Below, in pieces: positions 1 to 64,000 of a stretch of 64,000 bases of DNA. The DNA is from Lytechinus pictus (Eukaryota), in the NCBI RefSeq assembly GCF_037042905.1, contig NC_087245.1, positions 248,001 to 312,000 on the forward strand, written 5' to 3'. Within the stretch, counting starts at the first letter, position 1. Every line of letters starts with the position of its first letter. Position numbers and translations under genes: made by a program. Under the pieces are notes generated by a model. The model was not told where the DNA came from and searched no databases. It saw only the letters and a list, made by a program, of their open reading frames with translations.

Positions 1-576
1 ATTCAGCAGAGATTTAACAACGGTGAACAAGACAACAGACACCGGATGAGACTCTGAATATGGGGGCCTGTACACATTAATCAATTTAAGATGAAATTAT
101 TTGCATACAATATCATACTCGGCAAACTCAAATGATTCCTTCTGACCAGCGGCTACCTGACGAGCATCGATAGGACTTTTAAAGAGAAGACCTGTACCCC
201 CGCCACGGCGACCAGTCCTTGGTTGATGAAGACACCGATATCCAGAGGGAACAAACTCTTGCAGTACTGCAGAGTCGTTCTCAGTCAACCAAGTCTCCAT
301 AAGCGTAACTAAATCAGCTTTACTTTCGTTGACAAAGTCATTGATCGCAGTTGTTTTGTTACGAACAGAGCGTACATTGATGGAGCAAAGTTGAAGACAG
401 TCTAATTGTGATGAAGTTCTGCTTGATGTTTGCTTTGCATGTTGAAGACTATTCCTTTTCCTTCCTCCTCGAGTTCCCCGCCTGATTTTCTTGACTTGTG
501 CAACGTCTTCTGAATTCCATATGATGTTATTGCTTGGCATACATGATGTGGAAGAGGTGCGACAAAGTCTCTCCAT
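1..576 (-). mobile_element. CR1/L2-clade LINE fragment, N-terminal half of the apurinic-like endonuclease (APE) of ORF2; runs off the window start
   Basis: ORF 97..576 has APE motifs INVRSVRNK, LVTLMETWL and RRGGGTGLLFK. A stop at 97-99 indicates decay. Confidence 0.85.
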
Positions 577-616
577 AGACAGAGTTCAGTTGGAGTGTAC
601 TTATATATATAAATAG

Positions 617-1690
617 GGTAAGTGTATATTCTGTCCTGGTACAACAGGCACCCTTCATGATATACTCTCAAACTGCCCAGTCTTCCTTGAGAGATACACT
701 GTATGAGTGGCGTCATAATAACATTTTGAGGTTCATGCACAAAACATTTCTGGAAAATTTGACTCACAGGAATATTTATACTGACTTAGAAGGGCATTCA
801 ATCGCCGGGGAACCATACCTCCCCACATTCTCACAACCACTTTGCACCCAGATTTAGTCATTTTACGGGAAGAACAGAAAGAGTAATTATCACCGAATTA
901 ACAATACCATTTGAAACCAACATTAATGATGCACACCAAAGGAAAAGTCACAAAGTATGACTCGATTGTTAGGGACATCAAGGAAAAGGGTTACACGGCG
1001 TCATTCTACGCGATAGAAGTCGGGGCAAGGGGCCTAGTAGACCGGAATAATAAACACCGCCTTAAAAAACTCCTTAGAATAACAAGCTCAAAATCCGACC
1101 AACCAAATTTTTCCATACCCTTTCTAAACTCGCCATACTCTCCTCTTTTTCAATATTTTACGCAAGAAAAGAGCGAACCTGGGGGGGGGGAGGTACATGT
1201 ACAACACTTGGACCCATAATCATCCCCAAGGGCCCAAGATCATTTGCCTAGTTATTTTTTTAGCGTAAGGCAAATGTACTTTATGAGTATTACTTTCATA
1301 ACTTTGTGATGTCAATAGCTAATTAAGTTGATCTTAATACACAAAAAACATATATTGATCTCGTCCGTATATGATAATAATTGAGATGATACCGTAATGG
1401 AAATTGGATGACCATTTTCGCCCATTGTATATACGTAACACCTCTCATAATTTCAAATTATATGCAATAATTAAATAATTCCATGTCCAATTCTAATTCA
1501 GAAAATTGATTAAGTTGTTTAACTGATTATTTTCCTGCATTTATGTTACTCTTAATAATTTCTATATTGGTACGTGTTACTTGTTTTGATTTGTAATCCA
1601 TGTATTGACCTGCCATTTGTTTGGAATGGAAACGGTGGACCTGGTCTCTTTACGTATATATTACATCATTGTCTTTGAACTTTAATAAAG
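617..1690 (+). mobile_element. 3' fragment of an RLE-type (restriction-like endonuclease) non-LTR retrotransposon, HERO/NeSL/R4-like, degraded
   Basis: Across frameshifts it reads KCIFCPGTTGTLHDILSNC (zinc knuckle, from 617), WRHNNIL, HPDLVIL, ITELTIPFETN and KVTKYD...FYAIEVGARG. An AT-rich 3' UTR follows, with AATAAA at 1684-1689. Confidence 0.8.
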
Positions 1691-1973
1691 TCAATGGCAA
1701 AAAGAAGCTGCTGAAAACTGCTTATCTAATAAAAGAGAGCCAATGGAGTAAATTAGAAAGTCAAAAGGGGCCTAAGCTTTCGATCCTAGCAAAATGACAA
1801 ACATATAAAGTGGAACAACCATAATATAGACCACAAACAAGCTACAGCAACACTAGAAACAAGGAGACAAAAGAGGCATTAGTGAGTAGAGAAGACCAAT
1901 CAGGTTAGTGAAGGGGATGAAAGAAAAGGAGTAGGCAGACACTAAGGGAAGTTAGTGTGAGTAAGGCCAGTAA

Positions 1974-2776
1974 GGCTGCGTTTATGCGACCTCATGCCAG
2001 AATCATGATTTGAATCATGATTTGAATCATGATTCAAAACACAAACATGAATCACGATATCACAGAATCAGCGTTTAGACGACCTTCATTCCAATGCTGT
2101 TTCTCCTCAGATTCGGGCCAATCCAGTGCGCATCACTAGTGCGCAGTTTGACAGAGGAAGTTTTTCGCACGTGTTTCGGCTCTCGAAAAATCTTTTGCTT
2201 CCAGAATTCACTCTATACCTAATTTTGTTTACTTCTATCATATAGGGTCCATATGCTTCTATTCATCTTGTTAGTTTATCCAAAATGGTGTTCGGAAGTG
2301 AATTTTAGCGTAGATCCAATTTAATATTGACACTCTATACTCAACAACAACTGAGATCATTGTCTGTCCAGTTAATTCATTTACTAGAACTTGAAGTTGA
2401 AGACATGACCAAAAAATGAAAAGTAGTGGACGATGCGATGACCAACACAGAACTTGAACATGACAAGAAATGCATGCAGAGTAATCATGTACATACAATG
2501 AGCATATAGAGTGCCTTGAGCTTGGCAAGAGTCAAACCGAAAGTAGCCCGACACAGTGAGGTCATATAATCATGATTCAAATCACGATATCGTTTATTCG
2601 AAAATTTTCGTACGTGATTCTGCAGAAACGTCTTTCCAAACGCCCCTTTTTTCGTGTTTCATGTTTGTGATTCTAATCATGATTATATTCAATTTCGACT
2701 AAACGCAATCGTGATTCTGCAGAATCATGATTCAGATCATGATTCTAGGGTGAAAAAGTGGCGGATAAACGCACCC
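1974..2776. mobile_element. PIF/Harbinger-like MITE inserted in the Penelope 3' UTR
   Basis: TIRs GGCTGCGTTTATGCG / CGGATAAACGCACCC, 3-bp TSD TAA (1971-73, 2777-79), and repeated subterminal palindrome AATCATGATT. Confidence 0.85.
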
Positions 2777-3526
2777 TAAAAGACCTCGAGCCAAGAGGGA
2801 TTAAGATAATGAGGCAGGCAACATCAAACAGGATCTGGAACAAAACAGTGATAGAGGGTATGAGGAAGAGATGAATAACAAGAGAATTAGTGAGAGGTGG
2901 CTCAAACAGGTTACAAATAAAGGCATAATAAACTGGTGCATACGAGTGGGGGGAAAAAAGGAAAAGAAAGGGGAACAACTGATAATGTGCAAAATACATA
3001 TAAGTATATATGATAAAGCATAAACAAACTAAGAGAAGAAGGTAAGTGTAAATATGTATCTATAAGTGATATGTATATAAATATATCCAAAAAAGAAATG
3101 TATATGAAAAAATATATAAATACACATATGGTGTAACTGATATTGTAATCCGCTAGGTGTGACGGGAAAAACACCTAAGACTATATAGTAGGGAAAAAAA
3201 AGAAGAAAAAAAAAACCTGTTTATGTGAAAAAGAGCAAGCAAATTGCCTAAAAAGGTAAAAGCAAATATAGAAGAGGGGGGGGGGTGTATTATGAAGAAA
3301 CCATAGTATAAATGTAAATAAGCAAATGTAGTAAATCTAAAAGATTTGAGTGGAGAAAAAAAATATATAAGTATTATATCGCCTGAATAAGGAAGGAAAA
3401 ATTGGAGCTGAGCTTGTATGAGATATGGGAGGAAAGTAGAGGAAGAAACTATAATGTAACTATTCAAAAGAGCTGAGGGGAAAAAATATATGTATATATA
3501 AATTGAAAGTGGATAGGAAAGAATAA

Positions 3527-6183
3527 TCAGTCGTTCCCCTCTTGGATGTTCAGGCCATGAGGTTGGGTGGTGCGAAGTCGTCTCATCCAGAACTTCTCTC
3601 TGCTAGTACGGACTGAGTCAGGACAGGTACCTAAAGATTCGATGCCCTGTAGCATCATGTCGGTGATGGAGTGGTTGGGGAGGTTAAAATGGCGGCCAAC
3701 TGGAGTGTCCAGCTTTGCTGTGTTGACGGTGGATCTGTGCCCGTAGAATCGTTTCTTGAGTGTGGTCTTGGTTTCCCCTATGTATTGTACCCTACAAACT
3801 CTGCAAGTGATGAGATATACAACATTAGTGGTAGTGCATGTGATGTTGCCCTTGATTTGGTGAGACAGGCTGGTAGAGTTGCTGGTGGAAGTGTCGCCCT
3901 CGTGAAGGTGTATTTCACATATGATGCACCTGTTGCTGGTGCATTTGAAGGTGCCATGCTGTATGGGAGAAGAATGGTTAGTGAGGGAGGGCACTTCAGC
4001 ACGAACAATGAGGTCCCTGAGATTCGGTGGGCGTCGGTATGCTAGAAGGGGAGTATCGGGAACGGCCTGTTGGAGACGATCAGAAGTGTGTAAAATGTGG
4101 TGGTTATCACACAGGATTTTGCGGAGAGGGGGTAGATTGGGATAGAAGGTGGTCACAAGCGGTATTTTGTCGGTAGTCTCCTTGTCACTTTTTGGTTTTA
4201 GAACTTCAGATCTAGGGAGAGAACGAACTTTGTTAATTGCCAGTTGGACTGCCGTGGCCCCTGGCACAGAGATGTTTCTGCAAATTCCTGGCATGGAAGG
4301 AAAAATCAGGGTCCTCGGAGCAGATACGGCGAAGTCTGATGGCTTGACTGTAAGCGATGCCGGTTTTGCAGTGACGGGGGTGGCAGCTGGATGAGTGGAG
4401 GTACTGGTGGGTATCTGTGGGTTTAGTGTATAGGGTAGTGGTGATACCGTTAGGTTTTTTCTGGACTGTGACATCAAGGAAGTGGGTTTCCTGTTGGGAG
4501 AAATCAGAAGTGAATTTGATGGTCCTGTGGAAGGAATTGATGTGGTCAATGAATGTATGGAGGCTATCTTCATCCCTGGTCCAGATGAAGAAAATGTCGT
4601 CTATGTAACGCCACCAAATCCATGGGCGACAGGGGGCTGAATCTAACATCTGCTGTTCCAGCTTGGTCATGAAGAGACAGGCGAATGAAGGAGCCATCCG
4701 GGTGCCCATTGCTGTACCGAATATCTGTAGGTAGTGCTTGCCCATGAATGTGAAGTTTTTTTTTGTTAGTACATGAGACATCAGAGATTTGATATCGGAT
4801 ATGGGGGGACTGGAATGGCCACTGGCGGCCAAGGCTTCACATGATGCTTGGATACCTTCGTCGTGGGGAATGCTGGTGTACAGTGAAGAAACATCGAAAG
4901 TGCCGATGATCGCAGTCTCGGGTATCTGGTCCTTGATGTCATTTAGTTTCCTGAGAAAGTCTGGAGTGTCGTGGATGTAAGAGGGTGCACGTGAGACAAG
5001 GGGCTTAATGTGGTAATCAACAAAAAGGGAGATGTTCTCTGTTGAGGAACCATTTCCTGAGAGGATGGGTCGACCGGGGTTGCCAGGTTTGTGGATCTTC
5101 GGGAGGAGATAGAAGCGGGCAGGTTTAGCATTAGTAGGGGAGAGAAATTTGTGGGCCTTCTCGGAGAGATGCTTGTGTTCTTTCATGTCATTCAGTGTCG
5201 ATTGGATCTGTAGGGAGAAATTACAAGTAGGGTCAGAATCGAGGAGTGCATAGTGAGATAGATTATTGAGATTTCATGGCTTCATCGATGTACTGCTGGT
5301 GGTCCATGACGACGACGGCTGATCCTTTGTCTGCAGGCTTGATGATGATGTCGGACCTGTTTTTGAGTGATGAGAGAGCCTGGCGTTCTTCTCGAGGAAG
5401 GTTGTCATGTGCTCTGGTGTAGAGGGTATCTGTGGAGCGAACTTGGGATGAGACAGCTTGAATGTAAGTTTCAAGGGAAGGAACTCTATTCTTGGGTGGA
5501 ATCCATGTGCTTTTCTTGTAGAAGGGCTCGGGATCAGAAGGGGGTGCATCTAAAAAGAACTCTTTGAGACGTATCCTGCGTTAGAATGTAGAGAGGTCTT
5601 GATTGAGAGCTATCTGTTCAACTTCTGGTGGCGTGGGGCAAAACTTGAGACCTTTAGAGAGAAGAGAGGTTTCTGCTTGGGAGAGAGGGGAGGATGAGAG
5701 ATTAACAACCAAATGGGGGGATGCATCATTGTTGTTGGTATGTCGTCTAAATCTGTTTGACCATTGTCGCTTCTTTGTGAGGTTGCCTATTTTCTTGTTC
5801 CTGCGTTCAGTGAGGAGAGACCTGTGTTTAGAGAGATCAGATTCAATTTCATCATTATACTGAAGCCATTGGGTTTGGGTACAGCAAGAACGTAGTTCGT
5901 CTTCCAGGCTACTGATGTCAGCTGAAAAAGAATCAAGAGAAGCAATACACTGTTCAGAGAGGATGTTAATTAGTCAAACTGAAGCTCCATGTAAGGTCTG
6001 GTTCCATCGTTTGCAAAGTTCAGGTGTGAGCGTACCGAGACCGGGAGTGCAATGAAGTTGGAGGCCTGTGGGTACAATGCGACTGAGGAAATAAAATCTG
6101 TAATTGTCCTGGTGAAAAGAGGTCTTGAGGGCCTTCAGCTTGATCTTCCTGAGCTGGTGAAATAAAGATAGATGGTTAGTCAT
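3527..6183 (-). pseudogene. Penelope-like RT plus GIY-YIG endonuclease polyprotein, disrupted by several frameshifts
   Basis: N-terminus MTNHLSLFHQLRKIKLK at ~6183. RT (4233..5186) has FYLLPKIHKPG, FDVSSLYTSIP, GTAMGTRMAP, WRYIDDIF, FLDV and YTKPTD. The endonuclease (3527..~4250) has a Cys-rich linker CTSNRCIIC and VVYLITCRVCRVQYIGET. Frame changes at ~4250, ~5200-5600 and ~5975. Confidence 0.92.
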
Positions 6184-6190
6184 GGTAGAA

Positions 6191-6493
6191 AAGAGACCTA
6201 GAATAAAAAAAAGTGTAAAACAAAGAAAATGGATATTCATAACAAATCAAAATATAAAGAATGAGAAAAGTCGAGTAGATTTGAACTGGACCTAAAACAG
6301 AATGATAATAAGAATACACAAAGTTAATTAAATCAAGCTGAAAGAGACCTAGAATGAAAAAAGGTGTAAAAAAAAGAAAATGGAAATTCAAAACAAATCA
6401 AAATATAAAGAATGAGAAAAGTCGAGTAGATTTGAACTGGACCTAAAACAGAATGATAATAAGAATACACAAAGATAATTAAATCAAGCTGAA
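6191..6493. repeat. 151-bp tandem duplication in the Penelope 5' UTR
   Basis: AAGAGACCTAGAAT...AAATCAAGCTGAAA starts at 6191 and again at 6342. Confidence 0.9.
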
Positions 6494-6691
6494 AAGTAAA
6501 AGATACCAGAAAAAAAAAATTCATATACAGAAACATCAAACATATATGGATAAAACAAGGCAAATTAGATAAGGAGGATCACATGGAAGTGATACAACAG
6601 CAGAAAAGGAGATCAATGGCAAAAAGAAGCTGCTGAAAACTGCTTATCTAATAAAAGAGAGCCAATTGAGTAAATTAGAAAGTCAAAAGGG

Positions 6692-6730
6692 GCCTAAGCT
6701 TTCGATCCTAGCAGAATCTTCGTCGGAGGC
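6692..6730 (-). ncRNA. Minimal type I hammerhead ribozyme in the Penelope 5' pLTR (U4C core variant)
   Basis: Minus strand: GCCU-CCGACGA-A-GAUUC(UGCUA)GGAUC-GAA-AGCU-U-AGGC. Stem I is GCCU/AGGC, stem II has 5 bp, and stem III is the palindrome AGCU. Confidence 0.75.
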
Positions 6731-6797
6731 AAAATGAAAGTCATGATGAAACAACAATATACATGTATCACCTTGCATTTTGTTTTATATTTATAAA

Positions 6798-9066
6798 CAG
6801 TGCATCCCCCCAAAAAATATACACTTTTGAAATGGCTGCCAAATAGAATATATAACACTTTGGGGGTAAACACTTACATATATAGTAATGGAAGCCAATA
6901 AAGTCAACTTTCAAATGACACCAAAAAGTTGGAAAAATATTCATGCTTGAGCAAGCACTGCCCACTGAAACAAAGGGTATGAAAATTAGGCTGGGCTGGA
7001 ATTAGCCTTCCAATTTATGTCAGTTTTTGAGAGGCAAATCCTTTGGAACTTGCAAAGTTAAAGGTGTTGTGATAAATTAATGATCAACCGTGTCCAGTTT
7101 TGGCTGTTTAGGCAAATTTCATGAATTATTAAATTGAACTGTAATGCATGAGTGAACACAAATTACACTTTTGGGGCAGCATTTCAACTTTATCATGTGG
7201 ATCTCAGTAATGTGTTCATGGGAGTCGGGAGAATTGGGGGTGAGATCGGACTTAAGTGGGAGAAGTAGGTTGATGGAGTAAGGGTCAACGGAACATTTAG
7301 CCCCCCCCCCCCTCTCGCTCCCGCCCTCCCCTCCTGTTGAGAGACTGATTGCTATTGTCATGCACATGTGAAGTTCAGAGCAGAATGTTGATTTAATGAT
7401 AATTTCTGAATTGGGGCATCAACTTTTTCCTATCAACCATTTAATCAAAAATTTATCAATAAATCAACTCATTCAAAGTGAAATGTGATCAATCAATCAT
7501 TCGGTTTTTTTAATAAATTATTTCATAAATCATCATAATCAGTCATTTACTTGGTAATCAGTCAATGAAAAAAAAATGACCATCAGCCACCAGTCACTTG
7601 GCAGTTAAGTTTGAATAGGCTACAATTCAGGAAGTGAGACAGGGGGGGCCTGTGAAATGGAGGTGGAGGGGGTGTATATTTGACTTTTATTTTGTAAAAG
7701 GACAAAAAGAAGAGAAATGCCTTTTTAACCAAGTCTAACCATATCTTGCCCTCTTGCTTGTATCAGGTACCATCACATTACTCTGACTCTCACGAACACA
7801 CTGCTGAGGTCCACAAGATGAATATGCTCCACTAAAATTACAATTCCCATTCACTTATCATTATGCATTAAATTTCAATTTCGTAACTCATGAAATTTGC
7901 CTAAGAAACCAAAACTTATCTCACTCATTAATTTAGCATAACACCCTTAGCTTTGCAAGTTCCAAATGACTAATCACACAAAAACCGTAAGGTTAATTCC
8001 TGCCCAGCCTAGCCCAGCTTAGTCTCTCAGAAGGAGAGAAGTGGGGGGAGGGGTAGAGATGGAGGAAAGGGTTGCTAAATATTCTGTTGATCTTTATCCC
8101 ATCAACGTACTTCACCTACTTACATGTAAGTCCTGTCTTACCCCCGGGGGGGGGGGGGGGGGCACTCAGTATATAATGCATAGTGGGTATGTGCCGCGGA
8201 GGGGACCCCCATTTTTACACTCAAATTTCCGTTCCAGGGCATAGCATTTTCATCTTATTAAGAAAAAGAACTAAGAAAGCCGCTCCGAAGCAAAGCATTT
8301 TCTTGTTATCGAGAGAAAAGAAGAAAGAAATCCGCTCCAAAGCTTCGCATATTTTTCGTCACGCCGTTCCGGTCGCATTGATTTGGTGAAAAGCGGCCGC
8401 TGAGCGCTGTCCGACCATCGCCTCTGCGCGAGCGCACCCCGCGCCCGGGCCTCTGCATACACGTATATGCCCGTTCCATAGGGATGCACACGCAAGCGAC
8501 CCGTTCCAAGGACCCCCGTTTTCACAAGCATTTGTAGTTCCGAAGCCCGTTCCGAGGACCCTCCTTTACAATAAGTCCGCTCCAAGGCCCCCGGTTTTTG
8601 TCTCGCCCGCGGCACACACCTACCAATTTTTTGGTCGAGTGCCCCCCCCCCCCCCCCCCCCCCGGGGTCTTACCCCCTATTCTCCTGACTCTCATGAACA
8701 CATTGCTGAGATCCACATGATGAAGTCAAAATTGCAATTCATTATCACTCATGCATTAGATTTCAATTTAAAACACATAAAATTTTCTCAAGCAACAAAC
8801 TCATCACAAACCCTGAACTTTGCAAGTTCCAAACAAGAAAACCTGAGAGAAATTGGAAGGCTAATTCCGGCCCAGCCTAATTTTCATACCCGTTGTTTCA
8901 GTGGGCAGTGCTCGCTCAAGCATGAATAGTTTTTCAACTTTTTGGTGTCATTTGAACGTTGACTTTATTAACCTTCTATGTATTTAAGTTTTTTCCCCCA
9001 AAGTGATATACAGTATCTTATATTTGACAGCCATTTCAAAAGTGTATAGTTTTTGGAGACGCACTG
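6798..9066. mobile_element. Non-autonomous Tc1/mariner-like element with long inverted arms
   Basis: TIR CAGTGCATCCCCCCAAAAAATATACACTTTTGAAATGGCTG has its inverse ending at 9066, followed by TA. Arms 6798-~7330 and ~8040-9066 are inverted, with an extra inverted partial arm at ~7780-8020. Confidence 0.82.
8143..8666. mobile_element. MITE with CCCGGG-poly(G) termini and 8-bp TSD, nested in the Tc1-like element
   Basis: CCCG(n)CACTC ... GAGTGC(n)GGG, with TSD GTCTTACC at 8135-42 and 8667-74. Confidence 0.88.
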
Positions 9067-9527
9067 TATATAGGAAGAGTGTCATGAATACAGTTTTGTA
9101 GTTATATCCAAAGAATTACAGCCAAATTATTATTTCATGTGTTAATTAGCATAACTGATTAAAAATAAATTTGAATAATTTGGGTTCATTTATAATTTTT
9201 TGGAGATTATGTCATGGGAGACGTGTGCGCCGATTATCATCGCAATTGTGTGATCAACAACCGAGATCTGAGGAAGGGGCCAAAATAGAAGTAGAAGTAG
9301 ATAGATAGATAGATAGATAGATAAATGGTTTATTTGATAAAACTCATACATCATGGCGGCAAAGCCGAATTGTGATGCATTTACATATAAATTAAAATAA
9401 ATCAATACATTAAAAATGGAATACATATCATTGAAATGAATAATAATTAATAAGTGCAAGTATTGTTGAATAGAAATACCTAATAGTATGATTAAAATGC
9501 AAATTCAAATTCATTAATAATTGCAAA

Positions 9528-10611
9528 CAGTCAGACCGCAGGTCCCAAGAAAGTGGCTTCTTTCATCCAAGTGATATTCATGACTTGAGATGTTTTGCAT
9601 ATTTAATGAGCTTGATGCGGACCAAAACACCTCTTTTCATTCGGTCATTGCTGCTCTAATTGTGCATCGAATTTCATGAATTTGGTACCATTGTAAAGAA
9701 GAAGAATCATTCTTTTAGGTCATGTGTTTGGATTTATTCAAAGATTTTGTAATATAGGTTAAAATTTTGATCTAAAATATGCTACAAAATAAATATTTTC
9801 ACCTGACAAAAGCTGCTTTTTTCACACTTTATTTTTGTTTGAGCCCAAATGATTTTTATATCATGATGAAGCTGAATATGTATGCTTTGAAATGATATAG
9901 GTTTCAAAATAAGAATTGGTTTAATCGGGTCAAGATCACACTTTTCATTTGCCAAGTACATAAAGCAGCTTGAAAACAAGAATACTGCACTCTGATTGGT
10001 CAAAGAGACCACACAATGGCAAATTCCAACGGTCCCAGTGCCTTGGTTCGTGGGAAGGTCACACTTCCCATGTGGTAATCTCCTCAAATACCCCGCGCCT
10101 GTTGTTCTGTGAATCTTATCCAGCCAATCAGAACTCTGGATTTCATGCAAGTACAAAATTTCAGAAATCTCGTCTTGTACCTTGGTGGGAAAAGTGTGAT
10201 CTTGACCCGATTAAAAGGTGCTGCATATCAAGAGTGGCATTGTGAGAAAGTACAGAAGTTCAGCTTTATGTTGATATCAATATCATTGAGGCTCAAAATA
10301 AAAAGTTTTGCACAATTTGCAAAAGAAAACAGAGGAAGAAAATTCAGTTTTGAGGCACATTTTCAGGCCAGAAATTTACTTATTTAACAAAATATTGTAT
10401 ACAAAATAAATGACCAATATAAAAGAGTAACATTCACTCTATCTGATGGTGCAATAATATTTCATTTAACTTGAGGTTAAAACAGGTAAATTCTTAGAGA
10501 AAGAAAATCTCACGAATCACGAGATTTTGCAAGGAGGAGGATTCAGCCACGAGATGATTTGGATGAATCTGGCCTTTTTGCTCATTAGCATAGGGACCTG
10601 CGGTCTGACTG
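9528..10611. mobile_element. Non-autonomous DNA transposon with 19-bp TIRs and 4-bp TSD (superfamily unassigned)
   Basis: CAGTCAGACCGCAGGTCCC / GGGACCTGCGGTCTGACTG, with CAAA on both flanks. Confidence 0.8.
9921..10214. mobile_element. Internal inverted-repeat module or nested MITE
   Basis: Perfect 26-bp IR: TTAATCGGGTCAAGATCACACTTTTC / GAAAAGTGTGATCTTGACCCGATTAA. Confidence 0.6.
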
Positions 10612-10941
10612 CAAAAGTAACTATAATCGTTGATGCATCAATAATTGCAATTGGATAATTGTGAACTAGTAGAAATTGAATGGAAACTGAATTAAACTGG
10701 GGGTTAATTGATAAATATAATATAAACATTGATTTTGAAAAGTAGTTAATTGAATGTATAGAACAAAATGTGAAATAGCGACCAGAATGAAATAATATTA
10801 ACTAGGAATGATTTGAATGAGAAGTTGAGAAACTATTGCAAATTTGTCAATAACTGCGATTAGCTACTAAATAATGCATCGATCAGTTTGTGAATTGAGC
10901 TGTTTAAGATTTAGATAATTATTAAGTACATAAAGTACAAG

Positions 10942-11300
10942 AATGAGATTGCAATTATTATAATCTTAATTGTGAAGGCATTCGATTGATTGAAGTTACT
11001 TTATCATAATGGAAATTCATTTCTAATTTCAAAACTTATCTTAGAGCCAAATTACAAAATGCAAATTAATTGAATGTTTATGTACAATATATACAGATAA
11101 TTAATACAGTAAGTAGATATATAATACAATATAATGAGATTGCAACTTTTTAAAATTTCAATTGTAAGGACATTCGATGTATTTATTGAAGTTATTTGAT
11201 CATAATTGAAATTCATTTTTAATTTCATAACTTAACCAAATCACAGAATGCAAATCAAATGAATGTCATAAGTATATTATTTTACAGGTACTTAAATACG
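10942..11300. repeat. Diverged ~190-bp tandem duplication, AT-rich
   Basis: AATGAGATTGCAA...CATTCGAT...GAAATTCATTT...AATGCAAAT occurs at ~10942 and ~11133. Confidence 0.7.
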
Positions 11301-11344
11301 AATATACAATATATACATCAAAATAGGCAATGTCTTGTTGGTGA

Positions 11345-12975
11345 TCACGATTCATTAATCAGCTTGATCAAGTAGGGTACCGGGCTATCCCGAAGTCTAT
11401 TTGTCCTAAATCTTATCTCCGGTACCTTCACCCTCCTTCGAAGCCTCATAGCTGATCCTCTTTCGGGAGCAGTTGGAAAGTTCTGATGATGAATAATAAT
11501 ACACAGCATTTATTATGCGCCATCTATCTAGCAAACTATTCCGAGGCGCAGAGGGATGGAGGGATTACGGGGAAAACAAATTACATATAAACAAAAATAA
11601 GAAGAAAATAGAAAGGATTTTAAACACTTTTAAATGCTTCAAGCATATAAGTATATCTCTGTCGATAGTGTCGAAGGCCGCCGACATGTCAAGAAAAACC
11701 AAGAAGACAGCCCTTTTCTGGTCGAGTGATCGGATGATATCATTGTGAACCTTGATAAGGGCAGATTCAGTGCTATGATGCTTCTAATAAGCTGACTATA
11801 ATGGTTCACAAAGATCATTAAGATCTAGATGATCTTGAAGACGCCGGGCAACAACTCTTTCCAAGACTTTGGAGATAAACTTCAGATTAGACACTGGTCG
11901 ATATTTCTTTAGGTTATCAGGGTCTAGCCTTGCCTTCAGAAGTGGTCAAACAACTGCCTCCTTGAAAGAGTCAGGGAAAATACCTGTTTTAAGTGACTTA
12001 TTCACAATGAGTGTTATGCTTAGCAGAATAAGACATAAATGTTTTTTCAAAATCCAGGTAAGAATTGGATCTTGTGAACTACAAGTGGATGAAGAATTAT
12101 GAATAATCCTTTTTACTTCATCCTCAGAAGCCAAGTCAAATGTGTCAAGAAGTTGGTCATTTCAGCAGAATGATAATAATAATAATAATTGGATTTATAT
12201 AGCGCTTTTTCCAGAGGATACAAAGTGCTGTTGATCAGTTGTTATATTTGTGCCGGTCACCACTTCAGCATCAAGTCCTTCTCAAATATCCTTTATCTTT
12301 GTAGAAAAGTATAGGCAAAACTTTTCTGCAAGTTCTTGGTCATTACGATGTGTAGGAAGAATAGATTTGACGCGCTTGTGAATCATCTTGTCTATAACCC
12401 TTTACACTTCTCTTTGACCACAGCACTCAGAGATCTCTTTCTCATAATAAGAGGCTTTTGCATGTTTTATCATTTCCAAGACAACCTGGCATTGAGTCTT
12501 GAAGCACTGTCTATCCACTTCAAGTCTAGTCTTTCTCCACCTCCTTTCTAACCTCCTCAGCTTCTTTGCTGCTATAATCTCTTCTGAATACCAAGGATTT
12601 GGCGGATGTGTAGCAACAACACAACGCTTAACAGGGGCATGCTTATTGAGAATGTCTGAGAGAGTTCCGTCATATTGGTCAATCAACTTGTTGATGTCAG
12701 TCTGTGGTTCCAGAAGAAGGTCAGACGAGCCCAGGTCTTCAGCAAAGGCATTATGATCTATTGCCTTCAGTTTTCGGTACACCATTTCTTTATGACCTGA
12801 TATGGGCTTACAGATCTGAAGATCACAGTGCACTGCTGCATGATCACAAAGGAAGGTAGAGACTTCTACTGACTTGACAATATCATCATCACTTCTACAT
12901 AAGATGTAGTCCAAGATGTGCCCACTTGTATGAGTATAGTCACATACATTTTGATGAATGTGACAAGCCATGAAG
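11345..12975 (-). mobile_element. CR1/L2-clade LINE ORF2 fragment (APE C-terminus to RT N-terminus), degraded, with short LINE/SINE tail insertions at ~11490-11640 and ~12170-12230
   Basis: THTSGHILDYIL, CDHAAVHC, NPWYSEEI, LIVNKSLKTGIFPDSFKEAVV, KYRPVSNL and FLDMSAAFDTID motifs. The inserts begin with (AAT)n. Confidence 0.88.
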
Positions 12976-13177
12976 GGTATATGAGGAAGAAAAAAATTAT
13001 TGAGCCAAATTCACCAAATACATGTACAGCAAGATTGCCATGTGAAAAACATAGTTAACCGTTCATGCGCATAATGAGCTCTTATATTATTTCTCACAGA
13101 AAAATTACATCGTATAATATTTTTTTATGAATGTGAGTTAATTATAGAACTTTTGTTCTTAAATGTTGTTCTTTCAG

Positions 13178-13429
13178 TGGGTAGGTGCTCTCATCATCCT
13201 GATTACCATCAATATCATAACCTTACGATATGGTTCCAAGTCATCCAGTGATACTACATCTACTCATCTCTTCATTAAAAGTAGACAAGACCCCAAAACC
13301 ATCAGCTACAACACACTGTCTAGCAATGATGATGACATGCATGATGAAAAGAGCAGTACCTCTGTAGCATTCACTAATGATAATGATATTGGAACAGTAG
13401 TACTAAGCCATGGTGATCAAAGTGAGTAA
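13178..13429 (+). CDS. Probable last coding exon of a multi-pass membrane protein (final TM helix plus acidic Ser/Thr tail; possibly a DMT/EamA/SLC35-type transporter)
   Basis: Acceptor TTGTTCTTTCAG at 13177 in phase 0. Peptide WVGALIILITINIITLRYGSKSSSD...DQSE* with stop at 13427-29. Unique sequence, followed by AT-rich UTR-like DNA with AATAAA at 13955. The family assignment is inference. Confidence 0.6.
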   Translation, partial: WVGALIILITINIITLRYGSKSSSDTTSTHLFIKSRQDPKTISYNTLSSNDDDMHDEKSSTSVAFTNDNDIGTVVLSHGDQSE

Positions 13430-14959
13430 AACCAATAGTTAAGCCTAAGGTAAGAAATAAGTTAAGGGATGTCACTGCATTTTTCAACATTTTACAATGA
13501 AAAGCTACTTTCGTAATTGTTTGAAATGATTTTCATTCTTCATTTATTGTATCAGATCTTTGAATTTGCTGTGACCTTTATTTCACCAAAGTTGATGGTG
13601 ACATGATCTCTGTCTATATTGCATTACAAGAGGATATCTATTTTTAACTGTGCCTTAGCACAAGTGCATTTAATAGTATGTTAGCCATTATTCTTTTTTG
13701 TTATTCACAGAATTACATTAATTTCTTTGTATTGTATTTGTAAGAGAATTCAATTATACTATTTGAGACCAATGTTAGTTGAGGCAGTAATATAGTATCA
13801 TTATACATGCTTTATCAACTTTGCATTTATAACTTTCATTTTTTGTTATGTCAGTATAGTTTTATTATTGTATACTATACTTAACAGGCACCCCATGCTC
13901 AAATTGATACCTAAATATATAGGTAAACATTAAACAAGCAAAACATTCCGTCTGAATAAAAAAGAACAAAGCTATTGCATTTTCATATTTTGACAATATT
14001 TTATTTTCATTTTCCCACTTTCCTTTTTGATGTACAAGTAATTATATAAAATCATAATTATTTGTATTTTCATACATGTATTTATTATGTCTCCTTTGTA
14101 ACAATATAATTTGCAGCAGTGATCAGTAGTTACTCCTATTTTTATCTTTTTGGGGGACAGAGTTTGAGTAAATGTGAATTCATGTGATAAGATACAAGTA
14201 AATAAGTTGGGGTAGATAATATCCACTCATCCATTGCTTTATCCAACTAACTTGTCCAATTTTGATTAAAGTTTCAGTGGGTTTTTTTTCTGTCTGTCTA
14301 TCGGTATTTTGTTTTCTTTATTTTTTTAAATCAATATAAGCCTGAGAATACCAAATGATTGTATAAAGTCATGTAATTTATAGCGTTAATTTACTTTAAG
14401 AGCTGCTGCTATTCCTTTGAGATTAACTTTACTTATTCTAGCACATCTTGTTATATTGTATTTATCAGACTATTGCATTAATTCTTTTCTTGCCTTTGAT
14501 TATATATTTTGCTCTTTTATTTTATTCATTTTCTGTTTTCTTAAGAGGTTGGGAAAATATTCAATCTTTTAATTCTAATCATACATGTACTTTTTTGACA
14601 ATGTGTTTGATAATGATAATCATATTCATAATATGAAACTTAAATTAAACATTTAAGTGCAGTGTTGTTAATGTAATTTACTATCAATAACTGGGATATA
14701 CTCATTTGATTTCCTTGTTCATTACGATGAACCAGCACGCCGAATATACAGTACACAATTTTCCTGCGCGCGCGCTGCATCTCCCTATGAACGCACTATC
14801 CCAAGATCATCGCGCAATTTGGCGTCCATTTCCTCTTTTACTTTCGCCTGCCGCCGTTACTACCATTACTATTTCTTCCTATTATTAGCCTACTGCTATT
14901 ATCGTTATGACTATTTTGTTTAGTAATGTTGTTTTTACAATTAGTACTTCTATCAGTGT

Positions 14960-16655
14960 TATTAGGTGATCTGTCAGTCGACAGATCAACTATTAATTTC
15001 GTACGAATTTTCTTTTTTATTTATTTATTATTTATTTTTATTTTCCACCCTTTGCTTGTTAGCACAAAATCTCCAAATCTACATCATTAATTATCTTCAG
15101 AATATTATCAGATATGGGGACTTATCATGTGATGTGTATAAGACAAGTTCAAGGTCAAAAGGTCATCATGACGTCATCTTGACGCCATTTTGTAAAATCA
15201 CATTATCAATCATATCTTCATTATCAATTATCAAAAATTAATAATATTTACATCACAGTAACTTCAGGTCAAGGGTCAACTGTCCATGTCATTAAAGGTC
15301 ATGTAAAGGTAACGACGTGCGCGTACGCGCGCGTCAAAATTTTAAAATGCTCAAAATCACTTTTTGACCAAAGTAGAGTACGAATCAGGTCATTTTAAGC
15401 ATTTCACGGTTTAAGCACGGTTACGCGCGCGTTCTCGCGCGTAACGGCACTATACAACATAGGATCGCCATTTTCTTTATATCAATGCATTGATTATATA
15501 ATTCTGAGTAATTTGATACCTTGATCAACCTTTTACGACAAGTAATCACGGAATAAGCCTCCATCAAAGTTTACAGCACGCGCGCACTAACCATAGACAA
15601 TATATGTGCAAAAACATGCCTATACAAAATTCATTATAGCTCTTTAGATAGTCCGTTGACCCCCGATTTTTTGTTCATATTCCAATAGTGTATAGATGGG
15701 AGATATGATTTCATGCCACATTTGACCCTTAATTTTATCATGACGTCATCAAAATGGCGTCGAAACTCAAAATTACCACTTTGCTACCTATGACGTCATC
15801 ATAATTATGCAAATTTGACTCTAACTCCATAAATATTGGTCAATTTTCGCTCAGTTTCTTATATATTGTAGCTGAGGACATACTCTTTTTAATTTGATGG
15901 CTATATTTGATTTTAAAGGAATGAATCATCCTAAAAAATGGCAAGTTATAGAGGCATGTCATTTTCGCTCATTTTGTGTGCAATCTCTATGGGAAATGAC
16001 TTTTTCTCAAAACTGGATTTTACATTCTTCTATTTCGCGAGCCATATCTCCATTTCTTTTTGTCGGTTTTCTCTGAGCTTGAAGTATGTTGTAGCTGAGA
16101 TTATAAGCTATCGCAAATGTGGTCTTCATTTTCTGATCAGATGCCGAGATCATGCCCGTATTTCACTTGCAAAATTGGATTTGAGATCCTCTCAATTTGC
16201 TATGTGTAAAGTCTATGGGAAATAGTGCTTATGTGTAAAAGTCTATGGGAAATAGTGTAGCTCAGCCGATAAGGCATCAGACTTGCAATCTTAAGGTCGA
16301 GGGTTGGAACCCAGGGGTGAACATGAGATTTTTTTTTTTTTTTTCTTTCTTTTCAACATTTCACAAATGGTCCTTCATGACCATTACAAGGTATATAAGT
16401 TAAAACATTGCACAATAAAATAGTTTTAAAAATCCTTTTAATATAACATGTACCATGTGTATCATTTACATCTATTTTCCAAAGTTTCTCATTTCTCTCT
16501 TTTCAAGAGTATTCATCTTGTTCTTTTTGTAATAGAAGTTTAGTTTTCAATATGATCATCGTATTGATGTCAATAAACATGCTGATTGTCTTCGTGATCA
16601 TGAAATCAGAGACAGATCACCTAATTCGTCCTCATGACGAATTAAAATTCTAGTT
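14960..16655 (+). mobile_element. Helentron-associated / DINE-1-like non-autonomous rolling-circle element
   Basis: Subterminal IR ATTAGGTGATCTGTC (14961) / GACAGATCACCTAAT (16611), 5' hairpin GATCTGTC-AGTC-GACAGATC, and 3' hairpin AATTCGTC-CTCAT-GACGAATT followed by CTAGTT. Confidence 0.78.
16251..16323 (+). pseudogene. tRNA-derived sequence (tRNA-Lys-like body) inside the Helentron-like element
   Basis: TAGCTCAG...GCATCAGACTTGCAATCTTAAGGTCGAGGGTTGGAACCC. A and B boxes are degenerate and the acceptor stem is absent. Confidence 0.6.
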
Positions 16656-18245
16656 ACTATTAATATTCTTTTTATTAATGTACTCATGATTGTAATCAGT
16701 TTTCTCTGATGATCTCCTGAGCTTAACATTATTGGCGCCCGATTGACACGGGAAAAAGATCATTAACAATCGCTGGCTTTTTTATCATATGTGTTTTACA
16801 GGGTAAATACTTTGCACAACTCTATACATCTTTCAGGCTTTCTTCTCATGTCTTACTGTATAAGTATGAATTTCAATTGATCTAATTTGACAACTGACTG
16901 GTAAACTGTAGATCCCAATCCTTTATTAAGCCTATGGGCATTAACCTTACCCCTACTACATGGCTGCCTACCAGTAAAAGTCAATAAATATGTATTTGAA
17001 TTGGCCAAATTGATCCTTCATTTTAATAATTTTCATTGATTTTAAAAAGAACTTGCTGTTATGAAATAATTTTATAGTTTGCCAAAACAGTCTCGGGTTT
17101 CATAATGTGACAAAGAATTGATTAATTTGCATCGCAAATCTGGTCTCAAAAGTTGTGCGAGATTCGAAAGTAAAAAGTCGGCGAGCAGCGCAGTAGAAAA
17201 ATTTCACTCTATCGCGATTTATTGTGAAAAATTTTGTGGGGCGGATTCAGTAACCCCCCCCCCCCCTTGCATATTAGGGTAAATGATTTGTACATACATG
17301 AACTGTAATTATTTGAAATAAATCAATTGACTGAGTGGAATGTTGATATTGCTTTGAAAGTCATGAGCACCACCAAATTAAATAAAATGAACAGTATTTT
17401 ACCCTCTATTAATATATGGCTCTATAGATATATATGTATTAATTGTACTGCCATCTACAGTTGAAAGTTGTCATGACAGATTGTAATTTGGTGTAGTTAC
17501 TACAAGAAATATCAGTGAAATGGTCCTGTCTTCCATTGCCTACAGGTACAAACTTATTGGACCCAAACCCATGCCTTTGGGGTGATCATCTTACACTGAA
17601 TGCCTCGTACAATCAATTTCTTCTAACAATTTCATTTACACCTCATATTTACTTTATGAAAGATGTTTTGTTTTACCTCATTGATTTGGCACAGGGTATT
17701 TGAAAAAGTTTACCGCCAATCATATCAATCTTTCAGATTTTGAAATCTACAATTGATTGATTAATATTAGCAGTAGCAAGCTATTTGCATTTTTGTTTCT
17801 GGAAGCAGATGAGTAATTAATTTATCTTCCCTTCGAATGCCCCCGCACACAGATCATTTTATCTTCCCTTCCAATGCCCCGCAAACAGCGATAATTTTCC
17901 TTGTAAAAACATATATTACTATCAATAATATAATTATGTCACAAACAAAAGCAGAAATTGATTTATTTTGAATGACAGATCAAACATGCTTTTAGCAGAT
18001 ACCTGTCTCTAGATATTACATTTGCTAGTTCTACAGAAATCATGTGTACAAGAAAACTTGTCCATAAAGATCACCATTGTGTGCAAACCATTTTATTGAG
18101 CAGTTTTCACCCAACTTGACTCAAGTTGTGTTCACTCCTTACATGGTTTTAATTATTTGTTACTGATTTTAAAATTTGAGATGGATTATAACATTTGAAA
18201 ATGATATGCCATATGTATGTGAATATTCATTGCCTTTTGAATATA

Positions 18246-19054
18246 CAGTGCGTCCCACAAAAAACGAAACAGAGATTTATCGATGATTTATCATGCCTTA
18301 ATCACAAATACTATAGACAATTGACCTATCATTGTAAAGCTTAGAGTCTCCTCTTTCATTTGAAATAACTTAGATTATTCCTCATTCATGCATAAGTGAG
18401 AAAAAACAATTTGAAGAAAGGAAACAAAAAAGGTCACTTGGCGGGCAGTGTCTGAGTTCAAAAAGAAAATCACATTTTAAAAAAGTTCGATTTCTGTTCT
18501 TTAATTTGATACCTCAAATACAGAAAACGGTCAAGAAATAACAAAGATCTGTTTATTTGAAATAAGGCTTTAATTTCAGTAATTTCATAAAATAAAGAGG
18601 TTTTACGGGAAAACTTATAGACTTGACATTTTGTTTTGTTGACGAACAGCCATGCAGAAAGTATTTTGTTAACCGTACGATAGCTTCGATGGGAACCCGG
18701 TGAAAACACTTATGTTTCATGAAATTATATGGAAATACAATCATTCGAAGAAACATAACTTTATTTCTTTACCATTTTCTGCGATTTAGCTATCTAATTA
18801 AAGAGCAGATATTGAACTTTTTAGGCATGTGATTTTCTTTTTGAAATTTTGATACCCTGCCAAATGACTTTTGGCTATCCTTTCTTCAAATTGTTCTTAC
18901 TTACTCATGTGTGGGTGAGAAATCTTGTATGTTAAACCAGCTAGAAGTATAAACATTCTAAGCTTTACAATGCATTTGTCTATTGTATTCATGATTAAGT
19001 TATGATAAATCATCGCTAAACCTTGGTTTCGTTTTTTGTGGGCCGCACGAGTTG
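18246..19054. mobile_element. Tc1/mariner-like MITE
   Basis: TA+CAGTGCGTCCCACAAAAAACGAAAC, with inverse GTTTCGTTTTTTGTGGGCCGCAC near 19048 and long degenerate inverted arms. Confidence 0.78.
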
Positions 19055-19526
19055 TATATTGCAAAGTTTTGTAAATGATAAACTGCAAAATGCACACTTT
19101 TTTTTAATTTTCGTCATTCCGGTGTTGGCATCAATAACTCTTGAATTGTATATTGTGATTTCTCCTTATATCAAAGAAAGTCATGTTATAATGATCATTT
19201 TTATTTTTATATTGATTATTAAAAAGTTATTCTATTCTGGGATGTTTATTTTGCAATAAATATAGTTACTGATAACACCAGTGAAGTTTTTATATAGGTT
19301 ATTCTGTGAGTAGCTTTTTATAATGTAGCCATTTATGTTTGACATGGTGTATCAGTAATGAATAGACCTTAGTAATCACAAATAGCAAGACAAGTAATCT
19401 CGATAGATGCTCTCATGGGAGGCATGTTTGAATAATTACATTCCATTCATGTTAAGTATCTTTTTTTCGAAAGCTGTTTGTTAAGTAACATCACCTTTAT
19501 GAATGACTGATGACCCTTTCTTAGGA

Positions 19527-19697
19527 ACTATCAACACCAAGTAAAATAAATCTGGTTTATATCATTAGGGACTATCAACACCAAGTACATGTAAATTACA
19601 TCTGGTGTATATCAGCAACTATCAATACCAAGTGAAATAAATCTGGTTTATATCATTTGCAACTATCAACACCAAGTAAAATCTGGTGTATATCATT
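19527..19697. repeat. Minisatellite, about 4 copies of ~43-48 bp
   Basis: ACTATCAACACCAAGT...AATCTGGT(T/G)TATATCA repeated. Confidence 0.85.
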
Positions 19698-19859
19698 TAC
19701 TGCAAGGAAAGGTCACCATTCGTAACTAACAAACAGCAATTTTTATTTATTTTTTACTATTATGATAATTATTGATATAAAATGATATTGAGGATGATGA
19801 TAACAAGAATTCATATATTTTATTGATATTTTCTTTTTCTTCCTCCCATCCATTTCTTT

Positions 19860-20050
19860 CTTTCTCTCTTGCTTTATTTCTCTCTTTCTTTCTTTCTTGC
19901 TTGCTTTCTTTCTTGCTTGCTTTCTTTCTTGCTTGCTTGCTTTCTTTCTTGCTTGCTTTCTTTCTTTCTTGCTTGCTTGCTTGCTTTCTTTCTTGCTTGC
20001 TTTCTTCCTTTTTTCCTTCCCTTCTTTTCTTCACTCCTTTCCTTTTTTTC
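19860..20050. repeat. (TTTC)n/(TTGC)n compound microsatellite
   Basis: Seen directly; it explains the overlapping low-complexity ORFs. Confidence 0.95.
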
Positions 20051-20154
20051 TTTCATTAGTTTCCTTACTTTCTTTGACCAAATTATAAAACATATCATGA
20101 ACATGGATAAATTTTAGATTACATGAGCAGGGGTGATAGTTGTTGGTCAGAAGT

Positions 20155-20704
20155 CCCGGGGGGCCACTTCCATTCACGAGTGGATACCATGCCCGACCAT
20201 GAGATCTCAAAAAGCACCCTAAACACGTTTTTTCCATAATCTGAAAATGCACCCCTTAACAGGTATTGGCGTGTGAAACCCAACCCTTAACGAGTATTGG
20301 AAACAAAACGATACTAAATTGGCAAGTATTCCCTGAATTGTACCCCTAAACAAGTACAGCGATATTTCAAACACGGACGTCGGTTTTACCTTTACCTACA
20401 TCATTGGGTTTAGTACAGCCCAATTCGCGCAAATCGTACTCTAGGCACGTAGTGTTGACTCCTGGGGCAAAAAGTACATCCTTTATAAAAACATTTTAGT
20501 CTTGATTGTTTATACCCTCACAAATTTGACCCTAAACACGTAAATTTCCAAGCGAAATAGATACCCTTTTTTCATTATTTTAGTGTTTTTGACACCCTTA
20601 TTACGTTACGTACGTAACGTGCCCTATCTTGAAAAAGACATCCTATTTACCTGTTTTTTGGGTCACGCATGGTATCCACTCGTCAATGTAAGTGGCCCCC
20701 CGGG
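20155..20704. mobile_element. MITE with CCCGGGG termini and 8-bp TSD
   Basis: CCCGGGGGGCCACTT...GAGTGGATACCATG / CATGGTATCCACTCG...AAGTGGCCCCCCGGG, with TSD TCAGAAGT at 20147-54 and 20705-12. Confidence 0.9.
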
Positions 20705-20762
20705 TCAGAAGTACACCCACACATAGCACTACATAAAAACATCAAACATAAATGCTCATTAA

Positions 20763-21350
20763 AGGTCAAGTCCACACCAGAAATTGTTGATTTGAATCGA
20801 TAGAGAAAAATGAAATAAGCATAACACTGAAAATTTCATCAAAATCGGATATAAAATAAGAAAATTATGACATTTTAAAGTTTCGCTTATTTTTCACAAA
20901 ACATAATTATGCACAACTCTGTGATATGCAAATAAGGGAGTCGATGATTTCCCTGCACTATTTCTTGTGTGTTTTTTATTGTTTGAATTATTCATTTCAA
21001 GTTTTACCGATTTGACAATAAGGACAAATTTGACTTAACATAAACTGTTCAAATAATGGTAATTCCACATGTTCAGAGAGGAACAAATTTTTGTTTCACA
21101 TTACAATAAGGAGAAAATTTTCATATTTCATGTAATAAAATACAAAAGAAATGGTGAGTGGGTGACATCATCAGTCTGCTCATTGCATAACGACCAGGAT
21201 GTGCATATAATTGTGTGCTTTTTAGTAAGCGAAACTTTAAAATATCACTTTCTTATATTACATCCGAGTTTGATGAAATTTTCCGTGTTATGCTTGTTGG
21301 ATTTTTCTCCTTTTATTCAAATAAACTTTTTGTTGAGGTGGACTTGTGCT
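20763..21350. mobile_element. Kolobok-like non-autonomous DNA transposon
   Basis: TTAA|AGGTCAAGTCCAC ... GTGGACTTGTGCT|TTAA. Confidence 0.8.
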
Positions 21351-22159
21351 TTAACTTAGATGCAAATTATAAAAAAGATGTCCTAAGATTAATTGGTATA
21401 AAATGAAACACCCACCAAAGTTTTAACTTACCAAACGTTAATACTGCCCACATTAATACATGTATACTGCCCTATAAAATGCCAAATGTGCAGTTACCAA
21501 AATGTAAGGTTAAAAGGTAGGGCACATTTTTGTGACTGCACATGGCTATTTCAAAGTTCGGGATGGTGTGTCCGGAATGAAAGGTGTGATCAGAGGAGCG
21601 TATTTGATTATCTATAATAATGCTGTGCATCATTCTGTGCATATTGATCATGACAAATATATAATTATTTCAATATGAAGATAAAATATTCAGATGAAAT
21701 AACTCTTTGAGAATGTGTATCAATATCGATCTTTTAAAATGAGTACTATAAATGCATGAAATTTTGTCCACTCTACTGGAAGCATCAATCAACTCAAGTG
21801 TTTGGTCATGTACCCAATCAAGACTTAGGATGAAGGCAGCCTCTACGTCATTTTTGTTAGATTAGGCACCGCTGCTTAAAAACATATTCAAAGATAAAAG
21901 CGTTAATACATTGATAAAAGTTATAATATAATGGTGGTAGCAGCTCAGTAAGCAGAGCATGTGACGAGAGCACCGTCACATTCAACTTCGATTCGGTGTT
22001 ATTAAAATATACTCATTAAAGAGTCCGAAGACTAACAATGTGAGCTCACAATCAAAAGCATAAAATATGACAGATAAGATAAGTATATAACATGCAGTGA
22101 TCATAATATGTCTTAAAAACATTATACATTAAAAAGAACTAAAAGAACTCAATCCAAAC

Positions 22160-23372
22160 AAATACATTACAAGGGGGACGGCAACTTTATATACATTATA
22201 TTGAATAAAACCATAAATAAATCGTCAAACCAATCATCCCACAACTGAAAGTAAGCAAATAACTGAATTTATGGACCAGATGTAAGTTTTTTTATTTAGT
22301 ATATTGTCAAAGAAATTCAAAGTTAGTGCATTTCTGATGTCTTTAGCTAAATTGTTCCACTTTTTCGGACCTATAAAACGAATAGACTAAAACACGTCAT
22401 GTGTCTTGGCAAATGTATCACTGAAGAGGAGTGTGTATTGTATTTATATAAATTCTGATTTGTATCAAGGCAACTGAGAAAAATGAACAGGCATAAGCCG
22501 ATTGATACACTGATAAATAAAAATACATTGCTGGTAGGTTGTAATATCTTTTAAAGTAAGCAGCTAAAAATCTGACTATAATGTGTTAATGTTTGATCTT
22601 GGGCTTACTCCAGCTATGATTCTAACTTCTAACTAGTTTACTTTGTTTTGTAACTAGTCTATTTTGGTTAGACTGAAAAGTACTTCACGAAACTAAGTTA
22701 CAATATTAGACAAATAATGCAATACAAGCGTGGAATACAACATTTGCAATAATATATCAGCTAGTAAAAAGTAACTGGAAATAATGTTCTTTGATATAAT
22801 AATTATTAGGATTATTTGAATTTACTCACATGATTATCGGTCTGCTATATTTAAGTTGTATTTCGCCGATTATCTCTATATTTGTATGTATAATTTATTT
22901 TCGTAATGGTGGTTTCACTTTCAGTTTCTTTGTTGTTCTTTGACTTAGATATTTTGTACTTTTATTCTTCTTTCTTTTCTTCTTTCTGAGCGCTTTGAAA
23001 CGTCCGTATTATTACTATAATATTCTTTGATATAATAATCTTTGATATATTCTGGAAATAATATTCTTTGATATTTTCTTCTCAAAATTTTGTATGTAAA
23101 ATTTCCAAGTTAACTTTGAATCAATGGTTACACCAAGATTTTTTTTTTCAATCTTAGGAATGTCAATACTATTTAATTCTCAGTGCCATATTGTTTATTA
23201 CGATAACTGAAAATAATGAAGTTGCATTTAGTCATTTACGGGGTTTAAAAAATAGCCATTGCCTGGAAGGCTGTGACAACATGCACAGCTTAGAGATGTT
23301 ATTACTTGTTCTTGCAAAGAAGTTAGATCTTTACAATTGAACAGTATATTTGTATCGTCAGCAGAAAGGGAG
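22160..23372 (-). mobile_element. Degraded CR1-clade LINE 3' fragment (RT C-terminal half)
   Basis: Minus-strand remnants LSADDTNIL (~23365), LGVTIDSKLTW (~23135), LYSTLVLHYL (~22740) and GPKKWNNL (~22370). Confidence 0.75.
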
Positions 23373-25075
23373 ATAAGATGAGAGGAAGTCATTCTAAATA
23401 TCGATGTAACTCCATTGACAACAAATTTTATGGAAAACGATTCACATATTTCAAAATGAAATCGAAAAGGATTAGGGTCTGAAATTGGTATTATGAATTA
23501 TCACGTTAAAAGAAATAAAAGAGAACGAATGAAACCCATAAGAGAATCATTACTTCATGAAAAACATAAGAAAGTAAAGTTATTATTATACAATATAATC
23601 TGATGCTCATTGGTCCTTTCTAGATTCTTTATCCTCCTTAACCCTAACCCTCTCATATCCTCTACTCCCCCCCCCCCTCCATTAAACGCTCTCTCTTTCC
23701 TCGTTTCCCCTATATGTAGACCTTGTCACTTGATTGAAAAACATTTTAACATCGCATTATAGTCAATTGTCACGTTGCCATTCGATTCATCGACAGCATC
23801 CCCGTTGTCATGACGACGTATTCAGTATGCTTTGGCGCCCTCCTGAAGTAATGTTATTGCTCTTCTAACTCGTTGAGCCCCAGCATTGAGCGGACACTCT
23901 TTTACTGAGCTTTCAATCCAGCATATAAATAAATGATATAAATGGCATTCTCTATCCTACGACTAAAGTAGGCATAGACAGGCATATTTGAAAAAAAAAG
24001 ATAAACATCATTGTGGGTAAATATATATTGCACTCTTTATCCCTAAATTGTCGTGATTATTTCGCGATACGAATGTTAGGAGCTCTCTGTACCGACAGTG
24101 ATTAGAATGTTCCGGTTGAGGGGTAACTCGCCCAAAAAAATCAGCTCGCGCTTGCATCAATTGTTCAGTTATACCAGTCTTGTTGGTGCATTGCTTCGAA
24201 TGTCTGTTTTAGGTCTGAATATATGTATTTAAAAAAAAATCGTCTAGCGCTTTCAGCTTTAATACCGCTCGAACTGTCCAGTTGTCAAATCGATATCTAA
24301 CAAAATCACAGCACACGTACGCTTCGCACTCGCATAAATTTATTAGTTATAAACATATCCGGATCATGGTTACAAAAAATGCTTTAAATTACCTTTACCA
24401 GGTAGGAATATTAAAATGTCCACTCACGCTTCATGCTCGCATTGTTTGATTAGTTACCCATCCCATAGGCGGATCCAGCTTTTGGCGAAAGGGGGGGGGG
24501 GGGCGCACTGCCGAGCGGCGCACATATTTTTGCACTTCACCGGCGCCATAAAAGAAAATGTTGAAAAAGGGGTAAAGTCTGACCCTGTCAAATGCTCTTT
24601 TCAAAATGTAGGATTTCCAATCATGCCATTTTGCATGACCACACGCAGATGATATTTCCGGGGGGGGGGGCAAGACTCGAAAATTTTATGCACATATCTC
24701 AAATTTGCACATTTTTCATAGTTTTCATGAAATGTTAAGGAAAAAAAATTGTTTTTCACAACAGCAGATCGCGAATGTGCCCCCCCCCCCCTTCTCCCTT
24801 GCTGCGTACGACCATTCCCTGAAGTCCACTTAAACATATCTCATTATAACAGAAATATACATCAATTTAAACATATTATCTTTCTAAAACATATATAGAG
24901 AGAGATTGAAAAACTTATTAAAGACAGGAACAAGCAAAAAGTAACACAAATTATGCATGTTATGTGCGATTTCAAAATCTCGTGTATTAACCCTTTTATT
25001 GCGATGAGGCCAATACTTTTGTATATTATAATAGAGGTACAAGTTTTTTTTACTATATGTATATATATATATACA

Positions 25076-25800
25076 CAGGGGCGTCGATCCTTTTTTTAAG
25101 ATTCGGGGGGCAAAATCATGAATCAACTTTCCAAAGGCGCTCGATATCACACAAAACAAACAAACTCACACAAACACACACACACAATGCATATATATAT
25201 ATATATATTTATATGACTCATGAGATAGAAACACATATCTCACCAACAAATTAATGCGAGCGCGAAGCGCGAGCTGAAATTTTTTAGTATACTGACCTGA
25301 AAACAGGAAAAAGGTGCCTGTTTAGGACTGTTTGTAGTAACTCATGAGGAGGATACATATCTCACTACACAGATAATGCGAGTGCCGAGGGCGAACTGAA
25401 ATTTCTTTATATTCTGACCAGAAAGCTTGATATTCTATGCATTTTTTTGTACCAATGATTAAGATGGGTATCTAAAAAAACAATAGATGCGAGCGCGAAG
25501 CGCGAGCTTAAAATTTTGATATTTCGATCTGAAAAAAAATGACAGTTTAATGGACGTTTGTAATAAAGAACAAGATTATATCCAGCAAAAGATTATTGCA
25601 AATCGAAGCGGGAGTTCTTTTGACGTTTAGTCCTGAAAAGGGGACATTCTATTCACCTATTTAATCATGAAAAGTATGGGGTTTTGCTACAGAAATGATG
25701 CGAGCACGAAGCGCGAGCTGAAATTTTTTATATTCCAATCTGAGAAGCGGATAATTTAAGCACGATTTTAAATAAAAAACGAGTTGTGTAGCTCAATCTC
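25076..25800 (+). mobile_element. Truncated copy of the hAT-like element at 52227-53377 (opposite orientation), with GCGAGCGCGAAGCGCGAGCTG repeats
   Basis: CAGGGGCGTCGATCC terminus; collinear with the reverse complement of ~52390-53377. Confidence 0.8.
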
Positions 25801-26117
25801 AATATACGACTGGTTGCGTATTTATACACTCCCGGTACTAGCAACGGGTTTTAGCAAAGTTTTGGGCTAAAATATCGAATCATCTTCATAAAACACTATA
25901 GTAGCTGTCTTAAACTAAAGGCCATAGAGGTGGCACAATGTGGAATGTGTAAAGAAGAAAAGTTACTGACCTTCTTTTTATTAAAGCATTGGAAATAAGA
26001 TCAAAATTAAAGGATTTGCTCTACGCTTTTGTATGATTCTGGGATTTTTAAAATAAATTAAAGATTTCATGACATCTGTCATTCTGTGGGCAACTGTTCA
26101 ACAATAAAATATATAAC

Positions 26118-27015
26118 CAGGTGCCGCTGATCATTCTTGACCGGCGCCGATCTAGATTTGGTTGGCAATAGGCCCTTCTTCATTATTCTACCGGCGCCTA
26201 TTTATTGAAACCAGGGGACGCTGATTATTCTTGACCGGTGCCGATTTACAACAAGTAGTGCTGATTATTTTTACCGACGTCACGTAAGATTCAGGCAGCG
26301 GCAATTCATAATTGACTGGCGCCGACTTAGAACCAGGAGGCGCCGATTATTCTTGACTGGCGCCGATTTTTAACCAGGTGGTGCTGATTATTCTTGTCCG
26401 GCGCCGATTTAGATTTAGGTGGAGCTGATTATTCTTGATCGTCCTGGTCGCCGGTTAAGACTCAGGCAGCGCCGATTTATAACCAGATGGCGCTGATTAT
26501 TCTTGACCAGCCCCGATTCAGATATAGGTGGCGCTGATTATCCTTGATCGGCGCCAGTTACGAACTCAGGCAGCGCCGATTTTTTCTTTACCGGCGCCGA
26601 TTTATAACCAGATGGCGCCGTTTATTCTTGCCTGGCGCCGATTTTGATTTAGGTGGAGCTGATTATTCTTGATCGGCGCCGGTTACGAACTCAGGCAGCG
26701 CCGATTTTTCTTTACCGGCGCCGATTTATAACCAGATGGCGCTGATTATTCTTGTCCGGCCCCGATTTAGATTTAGGTGGCGCTGATTATCCGTGATCGG
26801 CGCCGGTTAAGAACTCAGGCAGCGTCGATTTTTCTGTACCGGCGCCGATTTATAACCAGATGGCGCCGATTATTTTATCTGGTGCCGATTTAGATTTAGG
26901 TGGCGCAGATTATCCTTGACCGGCGCCGGTTAAGACTCTGGCAGTGCCGATTTTTCTAGACTGGCGCTGATTATTCTTGTCCGGCGCCGATTTAGATTAA
27001 GGTGGCGCTGATTAT
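26118..27015. repeat. Hierarchical minisatellite: ~20-bp GGCGCCGATT subunits in a ~124-bp higher-order unit
   Basis: TTATAACCAGATGGCGC recurs at 26477, 26602, 26726 and 26850. Confidence 0.88.
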
Positions 27016-27425
27016 TGAAAAGGGTAGTTTAAAGAAAAGATAAGGAAGATGATATGATTGTGCTTTGCTGGGGATAGTCTTTCCTTACTGTTGCTAATAT
27101 TATATCAGTGTATAATTTTTTTAAGCGGCGCCTTTTCTTTTCTTTCCTTTATTTTTATTTTTTCAAGCAGCGCCTTTTCTTTCTTTTACTTTTCTTTTAT
27201 TTTTTTTTGAGCGGCACCTTCGGCGCCGCTCAAATATTAGGGGGGGGGGGGGCGCGCGCCCCCTGCGCCACCCCCCTGGATCCGCCACTGCATCCTATAG
27301 TAGCAAAAAGTTCTTAACCTCTCCAGTTTTCAGGTGACAATCTCAAAAAGCTTCATCTGACATTTCGCACTCCATTATTTGATTGGTGAAATATGTATTC
27401 TATTCATTAGTCACTGAAAACGGTC

Positions 27426-29228
27426 CGTATCAGGACAACTACCCCCTGGACAATTACCCCCAAGGACAATTACCCCCCGGACAACTACCCCCGGACAATT
27501 ACCCCCTGACGACAATTACCCCCCGAGGACAATCACCCCCGGACAATTACCCCCGAGGACAATTACCCCCCCCCCCGGACATATACCCCCGAGGACAATT
27601 ACCCCCCAGACAATTACCCCCGGACAAATACCCCCCGGACAATTACCCTAGATTATTACCCCCAGACAATTACCCCCCGGACAATTAACCCCGAGGACAA
27701 TTACCTCCCCCCACCGGACAATTACCCCGAGGACAATTACCCCCGGAAAATATCCCCCGGACAATTACCCCCGGATAATTACCCCCCGAGGACAATTACC
27801 ACCGGGAACAATTACCCTCCCCCTGGGGACAATAACTTTCTAGACAAAGGGAGTGCGCAAAGTCATACGACGGCCGTACGTTTGACGTAAGAAATACTCA
27901 ACGCATTTTCGAGTATCTTGGAATCAAACGAACGCAGTAAGTAAGCCGTAAAAAGTGAGCTCCATCTGCAAATCTTTACGAAACCCAGAATTCTATCATA
28001 ATTTTTATGTCACGGTAGCACAAGATCATTCGTTTTGGCAATCTTCGCAGTGGCGGAGCAAAAAAAGGGGGAGAAAGAAAGAAAAAAAAGAAGGGGAAGG
28101 ACTCGGATAGAAGAAAAAAGAATAGGAAAATAAGAGGAGTGAATAAAATAGGGTGAGGGGAAGACTTTGTTTTTATGTCACTACAGTATATGAAATTTTC
28201 GGTCACGCTTCGCGCTCGCAAGTTTTGAAGTCAATATACAAAATATAATTCAGCTCGGATATCGAGATTTCATTATTTTTTCATTTACAAACTGATTTTT
28301 TCAAGAGCTCTGTACAATGTCCGTTTTATGGTCTAAATATTAATATTTTCAGCTCACACTGCGCGGTCGCATTATTTGATTTGCGAAGTTCCTATTGTTT
28401 AGTATAATTATGTATAGGCCTACTTCTTTATAAATTCTCACAAACCGTCCTTAATTGCCCCTTAAACGAATTGTATATGCTTAACACTATCATGATTGCC
28501 AATTTGTATGCAAAAACACTGTATTTGATTATGTCATACTGTTTACAATTTAGTTATTTTGGTACTTAATTTCCTTCTTTAACATTTAATTGCTTTCAAT
28601 CTAAAATAATACACACATGAACACCTTTTAAGTTTACCATTTAGGGCCTAAATGGTAAAATTACAAGGTGTTCTTGTGTGTATTATCTTTGCATAAAGTT
28701 TTTTTTTTAGCTTACTGTTTTAAGTTATAAACTAAAGCCACATCTTAATCTGGAATGTGCACCAATTGTTTCACAATTCTTAGCTTCTCGTTAGTTGAAT
28801 TGTTTTGAATTAACAGGTTTATAGGTCCTACTTGTCAGTTTTAGTGTTGATGGTTGCGTTATCGACTTTCAATATTTTTACCTGTGAAGGTGTCTTTTTA
28901 ACGTTTTATCTATTTGCCTGATTTTTTCCTGAAATCAAACCCAAAATAAATAAAGAAAAATCAGATCAGTTGGAATCAGAGATATTAGGCATTTGTGATT
29001 ATTATGTCTAATCGTGTCCTTTCATGAATGTTCAATTGTTCTATGAAAACTTAGTATGAGAGCCAGTTTACATATTTTCTGATGTATATATGGGTAGCTA
29101 AACGGGAGGTTTGGGGAGCAAGCCCCCACCCCCATTTTTCATGATGCAGAAGGCATTGCTAAACAAAAAAAAGGAAGAAAAAAGACGGAAAAGGAAGAAA
29201 AAAGGAAAAAGCAAGGAAAAAAGAAGAA

Positions 29229-29272
<44 letters not shown>

Positions 29273-29721
29273 AATGAGCAATATAAGAGAGAAAGTTATT
29301 AACATAAGATAAAGTAGAAAATATTTCGAAAAACTGTGCCACCGACCAAGACTTACAATGGGTCCCGCTTGATTCTAACATCGATGCCGGAGAGAAGGGG
29401 GGATTTTCTGGGGGTAATTGTCTTGGGGTATATGTCCTCAGAGGTAATTGTTTGGGGGTGAATGTCCGAGGGGGTAATTGTCCTCGGGGGGTAATGGTCC
29501 AGGGGGTAATTGTCCGGGGGGTAATTGTCCAGGGGGTAATTGTCCTCGGGGGTAATTGTCCGGGGGGTAATTGTCCTCGGGGGTCAATTGTCCAGGGGGT
29601 AATTGTCCGGGGGTAAATATCCTCGGGGGTAATTGTCCGGGGGGTAATTGTCCAGGGGTAATTGTCCTCGGGGGGTAATTGTCAGGGGGGTAGTTGTCCG
29701 GGGGGTAATTGTCCTAGAACC
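27426..29721. mobile_element. Foldback/MuDR-like element with inverted arms built from ~15-bp tandem repeats and a 9-bp TSD
   Basis: (GGACAATTACCCCC)n at 27430-27835 and its inverse (GGGGGTAATTGTCC)n at ~29400-29715. TSD AAAACGGTC at 27417-25 and 29722-30. Confidence 0.88.
28606..28686. repeat. Short imperfect palindrome (mini-MITE or hairpin)
   Basis: ATAATACACACATGAACACCTT...TTTACCATTTAGG-G-CCTAAATGGTAAA...AAGGTGTTCTTGTGTGTATTAT. Confidence 0.75.
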
Positions 29722-30020
29722 AAAACGGTCATTACTATCTTATTTCGGGCCATTACATTAAAATTAAAAGCTCGCGCTTCGCGCTCACATGAATTGATTA
29801 TTGTTGGGCTTACATGTCCATCCTATTCATGGTTACAAAAAGTGCTTAGAATATGAAGTTTTCAGGTAAAATATAATTATTTTTCAGCCCGCGCTTTCCG
29901 CTCGCAATATTTGATGTATATCAGGCACGTATCCAGGATTTTGCAACCCGGAGGCCCCGACCTAATTTTGGCGCCCTTGTGAACTTTTGGAAAATGGCGC
30001 CCCCCCCCCCTCCCGTCAGG

Positions 30021-30610
30021 CAGTGGCGTACCGTGGGTCATGGCATGGTGGGAGCACCAGCAATTTCTTTTTAGTCAACTAGTGCGCGTGATTGACAGGT
30101 ACGACCTTATAGAGATATTTTAAGGACTGTGCCATTAAAAGGATATCTATCTCACTGATCAAATAACGCGAGCGCGAAGCGCGAGCTGAAGACTTTTTTA
30201 TATTCAGACCTAAAAAAGACATTATAAGCAAGTTTTTGTAATCATGATACGTATCCACCTCACTAAGCATGCAATGCGAGCGCGAAGCCCGAGCTGAAAT
30301 TTTTGTATATATTGCCCCCAAACAGGAACATTTAAAGGACATATCATATTCTATGGTCACAAATACCTTACGAACACTGCACGAAAGATTTCATAACATT
30401 TATTGCTATTCATAAAAATCGTTCGAACGGTGTTCGTAAAGGGATTTGTGACCATAGATAGCATCACCATAGTCATCTAATGCGAGTGCAAAACGCTTGT
30501 TGATTTTGTTAGAATTACACCTAACATGCCTAAACACATGAAAACTTTTTTGTATAGTCATTGTAATCATGAACATGATACGTATCTCACTAATCAAATA
30601 TTGCGAGCAC
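30021..30610 (+). mobile_element. Partial copy of the CAGTGGCGTA-terminus element at 34292-35334
   Basis: Same left end CAGTGGCGTACCGTGGGTCA and the same internal GCGAGCGCGAAGCGCGAGC units. Confidence 0.75.
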
Positions 30611-30983
30611 AGGTTATAGTACATTAACAATGCTCATCGTAATGGTGAAAGCTGAATCTGTCCCTGGGAATGATGGAAAACAGTGGGGCTGATTAGAATG
30701 TGGAGCAGTTCTATGACTCATGGTCGTCGGTAATCGGTATTCCCGTCGGTACCGAGTGTCAGTAATCAAGGGGCTCCCCCCCCCCCCATTCCACCACCAC
30801 CACCACCACCACCACTGCAAAATGCCAAGCGACGGCCCTGCCTATCCCACAAACTCGTTAAAATAAATTAATCTCCTGGTCATCATCGGCATCACCTTCA
30901 AAATCAAACGCTTGCTGTATCAACAAAACCTCTCCTAGATTATTCCAAATACAATCCATCCATGTCTTCCTTCATTTTTTTAA

Positions 30984-31450
30984 AAGGATAGCCCAGACTG
31001 AAAATGATTTTATATGAACAGATCATAAAGTGAAATTAGACAAACGAAACACTGAAAGTTTTCATCAAAATCGGACGAGAAATAAAAAAATTATGACATT
31101 TTAAAGAATTGCATTAATTCAATGTAACAGTTAATCCATGGGTTTCTTAATAAATATCAAGCTGATGATACCCCCACTTATTATTTTGCATTCCATTACA
31201 TGAAATTGTATTTATTAAGATTTTGTCCACCATGAATGAAAACAAAATGGACTGGCAACTGATTTAATGTGTAAGACGACCATTGCTGAAACCAAGGAGT
31301 TACCAACTCCTTGCTGAAGCATATTTTGTTGGTGCACACATGCACGTATGAAAATATAAAATAATTACGATTTTATGAAATAGCAAAAGAAAAAGGAAAG
31401 TGTGCACATGACTTCATCATTTTACCCAACATGCCTAATGTATATCCATG
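30984..31450. mobile_element. Partial Kolobok-like element
   Basis: TTAA-AAGGATAG start and CACTGAAAGTTTTCATCAAAATCGG motif shared with the 20763, 42571, 61947 and 63096 copies. Confidence 0.6.
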
Positions 31451-32010
31451 GCGGCGTTCAGATAGAGATGTTTTCGATCATGGCTATGATAGCTGCGCAC
31501 TTATACACACTTAGATTGAAAAGAAATATCCGTGTAAATCACACACAGTGACAGAGTAATGCAATCAAATTTCTCATTCTAAAATCAAACTTTCACATTA
31601 CTTTTCTGGGAATGAATAATGCATGTACACAGAGAGTGCCTCAACTAGAGATTAGTGCCAATTTAAGTATCGTATTGACGAAGAAGAGATGTGACGCGTT
31701 AAACTCTGAGCCCGGACTCTGAGGCCATCTCGAGATCATAATATGTCATAAGTCATTGTACGACCTATACATGACTTACTCGAGATACAAGTCCAGTTTC
31801 CACTCAAATTAAACATTGTGTTTCTAGCATTCGTTGAAAAAAATGATTCCCTTTTTTCCTCCAATTTCAACCAAATTTCTTAACCTCTGCAGTTTTCAGG
31901 TAAGAATCTAAAAAAAAAATCAGCTCACGCTTCGCGGTCTCATTATTTGATTGGTGAGATAATTATGTATCTTATTCATGAGTCACTGAAAACAGTCATT
32001 AATATCTTAT

Positions 32011-32374
32011 GGAAGCGTCGTGGTGTAGCGGTTCTGACTCTCGCCTTGTAATCCGAGGGTCGTTCGTTCGAATCCCACCATGGCCTAGCGTCCTTTGGCA
32101 AGGCGTTAATCCACACTTTGCCACTCTCCATCCAGGTGTTAAATGGGTACCCGGTAGGATGTGAAAGCCTATTTAGTATGCCTAGCAATTGAGTCTTGGA
32201 ACTCTTGTTGGAATGCTCCCCAGGGAGTGGAGAAGGTGCATACATTGTATGCGGGCATGCAAAGATCCGATGACCGGGGTAATAATGTCTGTAAATCGCT
32301 TAGAGACGTCGTTCCGATGTATTAAGCGCTATATAAATGCGGAATATTATTATTATCATTATTATTATTATTAT
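32011..32374 (+). mobile_element. tRNA-derived SINE with a CORE-like central domain and an L2-type (ATT)n tail
   Basis: A box TGGTGTAGCGG, B box GTTCGAATCC, central CCTTTGGCAAGGCGTTAATCC...CCAGGTGTTAAATGGG, and tail AAGCGCTATATAAAT-(TAT)n. Confidence 0.88.
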
Positions 32375-33817
32375 TTCAGGTCATTACATAAAATTCCAGC
32401 TCGCGCTTGAAGAAGAAGAAGAAAAAAAAGAAAAAAAGAAGAAGAAAGAGAAGGAGGAGGAGGAAGAGGAGAAGTAGAAGAAGCCTAGATAGGAGGAGGA
32501 GAAGACGAAGGAGGAGAAGAAGTAGGAGGAGGAGGAGGAGCAAAAGAAGAGATAATTTTTACAGTTAATATGCCCGTAGTTAAGTTGGTAGTTTAGATAT
32601 GTAAGGTAGTTACGTTGGATGTTTAGTTATGTAAGGTAGTTAATAAGTGAGTTTAGTTTATCAAGTTAAGTAGTTAGGTTTTGTGATGTAAAGCGCTTAG
32701 AGAAATTTTGATAGGCGCTGTATAATAATTCTTTTAATATATCTTTTAGATTGTGGAATTGAGGTTACATTCCAGATACACCTAAATATAGGCCCCATTT
32801 CAATTAGCCCTGCTTGGCTTGTTAAAAAATGAGCTGAAACTGGTCCTCCTTTTTTTTAGAAGTAATCAAGAATGGTGAGGGCAGGGACGTGAGTGCGAGT
32901 CATTTTTTTTAATCATACATACCTCAGGGGAGACAAGTGAATATTAATGATACAGGAATTTAGACGAGCTGGGATAAGGAGAGGAAGGGGAGTGGAAAAG
33001 AGGGGATTAGAGGAGAAGAGAGGTGAGATAGGAAGAGAGGGGGTTGATGCGGATTTTTCATTAATAAAAAAGAAATCCATTTTCCTCCCACTATGATAAT
33101 CTGTATTTATTTTTAAATATTGGTTTAACACCCCACATTGAAATAAAATAAATGAATAAAAACGAAACGAATAATCTTTAAGTTCACGAAGCGAATGAGA
33201 AGCCGGATAACGTATTCAATATTATTCTACGGAAACCTGAAAAAAAGGATTCCCTGGCTAACTCCTTGATACTAGTAGCACAGTCATCTTGAAAGAAAAA
33301 AATGTTACACCGAGATTCATCTTTTTTAAACACAAAACAATATCTAAAATATACTTGTAGGATGATGCTTACAATAATCTCCCTATTCAAGTTCATGCAC
33401 ATTATTCATGTCTTGAGTACGTCAAGTACTTGGTCAAGTGTTCTGAAAATGTCGAAGGCTATTTTGTTGATGAAAGACTAATCATACTCCATGATGATTG
33501 CAATTACAATGGAAAGTGATGCGTCCGGCGCCATATTTTGATCAAAAATTAACTCACAGTATACAGATTTCTCGATCCCTTAAGTTCTCCTAAGCTGCCG
33601 TAATGGGCAACTTCTTATGCCAGTGGGTGTTGTATCTAACACTATCTCACATGATAGTTATTTTTAAAGGATTCTGATTCTGTATTTATTTCTTTGTGTT
33701 TACTCAAGAAGAGAAACTTGATTCATTGTGTTCATACACACATACACACGCACGCACCCTCCCACACACACCCTTACACACATACAGTACATATATGTAT
33801 ACATGTATATATATATA

Positions 33818-34139
33818 GTGTGAAATAAATGGATGAAGAGAACAATGGTAGGCGTAGCTTAAATCAAGGTTCTCGATATATATATATATATATATATATA
33901 ATTGGTATGGTGTCGAAAATCTGTCTATCTGACGGTCAATCGGATCGGGGTCGCCCTAGCCACTAACCCGTCTCTGTGGTCTAGTGGTTAAGGCACCGGC
34001 GTTCAAAGCTGGGGGCCCGGGTTCGATTCCCGGCAGAGACATTTTTTCGGCATCACCAATTTTTCCAAAAGGGTAGATAGCTCTGGGGAACCTTGATTTA
34101 AGCTACACCTACCATTGTTCTCTTCATCCATTTCTTTCA

Positions 34140-34143
<4 letters not shown>
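33818..34143. mobile_element. Inverted-repeat element in a (TA)n tract carrying a tRNA gene
   Basis: 33818-33871 is the inverse of 34088-34143, and 33901-33926 is the inverse of 34037-34060. (TA)n lies on both sides. Confidence 0.8.
33970..34041 (+). tRNA. tRNA-like gene with intact cloverleaf, Glu-like body and anticodon TCA (opal suppressor-like); function unproven
   Basis: Acceptor GTCTCTG/CAGAGAC, D stem GTCT/AGGC, anticodon stem CCGGC/GCTGG with loop GTTCAAA, 4-nt variable loop, T arm CCGGG-TTCGATT-CCCGG, discriminator A, then T6. Confidence 0.65.
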
Positions 34144-34176
<33 letters not shown>

Positions 34177-34225
34177 AGGCAAAGAGGTAATGCATTATAC
34201 TAGTTCCAACAGAGTTCATTTTCAA

Positions 34226-34266
34226 GTCTAAATTTTCGACGTAAATCCCACGTCTTCTTCAGGGAT
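34226..34266 (-). ncRNA. Minimal hammerhead ribozyme motif in a ~105-bp insert between (TA)n tracts (stem I imperfect)
   Basis: Minus strand: UCC-CUGAAGA-A-GACGU(GGGAUUU)ACGUC-GAA-AAUU-U-AGA. Confidence 0.6.
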
Positions 34267-34291
34267 ACAATAAAGCTCATATATATATATA

Positions 34292-35334
34292 CAGTGGCGT
34301 ACCGTGGGTCACGGCATTGGGGGGGGGCACCAGCAAAAATTTTGAGTCACTAAGTGAGCGCGCAAAGCGCACCCAGTTGCCAGGTATACTGACCTAATAG
34401 ACATTTTAAGGACAGTGCCATTAAACGGATATGTCTCTCACTGGTCAAATAATGCGAGCGCGAAGCGCGAGCTTAACATTTTTGATATTCAGACATAAAA
34501 AGGGACATTATAATCAATCTTTTGTAATCATGATACGTACCTGTCTCGCTACATAATGCGAGCGCGAAGCGCGAGCTGAAATTTTTGTAGATATTGACCC
34601 CAAAACAGGAAGATTTTAAGGACTATATTTTAGGAATCCATTAAGAGTATACACGTCTCACCATAGTCATCTAATGCGAGTGCCAATAAGCGCTTGCTGA
34701 TTTTGTTAGAATTCCATCTAAACATGCACATAAAGAACTTGTAATCATGATTAACATACCCATCTCACTAATCAAATCTTGCGAGCGCGAAGCCTGAGCT
34801 GAAAATTTAGGAAATTCAGACCTGAAGAGGGGCATATATAAGGCTTGTTTGTAGGAATTCACGAAGACAATACGTAGTTAACTAACCAAAATGATGCGAG
34901 CGCGAAGCGCGAGCTGAAATTTTTTTATATTCAGATTAGAAAAAGGGACATTTTAAGGACTGATTCTAGGAATTCATGGAGAGCAGACATTATTTCACCA
35001 ATCCACTACTGCGAACGTAAGCACGGACAGGAAATGTTTTATATTAAGACCTTAAAATGGGGCAATCACTTTAAGTAGTCATGAAAAAGAAGCATACTAT
35101 TGTACATAAAACAATAATAACTCGAAGTGCGAGGAAATATATTTGGCAGTTTGGTGTATATTGACTTGAAAACGGGAGGTTTTCATTATAATGAACAATA
35201 ATGTATTCTTTCCCATTTAGTTTCTCTTCCTTTCTCCCTCTTTTTCTCCTTTACCCCGTTTTTTTTTTTTTTTTTTTGGTCAGCCGATTGGGGGGGCACG
35301 TGCCCCCCCATGCCCCCCCGTAGTTACGCCACTG
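34292..35334. mobile_element. Non-autonomous hAT-like DNA transposon inserted in (TA)n
   Basis: TIRs CAGTGGCGTA / TACGCCACTG, with internal ~115-bp units containing GCGAGCGCGAAGCGCGAGCTG. Confidence 0.85.
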
Positions 35335-35354
35335 TATATATATATATATATATA

Positions 35355-35830
35355 TAGAAATAGTCTGCTTCGGCATATGGAATAAAGTAATCACAAAAGG
35401 TTTAGTAAATGCCGTGGAAATAAAATCGTAGATTTTAAAAGGAGCATAACGCTTAAAAATGAAAGGTAAAGTCACACTCTTCGTCAGTGCCCATGATGTG
35501 ACAAAAAAAAAGAGAATTCAAAATCCGTTTCTGAAACAGTCGTGAAAAACACGTCTGTTCATGGGCATACGGATTGTGAAACTTACCTTTCAAAGAAATC
35601 AATGCGCTGAAGATGGAGGAAGCGCACTGTAAAAGACGCATGCATCTAAAGACGCGTTGCCATGACTGCAAGATGACAATGGCGAATCTCCGGCTCCAAA
35701 ACAGGAAAATATGAAAAGGGCCTCACCGCCAACAGTTCAAGTTTAGCAGTAAAAAAGTACCTGAGTAAAATAGAAATAGTCTGCTTCGTTCGGCATATGG
35801 AATAAAGTAATCACAAAAGGTTTAGTAAAT
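35355..35830 (-). mobile_element. ~416-bp terminally redundant unit (retrozyme/pLTR-like) encoding a highly structured RNA
   Basis: 56-60-bp direct repeat at 35355-35410 and 35771-35830. Multiple complementary segments in 35460-35592 include hammerhead core boxes. Confidence 0.6.
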
Positions 35831-36099
35831 TCAAAAGTTGCAAAATGACACAATATTGAAAGTTACTGTTCTTTTTCCGTGGTGATGAATGAGTTTCTCA
35901 ACGGTTTCTTTTAATTGTTTTCATGCACCTTAACATCAACATTAACATGGAATCAAACACACCTCTGCACAAGCAAACACATAACAAACAAACAAACATG
36001 CATGGGTATTTCAAACCACGACTCAAACCATGTTATTTCACAGAACCATCACTACATAAACCACAACAAAACATAAAAAATGAAGAAGCAGGGGCTTGA

Positions 36100-36346
36100 T
36101 TGTATTGAATGGATTTTCATCTTTTCAACTTTTATTCCTGATGCCATTAGACTGTGGAATATTCTCCCTGCCATTACAGTTAACTGCACTTCAGTAGCCA
36201 GCTTCAAGGCTGAGATGCAGAAAATCCAATTGCGCTAAGACTGCGCTGACTTTTTTTTTTTTTTTTTTTTTTTTAATTTAATTCTACAAGTACGATGATA
36301 CACCAACCTGGTGGACTGTACTTTAACGGATGATGATGATGATGAT
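36100..36346 (+). mobile_element. CR1/L2 LINE 3' end
   Basis: FIPDAIRLWNILPAITVNCTSVASFKAEM* followed by a 3' UTR ending in (GAT)n. Confidence 0.75.
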
Positions 36347-36379
36347 CTCCATTGACACAGACAAAAGAATCTTGACTAT

Positions 36380-36778
36380 TTCTGCTCGTTTTGCAGCTTT
36401 TCAATTCAGACCTCATCCAACACTTTTGAATCCTGTTCTTTTCGTGATGGCATGATCATGACAAGCATGGTATCATTTAAAGAAAATTAAATGATCTTTT
36501 GAATGATATCAAATATGCATTGTGTAAAATTTGGAGTTGGGAGAAATTAATGGCCAAACTCAGATTTCCAAAACTTTTTTTTGCTCGTTTTGCAGCTTTT
36601 CAATTCAGACCTCATCCAATACTTTTTGAATCTTGCTCTTTTCGTGATGGCATGATCATAACAAGCATGGTATCATTTTAAAGAAAATTAAATGATCTTT
36701 TGAATGATGTCAAATATGCATTGTGTAAAATTGGGATATGGGAGAAATTAATGGCCAAACTCAGATTTCCTAACTTTT
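36380..36778. repeat. 199-bp tandem duplication
   Basis: TGCTCGTTTTGCAGCTTTTCAATTCAGACC at 36383 and 36582. Confidence 0.9.
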
Positions 36779-36824
36779 TATATATATATATATATATAAA
36801 GAAAAGTTGAAAATCCTATTAAAA

Positions 36825-37490
36825 AGTGAACTAAAATGGCAAAGAAAAATCACTTTTTTTTCAAAAGGGGTTAGGTCCACACATAATTTTTTCGGAAAAG
36901 AATATCTTAAAAAATATGAAGACAGGTAGATTTCTCTTATACCCAATTTTATGTTCTCATGGTAGGGTATCATGAAAATTCAGTTTCGCATAAGAATATT
37001 GCAATATGGGAGAATTAAAAAAATTATTTTCTTGGAGTGGACCTAACCCCTTTTGGATCTAAACTCTTCTGAAGAACTCATTTGTCAAAAGGGGTTAGGT
37101 CAATTTTTCATTAATTGTATTGTTTTCTGTCTCTAAACCTCTAAATTCTTTGTCACTCTGATGATACCAAAGACAATTTGAAATTCAAATGAAAACGTGA
37201 ATGAAAGTGGCAAAGAAAAATCACTTTTTTAATCAAAAGAGATTTGATTAATTTCAGTTTACTTGCAAAAGGGGTTAGGTCCACAATGATAATTTTTTTT
37301 TATAAATATATAGAAAAAAATTGAAGACAGGTAGATTTCTTTTATACCCAATTTTATGTTCACATGATAGGGTAGTACATCATGACAATTTAGTTTCTCA
37401 TAAGAATATTGCAATAAGTGAGAATGAAAAACATGGTTTTTCTCGGAATGGTCCAAAGTGGACCTAACCCCTTTTGCAACTAAACTCTTC
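36825..37490. repeat. Duplicated ~200-bp modules bounded by the IR CAAAAGGGGTTAGGTCCAC / GTGGACCTAACCCCTTTTG
   Basis: Modules at ~36862-37055 and ~37266-37477, with a third half-site at ~37086. Confidence 0.8.
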
Positions 37491-40400
37491 ATATATATAT
37501 AATATAAAGTATACGTTTATTTCTCAGAATACATGGGGCTATTTTTTTCTTTCTGACGCCCAGAGGGAGGGGGTTGAACACAAAGATAGAGCATGTCAAT
37601 TAAAGTTAGATAACCTAAGACCACATGCATTCACTTTTTTTCAAATCAACTTTCTCATTTTCTTTCAGACTATCACATTGTTTTCCTTTAACCCGACATG
37701 ACAGGGGGCGCAGAATCGGGAACTTGGGGCAGCCCCCCCCTCCCCCGTTTACAAAAACGTAAAAATTATCATCTGATTTTGATTTTTGCATAGTCAGCCC
37801 TCCGCTGCCCCCTCCCTATTTTCAAAACCGCTCTTAGGCCCCTGTAAGCACATTCTTTAGACGAGATATTGGTCTCCTCACTGTACCAGATAGCTCAACC
37901 GTTAGAAAACAATACTTATAGGCTTCTAAAACATAGTTACAATGTTTGAGAGAAAAAAACAGTTTTGTTACTTACAATCTATTGTTAGTGGGCAGCCGGA
38001 GAAAGAAACAATTTCATTTTATTGCTTATCAGCGTTTAACTGCCGTGCATAAAGGCATTTAAGTTTTGCGTATGGTGCAACTGTTCTAAAGTTTCATGAC
38101 CCAGCGAAGCGAGCGAGCATTTTATTATTTTTTTTACCATTTTCAATATGAAAAGCTATGTATACATGTATAATCATATTTTATTCTTACTCCTGTCCTT
38201 TTCTTTCATTTTCCCCTCTTGGTCATGGAACTCTTGGCAAGCCCCCGGTGCAAGCCATGGCACCAAGCCACCCCTCCCCCCCAACAACAAAAAATACGCT
38301 GTCATAATTATCCATACATGTATATATACGCACTAGCTTTTAGAAATTAATATCAATGGAAGGTAGATAAAATTTCCCTTATTTTGATAGGCAATTTATA
38401 GGGGGTTATGTTGGCTAGGAAATAGTCAAATATTGGACCAAAATGATAGAATAAACGATGTAGACAAGCAATTGGATAGGCTGATGATAATTATTGTCAA
38501 ATGAATCATCGCAAAGTGTTATATTGTTATCCTCCCGCATGACCACATCACAATTGTTCGAGGAAATACGCGTAGGCTCCATAATTATAAATCGAAAAAG
38601 TGTATTCATTTTTGGTGGATATATTATATGAAAGATATAATTATCTCTCGGATGAAACATGTCATATGACAAGAGTGAATAAGAGTCAATCTGATAAACG
38701 ATTCGTATCCTCTCTGTGTATGATTATAACCGTTGTAAACTGGCCGAGCTTTGAAGTCAACGATGTACGCGAGAATCCCTAGCAACGTTTAACCTAACGA
38801 CATACATTCTAACACATCTTTCATTGTCTCTCTCCATCTCTCCAACTCTCCACTCCTCTCTCACTCTCTTTCTGAGACTCTTCTTGTTCGCTCTGTACTT
38901 CTAAAACAACCATCGTAGCGGGGAAAGTCTCATGCTGGCGGGTGGCCTGTCTTTTATATTTCAACCAGAAGTAAATAGACATCATTATTGCAGCTACACA
39001 ATTATCATGTTCATCCTGATTCAGTGATAAAATAGAATCACTTTCATCGAAACAGTGTGTTACACAGGATAACCAAAGGTCATAGTTTCCCCTTGTGTTT
39101 GGACCCCATAGACTCGCGTACTATCCTCACAGTATACAACGGGCAATTCTCCGTTCATTTCGGATCTCCATTTGGTTAGCTCTCCGGGTGAGTAATACAT
39201 AAGCTACACTACATACATTATCAGCTTGAACTCAATGGCATTCTTATTCATGCACTTGCCAGCGAAAAAGCATCGGGTTAGAATCATTGAGGGTTCAAGA
39301 TAGAATGATGCCAATCTGATTATTTACCAGCGGTATATGTATCTCATATTTTATCATGGATGTAAAAACGCTTTTATCATGAAGTTGGTATTTTTTCTAT
39401 CGGTGAAGTGTGACTGTTGACGAGATAAGATAAGATGATATGAGATTCATGTACTTGGCTACAAATTCGTGGTAAGCAGGCCCGGTGCGAAAGCCCCCCT
39501 CCCCACAAAAAGAGAGAAGATAGAGGAAGAGAAACAAATCTATATAAACAGTTTTTTAACTACTGACCATTAATTTTGTTATATTAGGGTTTTTTTCTCT
39601 TTGTTTTTTTTTCATGAAAGAATGCTCTCTCCATAGTTGACCTCTTCTTTCTTTCTTTTTTTAAATTTATTTTTGGCACGAACTACCCCCTCCATAATAA
39701 GCTTGTCTGGTTCGGAGAAGATAAGATTGAAATGATTCTATCGACTACTAACATGGGGTATGAAAGTTCAAACAGTTGCATATGATTCTAAAGACTATCA
39801 CCTATTCATGTATAAGAGTGTGTAGAAATATGAACAATTCGAAATTTTGATTGTTTTGTGCTTTGCATGTTGGATGAAGGATCCAAAATATTGATACAGT
39901 CATTGTCCGATATGAAATGTCAACACGTGACTCTCCTACCATTTTACTATGGAATAATAAAATGATTTTCATTCTTGTATTCCATTTTTGATATTTTTAT
40001 TGTTATAATCTAATGTTATTATTGTTATTCATTTTGGTTTCATTATGAAAGGGAGAAAGAATATGAGAAAGAGAATAAACCGCTACTTTTTAGATGATAA
40101 TCCGCAAATGAAAAATTTTACCAAATTCTTTGAAGAGATTGTTATGGAGAGTGAATACTTCTTGTATTGGTCGGATGATCTTTTTTTTCAAAAAAGTTAG
40201 ATTTTATTTCAACATCAGTGTAGTACAGGGTAAATGAGAGATAAATTCTATTCCACCTTTACTCTTGTTTAAATACAAATTGATACATTCATATTTCAGC
40301 AATCTTTCACCAATTAGAACTGATGTCATGCTTTCGCCCAAGTTTACATAATAATATTTGCAGTATTGTGAAGTGAAAAGAAATGTTTATGCATCGTTAC

Positions 40401-40859
40401 TTTTCTGCATTTGTGATAGAGCCTACATGTCAGGTTTGCTAAAGATAATGTATCTGACAGTCGAAATGGTTTCAAGAATTTATAATAAAAAAAAACACTA
40501 TCAGAAAGAGTGCATGATAAACATGGTTGTGAAAGAGTTAAGCCTTTTTATGTTTTTTTTTTTTTTGGGGGGGGGGGTGCTTTGTATGCAAAACTTTAGG
40601 AGCTTTTGAAATATCAGCTACTTTAAATGGTGGTCACGCAAACCCCGGCATGTCCAGCCATGTAAATAATGCAGTATAATATTTATGGGTTGAATTTATA
40701 ATTGAAAATGTCCAAATTAAGAGTATAATGCAATACCATTTTTTGGGGTCGTTTTTTTATTAGCACAATGTTGCCTTACATTATATCTTTTATCAAAATT
40801 TTCATCATTATCATCATCATCATCATCATCAATCGTCATATAACAGTCCTTGTTATCGT

Positions 40860-41020
40860 GGAGGTACCGTGGTTGAGTGAGTTTAGATGACTGAATCGGT
40901 ACACAATGAATGTTTGGGATCCGATTCCCGACATGGCACCTTTGTCCATGAGCAAGGCATTTATTCATCTTTGTTCTTTTATCGCATATCGAAATAAATT
41001 CAAATGTTATAAGCATTCTT
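40860..41020 (+). mobile_element. Degenerate tRNA-derived SINE (same family as ~50600-50710 and 61558-61700)
   Basis: CCGTGGTTGAGTG...CGATTCCCG...CATGAGCAAGGCATTT. Confidence 0.55.
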
Positions 41021-42570
41021 AGTCACACTGTTTGTACTTGTTAAAAAATCACTTATGTCAACTTTAGTTAATAATTAACGAGAAAGAAGTATGACCACAT
41101 TGATAAACCATATCCATTAAATTATAAGCATTTCAAATTAGCACAAGGCTAACAAAAACATCTGATCGTTGTATGTTTATGTGGGTTTTTTTTAAATAAA
41201 ATCACTCCGATAAATTGGTTTCTCGTTTTGTCAACCTATTTACATAGAGAGAAAGAGAGAGAGAGAGATAGAAGGGGGACAGACAGACACAGAGAAAAAA
41301 CAGATAAGGGGTCTGCAAGAGTGAGGGGATGTTGAACAGAAATAAAACATTGTACACCGACAGCTCATGCTAGTTCGTAGTTCCACTCTGCGCATGATCA
41401 GAAGATTCTGCGCATTATCAGAATGAAGGTCATTGGTACCAAAGTGACATAGTGGATTAAAATTTAATGAGATAAGCACCAAATTCGATGTCTTGATTAT
41501 TCATAATTCTTTTGAATTGTGTTTTTCATTTACATCCACAAAAAATAACAATGCATCCACGAGCGATTGGTATTTCACAGTTTGCCAAGTAGGCCCTCCA
41601 ATTGTAAAACATGTTCGAATATGCATTCAAAGTAGATGTGCAACAAATACCTTCATAGAGTGTTTGTTCATTGGTGTGCTATTCTAGTCACTCGGTCTAG
41701 TCTATTCAATTTATTCATCCTGCTATGTAAGGCATGCTTACGTAATATCTTGCTTTGAAATCTGCCTATCACAATGAAAGAAATGAAAGGCCATTTTACC
41801 AAAATTGCCCATGAAGTAACTACGAACTGGTCTATTTAACCGAAGAAGGAAAAATAATCCCTGCTAGCATTTTAAAACACAAATGAAAATTAACAAACAC
41901 CATCAGATCTGCAGGGGTTGATTTTCCATTTCTAAAAATCATTTCGGTAACTGAAGAAAGTTCTCGAGAGGGAATGTTTATTTGTTTTAACATATAAGCA
42001 AACGAAATATTTACAATTTATTCAGCATTACATTCCATTCGGTCATACATTTCTTTTCGAAAGGGAATATATCTGATTGAAAAATGTATGAGGTTTTGGT
42101 ATCATAAACAATCAACAAATCACGACCTCGGTTCATGATATTTAATATTGATAGTTTGCTCTGCGACCATGACACTGAATATGTCACTCATTTTTTTCTT
42201 AGAAAAAAATTAAAACATATATTTTTATATACATGTATATCAGTTTCATCTATCAGTATCACAAACGTATAGGCATCACCACCTCCACTACCAGCACCCA
42301 TGCCAATGTGATGCAGTGTTTCTTGTGTAAAATATCAAGATTTTCATTCATTTTGCAATGAGTTTCAAACTTTCAAATACAATATGATCCTTTGAAATCT
42401 GATATCTTTCTAATAATGAGTGGTTCACATTTTATTATTGTTAAAGGGGAAATTCACACTGACAAAAAGTTTATAGAAGAAATAGCATGAAAATAATTAA
42501 CCTCGGCCTCGTCAGATCAAAAGACGTAAAAATGGGAGTTGCTGCTACTTTGTTTGGCGTTAAACATTGA

Positions 42571-43161
42571 AGGGGTGCTCTGGGCTGAGAATATTTATAT
42601 CTAAATAAATAGAGTGAAATTAACAGCGCAAAATGCTGAAAATTTCATCAAAATTGGATTACAAATAATGAAGATATTGAATTTTAAAGTTTAGCAATAT
42701 TTTGTGAAAACAGTTATATGCACGTCGTCATGAATATTCATTAGGTTGGCTGATGATTTCACATTCCCACATTCCTTTTTTATGTTATTACATGAAATCA
42801 TAATTGTTTAATTCTTTCATACGTGTGTAAATGATGTGTCTCCATTATGATGAAATAGTTGCAGCAATAAATAACTAATGCACTTAATCAGTTGTCGATC
42901 CAATTGTTATAGTTCTTTGTATAACTTTTGAGTAAACCTTATTTCATATAATAAAAAAAAAAAAAAAAAATGGGGATATGACATCATCAGCTCACCTAAT
43001 GAATATTAATGAAGATATGCCTAGAACTGTTTCACCGGAATAATGCAAATTTTTAAATTTAATACCTTCGTTATTTGTTATCCAATTTTTATCATATTTT
43101 CAGCATTTTGCTTTGTGACTTTTACTCACAAATATAAATATCTTCTGCCTGGAGCATTCTG
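42571..43161. mobile_element. Kolobok-like MITE
   Basis: AGGGGTGCTCTGGGCTGA ... TCTGCCTGGAGCATTCTG|TTAA; similar to the inverse of 61947-62672. Confidence 0.75.
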
Positions 43162-45408
43162 TTAAAAACAATATAGACCCTCGTCAATCTTGCGTTGTAC
43201 AGTGGCTGCCGGGCCCACAATCAATTGGGCAAAATTGATATTCAGAATATTTTTTATTTCAAAAAATAAAATATGGTCGTATTTCATGAGTTGGGTATGC
43301 AAAAAGGGTGGCGGATGAACAATATTTTCCACACGGTGCCATGGATAAATTGTTGCTACATCACAGCATCTTGACCAAATTTATTGAGTAAGATCTCATT
43401 TTGAAGCTAGAACTATAGGCTAAATATATTACTATAAATCAGATCAATACAATATCAGGAACAAAAACTATAGCACATTAGGTTTGAAGTAACAGGGGTG
43501 GCGGAGCCGGTGGATGCGGTAAATGATAAAATGTTAATTAAACTTAATTAACAACTTAATATAATATGTAATATGACTGTCAGCCTCATATTTCTAGGCA
43601 GTTTAAAAGCAGGAAACAACTAAATGTTATAAAATTTGAAAATTTTGAAAATATGTAGGAATAAAATACAACCTAATCAATGAGTAAACTGGAGAAATTT
43701 GGTTAATTATCTAATTTGTAAACTTAATTTTTATTACAAAAGTTGTGTATCATTGCAACAAACATTTCTACCCATTGTGGTCATTTTGCCAAGCATATAA
43801 ATAGTGACAGGCATTTTGGGGGGCAAAAATGTGAAATTAAATATTGCTACATTGTAATTAATTAGTGTAATTAATATGCATTCAGTAACAGATAATTATT
43901 TGATTTTTGTTACAGATTTAATTATTGTTGTTTAATAAGACTGCAAAATACTAGGGTGATCCAATGTTGCATTAACTTTTGACACCATTTTATGTGCAGC
44001 AGGTCCAATTTGAGAAAAACACATTCCAAAATTCATATTTACATTGACGTCTATCATCTGATCATGTAATAATTAGCTGTTAATCATTCATTTTAAGGAA
44101 AATAAAGGTATTTGAGACTTAAAACTTTGTTATTATTTGCAGAATGGTAATGCCTATAACATATATAAAAAAATAATTTTTTGACCATTTTAACCCTGTT
44201 CGCGAAATTGGACCACCTTATGACATGCAACCATATGAATTTTCATTTTTTTTCAAATTTTTCATATCTTATAAATATTTAGGAATCACAAGTGTAACAG
44301 TTTATATGCTATGCAATTTTAAGTCTCTGCAATTTATGAATTAAATTAGATTTTTTATATTTAATATATATTTATTGTCCTCCAAACTTTGTGTAAACAT
44401 AATGGTACACGTAAATGTCCTTCTCCAATATTCTTATTTGAAATGTATTATGTTTGAGAATTCATGTAAGCATGCCATATTCAGCCTTCTTGCTGCCATA
44501 CGTATATGCAATGCAGTTGTGAAATAAATGCATGATTTAATTTGTTTTTACTGTGTTAATTATTTTTCCTTCGTTCCTGATGATAGTGCAATATTGCCAT
44601 TGATTTTACAAACCTTATTTTCTCAAAAAAATAGAAAAGCTTCATTACAAGCATATGTTTTGGAACTTGAATTGACCACCATCTATAAAGGTACGTGCAT
44701 GAAATATATCATGCTTGATTAAAGTCTGTCTTAGGCATTTAGCATCCCTCACATCGGTTGCAATGACATTGCTGAAGGACGTTAAACCACGTCTATCATA
44801 TTTATTATAGTCATACTTTACACATGGTTTCACTTTTCAACCACAAGTTCTCATTTAATTCCATATTAATGTAAAAGTACTCTTGATGTGTTTTCATATA
44901 AGCAATGAAGGGAAAGTAACGCTTAGCTAAAACTTAAAGCTGATTGAAATAACAAATTTTACAGTTTGATCGATCATGAAATTGGCAAATGTGAAATGTG
45001 AATTAGGGTCTACATAATATCGACACTTATATTAATTTAAATGATAGACCTACATCGTGAAGAAATCCGTAATTGCAAAGAAGATTTCCCTTGCCTTTTG
45101 AAATTTGTAAGAAAGTATTACTAGTATATGACGTATATATTATTGATACACCCATACCACCGATACGACGCCATCTTGTTACGTCGATAAAATGCATCAT
45201 GCATGTGCAAGACTGAACTCTTTACTAGTCCCGATGGATTTTTTATATTGCAAATTGGTATACATGTAGAGTTGCCTGTTCAGTTTGATACAAGAAAAGA
45301 TATTACACAAATGTACAATCAAAAGTTTCACTAAAATCACTGGTCTTCCACAGCGCTCTGTATTATTATCTCCATACATAAAAAAAACACAATTAATAAC
45401 AAGAAGAA

Positions 45409-45566
45409 CAGGGGCCGCGGAACGGTTTTCAAAGTGGGGGGGGGGGGGGGGCTGACCATGCAAAAAATCAAATCATATGGTAATTTTTACGTTTTTGTAC
45501 ACGGTTTTGGAAAAAAGTGGGGGGCTGAAGCCCCCCAACCCCCCCCCCCCGCTTCCGCGGCCCCTG
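45409..45566. mobile_element. 158-bp MITE with 5-bp TSD (hAT5-like)
   Basis: TIR CAGGGGCCGCGGAA / TTCCGCGGCCCCTG with TSD AAGAA; a near-identical copy is at 63311. Confidence 0.9.
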
Positions 45567-46154
45567 AAGAAAACTAAAACATTTCATTACAAGAATCACC
45601 AAAACAAAACACAAGAAAAGAAGAGATTACTTCTCAAAATTAAATTAGCAAAAGAAAATGGTAAGAGAGAGATTGAGAGATGGGGGAGAAAGAGAGATAA
45701 CAAATGCGGGGGTGGGAGGGAGAGAGATAGTTAAAGATTGAAGAAAAAATTATATAATCTCTGACTAGTCAATATGTATAGCCATTGATCAGGTTAATAC
45801 TTTATTTCAATTATTCTTCCCAATAAACTTACAGATTTTGATATTAGTAAACAAAATGATAGAAGGCAATGATTGTTAACAGTGATGTATTGGAATAACT
45901 TGGCCAAGTGATATCTGAATTTCTTTTGGAAATTTAAATCATTTTGATTCACAAGTTAGATATGGAAAATACGGTTTGGGATGGATTGAACAAAATACTT
46001 CGCAACATGTATACAATAGGTATAAAATACATGTATGAACATCAGGTGGATTGCATTATTCTTTTTATGTTTCATGAATATGTTTGATTAGTACACTGAT
46101 GCAACTACCTATGTAATCAAAGACAGATTAATTCCAGATGAAGTTGTCTATATA

Positions 46155-46199
46155 CACACTTAAAATGTTGGGCACTGTGTGTTGGGTAATGTATGTTGG

Positions 46200-46259
<60 letters not shown>

Positions 46260-46414
46260 TTGGCAATTATTATCCCATTGAACAAATTTATTACCCAATT
46301 ATAAGTTTTTATTACCCAATTTTGGCAGATTTTAACCAATACTTGTGAGGACAGTACGTTGCCCAGGGTTAGTTAAAAGTGGGGCATTTTTTTTGCCCAA
46401 CTATTTTAAGAGTG
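46155..46414. mobile_element. CACTA/EnSpm-like MITE containing (TA)n
   Basis: CACACTTAAAA / TTTTAAGAGTG termini, with internal TTGGG/CCCAA subterminal motifs. Confidence 0.6.
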
Positions 46415-47019
46415 TCTATATGTTATTATTATTTATATATTTTTTTTTTTGGGGGGGGGCTTGGTCTTTGAAAATAAAAAATATCTTAATTTTAAAAACA
46501 TAAAAGGAACAAAGATGTCAGGATTTTGATTTAATGTGAGCTTCCTTTTTCGGTATGGTCATTCTATTGACAATGTAATTATTTAATGAGTTAAATAACG
46601 AGTTTAAACTCACGAGTTTACTCAGAAGAAATTAGTAGTGCATTTATCCTTACTGGAAATCTCCCTTAGATGTATGAATAATAGTATATTAATGTTGTTT
46701 TTAAATATTTTTATTTAATTATTGTATGATTTATTTCATTGTATAACAAATTTTAGCCATGCAGTCCATACATCTGTAGGTCTAAATGTTAAAAGTGGCT
46801 AAGGTGCGTTGCTACTGATATCCTTTTTATTCAAGTGATATTTGCTCTTCTTCATCCGTCGGTCGATGTATTTCATTTATTTTAACTACATAGCATTATG
46901 CAGCTGATGCTGTGTAGATCGATGCGGTGGGTTTGTTTAATCCAAACATCTCTGCAAACGTTCACTCTCTACATGCTCTATCTTACCACACAAAGATCAA
47001 ACATCCATTTACTTATAAG

Positions 47020-47180
47020 GATGATGGTGATCATGATGGTGATGATGGTGATGATGATGATGTCAGCCGGACGATAATGATGTCAGATGATAATGATGAT
47101 GATGATAATGATGGTGGTGGTGGTGGTGGTGGTGATGATGATTATATTAGTGACGGTGATGTTGGTAATGATGATCATGT
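47020..47180. repeat. (GAT/GGT)n low-complexity repeat
   Basis: Seen directly. Confidence 0.9.
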
Positions 47181-48279
47181 AATGTGTTTTTGTTTGTGTG
47201 AGGGTAGGTGAGTGTGGATGTTGGGGGAGGGCCGGTGTACTATAGTCAACGAGTATTTGACTCGGTCTCTTCACATTTAGGGGCTCTTTTTAAATTATAT
47301 TTGCAATAAATTAGGATATAATCAAAGTAAGGTATCCAAGATTCTCCCTGAGATATCTTGTTCCGACTGATGTCATTTCGCCAATCTCCGGATTAACTAT
47401 GGATGAGCATGAGCTTGAACTTGTTATTTGAATTAATTTAGACCCATATCCACACTGCACTCGAAGTATCACAAAGATGATGAAGTAATGACAAAGGACC
47501 TAAGAACCCTGCTTCATCTCATTTCATCATAATTGGTTAGACAAAGGTCAGTAGATTGCTAATTATCAGCAAGGAAAATTATAAAAATATTATGAGTTAC
47601 CACCCGTTATGCACCGTAATCGGTCTAAATAATGAAAAGCAAATGAATTTCGTCATTTCAGTTAGATGACACATAACCAGGTTCGGGTATGATTATAGAA
47701 AATCAGTTTCGAGGATCCTAACTTTAGGTGTAAGTCATAAAAATATAGAAGAATAAAGAGTCATCATATTCCCCCATATATTATTGTTGAGTTCAAGTAT
47801 TTGTTATTATTATGGTTATTATTGTTGTTGTTGGGTTTAATTTTTTCTTTGAATGAGAAGAGGGAGAATGGTATTTAAACAATACCCCCGCCCATTTTCT
47901 GACTGTTATTATACTTGTTCGAGCCTGTGCTTTGTTATATTACAACACTTTGAGCCCATTTTATGCGTCTGTAATGAGGTGAGATCGACTAATCAATATT
48001 TGTCGATAAGCGTGTATTTAAAGCTCGTTTTGAACGTGTTCCATCGTCTTCTTAAAGAATCATGATCACTTTAGGGTGTAAAAGAAAGATTCTTCTCGAC
48101 CCCTCTCTAATTCGCCCTTTCTCCTAAATATCTTCTTTATACATGCCACCCCGCATGCCATTAGGGGCTGGGGAGGTATTCAGGCCCGTATACATGATAT
48201 AGGGATGGGTGAGGTTGAATTCAGGTAATTGGATTGCTCTCTCATCTTGCCCTATAAAGGTCAGTCCCAACCGGCCATA

Positions 48280-50337
48280 GGGGAAGGCGGGGTAAGTTGA
48301 GCATAGGGGCAAGTTGAGCCACCACCCCCAGGCCAATAATGAATGAGTCAGACATTGTGGTTGGGTCATGACAATGACCCATTGGCCATTACATAACCTT
48401 TATCCCTACCACATTGTTTTCAACTTTGAAACAAAAAGTACTTTTTTAGAGGGAAAAATATAAATTTCAGCCAAAAAGTAAAAAAAAAAGGTGTGAAATA
48501 GATCAGTGCTTTTTACCCACACACATCTTTAAATATAATAAAGAAATACGAACAATGTTGTTAGCCCAGGTATGGATTGTAATTTTTGTCATATTCTTTT
48601 ACATGGTGGATGCATAAGAAATGTGTGGATGTGAAAATATCGCATAAGTTCGGATTGGAGTAATTAGAGCCAGCCAACATGGGGCAAGTTGAGCCATGGT
48701 AATTCTTATGGTAATGTATAATTAAAAAAAAACTTAAAAAGTCATTGATATGCAGGCAGAAAGGAGCAAATTTACATGACAGTTCTTTTACTTTTCGAGG
48801 ATGTTAGTATTTATAGAGAATTAGCAAGTGAAGAGACTTTAAATGAAAATTTGACATGCTGGTTCTTCCTGCATACATTTTGTACATATCTTTTGTGGCT
48901 CAACTTGCCCCAGAAGGTGGCACAACTGACCCCACAGATGGGGCAAGTTGAGCCAATTGACATCGTTCTTTTCAAAGGTGACAATTGGGACCTTTCGCAA
49001 TCCTCACGGACGCTAATATTAGGGTCCCCTAACACAAAAGTTAACGCTTAATCATACACTTGATTTTTAAGATTGAATGTGCATTATAGTCAATAGAATC
49101 AAACGTAGAAAACTGCTCTACAATCAATGCTAAACTTTGTGTTACAGGGGGGTTACAGGCCCTACAGATCTGCTTTTCGTGTGCAAAATCCTTTTCTGCG
49201 ACACTCGCACCATACATAGCATGTATATTACGACTGATGGTTTGAGATATTCGAAATGAAGACCTAAAATAGATTATGACATGGATAAGAAAGTGGTTTT
49301 TCAAACAAATCGAGTACATATTGAGTGAGGAAAAACTTACTGAATGAAGGCTTAGATATAGATCATTACAGTCCATCGAATCGATATTACATTTAATGTG
49401 GATTATTGGTGTATCACTGGCAATTGATTTCATGGGTCAGATCAACCTCTCCAGCCGAACATTTCGCGTGAGTTGATATGTGCACACCATTATGTAATAC
49501 ATTTGAACTCGTTTCTTTTTGTTTCTTTTGTTTATTCCTTCTACACAAACGATATGCCTCTCGCACACGATGTAATGGGCATTATGTTTTACTTCCCCCA
49601 GAAATGGGGATTAGATTCAAATTCCGGGGGGACCACTTCCATTAATGAGTGGATACCAGGCACGACCATGGGGTTTCGAAAAATACCCTAAACAAGCTGG
49701 GAAGTAATTCTTTTCCAGATTATGAAAATGCATCTCTTAACAAGAATTTGGCTTGTGAAACCCTACAAGTATTGGATATCCCTTTTTTGTCAGCATTTTA
49801 AACATCGTTTTGACACCCTTATAACGTTACATAGGCCTATACGTAACGTACCTGCCCACTCTGTCCCCTTTTACGCGTGGTCGCTCCTGGGATCCACTAA
49901 TCAATGGAAGTGGGCCCCCCGGGCGGCCTCTCGAGCTCTAGGAGGAGTCAAATGTGGCTTTGGAAAGTCGTCCTCAATGAGATATATCGCTGTTACCATA
50001 GTAGCAACCAAAATTTTGCACACGAAACGCATATTGAATGTTTCCGTCGCAGAAAAAAAAAAAATCTCATGTCACACAATTTGCATTGCAGGACGACCAT
50101 GATGACGGGCCCAAAAAGTCTCTTCCAAAATCAAGTAACGTCGTAAATAAGCGTGCGCGTCCTCAAACGAAAGGTCCGGAATGACTTTCAGTGTGGGGGT
50201 AGAAAGTTATTTATAGGTGAAAAATATTTCCTAAGAATTGAATTTAAAGGCAAGGTACTAATTTCTACAAGATTATTATTCATATCAATTCTGACATGCA
50301 AAATGCAAAAAGTGTCACAACTTACCCCGCCTTCCCC
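48280..50337. mobile_element. pogo/Tc1-like MITE interrupted by a composite element
   Basis: TA|GGGGAAGGCGGGGTAAGTTG ... CAACTTACCCCGCCTTCCCC, with internal GGGGCAAGTTGAGC repeats. Confidence 0.8.
48986..50180 (+). mobile_element. Composite non-autonomous DNA element, copy 1 (outer TIR GACCTTTCG/CGAAAGGTC, AT flanks, nested MITEs)
   Basis: Collinear with 57828-58993 and the inverse of 55297-56097. Contains a CCGGGG-type MITE at ~49624-49923. Confidence 0.8.
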
Positions 50338-53039
50338 AACTTGCAAGTGCGTGCTGTCTACTTGCAAAAAATACGTGGGCAAAATTTGGGTATCCGTACG
50401 TGGTGAGTACCACGGTACCACCCAAAGACGTTATAATATAAGCGCATTTTCTCAGTTGCTATGGCAAAAAGCAAAAAGCGCATGCGTGAGTCGCAGACAG
50501 CATGGTAGTCGGATCGCAAGGTTTGCGGTGTCGAGGCTTATTACGATTCATCTCCCTCACTAAGTCGCAAGCCAGTCGCAGACCAGTCGGGTCGTAAGGT
50601 GTGCGGTGGCTCCATTGCTATGCATGGAAAGTCCGGGGTTCGATCCCCGGCCGCCGCTCCTATGCCCTTGAGCAAGGCATTTAATCTACAATGCTCTTTT
50701 ATCCTGCTTACTCTACCACGTGCACAAAAAATGATGTACGCAACCGCTCACGGCCGTGCGAGTGGCTTGCGTACTCCCTTCCTACAGTTCTTGCCACTCT
50801 TCCTTCCCACCTTTTTCAGTAAAAAAAAACTTGAGTGCCGGACTAAAAACAGGCACAGTGCATGGGTTGTGACCAAGGCTTTAGCAGTATCATTTTATTG
50901 CACCTAGGCCTTCTCACCATGAAAGGTAGGACTGTGATCGAGAAACCCAACATGATTAAATATTCTTCCAATACAGTATACGCGGCGATTTTGTGACATT
51001 TTTTTCTCCTATAGCATGTATAGTCTTAATAAAATTCAAAATTCAAGGGGGCACGCCCGCGTCCCGCTCCGGAATCTCGCCTATAGATGCAATTCAATAA
51101 AAAAAATAATTTGTGACAGTAATGCGTGTATTTGGCTGATAATGACATTGTCTCGTTATTCTTTAAATTGCCCCCTACAACTTCCCCACACAAGGACAGA
51201 ATATAAAGTATGGACTCCCTGTATTAAAGTTCAGACTTGTACATCCTTGTTTAGGTTTAATAAAATGCAAAACCGTTCATATTGTTTCAGTAGCATTTCA
51301 ACAGTGCTATTCATGTATCTACTTTTTAGATTATCATTTATCCACGTTCGATGTTTTGCTGTTAGTAGTTTATGATGTTACCTTACTTTGTATATTCAAG
51401 TTGAATGATGTTTGTGTAACTGCTAGGCGCCTTCGTAAAGAATTTTTTTTTCAAAATTGAACGGACCAACCCTGCAGTATGAAATAAGTTCAACAAAATG
51501 AATAAATAAAGAGGAAAAATGAATTTAATGGATATAAATATCATAGAATTGTTTTATATGAAAGCATGATCTGCCCTTGAGATTTGTAGTCGGTTCTTTC
51601 GGAGATACATTGATGAAAACAATATTCAAGAGGGTATGATGAAACGAAAAGTACAAAGTAACATCCTCATGCCAACGGTTAATTTAACCAACTAGTTTGC
51701 TTGCATACCATGAATACAAATCGCCCTTGTTATCTAAAACTATTGCGAGGAAGTGAGAGGGATATTATGCCCTATTGTTTCAAAGAGGTTGAAACCATAT
51801 GGCTATTGGCTCCGTACGTGATCACTCGTCTTCATTTAATCATGGACCCTACTATCATGGTCCATGGTTAGATAGATTGCAAATTCATCTTCTATAAAAA
51901 GCAGTGCTGAGTCTGAGGTATCCTCTGAATACACAAACGTACAAAAACAGTGAGCCTACACATTTCCTTATGATTTTTTATCCCATTGGGATGTAGTCAT
52001 CCTATACCTGGCTACACTGTTATGAAGTATGCTCTCCAAATCATCTCTTCTCAATTACCCAATAGAATACACACCATGTCATATTTTGTCATTAGATGTG
52101 TAATTACTCGATGACAACATCACCATAGAAACCGCGTCCGTAGTCGTTATCGCGCAAACCTGTCGTGCATGTTGTGAATAAACTGGTAAACTGATCTACA
52201 ATAATATTTTGAGAATTATCTGTAGACCGAGGCGTAGATCCTGGGGGGGGGGGGGGGGGGGCAGGGGGGGGGCGATCGCTCCTCCAATGAAAATATTGGG
52301 GGGGGGGACAAACATCATTTTGCCCCCTCCCCAATAATTCCGGATGTGCAAAAATAAAATAAGATTGTAATGGTAAACGAAAATCGGCAAGCGAGATTGA
52401 GATACACAACTCAATCTTTATTTAAAATCGTGCTAAAAATGTCCGCTTTTCAGATTGGAATATAACATTTTCAGCTCGCGCTTCGCATAATTTCTTTAGC
52501 AAAAACCATACTATTCATGATTAAATAGGTGAATAGAATGTCCCGTTTTCAGTTCTAAACCTCAAAAGAACTCCCGCTTCGATTTGCAATAATCTTTTGT
52601 TGGATATGTATCTTGTTCTTTATTAAAAACGTCCATTAAACTGTCAATTTTTTTTCCGATCGAAACCTTAAACAGTTTCAGCTCGGGTGCTCCGCGCTCG
52701 CATCTGTTGTTCTTTTATATACCCATCTTAATCATTGGTACCAAAAATGCTTAGAATATCAAGCTCTCATGTCAGAATATAAAGAAATTTCAGCTCGCTT
52801 TCGGCACTCGCATTATCTGTGTAGTGAGGTATCCTCCTCATGAGTTACTACAGACAGTCCTTACACGTAGTTTACAGGTCAGTATACTAAAAAATTCAGC
52901 TCGCGCTTCGCGCTCGCATTAATTTTTATTAATTTGTTGGTGAGATATGTGTCTCTTTCTCATGAGTCATATACACACACACACACACATATATATATAT
53001 ACATAAATAATTTATTGGTTGGATTGCTTAACTAAGCTA

Positions 53040-53077
53040 GTCGTACAGACTGTTTCACCCTAAGGCTCATCAGCGAC
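53040..53077 (-). ncRNA. Minimal type I hammerhead ribozyme, - strand copy of an inverted pair
   Basis: GUCG-CUGAUGA-GCC(UUAG)GGU-GAA-ACAG(U)CUGU-A-CGAC. Confidence 0.8.
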
Positions 53078-53091
53078 ATATTTGTCGCTCA

Positions 53092-53128
53092 TCGCTGATG
53101 AGCCTTAGGGTGAAACAGTCTGTACGAC
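53092..53128 (+). ncRNA. Minimal type I hammerhead ribozyme, + strand copy of an inverted pair
   Basis: UCG-CUGAUGA-GCC(UUAG)GGU-GAA-ACAG(U)CUGU-A-CGA, a canonical core. Confidence 0.8.
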
Positions 53129-54592
53129 TAGCTTGGTTAAGCAATCCAACCAATAAATTATTTATACTCAGCTCCTACACAGTCGAGCACTATTAGATAT
53201 TGCAGTATATCACTATATACTTACCTACCTATATATATACATATACATAATTATATATATACATATGTGTGTGTGTGAGTGGGTGAGTTTGTTTGTTTTG
53301 TGTGATCGAGCGCCTTTGGAACGTTGATTCATGATTTTGCCCCCCCCCCCAATCTGAAAAATGGATCGACGCCCCTGTCTGTAGATTAAGGTCAATGAGG
53401 CAGCCGAAGCAAACATTGGTTTTATAGGATTATATAGAGGAGGGAGGGGGTTAATGCACCCAACACCCCCACCTTATTACATTCGTAACCGAATTTCACG
53501 TATTTCCAAACATCGTGAGATGGGCATGCGATTAAATGCAAATATTACAAAAAAATCTTTAAGTGCTGGGAGGAGGGGGTGGTAAACGTTTCCACCATGA
53601 GGCAAGTATTCCTACTTTGACCAGATTGACCCATCAAGGAGCAAGATATTACTGGAATGAAACTGAAAACGACTTCCAATAGCATGGAATTGAAACACGG
53701 GATGATTCCCATTTGAAAATGAAAATACTATCATTTTGTAAGACTTTTTTTTCTTTAGTCTCCATTGGACATTCAAGGACCGACATTATTTACTGGATAT
53801 TAAACATCAAAATGATCAAGGCATTCATTTTTATGGATTTTTAAAGGAAGTTCTTCTATTGGTAAAACCTTTGCGGGTTGAAAATCGTCAACTAATTTAA
53901 TATAATATCAATTTGTTACTTTTCCAGCGGCACAGGGCCTATATCAAAATCAATTTCTTGTTTGATTAGATTCTCGTTTTCTCCATCTGGAATATAGCTA
54001 TCATTCTAATGGAGAGAACACATCACAATAATTGTTATAGGCAATTTTCAGTTTGATTAGCTTGTGTATATATACCCAAATGAAAATGCCATCGCTAGAG
54101 TACTCACGCGCGTTAGTGCGTATTATTTATTCAAATTCTCTTATATTATTTTTATCATCTAGTCTTCATTGTGAATCGAGAGGAGAGAGAAAGAGAGGGG
54201 GTGGGATTGTGAAGAAATGGGTTTTGGCATGAATGATCTAAACCAGTTGGAATGTTTCCAATAGTTGAATAATATTCAAGAAAATGAATACAACGGGTTT
54301 TTTGTAATCTCTTCCTTGAATTTCATGCGTGCATGTGCCATGTGACCAACTGTTTTCATGAATAATGTGATATTAGTTCGTTGGAATTATTTTACACAAT
54401 TCCCTATAAAAGTCATTCTTCATTATTTTCATTCTGTAAAACATGGACCCTACTTAGAATCAACAAAAAGCTGTTTCGATGTTTGCACTATGGTGTGTCA
54501 TGGTCATAAATTTGTTTCTCTTTCTCTATTGTACGGGTATAACTTCCTCATAGCACGTTCCGACCTATGCCTTTGGTTCATTTCCTTTTCAG

Positions 54593-54648
54593 ATCTTTAC
54601 ACATAGAGTGCTGTGTAAGAATCAAAGTGGTGCCCCTATAATATACAG
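54593..54648 (+). other. Candidate 56-nt internal exon
   Basis: Acceptor TTCATTTCCTTTTCAG and consensus donor CAG|GTAAGT in apparently unique DNA. Confidence 0.45.
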
Positions 54649-55296
54649 GTAAGTCACTCATAACATCACCATGTCTTTGTTTCTACAGGCCTAAATTTGC
54701 TCTGTGTGTTTGGAGTTGATTCTTTTCGTGAGACAAAGAGTCAGATTTGCCTGGATTACAGGGAAGCATAGGCGGATCCAAGGGGCCCGAAGGGCCTCCC
54801 CCCCCCCCCCCCCCCCATTATCGGAGCAAAAGAAGAAAAAGGGGAGAAGAAAGAAAAAAGGGGAAAGAGAGAAGAAAAAATGAAAAATAAGAGGAGAAAG
54901 ATGAGTGAATAAAATAAGGTGAGGGAAAGACTTGGAAAAAAAACACTTTCATGTCACTGTATAAAATGTTTGCTCGCGCTCGCATTGCATGTTCGATGAG
55001 ATACACATCTTGTTCAATAGGCTGATATGGAGCTTAAAATTTAAAACATCAAGTTTTGAAGTCAACATGCAAAACATATTACAGCTCGGACATCGAGCTT
55101 TCAATATTTTTTTGATTTGCAAATTGATATTTAAAAAGTGTTCTGTAAAATGTCTGTTTTATGGTCTGAATATCAACATTTTTAGTTCGCTCTGCGCACT
55201 ATAGTAGCATTATTTGATTTGCTAAGTACCTTATTGTCTTCGTGTATTCCATAAAATTCTCAAAATTTTCAGGTATGATATATCAGTTCTATACCA

Positions 55297-56097
55297 AACT
55301 GCTTCCCTTGTTTAGGGTGCTTTTCGAAACCCCATGGTCGCGCCTGGTATCCACTCGTCAATGGAAGTGGTCCCCCGAAAATTTGAACCTCTTCACCCAT
55401 TTCGGGGAAAGTAAAACATAATGCCCATAATATTGTGTGCTAGAGGCATATCGTTTGTGTAGAAGGAGCAGGTAAAAGAAAAAAACCAACAAATTCGGAT
55501 GGTGTTCAGACGCGGATAGGCCTATTGCATATGCTGTGTACATATCAACGCATGCGAAATGGTTTCGGCTGGAGAGGTGATCTGACCCATGGAATCAATT
55601 GCCAGTGATCCACTAATAATCCACATTAGATGCAATATCGATTCGATAGACTGTAATGATCTATATCTAAGCCTTAGTTCAGTAAGTTTTTCCTCACTCA
55701 ATATGTAATCGATTTGTTTGAAAAACCACTTTCTTATCCATGTCATAATCTATTGTAGGCCCAGCATTTCGAATATCTCCAGCCAGCTGTCATATAGTCG
55801 AGGCTCGCCGCCGGCTCAGGGGGCATACGCTGATTACCAGTCGGACATGCATGAAAGCCGGATTTAATATCGCAGCATGGTGCGGGTGTCGCGTGAAAGA
55901 ATTTGCACACGATCGAAAAGCAGATCTTATAGGGCCTGTAACACAAAGCTTAGCAATGATTGTAGAGTAGTTTTCTACGTTTGATTCTATTGACTACAAT
56001 GTACAACCAATCTTAAAAATCGAGTCTATGATTAATCGTTAACTTTTGTGTTACTGGACCCTAATGTCGCGTTCCAGTGGTTTGCGAAAACTCGCAA
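55297..56097 (-). mobile_element. Composite element copy 2 (inverted, truncated)
   Basis: Reverse complement of ~48990-49700. Confidence 0.8.
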
Positions 56098-56320
56098 ATT
56101 TCTGTCTGAATCGCATCCCCCATCTTGCCTCATGCAACTATACTATTCTACTTGAAACTGATAGTGTGGAGCATGCATTTCGCATAGTCATATAATCATT
56201 GTGGATTAAAGTGAAGTAAATAAAAGTGCAAATAGATGAGAAAAATACCACGGATATATGAGGAATTTTAATTGGTTTATTTCTCATTATGTCAAAACAA
56301 ATCAAATTATTTGATTTGTT

Positions 56321-56544
56321 AATTATAATATATACAATAATGATTTAACAATGTATAAATAAAACAGAACCGTGTGTGGTCATGTGAAGATTAGCTGCTG
56401 CCTGGGTCTGGGAAAAGCTATTATGGGTCTGGGAAAAGCTATTATAGCTTTTCCCAGACCCAGGCAGCAGCTAATCTTCACATGACCACACACGGTTCTG
56501 TTTTATTTATACATTGTTAAATCATTATTGTATATATTATAATT
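56321..56544. repeat. Perfect 101-bp inverted repeat with a 22-bp spacer
   Basis: 56321-56421 is the exact reverse complement of 56444-56544. The spacer is a tandem copy of the arm's inner end (TGGGTCTGGGAAAAGCTATTA x2). Confidence 0.95.
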
Positions 56545-57827
56545 TCCGAATCGATAATAAATAAGTAAATAAATTACAATGTAACACAATATTGATGTAC
56601 AATTTACAGAAACAGATTGGCAATACTTCATTTAACATATGCGAAATAATTAATCAACATGATAGAGCCGATACAAACGTGAGAAATGAGGAACCAAAAG
56701 AAGCTAAGCTTGTAAAGATTGGTCTTCCGAGGATTAAGTACCATTTATATTATAATTAGGTCTAAATAAATGCAATTACCATACACATTTCCTTGTGAAA
56801 AAAAAATAAATGAAAATCAACAAAGACGGCGTGTCATTTCGTGTGGAAAAAATATTTCACGTTCTTTTTCATGTGCGTGGTAATTTTAATATATGTGCAT
56901 AGAGTAACTTGAGTAACGAACCTGTCCAACAAGAAAAGTTTTAAAACACAATTTATCTGTATACAATAGCTACTTGTGCTTTGCTTCTATATATTTGTAT
57001 TTTTTAATTATGTCCATAAAACAAGGAGAACAGCATAAAAAAAGACGAAAGGTCTGTCACGCAACGCTCAAAATAATCTGCATTCAGTATATTTTCTTAT
57101 TGAAATTGATAAAAGCCATCTAATTTATTTGCATTTGAATACTGTTGAAATATATCGAAATGAGACCACATGAAATATGAATAACATATTACGAGACTCA
57201 AAGAAACATAAATTATAGCAATAATTTTTAGATTAATACCATAATTCTTCGTAGCTGCGAGATGCTCAATCCGTTCGTATATCGGGCTTAAAGGTAGGAC
57301 AAATAAGACCGATCGAGCTTTCATCTTGAGAACGTCGAATTCATCATCTTTCATAGAGTGGAAAAGGGGGGAAATAGCAAACAATCTAATCTACTTAAAT
57401 TGAAGGACAAAGTATCAACCTTGAAAGTAGATATGATGTCAGAACCATGGTAACCTTGAATAAAAGGCCAAAAAGAAAACTTGGAAAAACTTCATAAAAG
57501 CAATTCACTCTAATACTTAACATTTTTAAGATCGGTTATCGATATTTCAGATTTTTTGTATAGATCAACAAAGATAATTTACATTATATTGGTTGATACA
57601 ATGTCAACGTTACCACACAATTGAAAGACAATACTGGGGCGACACCAGGTTATTTTGAGAAGGAGGGAAAACGAACAATAGGTGACATCATTTTTGAAAA
57701 TAGATTATAAATTGTGGGTATATACAATTACATTACCACGATCTCTCTTTTATTTCCCCCCTTTTCTTGTCGCTCCCTGTTTTACCGCACTTTACCATTT
57801 ATTCAGTGTATGTGTTGTCTTAATAAT

Positions 57828-58993
57828 TGCCACCTTTCGCAATCCTCACGGACGCTAAACACAAAAGTTAACGCTTAATCATACACTTGATTTTTAATAT
57901 TGATTGTACATTATAGTCAATAGAATCAAACGTAGAAACTGCTCTACAATCAATGCTAAGCTTTGTGTTACAGGGGGGTTACAGGCCCTACAGATCCGCT
58001 TTTCGTGCGCAAAATTCTTTCCCGCGACACCCGCACCATACATGTTGTACATTACGACTGATGGCTAGAGATATTCGAAATGCAGGACCTAAAGTAGATT
58101 ATGACATGGATAACAAAGTGGTTTTTTAAACAAATCGAGTACATATTGAGTGAGGAAAAAGTTACTGAATTAAAGCTTAGATATAGATCATTACAGTCCA
58201 TCGAATCGATATTGCATTTAATGTTGATTATCGGTGGATCTCTGGCTATTGATTCCATGAGTCAAATCACCTCTCCAGCCGGAACCATTTCGCATGCGTT
58301 GATTATGTACACAGCATGTATACGTTGAACACGTACCAGCCGAATTTTTTCTTTTGATTACTCCTACACAAACGATATGCCTATGTAATGGGCATTATGT
58401 TTAACTTTCCCCAGAAAAGGGGATTAGATTCGAATTCCCGGGGGGACCACTTCCATTGATGAGTGGATACCAGGCACGACCATGCGGTTTCGAAAAGCAC
58501 CCTAAACAAGGAAAGCAAGGCTTTTCCAGATTATGAAAATGCATCTCTTAACAAGTATTTAGCATGAGAAACCCTAAGTATTGAAAACATATCCCCCTTT
58601 TCAGTATGTTAAACATCGTTTTTGACACCCTTATAACGTTACATAGGCCTATACGCAACGTACTTGCCGACTCTTTCCCTTTTTACGCATGGTCGCGCCT
58701 GGTATATGGAAGTGGGCCCCCCCGCGGCCTCTCGAGCTCTGGGAGGAATCAAATGTTGGTTTGGAAAGTCGTCCTAAATCGGATATATCGTTGTTACCAT
58801 AGTAGCAACCAGAATTTTGCACACGAAACGCAGATTGAATGTTTCCGTTCCAGATGCGAAACGAAAAAAATCTCATGTCACACAATTTGCATTGCAGGAC
58901 AGAGTTTTACGACCATGACGACGGGCCCAAAAGTCTACCAAAATCAACTACCGTCGCAAATAAGCGTCCGCGTTCTCCAACGAAAGGTCGGGA
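57828..58993 (+). mobile_element. Composite element copy 3
   Basis: ACCTTTCGCAATCCTCACGGACGC ... GCGTCCGCGTTCTCCAACGAAAGGTC, with the same nested modules as 48986-50180. Confidence 0.82.
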
Positions 58994-59460
58994 ATACTGG
59001 CACACGAGCGATGTAATTACACTCGGATATAGAAGTCAAGATTTGAGCATAATGAATGCAGCGGTGAATGAAGCACGAAGTTTAATTATGGTAGCGCTGG
59101 ATAAACAGTAATTCAATCTTATAGTAAGGAGAGGTAATACATCAGCAAGGTATCTATCCTCTGACAAAATGGCATGATAATGTTGCTATATCCACTTCGT
59201 ACCATGTTAAAAAAGCAGAATATCATACGAATGAGAAACAACCCAATCCATGGCAACCACACCCTCTGCAAATAACTACTAGCTTGTTTTTCCTATACTA
59301 TAGAGTATGTAAAAGATGTGTGTGTGCGTGTGTGTGTGTGTGAGTGTGAAACCATGGTTAGTGTCACTGAGGATATATTTAAATTTCAGAATCGAAGAAT
59401 AGTTGATGAATAAGGCCTAAATGCAAACATTTCTCTGTAATTAATGTGGTATAGCGCGTA

Positions 59461-60507
59461 GGCTGGGTTCACATAGAAGTATACGGTATACGGTATTCTC
59501 TATTCGCTATTCGCTATACGGACATGGCGGGTCACATAAAGGTAGCACGCGTGTCCTACTTTAATATTCAAAATGGATACTTCAGACGAAGAACTTCTAT
59601 TTAATACAACTTTTAACGATTTTTTTTTAATGGGGTTAGTTCAGCCAGTCCGTCGAGATGGGCTTATTTGAGCCATATGATTTTACACACTAAAAACTAA
59701 AATTTTATTTTTGGGGGAGGGGGGGGGGGTTGAGGAATGTTATTGGAAATACTGTAGTTATGTTTCCAAATTTATATTTTAAGATTTCAAACCTGTATCA
59801 GCCTAATTGATTTTATCAATCATTCCTATTTTTGCTTTGATTACGTCATTTTAAGGGGGAGGGCTTGATTCTACTCCCCCATCCCAGCTCTGTGAAATCA
59901 TAGCAAAAGTGAAATAATAAATAATTCATTTTATAAACAATATTTTCTTGAATGAAATCCATTTCCACATTATTATCGACTTATTATAAGAATAATTAAG
60001 TAATTAATTAAACATGACTCAGCGATACACAACAACATAGCTCAAGTAGCCTTCGCTGCGGACCTTTTTGACCTTGTATCTTCAGTCATTTCAAGGTCAA
60101 AAAAGACAGAACGAAAAATGCAGAGCCCACATAAATCATACAGCATGTGCATGAGATAAACTCTGAAGTGCTGGATAACTTAAATATGACGGCATGTGCT
60201 AATAAATTCCAATAAAATGAGTACCAAGAAATCATTTCATTTGAAATTACCTCATTTAACCAACGCACACAGTAAATATTATAGGGAAATTCAGAACACC
60301 ACCTGCCACGTCTGTATACGCTGCACGAAAATCGAACAGGTACGATTCCCACTATACTATACTATACGCAGCTATACGGCATTTTCGTATAGTGCCCTCT
60401 CATGTGACCCGGTATTAGGAAATCCTATTGTTCGATTCAAGCTATTCGCATGCCCTCGAAAACGTGCACCGTATACCCGAATAGTATACTTCTATGTGAA
60501 CCCAGTC
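59461..60507. mobile_element. Harbinger-like non-autonomous element
   Basis: 24-bp TIR GGCTGGGTTCACATAGAAGTATAC / GTATACTTCTATGTGAACCCAGTC, TA on both flanks, and subterminal TAT(A/T)CG repeats. Confidence 0.8.
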
Positions 60508-60852
60508 TAATGGATATTACGTGCTATATGTTAGACGAACCGAGGTTCGTATTCTGATGTGATCGTGGTGTAACTCTGTGCTGCGCTCTCAGAAATATAT
60601 CGGGTCGGTAAACTAAAGAACCTGCAACATTTGGGTTTGGTAAGCAATTTTCGTTTAACTCACAGTTTGTAGTTTAGGAGAGGAAAATGCCGCCTGCTGA
60701 AATTTGCATTACTATCAAAGTTTGACAAAATGATTAATCCATGGTGTAATAATATAGACTGTTATGAATCAGAATGTGGGTCGTTAATGTTTGGAGGGCT
60801 TATTATATCTGGACAATCTACTGAATTCTATTTTATATTTTGAATTAGGGTA

Positions 60853-61057
60853 AGTAGTAGTAGTAACATTATAGTATAGTAAAGTATAGTAGTGGGAGTA
60901 GGAGTAGTAGATGTAGTAGTATAAATATTAGTAGTAGACGTAGTAGTAGTAGTAGTAGTAGCAATAGAAGTAGTAGAAGTAGTAGTAGTAGCAGCAGTAT
61001 CAGCAGAAGCAGATACTAGTAGTAGTAGTAGTAGTAGTAGAAGTAGTAGTAGTAGAA

Positions 61058-61096
<39 letters not shown>

Positions 61097-61100
61097 ACAA

Positions 61101-61180
<80 letters not shown>

Positions 61181-61213
61181 CTAGTAGTAGTAGTAGTAGT
61201 AGTAGCAGTAGAA

Positions 61214-61267
<54 letters not shown>

Positions 61268-61289
61268 ATAATAATAATAATAGTAGTAG
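60853..61289. repeat. (AGT)n microsatellite
   Basis: Seen directly; source of the poly-Leu ORF. Confidence 0.97.
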
Positions 61290-61507
61290 CACTAGCGTAC
61301 CTACGGGGGGGGGGGTGGGCAGAGGGGGCAGACTGCCCCCCTGACGAGTCTTGAAGACCTTTTTTTTTTTTTTTGCTTGCTTGTCAAATTTTTTGGCAGA
61401 AGAGATCCTTTATTTGTGGTTGAAGACCTTTTTTTTTTTGCTTGTCAAATTTTTTGGCGGACGAATTTGCCCCCCCCCCCCTGTGGAAAATCCTAGGTAC
61501 GCCACTG
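61290..61507. mobile_element. MITE with 5-bp TSD inserted in (AGT)n
   Basis: CACTAGCGTACCTA / TAGGTACGCCACTG with AGTAG on both flanks (TSD length is ambiguous within the microsatellite). Confidence 0.75.
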
Positions 61508-61557
61508 AGTAGTAGAAGTGGTATATAGAGATGTATCGGACAGAATAGTCAAACACT

Positions 61558-61700
61558 GAGGCGAAGTGCCGTGGCCGAGTGATCTAAGGCGCCCGACTAC
61601 ACCATGAAAGTCCGGGGTTCGATTCCCGGCACTGCCCTTGACCAAGGCATTTTTATAAACTTTGCTCTTTTATTTTGCATCAAATAAATGAAAATGCTTC
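61558..61700 (+). mobile_element. tRNA-derived SINE fragment
   Basis: A box TGGCCGAGTGA, B box GGTTCGATTCC, then CCCTTGACCAAGGCATTT. Confidence 0.7.
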
Positions 61701-61946
61701 ACAGAGTGCACGTGTTAAAAAAAAAATCACAGGCAGAGGAACATGAGGAAAGGATGAATTTGTTCTGCGCAGACATGGTGGTATACCTATATGTTGAGAG
61801 CATTAGATCTTGTTAAATACCCCGAACTCTATGGTTGAGTCTTATCAAAACTTTATCTGTATGATCTCAATTTCTTTGTGTATGGTTCAGAACTTCCTTA
61901 GATGAGATGGATATTCAATGGATCAAACTATTACAGGTGTCATTAA

Positions 61947-62672
61947 AAGGATGGTCCAGGTTGGATATATTTGTATCTCAATGAATAGAGTAACATTCAC
62001 AATGCAAAATGCTGTTGATCAAAATCGGATAACAAATAACCGAGTTAATGAATTTTAAAGATTTGCATTATTCCGGTGAAACAGTTCTAGGCATGTCTTT
62101 ATGAATATTCATTAGATGGGCTGATGATGTCATATCCCCACTTGTTTTTTTGTGTATTTTATTATATAAAATCAGGTTTAATAATTCAAATATTTTCGAA
62201 CAAGAACTGAAACAATTGGTCTGGCAACTAAGTAAGTGCATTAGTTATTTATTGCCGCAACTTATTTTATCATAATGGAGACACATCATTTACTCATACT
62301 GTAGAAGATAATTCATTAACAACCTCTTGAATTCATGATTGCTTCCTTTTAATATTTATTCATTTAATCTTTTTTTGTTAATAAGATTTTTGTACATGTG
62401 ATATACAGTATGTCAATCTCACCCTTTGATTATTTCATGTAATAACAGAAGAAAAAGGAAAATGGGGATGTGACATCATCAGCCCACCGAATGAATATTC
62501 ATGACGATGTGCATATAACTGTTTTCACAACATATTGATAAATTTTAAGATTTAATATCTTCGTTATTTGTTATCCGATTTTGATGAAATTTTCAGCATT
62601 TTGCTCTGTGAATTTTACTCTGATTTATTTTAATATAAACTTTTATAAATATTTTCAGCCCGGACCATCCCT
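61947..62672. mobile_element. Kolobok-like MITE
   Basis: TTAA|AAGGATGGTCCAGG ... CCCGGACCATCCCT|TTAA. Confidence 0.85.
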
Positions 62673-63095
62673 TTAACATGACTATATAGGCATGCTAGGA
62701 GTATCCTGTTATTTTCATCCCGTCCATGCTTGAGAAATGAGTTTATACCAAGAAAGATGTAAAACGTAGTGATTTGATTTTGATTGGGATCCTTACCAAA
62801 ATTCCCCATTTAGTAAAATGGTAAGGGCATGTATTTCATATCATTTACAATAAAACAATTTTAGTATGTACGTATTCATTATAATGATGAATCGGAATAG
62901 TGACTTACGATTTTGTAGGCATTTGTCAAATATTCCTGGCTTACATGAACATGGGACGTTTTGCTGCCCCTTCCCTTGCTCCCCTACCTCTCTTTTCTCT
63001 CTCTCTCCCTCTCTCTTACTCAATAGAACCCCCTCTTTAACCCCCCCGTACTCTCTCTCTTGTGGATATTCATTTTCAGTACATCCCTTTATTAA

Positions 63096-63640
63096 AGGGA
63101 TGATCCGCGCTGACAATGATATGATTTAAACAGATAAAGAAAAATCTGACAAATAAAACACTGAAAATTTGATGAAAATCGGACAACGAATAACAAAGTT
63201 ATGGCATTTTAAAGATTTGCATTATTCCAGTGAAACAGTTCTAGGCATGTCTTCGTGAATATTTAATGAGCAAATTGATCATGTCATATCCCCACTTGTT
63301 CTTTTGTATTCAGGGGCCGCGGAACGGTTTTCAAAGTGGGGGGGGGGGGGGGGGCTGACCTTGCAAAAATTCACAATCGTATGGTCATTTTTACGTTTTT
63401 ATACATGGTTTTAGAAAAAAAAGGGGGGGGGGCTGAAGCCCCACCAGCCCCCCGCTTCCGCGGCCCCTGGTATTTTATTATATGAAATTAGGTTAATTTT
63501 GTTTTTCTACCAAGAACTGAAAAAATTAGATTTAAAACTGATTAGTGCATTTGATATATTAATTGCTGCAACTTATTTCATTATAAAGGAGATATATATT
63601 CACACATGTATGAAAAAATAAAACAATTATGATTTCATGT
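63096..63640. mobile_element. Partial Kolobok-like element interrupted by a MITE
   Basis: TTAA|AGGGATGATCC start; homologous to the 61947 copy. Confidence 0.72.
63311..63469. mobile_element. 159-bp MITE with 5-bp TSD (same family as 45409)
   Basis: TIR CAGGGGCCGCGGAA / TTCCGCGGCCCCTG with TSD GTATT at 63306-10 and 63470-74. Confidence 0.9.
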
Positions 63641-64000
63641 AGGTCCAAGGTTTATACACATCAACATTTCACATTTTCAAAACGTCAACAACTCAATACA
63701 AACAATAATATTATACAATACAAATTTTCATAGATAAGCATAAATAAATATCGTAAAATATGAAATGTATACATAATATGAATATTACAAAGCTTATCGC
63801 AGCAACCATGAGCGGTGCTCATCAAAGTCAATGAATATACAGTCAATACATCTGGATTATCTTTGACAAATCACTCTTTATGCCAGATCAATAAAGCGCG
63901 AGAGCTTGATAAAAGAGGATCATTAATTGGTACATTAAGTATGGCCCAGTCGATCGTTTACCGTTTTACACTGTCCACCTGCAACAATAGGGAATCCCAT

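Follow-up and report, generated by a model that had tools for sequence, protein, structure and literature searches.

The window, the 64,000-nt stretch of the Lytechinus pictus genome analyzed here, carries at 35355..35830 on the minus strand one insertion of a dispersed repeat family (477 nt, locus L001). The insertion extends from unit position p1 to p57 of the next unit and amounts to 1.14 units. Its 3' end adjoins a (TA)11 microsatellite (35335..35356), the target-site type of the family. The repeat unit is ~411-416 nt long, with a G+C content of 0.389, and its copy in the window contains no long ORF. Within the insertion lies a candidate ribozyme domain of 133 nt (35460..35592, minus strand), closed by an outer stem that pairs 35592-35583 with 35469-35460.

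A first-pass annotation of this DNA had described terminal direct repeats of 56-60 bp. Direct repeats of 61 and 57 nt are indeed present on the minus strand, the first copy at 35770..35830 (unit positions 1-61) and the second at 35354..35410, where a second, partial unit starts; they agree exactly over 19 + 42 nt and differ by one 4-nt indel. However, because the window copy runs from p1 to p57, this "terminal repeat" is merely the overlap of a tandem copy 1.14 units long.

The candidate hammerhead domain

Hammerhead ribozymes can be split into three blocks: S, which holds the cleavage site, G (GAAA) and C (CUGAnGA) (PMC10085705; Eckert et al., NAR 2023). On the minus strand of the repeat these blocks follow one another in the order S-G-C, with U16.1 at 35569, GAAA at 35531 and CUGACGA at 35487. 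Block S (35559..35575) comprises the 5' strand of stem III (35575-35569), A17 (35568) and the 5' strand of stem I (35567-35559). The predicted cut lies in this block between A35568 and U35567, which is p254/p255 of the repeat unit. A 23-nt hairpin (35536..35558; 8/9 pairs, one A-A) occupies the linker between stem I and stem II and leads to block G (35522..35535), made up of the 3' strand of stem II (UUCA, 35535-35532), GAA (35531-35529) and the 3' strand of stem III (ACGGAUU, 35528-35522). A U-rich linker of 19 nt (35503..35521), whose U-tract varies in length between copies, connects stem III to a tying helix, the strands of which, GUCACA (35502-35497) and UGUGAC (35476-35471), enclose block C (35471..35502 with the helix). 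Inside block C (35477..35496) are the 3' strand of stem I (35496-35488), CUGACGA (35487-35481) and the 5' strand of stem II (AGAG, 35480-35477).

The three strands proposed in the first-pass annotation were recovered letter for letter on the minus strand: AAUCCGU-A-UGCCCAUGA at 35575->35559, GAA-ACGGAUU at 35531->35522 and UCAUGGGCA-CUGACGA at 35496->35481. The other helices it had listed, namely the outer stem, GUCACA/UGUGAC and the hairpin preceding the GAA strand, were found as well. Stem I consists of nine Watson-Crick pairs and stem III of seven; neither includes a G-U pair, and both abut the core without insertions. All hammerhead core nucleotides are present (CUGACGA, GAAA, the A15.1-U16.1 pair and H17 = A). 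The GUCACA/UGUGAC helix has six pairs, is flush with stem I and follows A9 by 4 nt. Stem II is weak, as had been noted; it consists of A-A, G-C, A-U and G-U (35480-35477 with 35532-35535), and three of its four positions were paired in the descriptor scan.

The S-G-C arrangement is the sole complete motif in the unit, in which no canonical type I hammerhead was found. The first-pass annotation had also considered a canonical hammerhead assembled between adjacent monomers. This was rejected: its loops would have to span ~370 nt, and S-G-C folds compactly within a single unit. Against Rfam, neither the window nor a 1.6-kb segment nor the 181-nt domain gave a hammerhead match at the gathering score or at E<=10; to our knowledge, the Rfam hammerhead models (RF00008, RF00163 and clan) encode circular block orders only. 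A search of the whole genome with RF00163 and RF00008, in which scores were obtained for ~70 of >115,000 candidates and no control matched anywhere, was uninformative.

Expectation by chance

The whole window was scanned with a descriptor that accepts the three blocks in any order within 200 nt, with dinucleotide-preserving shuffles of the window as the background. The motif at 35460..35592 is the only match in the window with a stem III of seven pairs and a stem I of nine. When G-U pairs were allowed, stems I and III totaling at least 16 pairs yielded 23 matches in 1682 shuffled windows and 32 matches in 1656, so that stems of such length occur in ~0.014-0.019 of shuffled windows. When G-U pairs were excluded, as is the case for the motif itself, there was no match in 1656 shuffled windows, and with at most one G-U pair there was one in 1656. 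A helix of at least six pairs around the CUGANGA block was seen in 37 of 668 background matches. The full constellation is rare in one window, at roughly 1 × 10^-5, and is not impossible over a scan of very many windows. Because such a scan could reach it, the genomic context of the motif matters. One other descriptor match, at 19507-19651 on the plus strand, sits in a 44-nt minisatellite and was set aside as being at chance level.

Comparison with type SGC and other hammerhead systems

Hammerhead types I, II and III have the block orders CGS, GSC and SCG (PMC10085705). The strand order singled out in the first-pass annotation is a genuine non-circular permutation of these, but it is not unknown: it is that of the type SGC hammerhead, which has been validated in vitro, and since that type was published in 2023 the topology is not categorically new. 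In the parts of that study drawn on here, 583 natural type-SGC sequences from metatranscriptomes are reported, five of which cleaved at the predicted site; two type-CSG sequences cleaved, and one GCS sequence was doubtful. The published type-SGC examples sit with hairpin-ribozyme circular RNAs (PMC10085705).

According to the same account, type SGC requires four helices: I, II, III and one that ties stems I and II together on their far sides. The linker between stem I and stem II is typically 3 nt, and 0-44 nt lead from the fourth helix to stem III. The candidate resembles type SGC in block order, in its core, in stems I and III, in the helix that connects stems I and II at their far sides and in having stem I joined directly to stem II. 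Since GUCACA/UGUGAC is flush with stem I and lies four nt after A9, it would be the fourth helix of type SGC, and the 19 nt from 35521 to 35503 would be the published 0-44-nt connection. The candidate differs from type SGC in that its linker between stems I and II holds a 23-nt hairpin rather than ~3 nt, its stem II is an A-A mismatch plus three pairs rather than a proper helix, an outer closing stem is added, and the host is an animal genomic repeat rather than a metatranscriptome RNA. The validated SGC-3 ribozyme no longer cleaved once its stem II was disrupted (PMC10085705). In the hammerheads of Hydra-type Penelope-like elements (PLEs), as given in supplement S2 of PMC8557442, the pair 10.1-11.1 is often non-Watson-Crick and stem II has 3-4 bp, and for this reason the stem II defect of the candidate may be tolerable.

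The family has much in common with the metazoan non-LTR retrozymes, as characterized in the parts used here of Cervera & de la Pena, NAR 2020 (PMC7229834). These are non-coding tandem units of 150-450 bp with low G+C content, occur as dimers to multimers alongside PLEs and have self-paired RNA. Retrozymes carry canonical type I hammerheads and produce abundant circRNAs, whereas the present family has the S-G-C order and low RNA depth. The minimal type I hammerheads described for PLEs likewise place the ribozyme ~60-180 nt before the 3' end of the element, but their block order is C-G-S and their stem III is very short and often palindromic. This minimal type I form was seen in the present genome at L067, L072 and L073.

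The repeat family and its insertions

With the 476-nt stretch as query, a search of the genome (812 Mb, 368 contigs) gave no fewer than 88 matches, 84-96% identical, drawn from 600 candidates of which 40 were scored, and an internal 17-mer of the unit has 117 exact copies genome-wide. The family comprises ~125 or more units. With at least 88 matches the insertion is no single-copy chance duplication, and the earlier view of it as a monomer-plus copy of a tandem family holds. From the 52 distinct places that were retrieved, 66 arrays were placed on the 411-nt unit from locus L006.

The arrays range from 0.15 to 3.21 units, the commonest length being ~580-620 nt, or 1.4 units, which extends from near the predicted cut to the 3' end. 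They are dispersed over at least 19 contigs. Their 5' ends are variable; their 3' ends fall into two classes ~33 nt apart, at p14-30 (36 arrays) and p48-65 (23 arrays), with 7 elsewhere. Runs of (TA)>=3 flank the 3' end of 54 of the 66 arrays, (TA)n flanks the 5' end of 28, and 18 of the 66 meet an oppositely oriented array, 5' end to 5' end. The first-pass description of a "microsatellite-inserted unit" calls for correction: the microsatellite is the target of the insertion and not an insert. The same annotation had suspected Penelope-type mobilization, of which (TA)n at the flanks, truncated 5' ends, partial tandem copies and inverted arms are signs, and the element is very probably a PLE-type non-autonomous tandem repeat. 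The splice-like signals reported in the unit are not backed by the RNA reads, in which no such joint occurs, and GUAAGU is private to a few copies, most copies of the family reading GUGAGU at that place.

Naiad and Hydra elements

For the Naiad and Hydra clades of PLEs, the published description (PMC8557442; Craig et al., MBE 2021) lists a preference for (TA)n, strong 5' truncation, partial tandems, a neighboring copy that is inverted and 5'-truncated, and, at one end, a tail of 30-40 bp. The present family shares this insertion anatomy, its two classes of 3' end answering to the tail. The Naiad and Hydra elements are coding elements of 2-4.4 kb (PMC8557442), whereas the unit here is without a long ORF.

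In the parts of PMC8557442 that bear on ribozymes, Naiads are stated to lack canonical hammerheads. Eight families bear the flag "HHR_half_core" there, GAAA lying 35-50 nt to either side of CUGANGA, and in those parts the half cores are not interpreted as permuted hammerheads. We read by eye the 3' ends of seven consensus records in File_S5 of that paper. Four of them, Naiad_Hpol, Naiad-3_Nbra, Naiad_Parc and Naiad_Smim, appear to carry complete type-CSG hammerheads together with a helix enclosing block C. In Naiad_Hpol stem II would be GCCAC/GTGGC, stem III GGTTCGT/ACGAACC, H17 T and stem I TGAAG/CTTCA, with an enclosing helix of 12 bp and an AAA linker joining stem I to stem II. The corresponding features of Naiad-3_Nbra are GTCC/GGAC, GCTCGT/ACGAGC, C and TAAGA/TCTTA, with an enclosing helix of 9 bp. 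Naiad_Parc has GGTCC/GGACC, a stem III of 12 pairs including one G-T, C at H17, stem I TACGAC/GTCGTA and an enclosing helix of 7 bp. Naiad_Smim has GGCCC/GGGCC, ACACGT/ACGTGT, C at H17, a stem I of six pairs including one G-T and an enclosing helix of 8 bp.

Two cephalopod lineages, Naiad_Ovul and Naiad_Esco, show by eye the S-G-C order with stems I and III and no clear stem II. In Naiad_Ovul, and in the near-identical record that precedes it, the elements are ATGGT/ACCAT, H = A and CTGCCC/GGGCAG; in Naiad_Esco they are a stem III of seven pairs, H = T and TTGTTT/AAACAA. The layout of Naiad-3_Dst was not resolved by eye. On this reading, the Naiad stems are wholly different between lineages and the boxes and junction geometry are constant, which is what covariation would be expected to look like. 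The 10-mer GGCATTTACT, common to the unit and Hydra-2_Ajap, is too short to mean homology and was discarded.

Interpretation of the motif

What was observed directly is the motif, the repeat family with its insertion anatomy, and the clustered array 5' ends presented in the next section. On balance, we lean towards the view that the motif is a genuine type-SGC hammerhead in a retrozyme-like element, for which cleavage is predicted. It probably cleaves or did so recently, though we hold this with modest confidence. The first-pass suggestion of a non-autonomous retrozyme or Penelope-mobilized element with an atypical hammerhead is in part sustained by the tandem family, the PLE anatomy and the permuted order; the order itself, however, was already known.

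Alternatively, and in our estimation less probably, the repeat is a PLE-mobilized sequence whose boxes happen to lie in an imperfect inverted repeat with 35-nt arms and whose RNA does not cleave, the motif being either what is left of an older, decayed ribozyme or a product of chance. Several properties of the domain agree with this account. Its two arms, 5' and 3', together make up a single long, imperfect palindrome, and folding is as good for the plus strand as for the minus strand (z-scores of -6.30 and -4.85, respectively). The nested minimum-energy fold (-45.8 kcal/mol) is an extended hairpin that pairs the ACG of the core; the ribozyme fold, at -29.7 plus -11.7 to -14.7 for stem I, roughly equals this competing hairpin. 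The weakness of stem II, the lack of a pile-up of read ends at the predicted cut and the reported proliferation of Naiad PLEs without canonical hammerheads (PMC8557442) point in the same direction.

Variation among copies bears on the same question. All boxes are kept in 62 of 68 copies, and in 50 of the 68 the three helices (stems I and III and the tying helix) are also intact. Of 65 scorable copies, 58 have A at H17, 7 have U and none has G, and the common C/U variant in stem I keeps its pairing, as C-G or U-G. The majority version of the unit has U in stem I and G in the outer stem. Compensatory change among the aligned copies was absent, with 0 of 40 pairs varying on both sides among 68 copies (52 distinct; ~3% diverged), no better than shuffles. 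Nor is per-site diversity lower in the domain (0.032) than in the rest of the unit (0.030). These findings are in keeping with a look-alike or relic, but a family only ~3% diverged is too young for null results on covariation and conservation to be informative.

Three observations weigh against a motif that is inert or fortuitous. Ten core nucleotides are position-exact at the junctions of three perfect helices, an arrangement matched in none of the 1656 shuffles when G-U pairs are excluded. The permuted layout recurs, by eye, with other stem sequences in consensuses of (TA)n-targeting PLEs from PMC8557442, and array 5' ends cluster beside the predicted cut.

Array 5' ends and RNA reads

Among the 66 arrays, the densest 11-nt window of starts is p251-261, with 8 starts, and it contains p254|p255. 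The next densest is p349-359, with 6 starts; p298, with 3, is a further hot spot. The 24 arrays of at least 540 nt were not selected via the core region; 6 of these start at p254-264 (binomial P = 3 × 10^-5 versus uniform) and 15 at p242-298. The hot spot proper is at p259-261, 5-6 nt 3' of the predicted cut and not at p255, and it always merges with an AT of the unit; exact (AT)n-(A)TGAAYAGACGTG junctions number 8 genome-wide. This pattern fits a template RNA whose 5' end would be made by the ribozyme. An internal start site, or an inherited, co-transcribed (TA)n junction, would yield similar 5'-end data.

Parts of the unit are contained, as short contigs, in 19 sequencing runs from 8 studies, the contig sets being presumed to be RNA. 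Three raw RNA-seq runs cover the unit at a depth of 3-50, with both mate orientations, and their libraries look unstranded. In these three runs read ends did not pile up at 35567/35568, and depth only fell off gradually there; at a depth of 3-50 this result is not decisive. In one run, 8 RNA reads with 6 starts show a single inverted joint whose end falls exactly at 35567. Joints that go back 398 nt occur in two of the three raw runs and fit tandem transcripts as well as circles.

It is improbable that the clustered 5' ends reflect only an internal transcription start, or a (TA)n-p260 junction of a master copy that was co-transcribed and reused, with the ribozyme having no role in defining the copies. 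Such an origin would suit the position of the hot spot at p259-261 rather than p255 and its constant merging with the unit AT. It would also suit the RNA depth, which each of the three raw runs shows to be two- to five-fold greater on the 3' side of the site, a pattern likewise expected of a start site. Against it, the copies starting at p260/261 include both variants of stem I (GCUCA and GCCCA) and lie between unrelated flanks, and the one joint that ends at 35567 and one array (L028) begin at p254/255 itself. A plain minisatellite or DNA-level palindrome without an RNA intermediate, which tandem arrays and folding of both strands might suggest, is very improbable given the spread over at least 19 contigs, the presence of the unit in contigs from eight studies and in three raw RNA runs, and arrays that share fixed 3' ends, vary at their 5' ends, target (TA)n and are inverted 5' to 5', all of them hallmarks of target-primed reverse transcription.

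Proposed mechanism and implications

Under the type-SGC reading, the repeat would be a non-autonomous, non-coding, retrozyme-like retroelement of ~411 nt that is copied into (TA)n microsatellites, presumably by the reverse transcriptase and GIY-YIG endonuclease of a Penelope-like element. Its minus-strand RNA would fold the 133-nt domain into a type-SGC hammerhead, and a cut between A35568 and U35567 would release unit-length RNA from tandem transcripts and set the 5' end of the template to be reverse-transcribed. The junction may then be trimmed to the first AT able to pair with the (TA)n target before a jump to a second template. Either circularization or template jumping could be involved.

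A broader possibility, which we put forward tentatively, is that the ribozymes "missing" from PLEs that target (TA)n are non-circularly permuted hammerheads: type SGC in the present family and the cephalopod Naiads, and type CSG in the nematode and spider Naiads, with the cut setting the 5' end of the RNA template and giving rise to partial-tandem insertions. Were this so, Naiads would have hammerheads after all, the permuted types would have a large eukaryotic home, and the published view that the most abundant PLE clade of invertebrates proliferates without hammerheads would be overturned.

Before 2023, the permutations known for any natural RNA were circular ones only, and the non-circular hammerhead types then came from environmental RNA circles whose hosts were unknown. 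If the repeat cleaves, the permuted ribozyme would acquire a known host animal, a known genetic element to reside in and a plausible function. What appears to be new is the occurrence of the S-G-C motif in an animal retroelement, and likewise the likely interpretation of "half cores" in Naiads as hammerheads of a permuted type. In the literature searched, the term type-SGC occurs in a single paper and no work connects type SGC or CSG hammerheads with PLEs or retrozymes, and the parts used here of a 2026 preprint on animal retrozymes and PLEs make no mention of ribozyme permutations.

The mobilizing partner

A Pfam GIY-YIG search of the genome gave 59 matches, and 12 of these places were fetched. 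The autonomous partner of the family was not found among them: in each of the 12 GIY-YIG copies sampled the endonuclease is C-terminal, and their 3' ends are unlike those of the unit. No Naiad was seen among the 12 either, a small sample from which absence from the genome does not follow. One of the sampled PLE families with a C-terminal endonuclease, unrelated to the unit, has (TA)n at its end and carries a minimal type-I-like motif.

Hammerhead motifs in Penelope-like elements

Hammerheads with a non-circular block order can be read in published Penelope-like elements (PLEs). By-eye reading of the Naiad consensus sequences in File_S5 of Craig et al. (MBE 2021; PMC8557442) revealed complete type-CSG hammerheads (CUGAnGA, cleavage site, GAAA), with all four helices, at the 3' ends of Naiad_Hpol, Naiad-3_Nbra, Naiad_Parc and Naiad_Smim, and S-G-C motifs at the 3' ends of Naiad_Ovul and Naiad_Esco. 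In PMC8557442 these motifs carry the label "HHR_half_core" and canonical hammerheads are stated to be absent from Naiads.

Another motif was found in a family of PLEs with a C-terminal endonuclease, located at three places in the L. pictus genome (L067, L072 and L073; G000 C4 and C14), in which (TA)n adjoins the 3' end. About 80 nt before that end the elements carry CTGATGA, a GGGC/GCCC hairpin, GAAA and a palindromic AGCT, an arrangement that is, as judged from its sequence, a minimal type-I-like hammerhead. Neither Rfam nor the any-order descriptor scan reported this motif.

The window itself holds a PLE fragment at 3527-5273 (-), in which an RVT_1 match (E 4.5e-9) precedes a C-terminal GIY-YIG match (E 1.6e-4). 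A family found elsewhere in the genome (L068, L069) shares the C-terminus of this fragment, which has no relation to the ~411-nt repeat. An open frame at 97-585 (-), matching Exo_endo_phos (E 1.8e-7), is probably a LINE endonuclease fragment.

RNA reads and sequence flanking the insertion

RNA depth leaps to ~220 per mate orientation exactly at the insertion's 5' edge (35828-35860 and beyond), and in each run more than 300 reads continue at 35827 into sequence that is absent here; an exon that has been interrupted, or a different repeat that is expressed, may account for this. One RNA run contains a variant of the repeat family (8 reads, 6 starts) in which 19 other letters replace 50 nt within 35464-35515, including the 3' strand of stem I and CUGACGA.

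On the other side, directly after the (TA)11, the minus strand at 35278-35334 reads CAGTGGCGTAAC..., followed by a G7/C7 palindrome and then A19. Similar CAGTG(C/G)CGT... ends adjoin (TA)n at three other places in the genome (L015, L029 and L044). The segment looks like the terminal repeat of a putative TA-inserting DNA transposon.

Other features of the window

Two weak hammerhead-descriptor hits (C-G-S 7+7 and C-S-G 7+5) fall in a minisatellite of ~44 nt at 19507-19700 (+), and both were rejected as chance products of that repeat. A tRNA gene (33970-34041, +; 60.9 bits) has (AC)n and (AT)n microsatellites on its flanks, and a 201-bp tandem repeat occupies 36379-36779 (2.0 copies, 93% matches).
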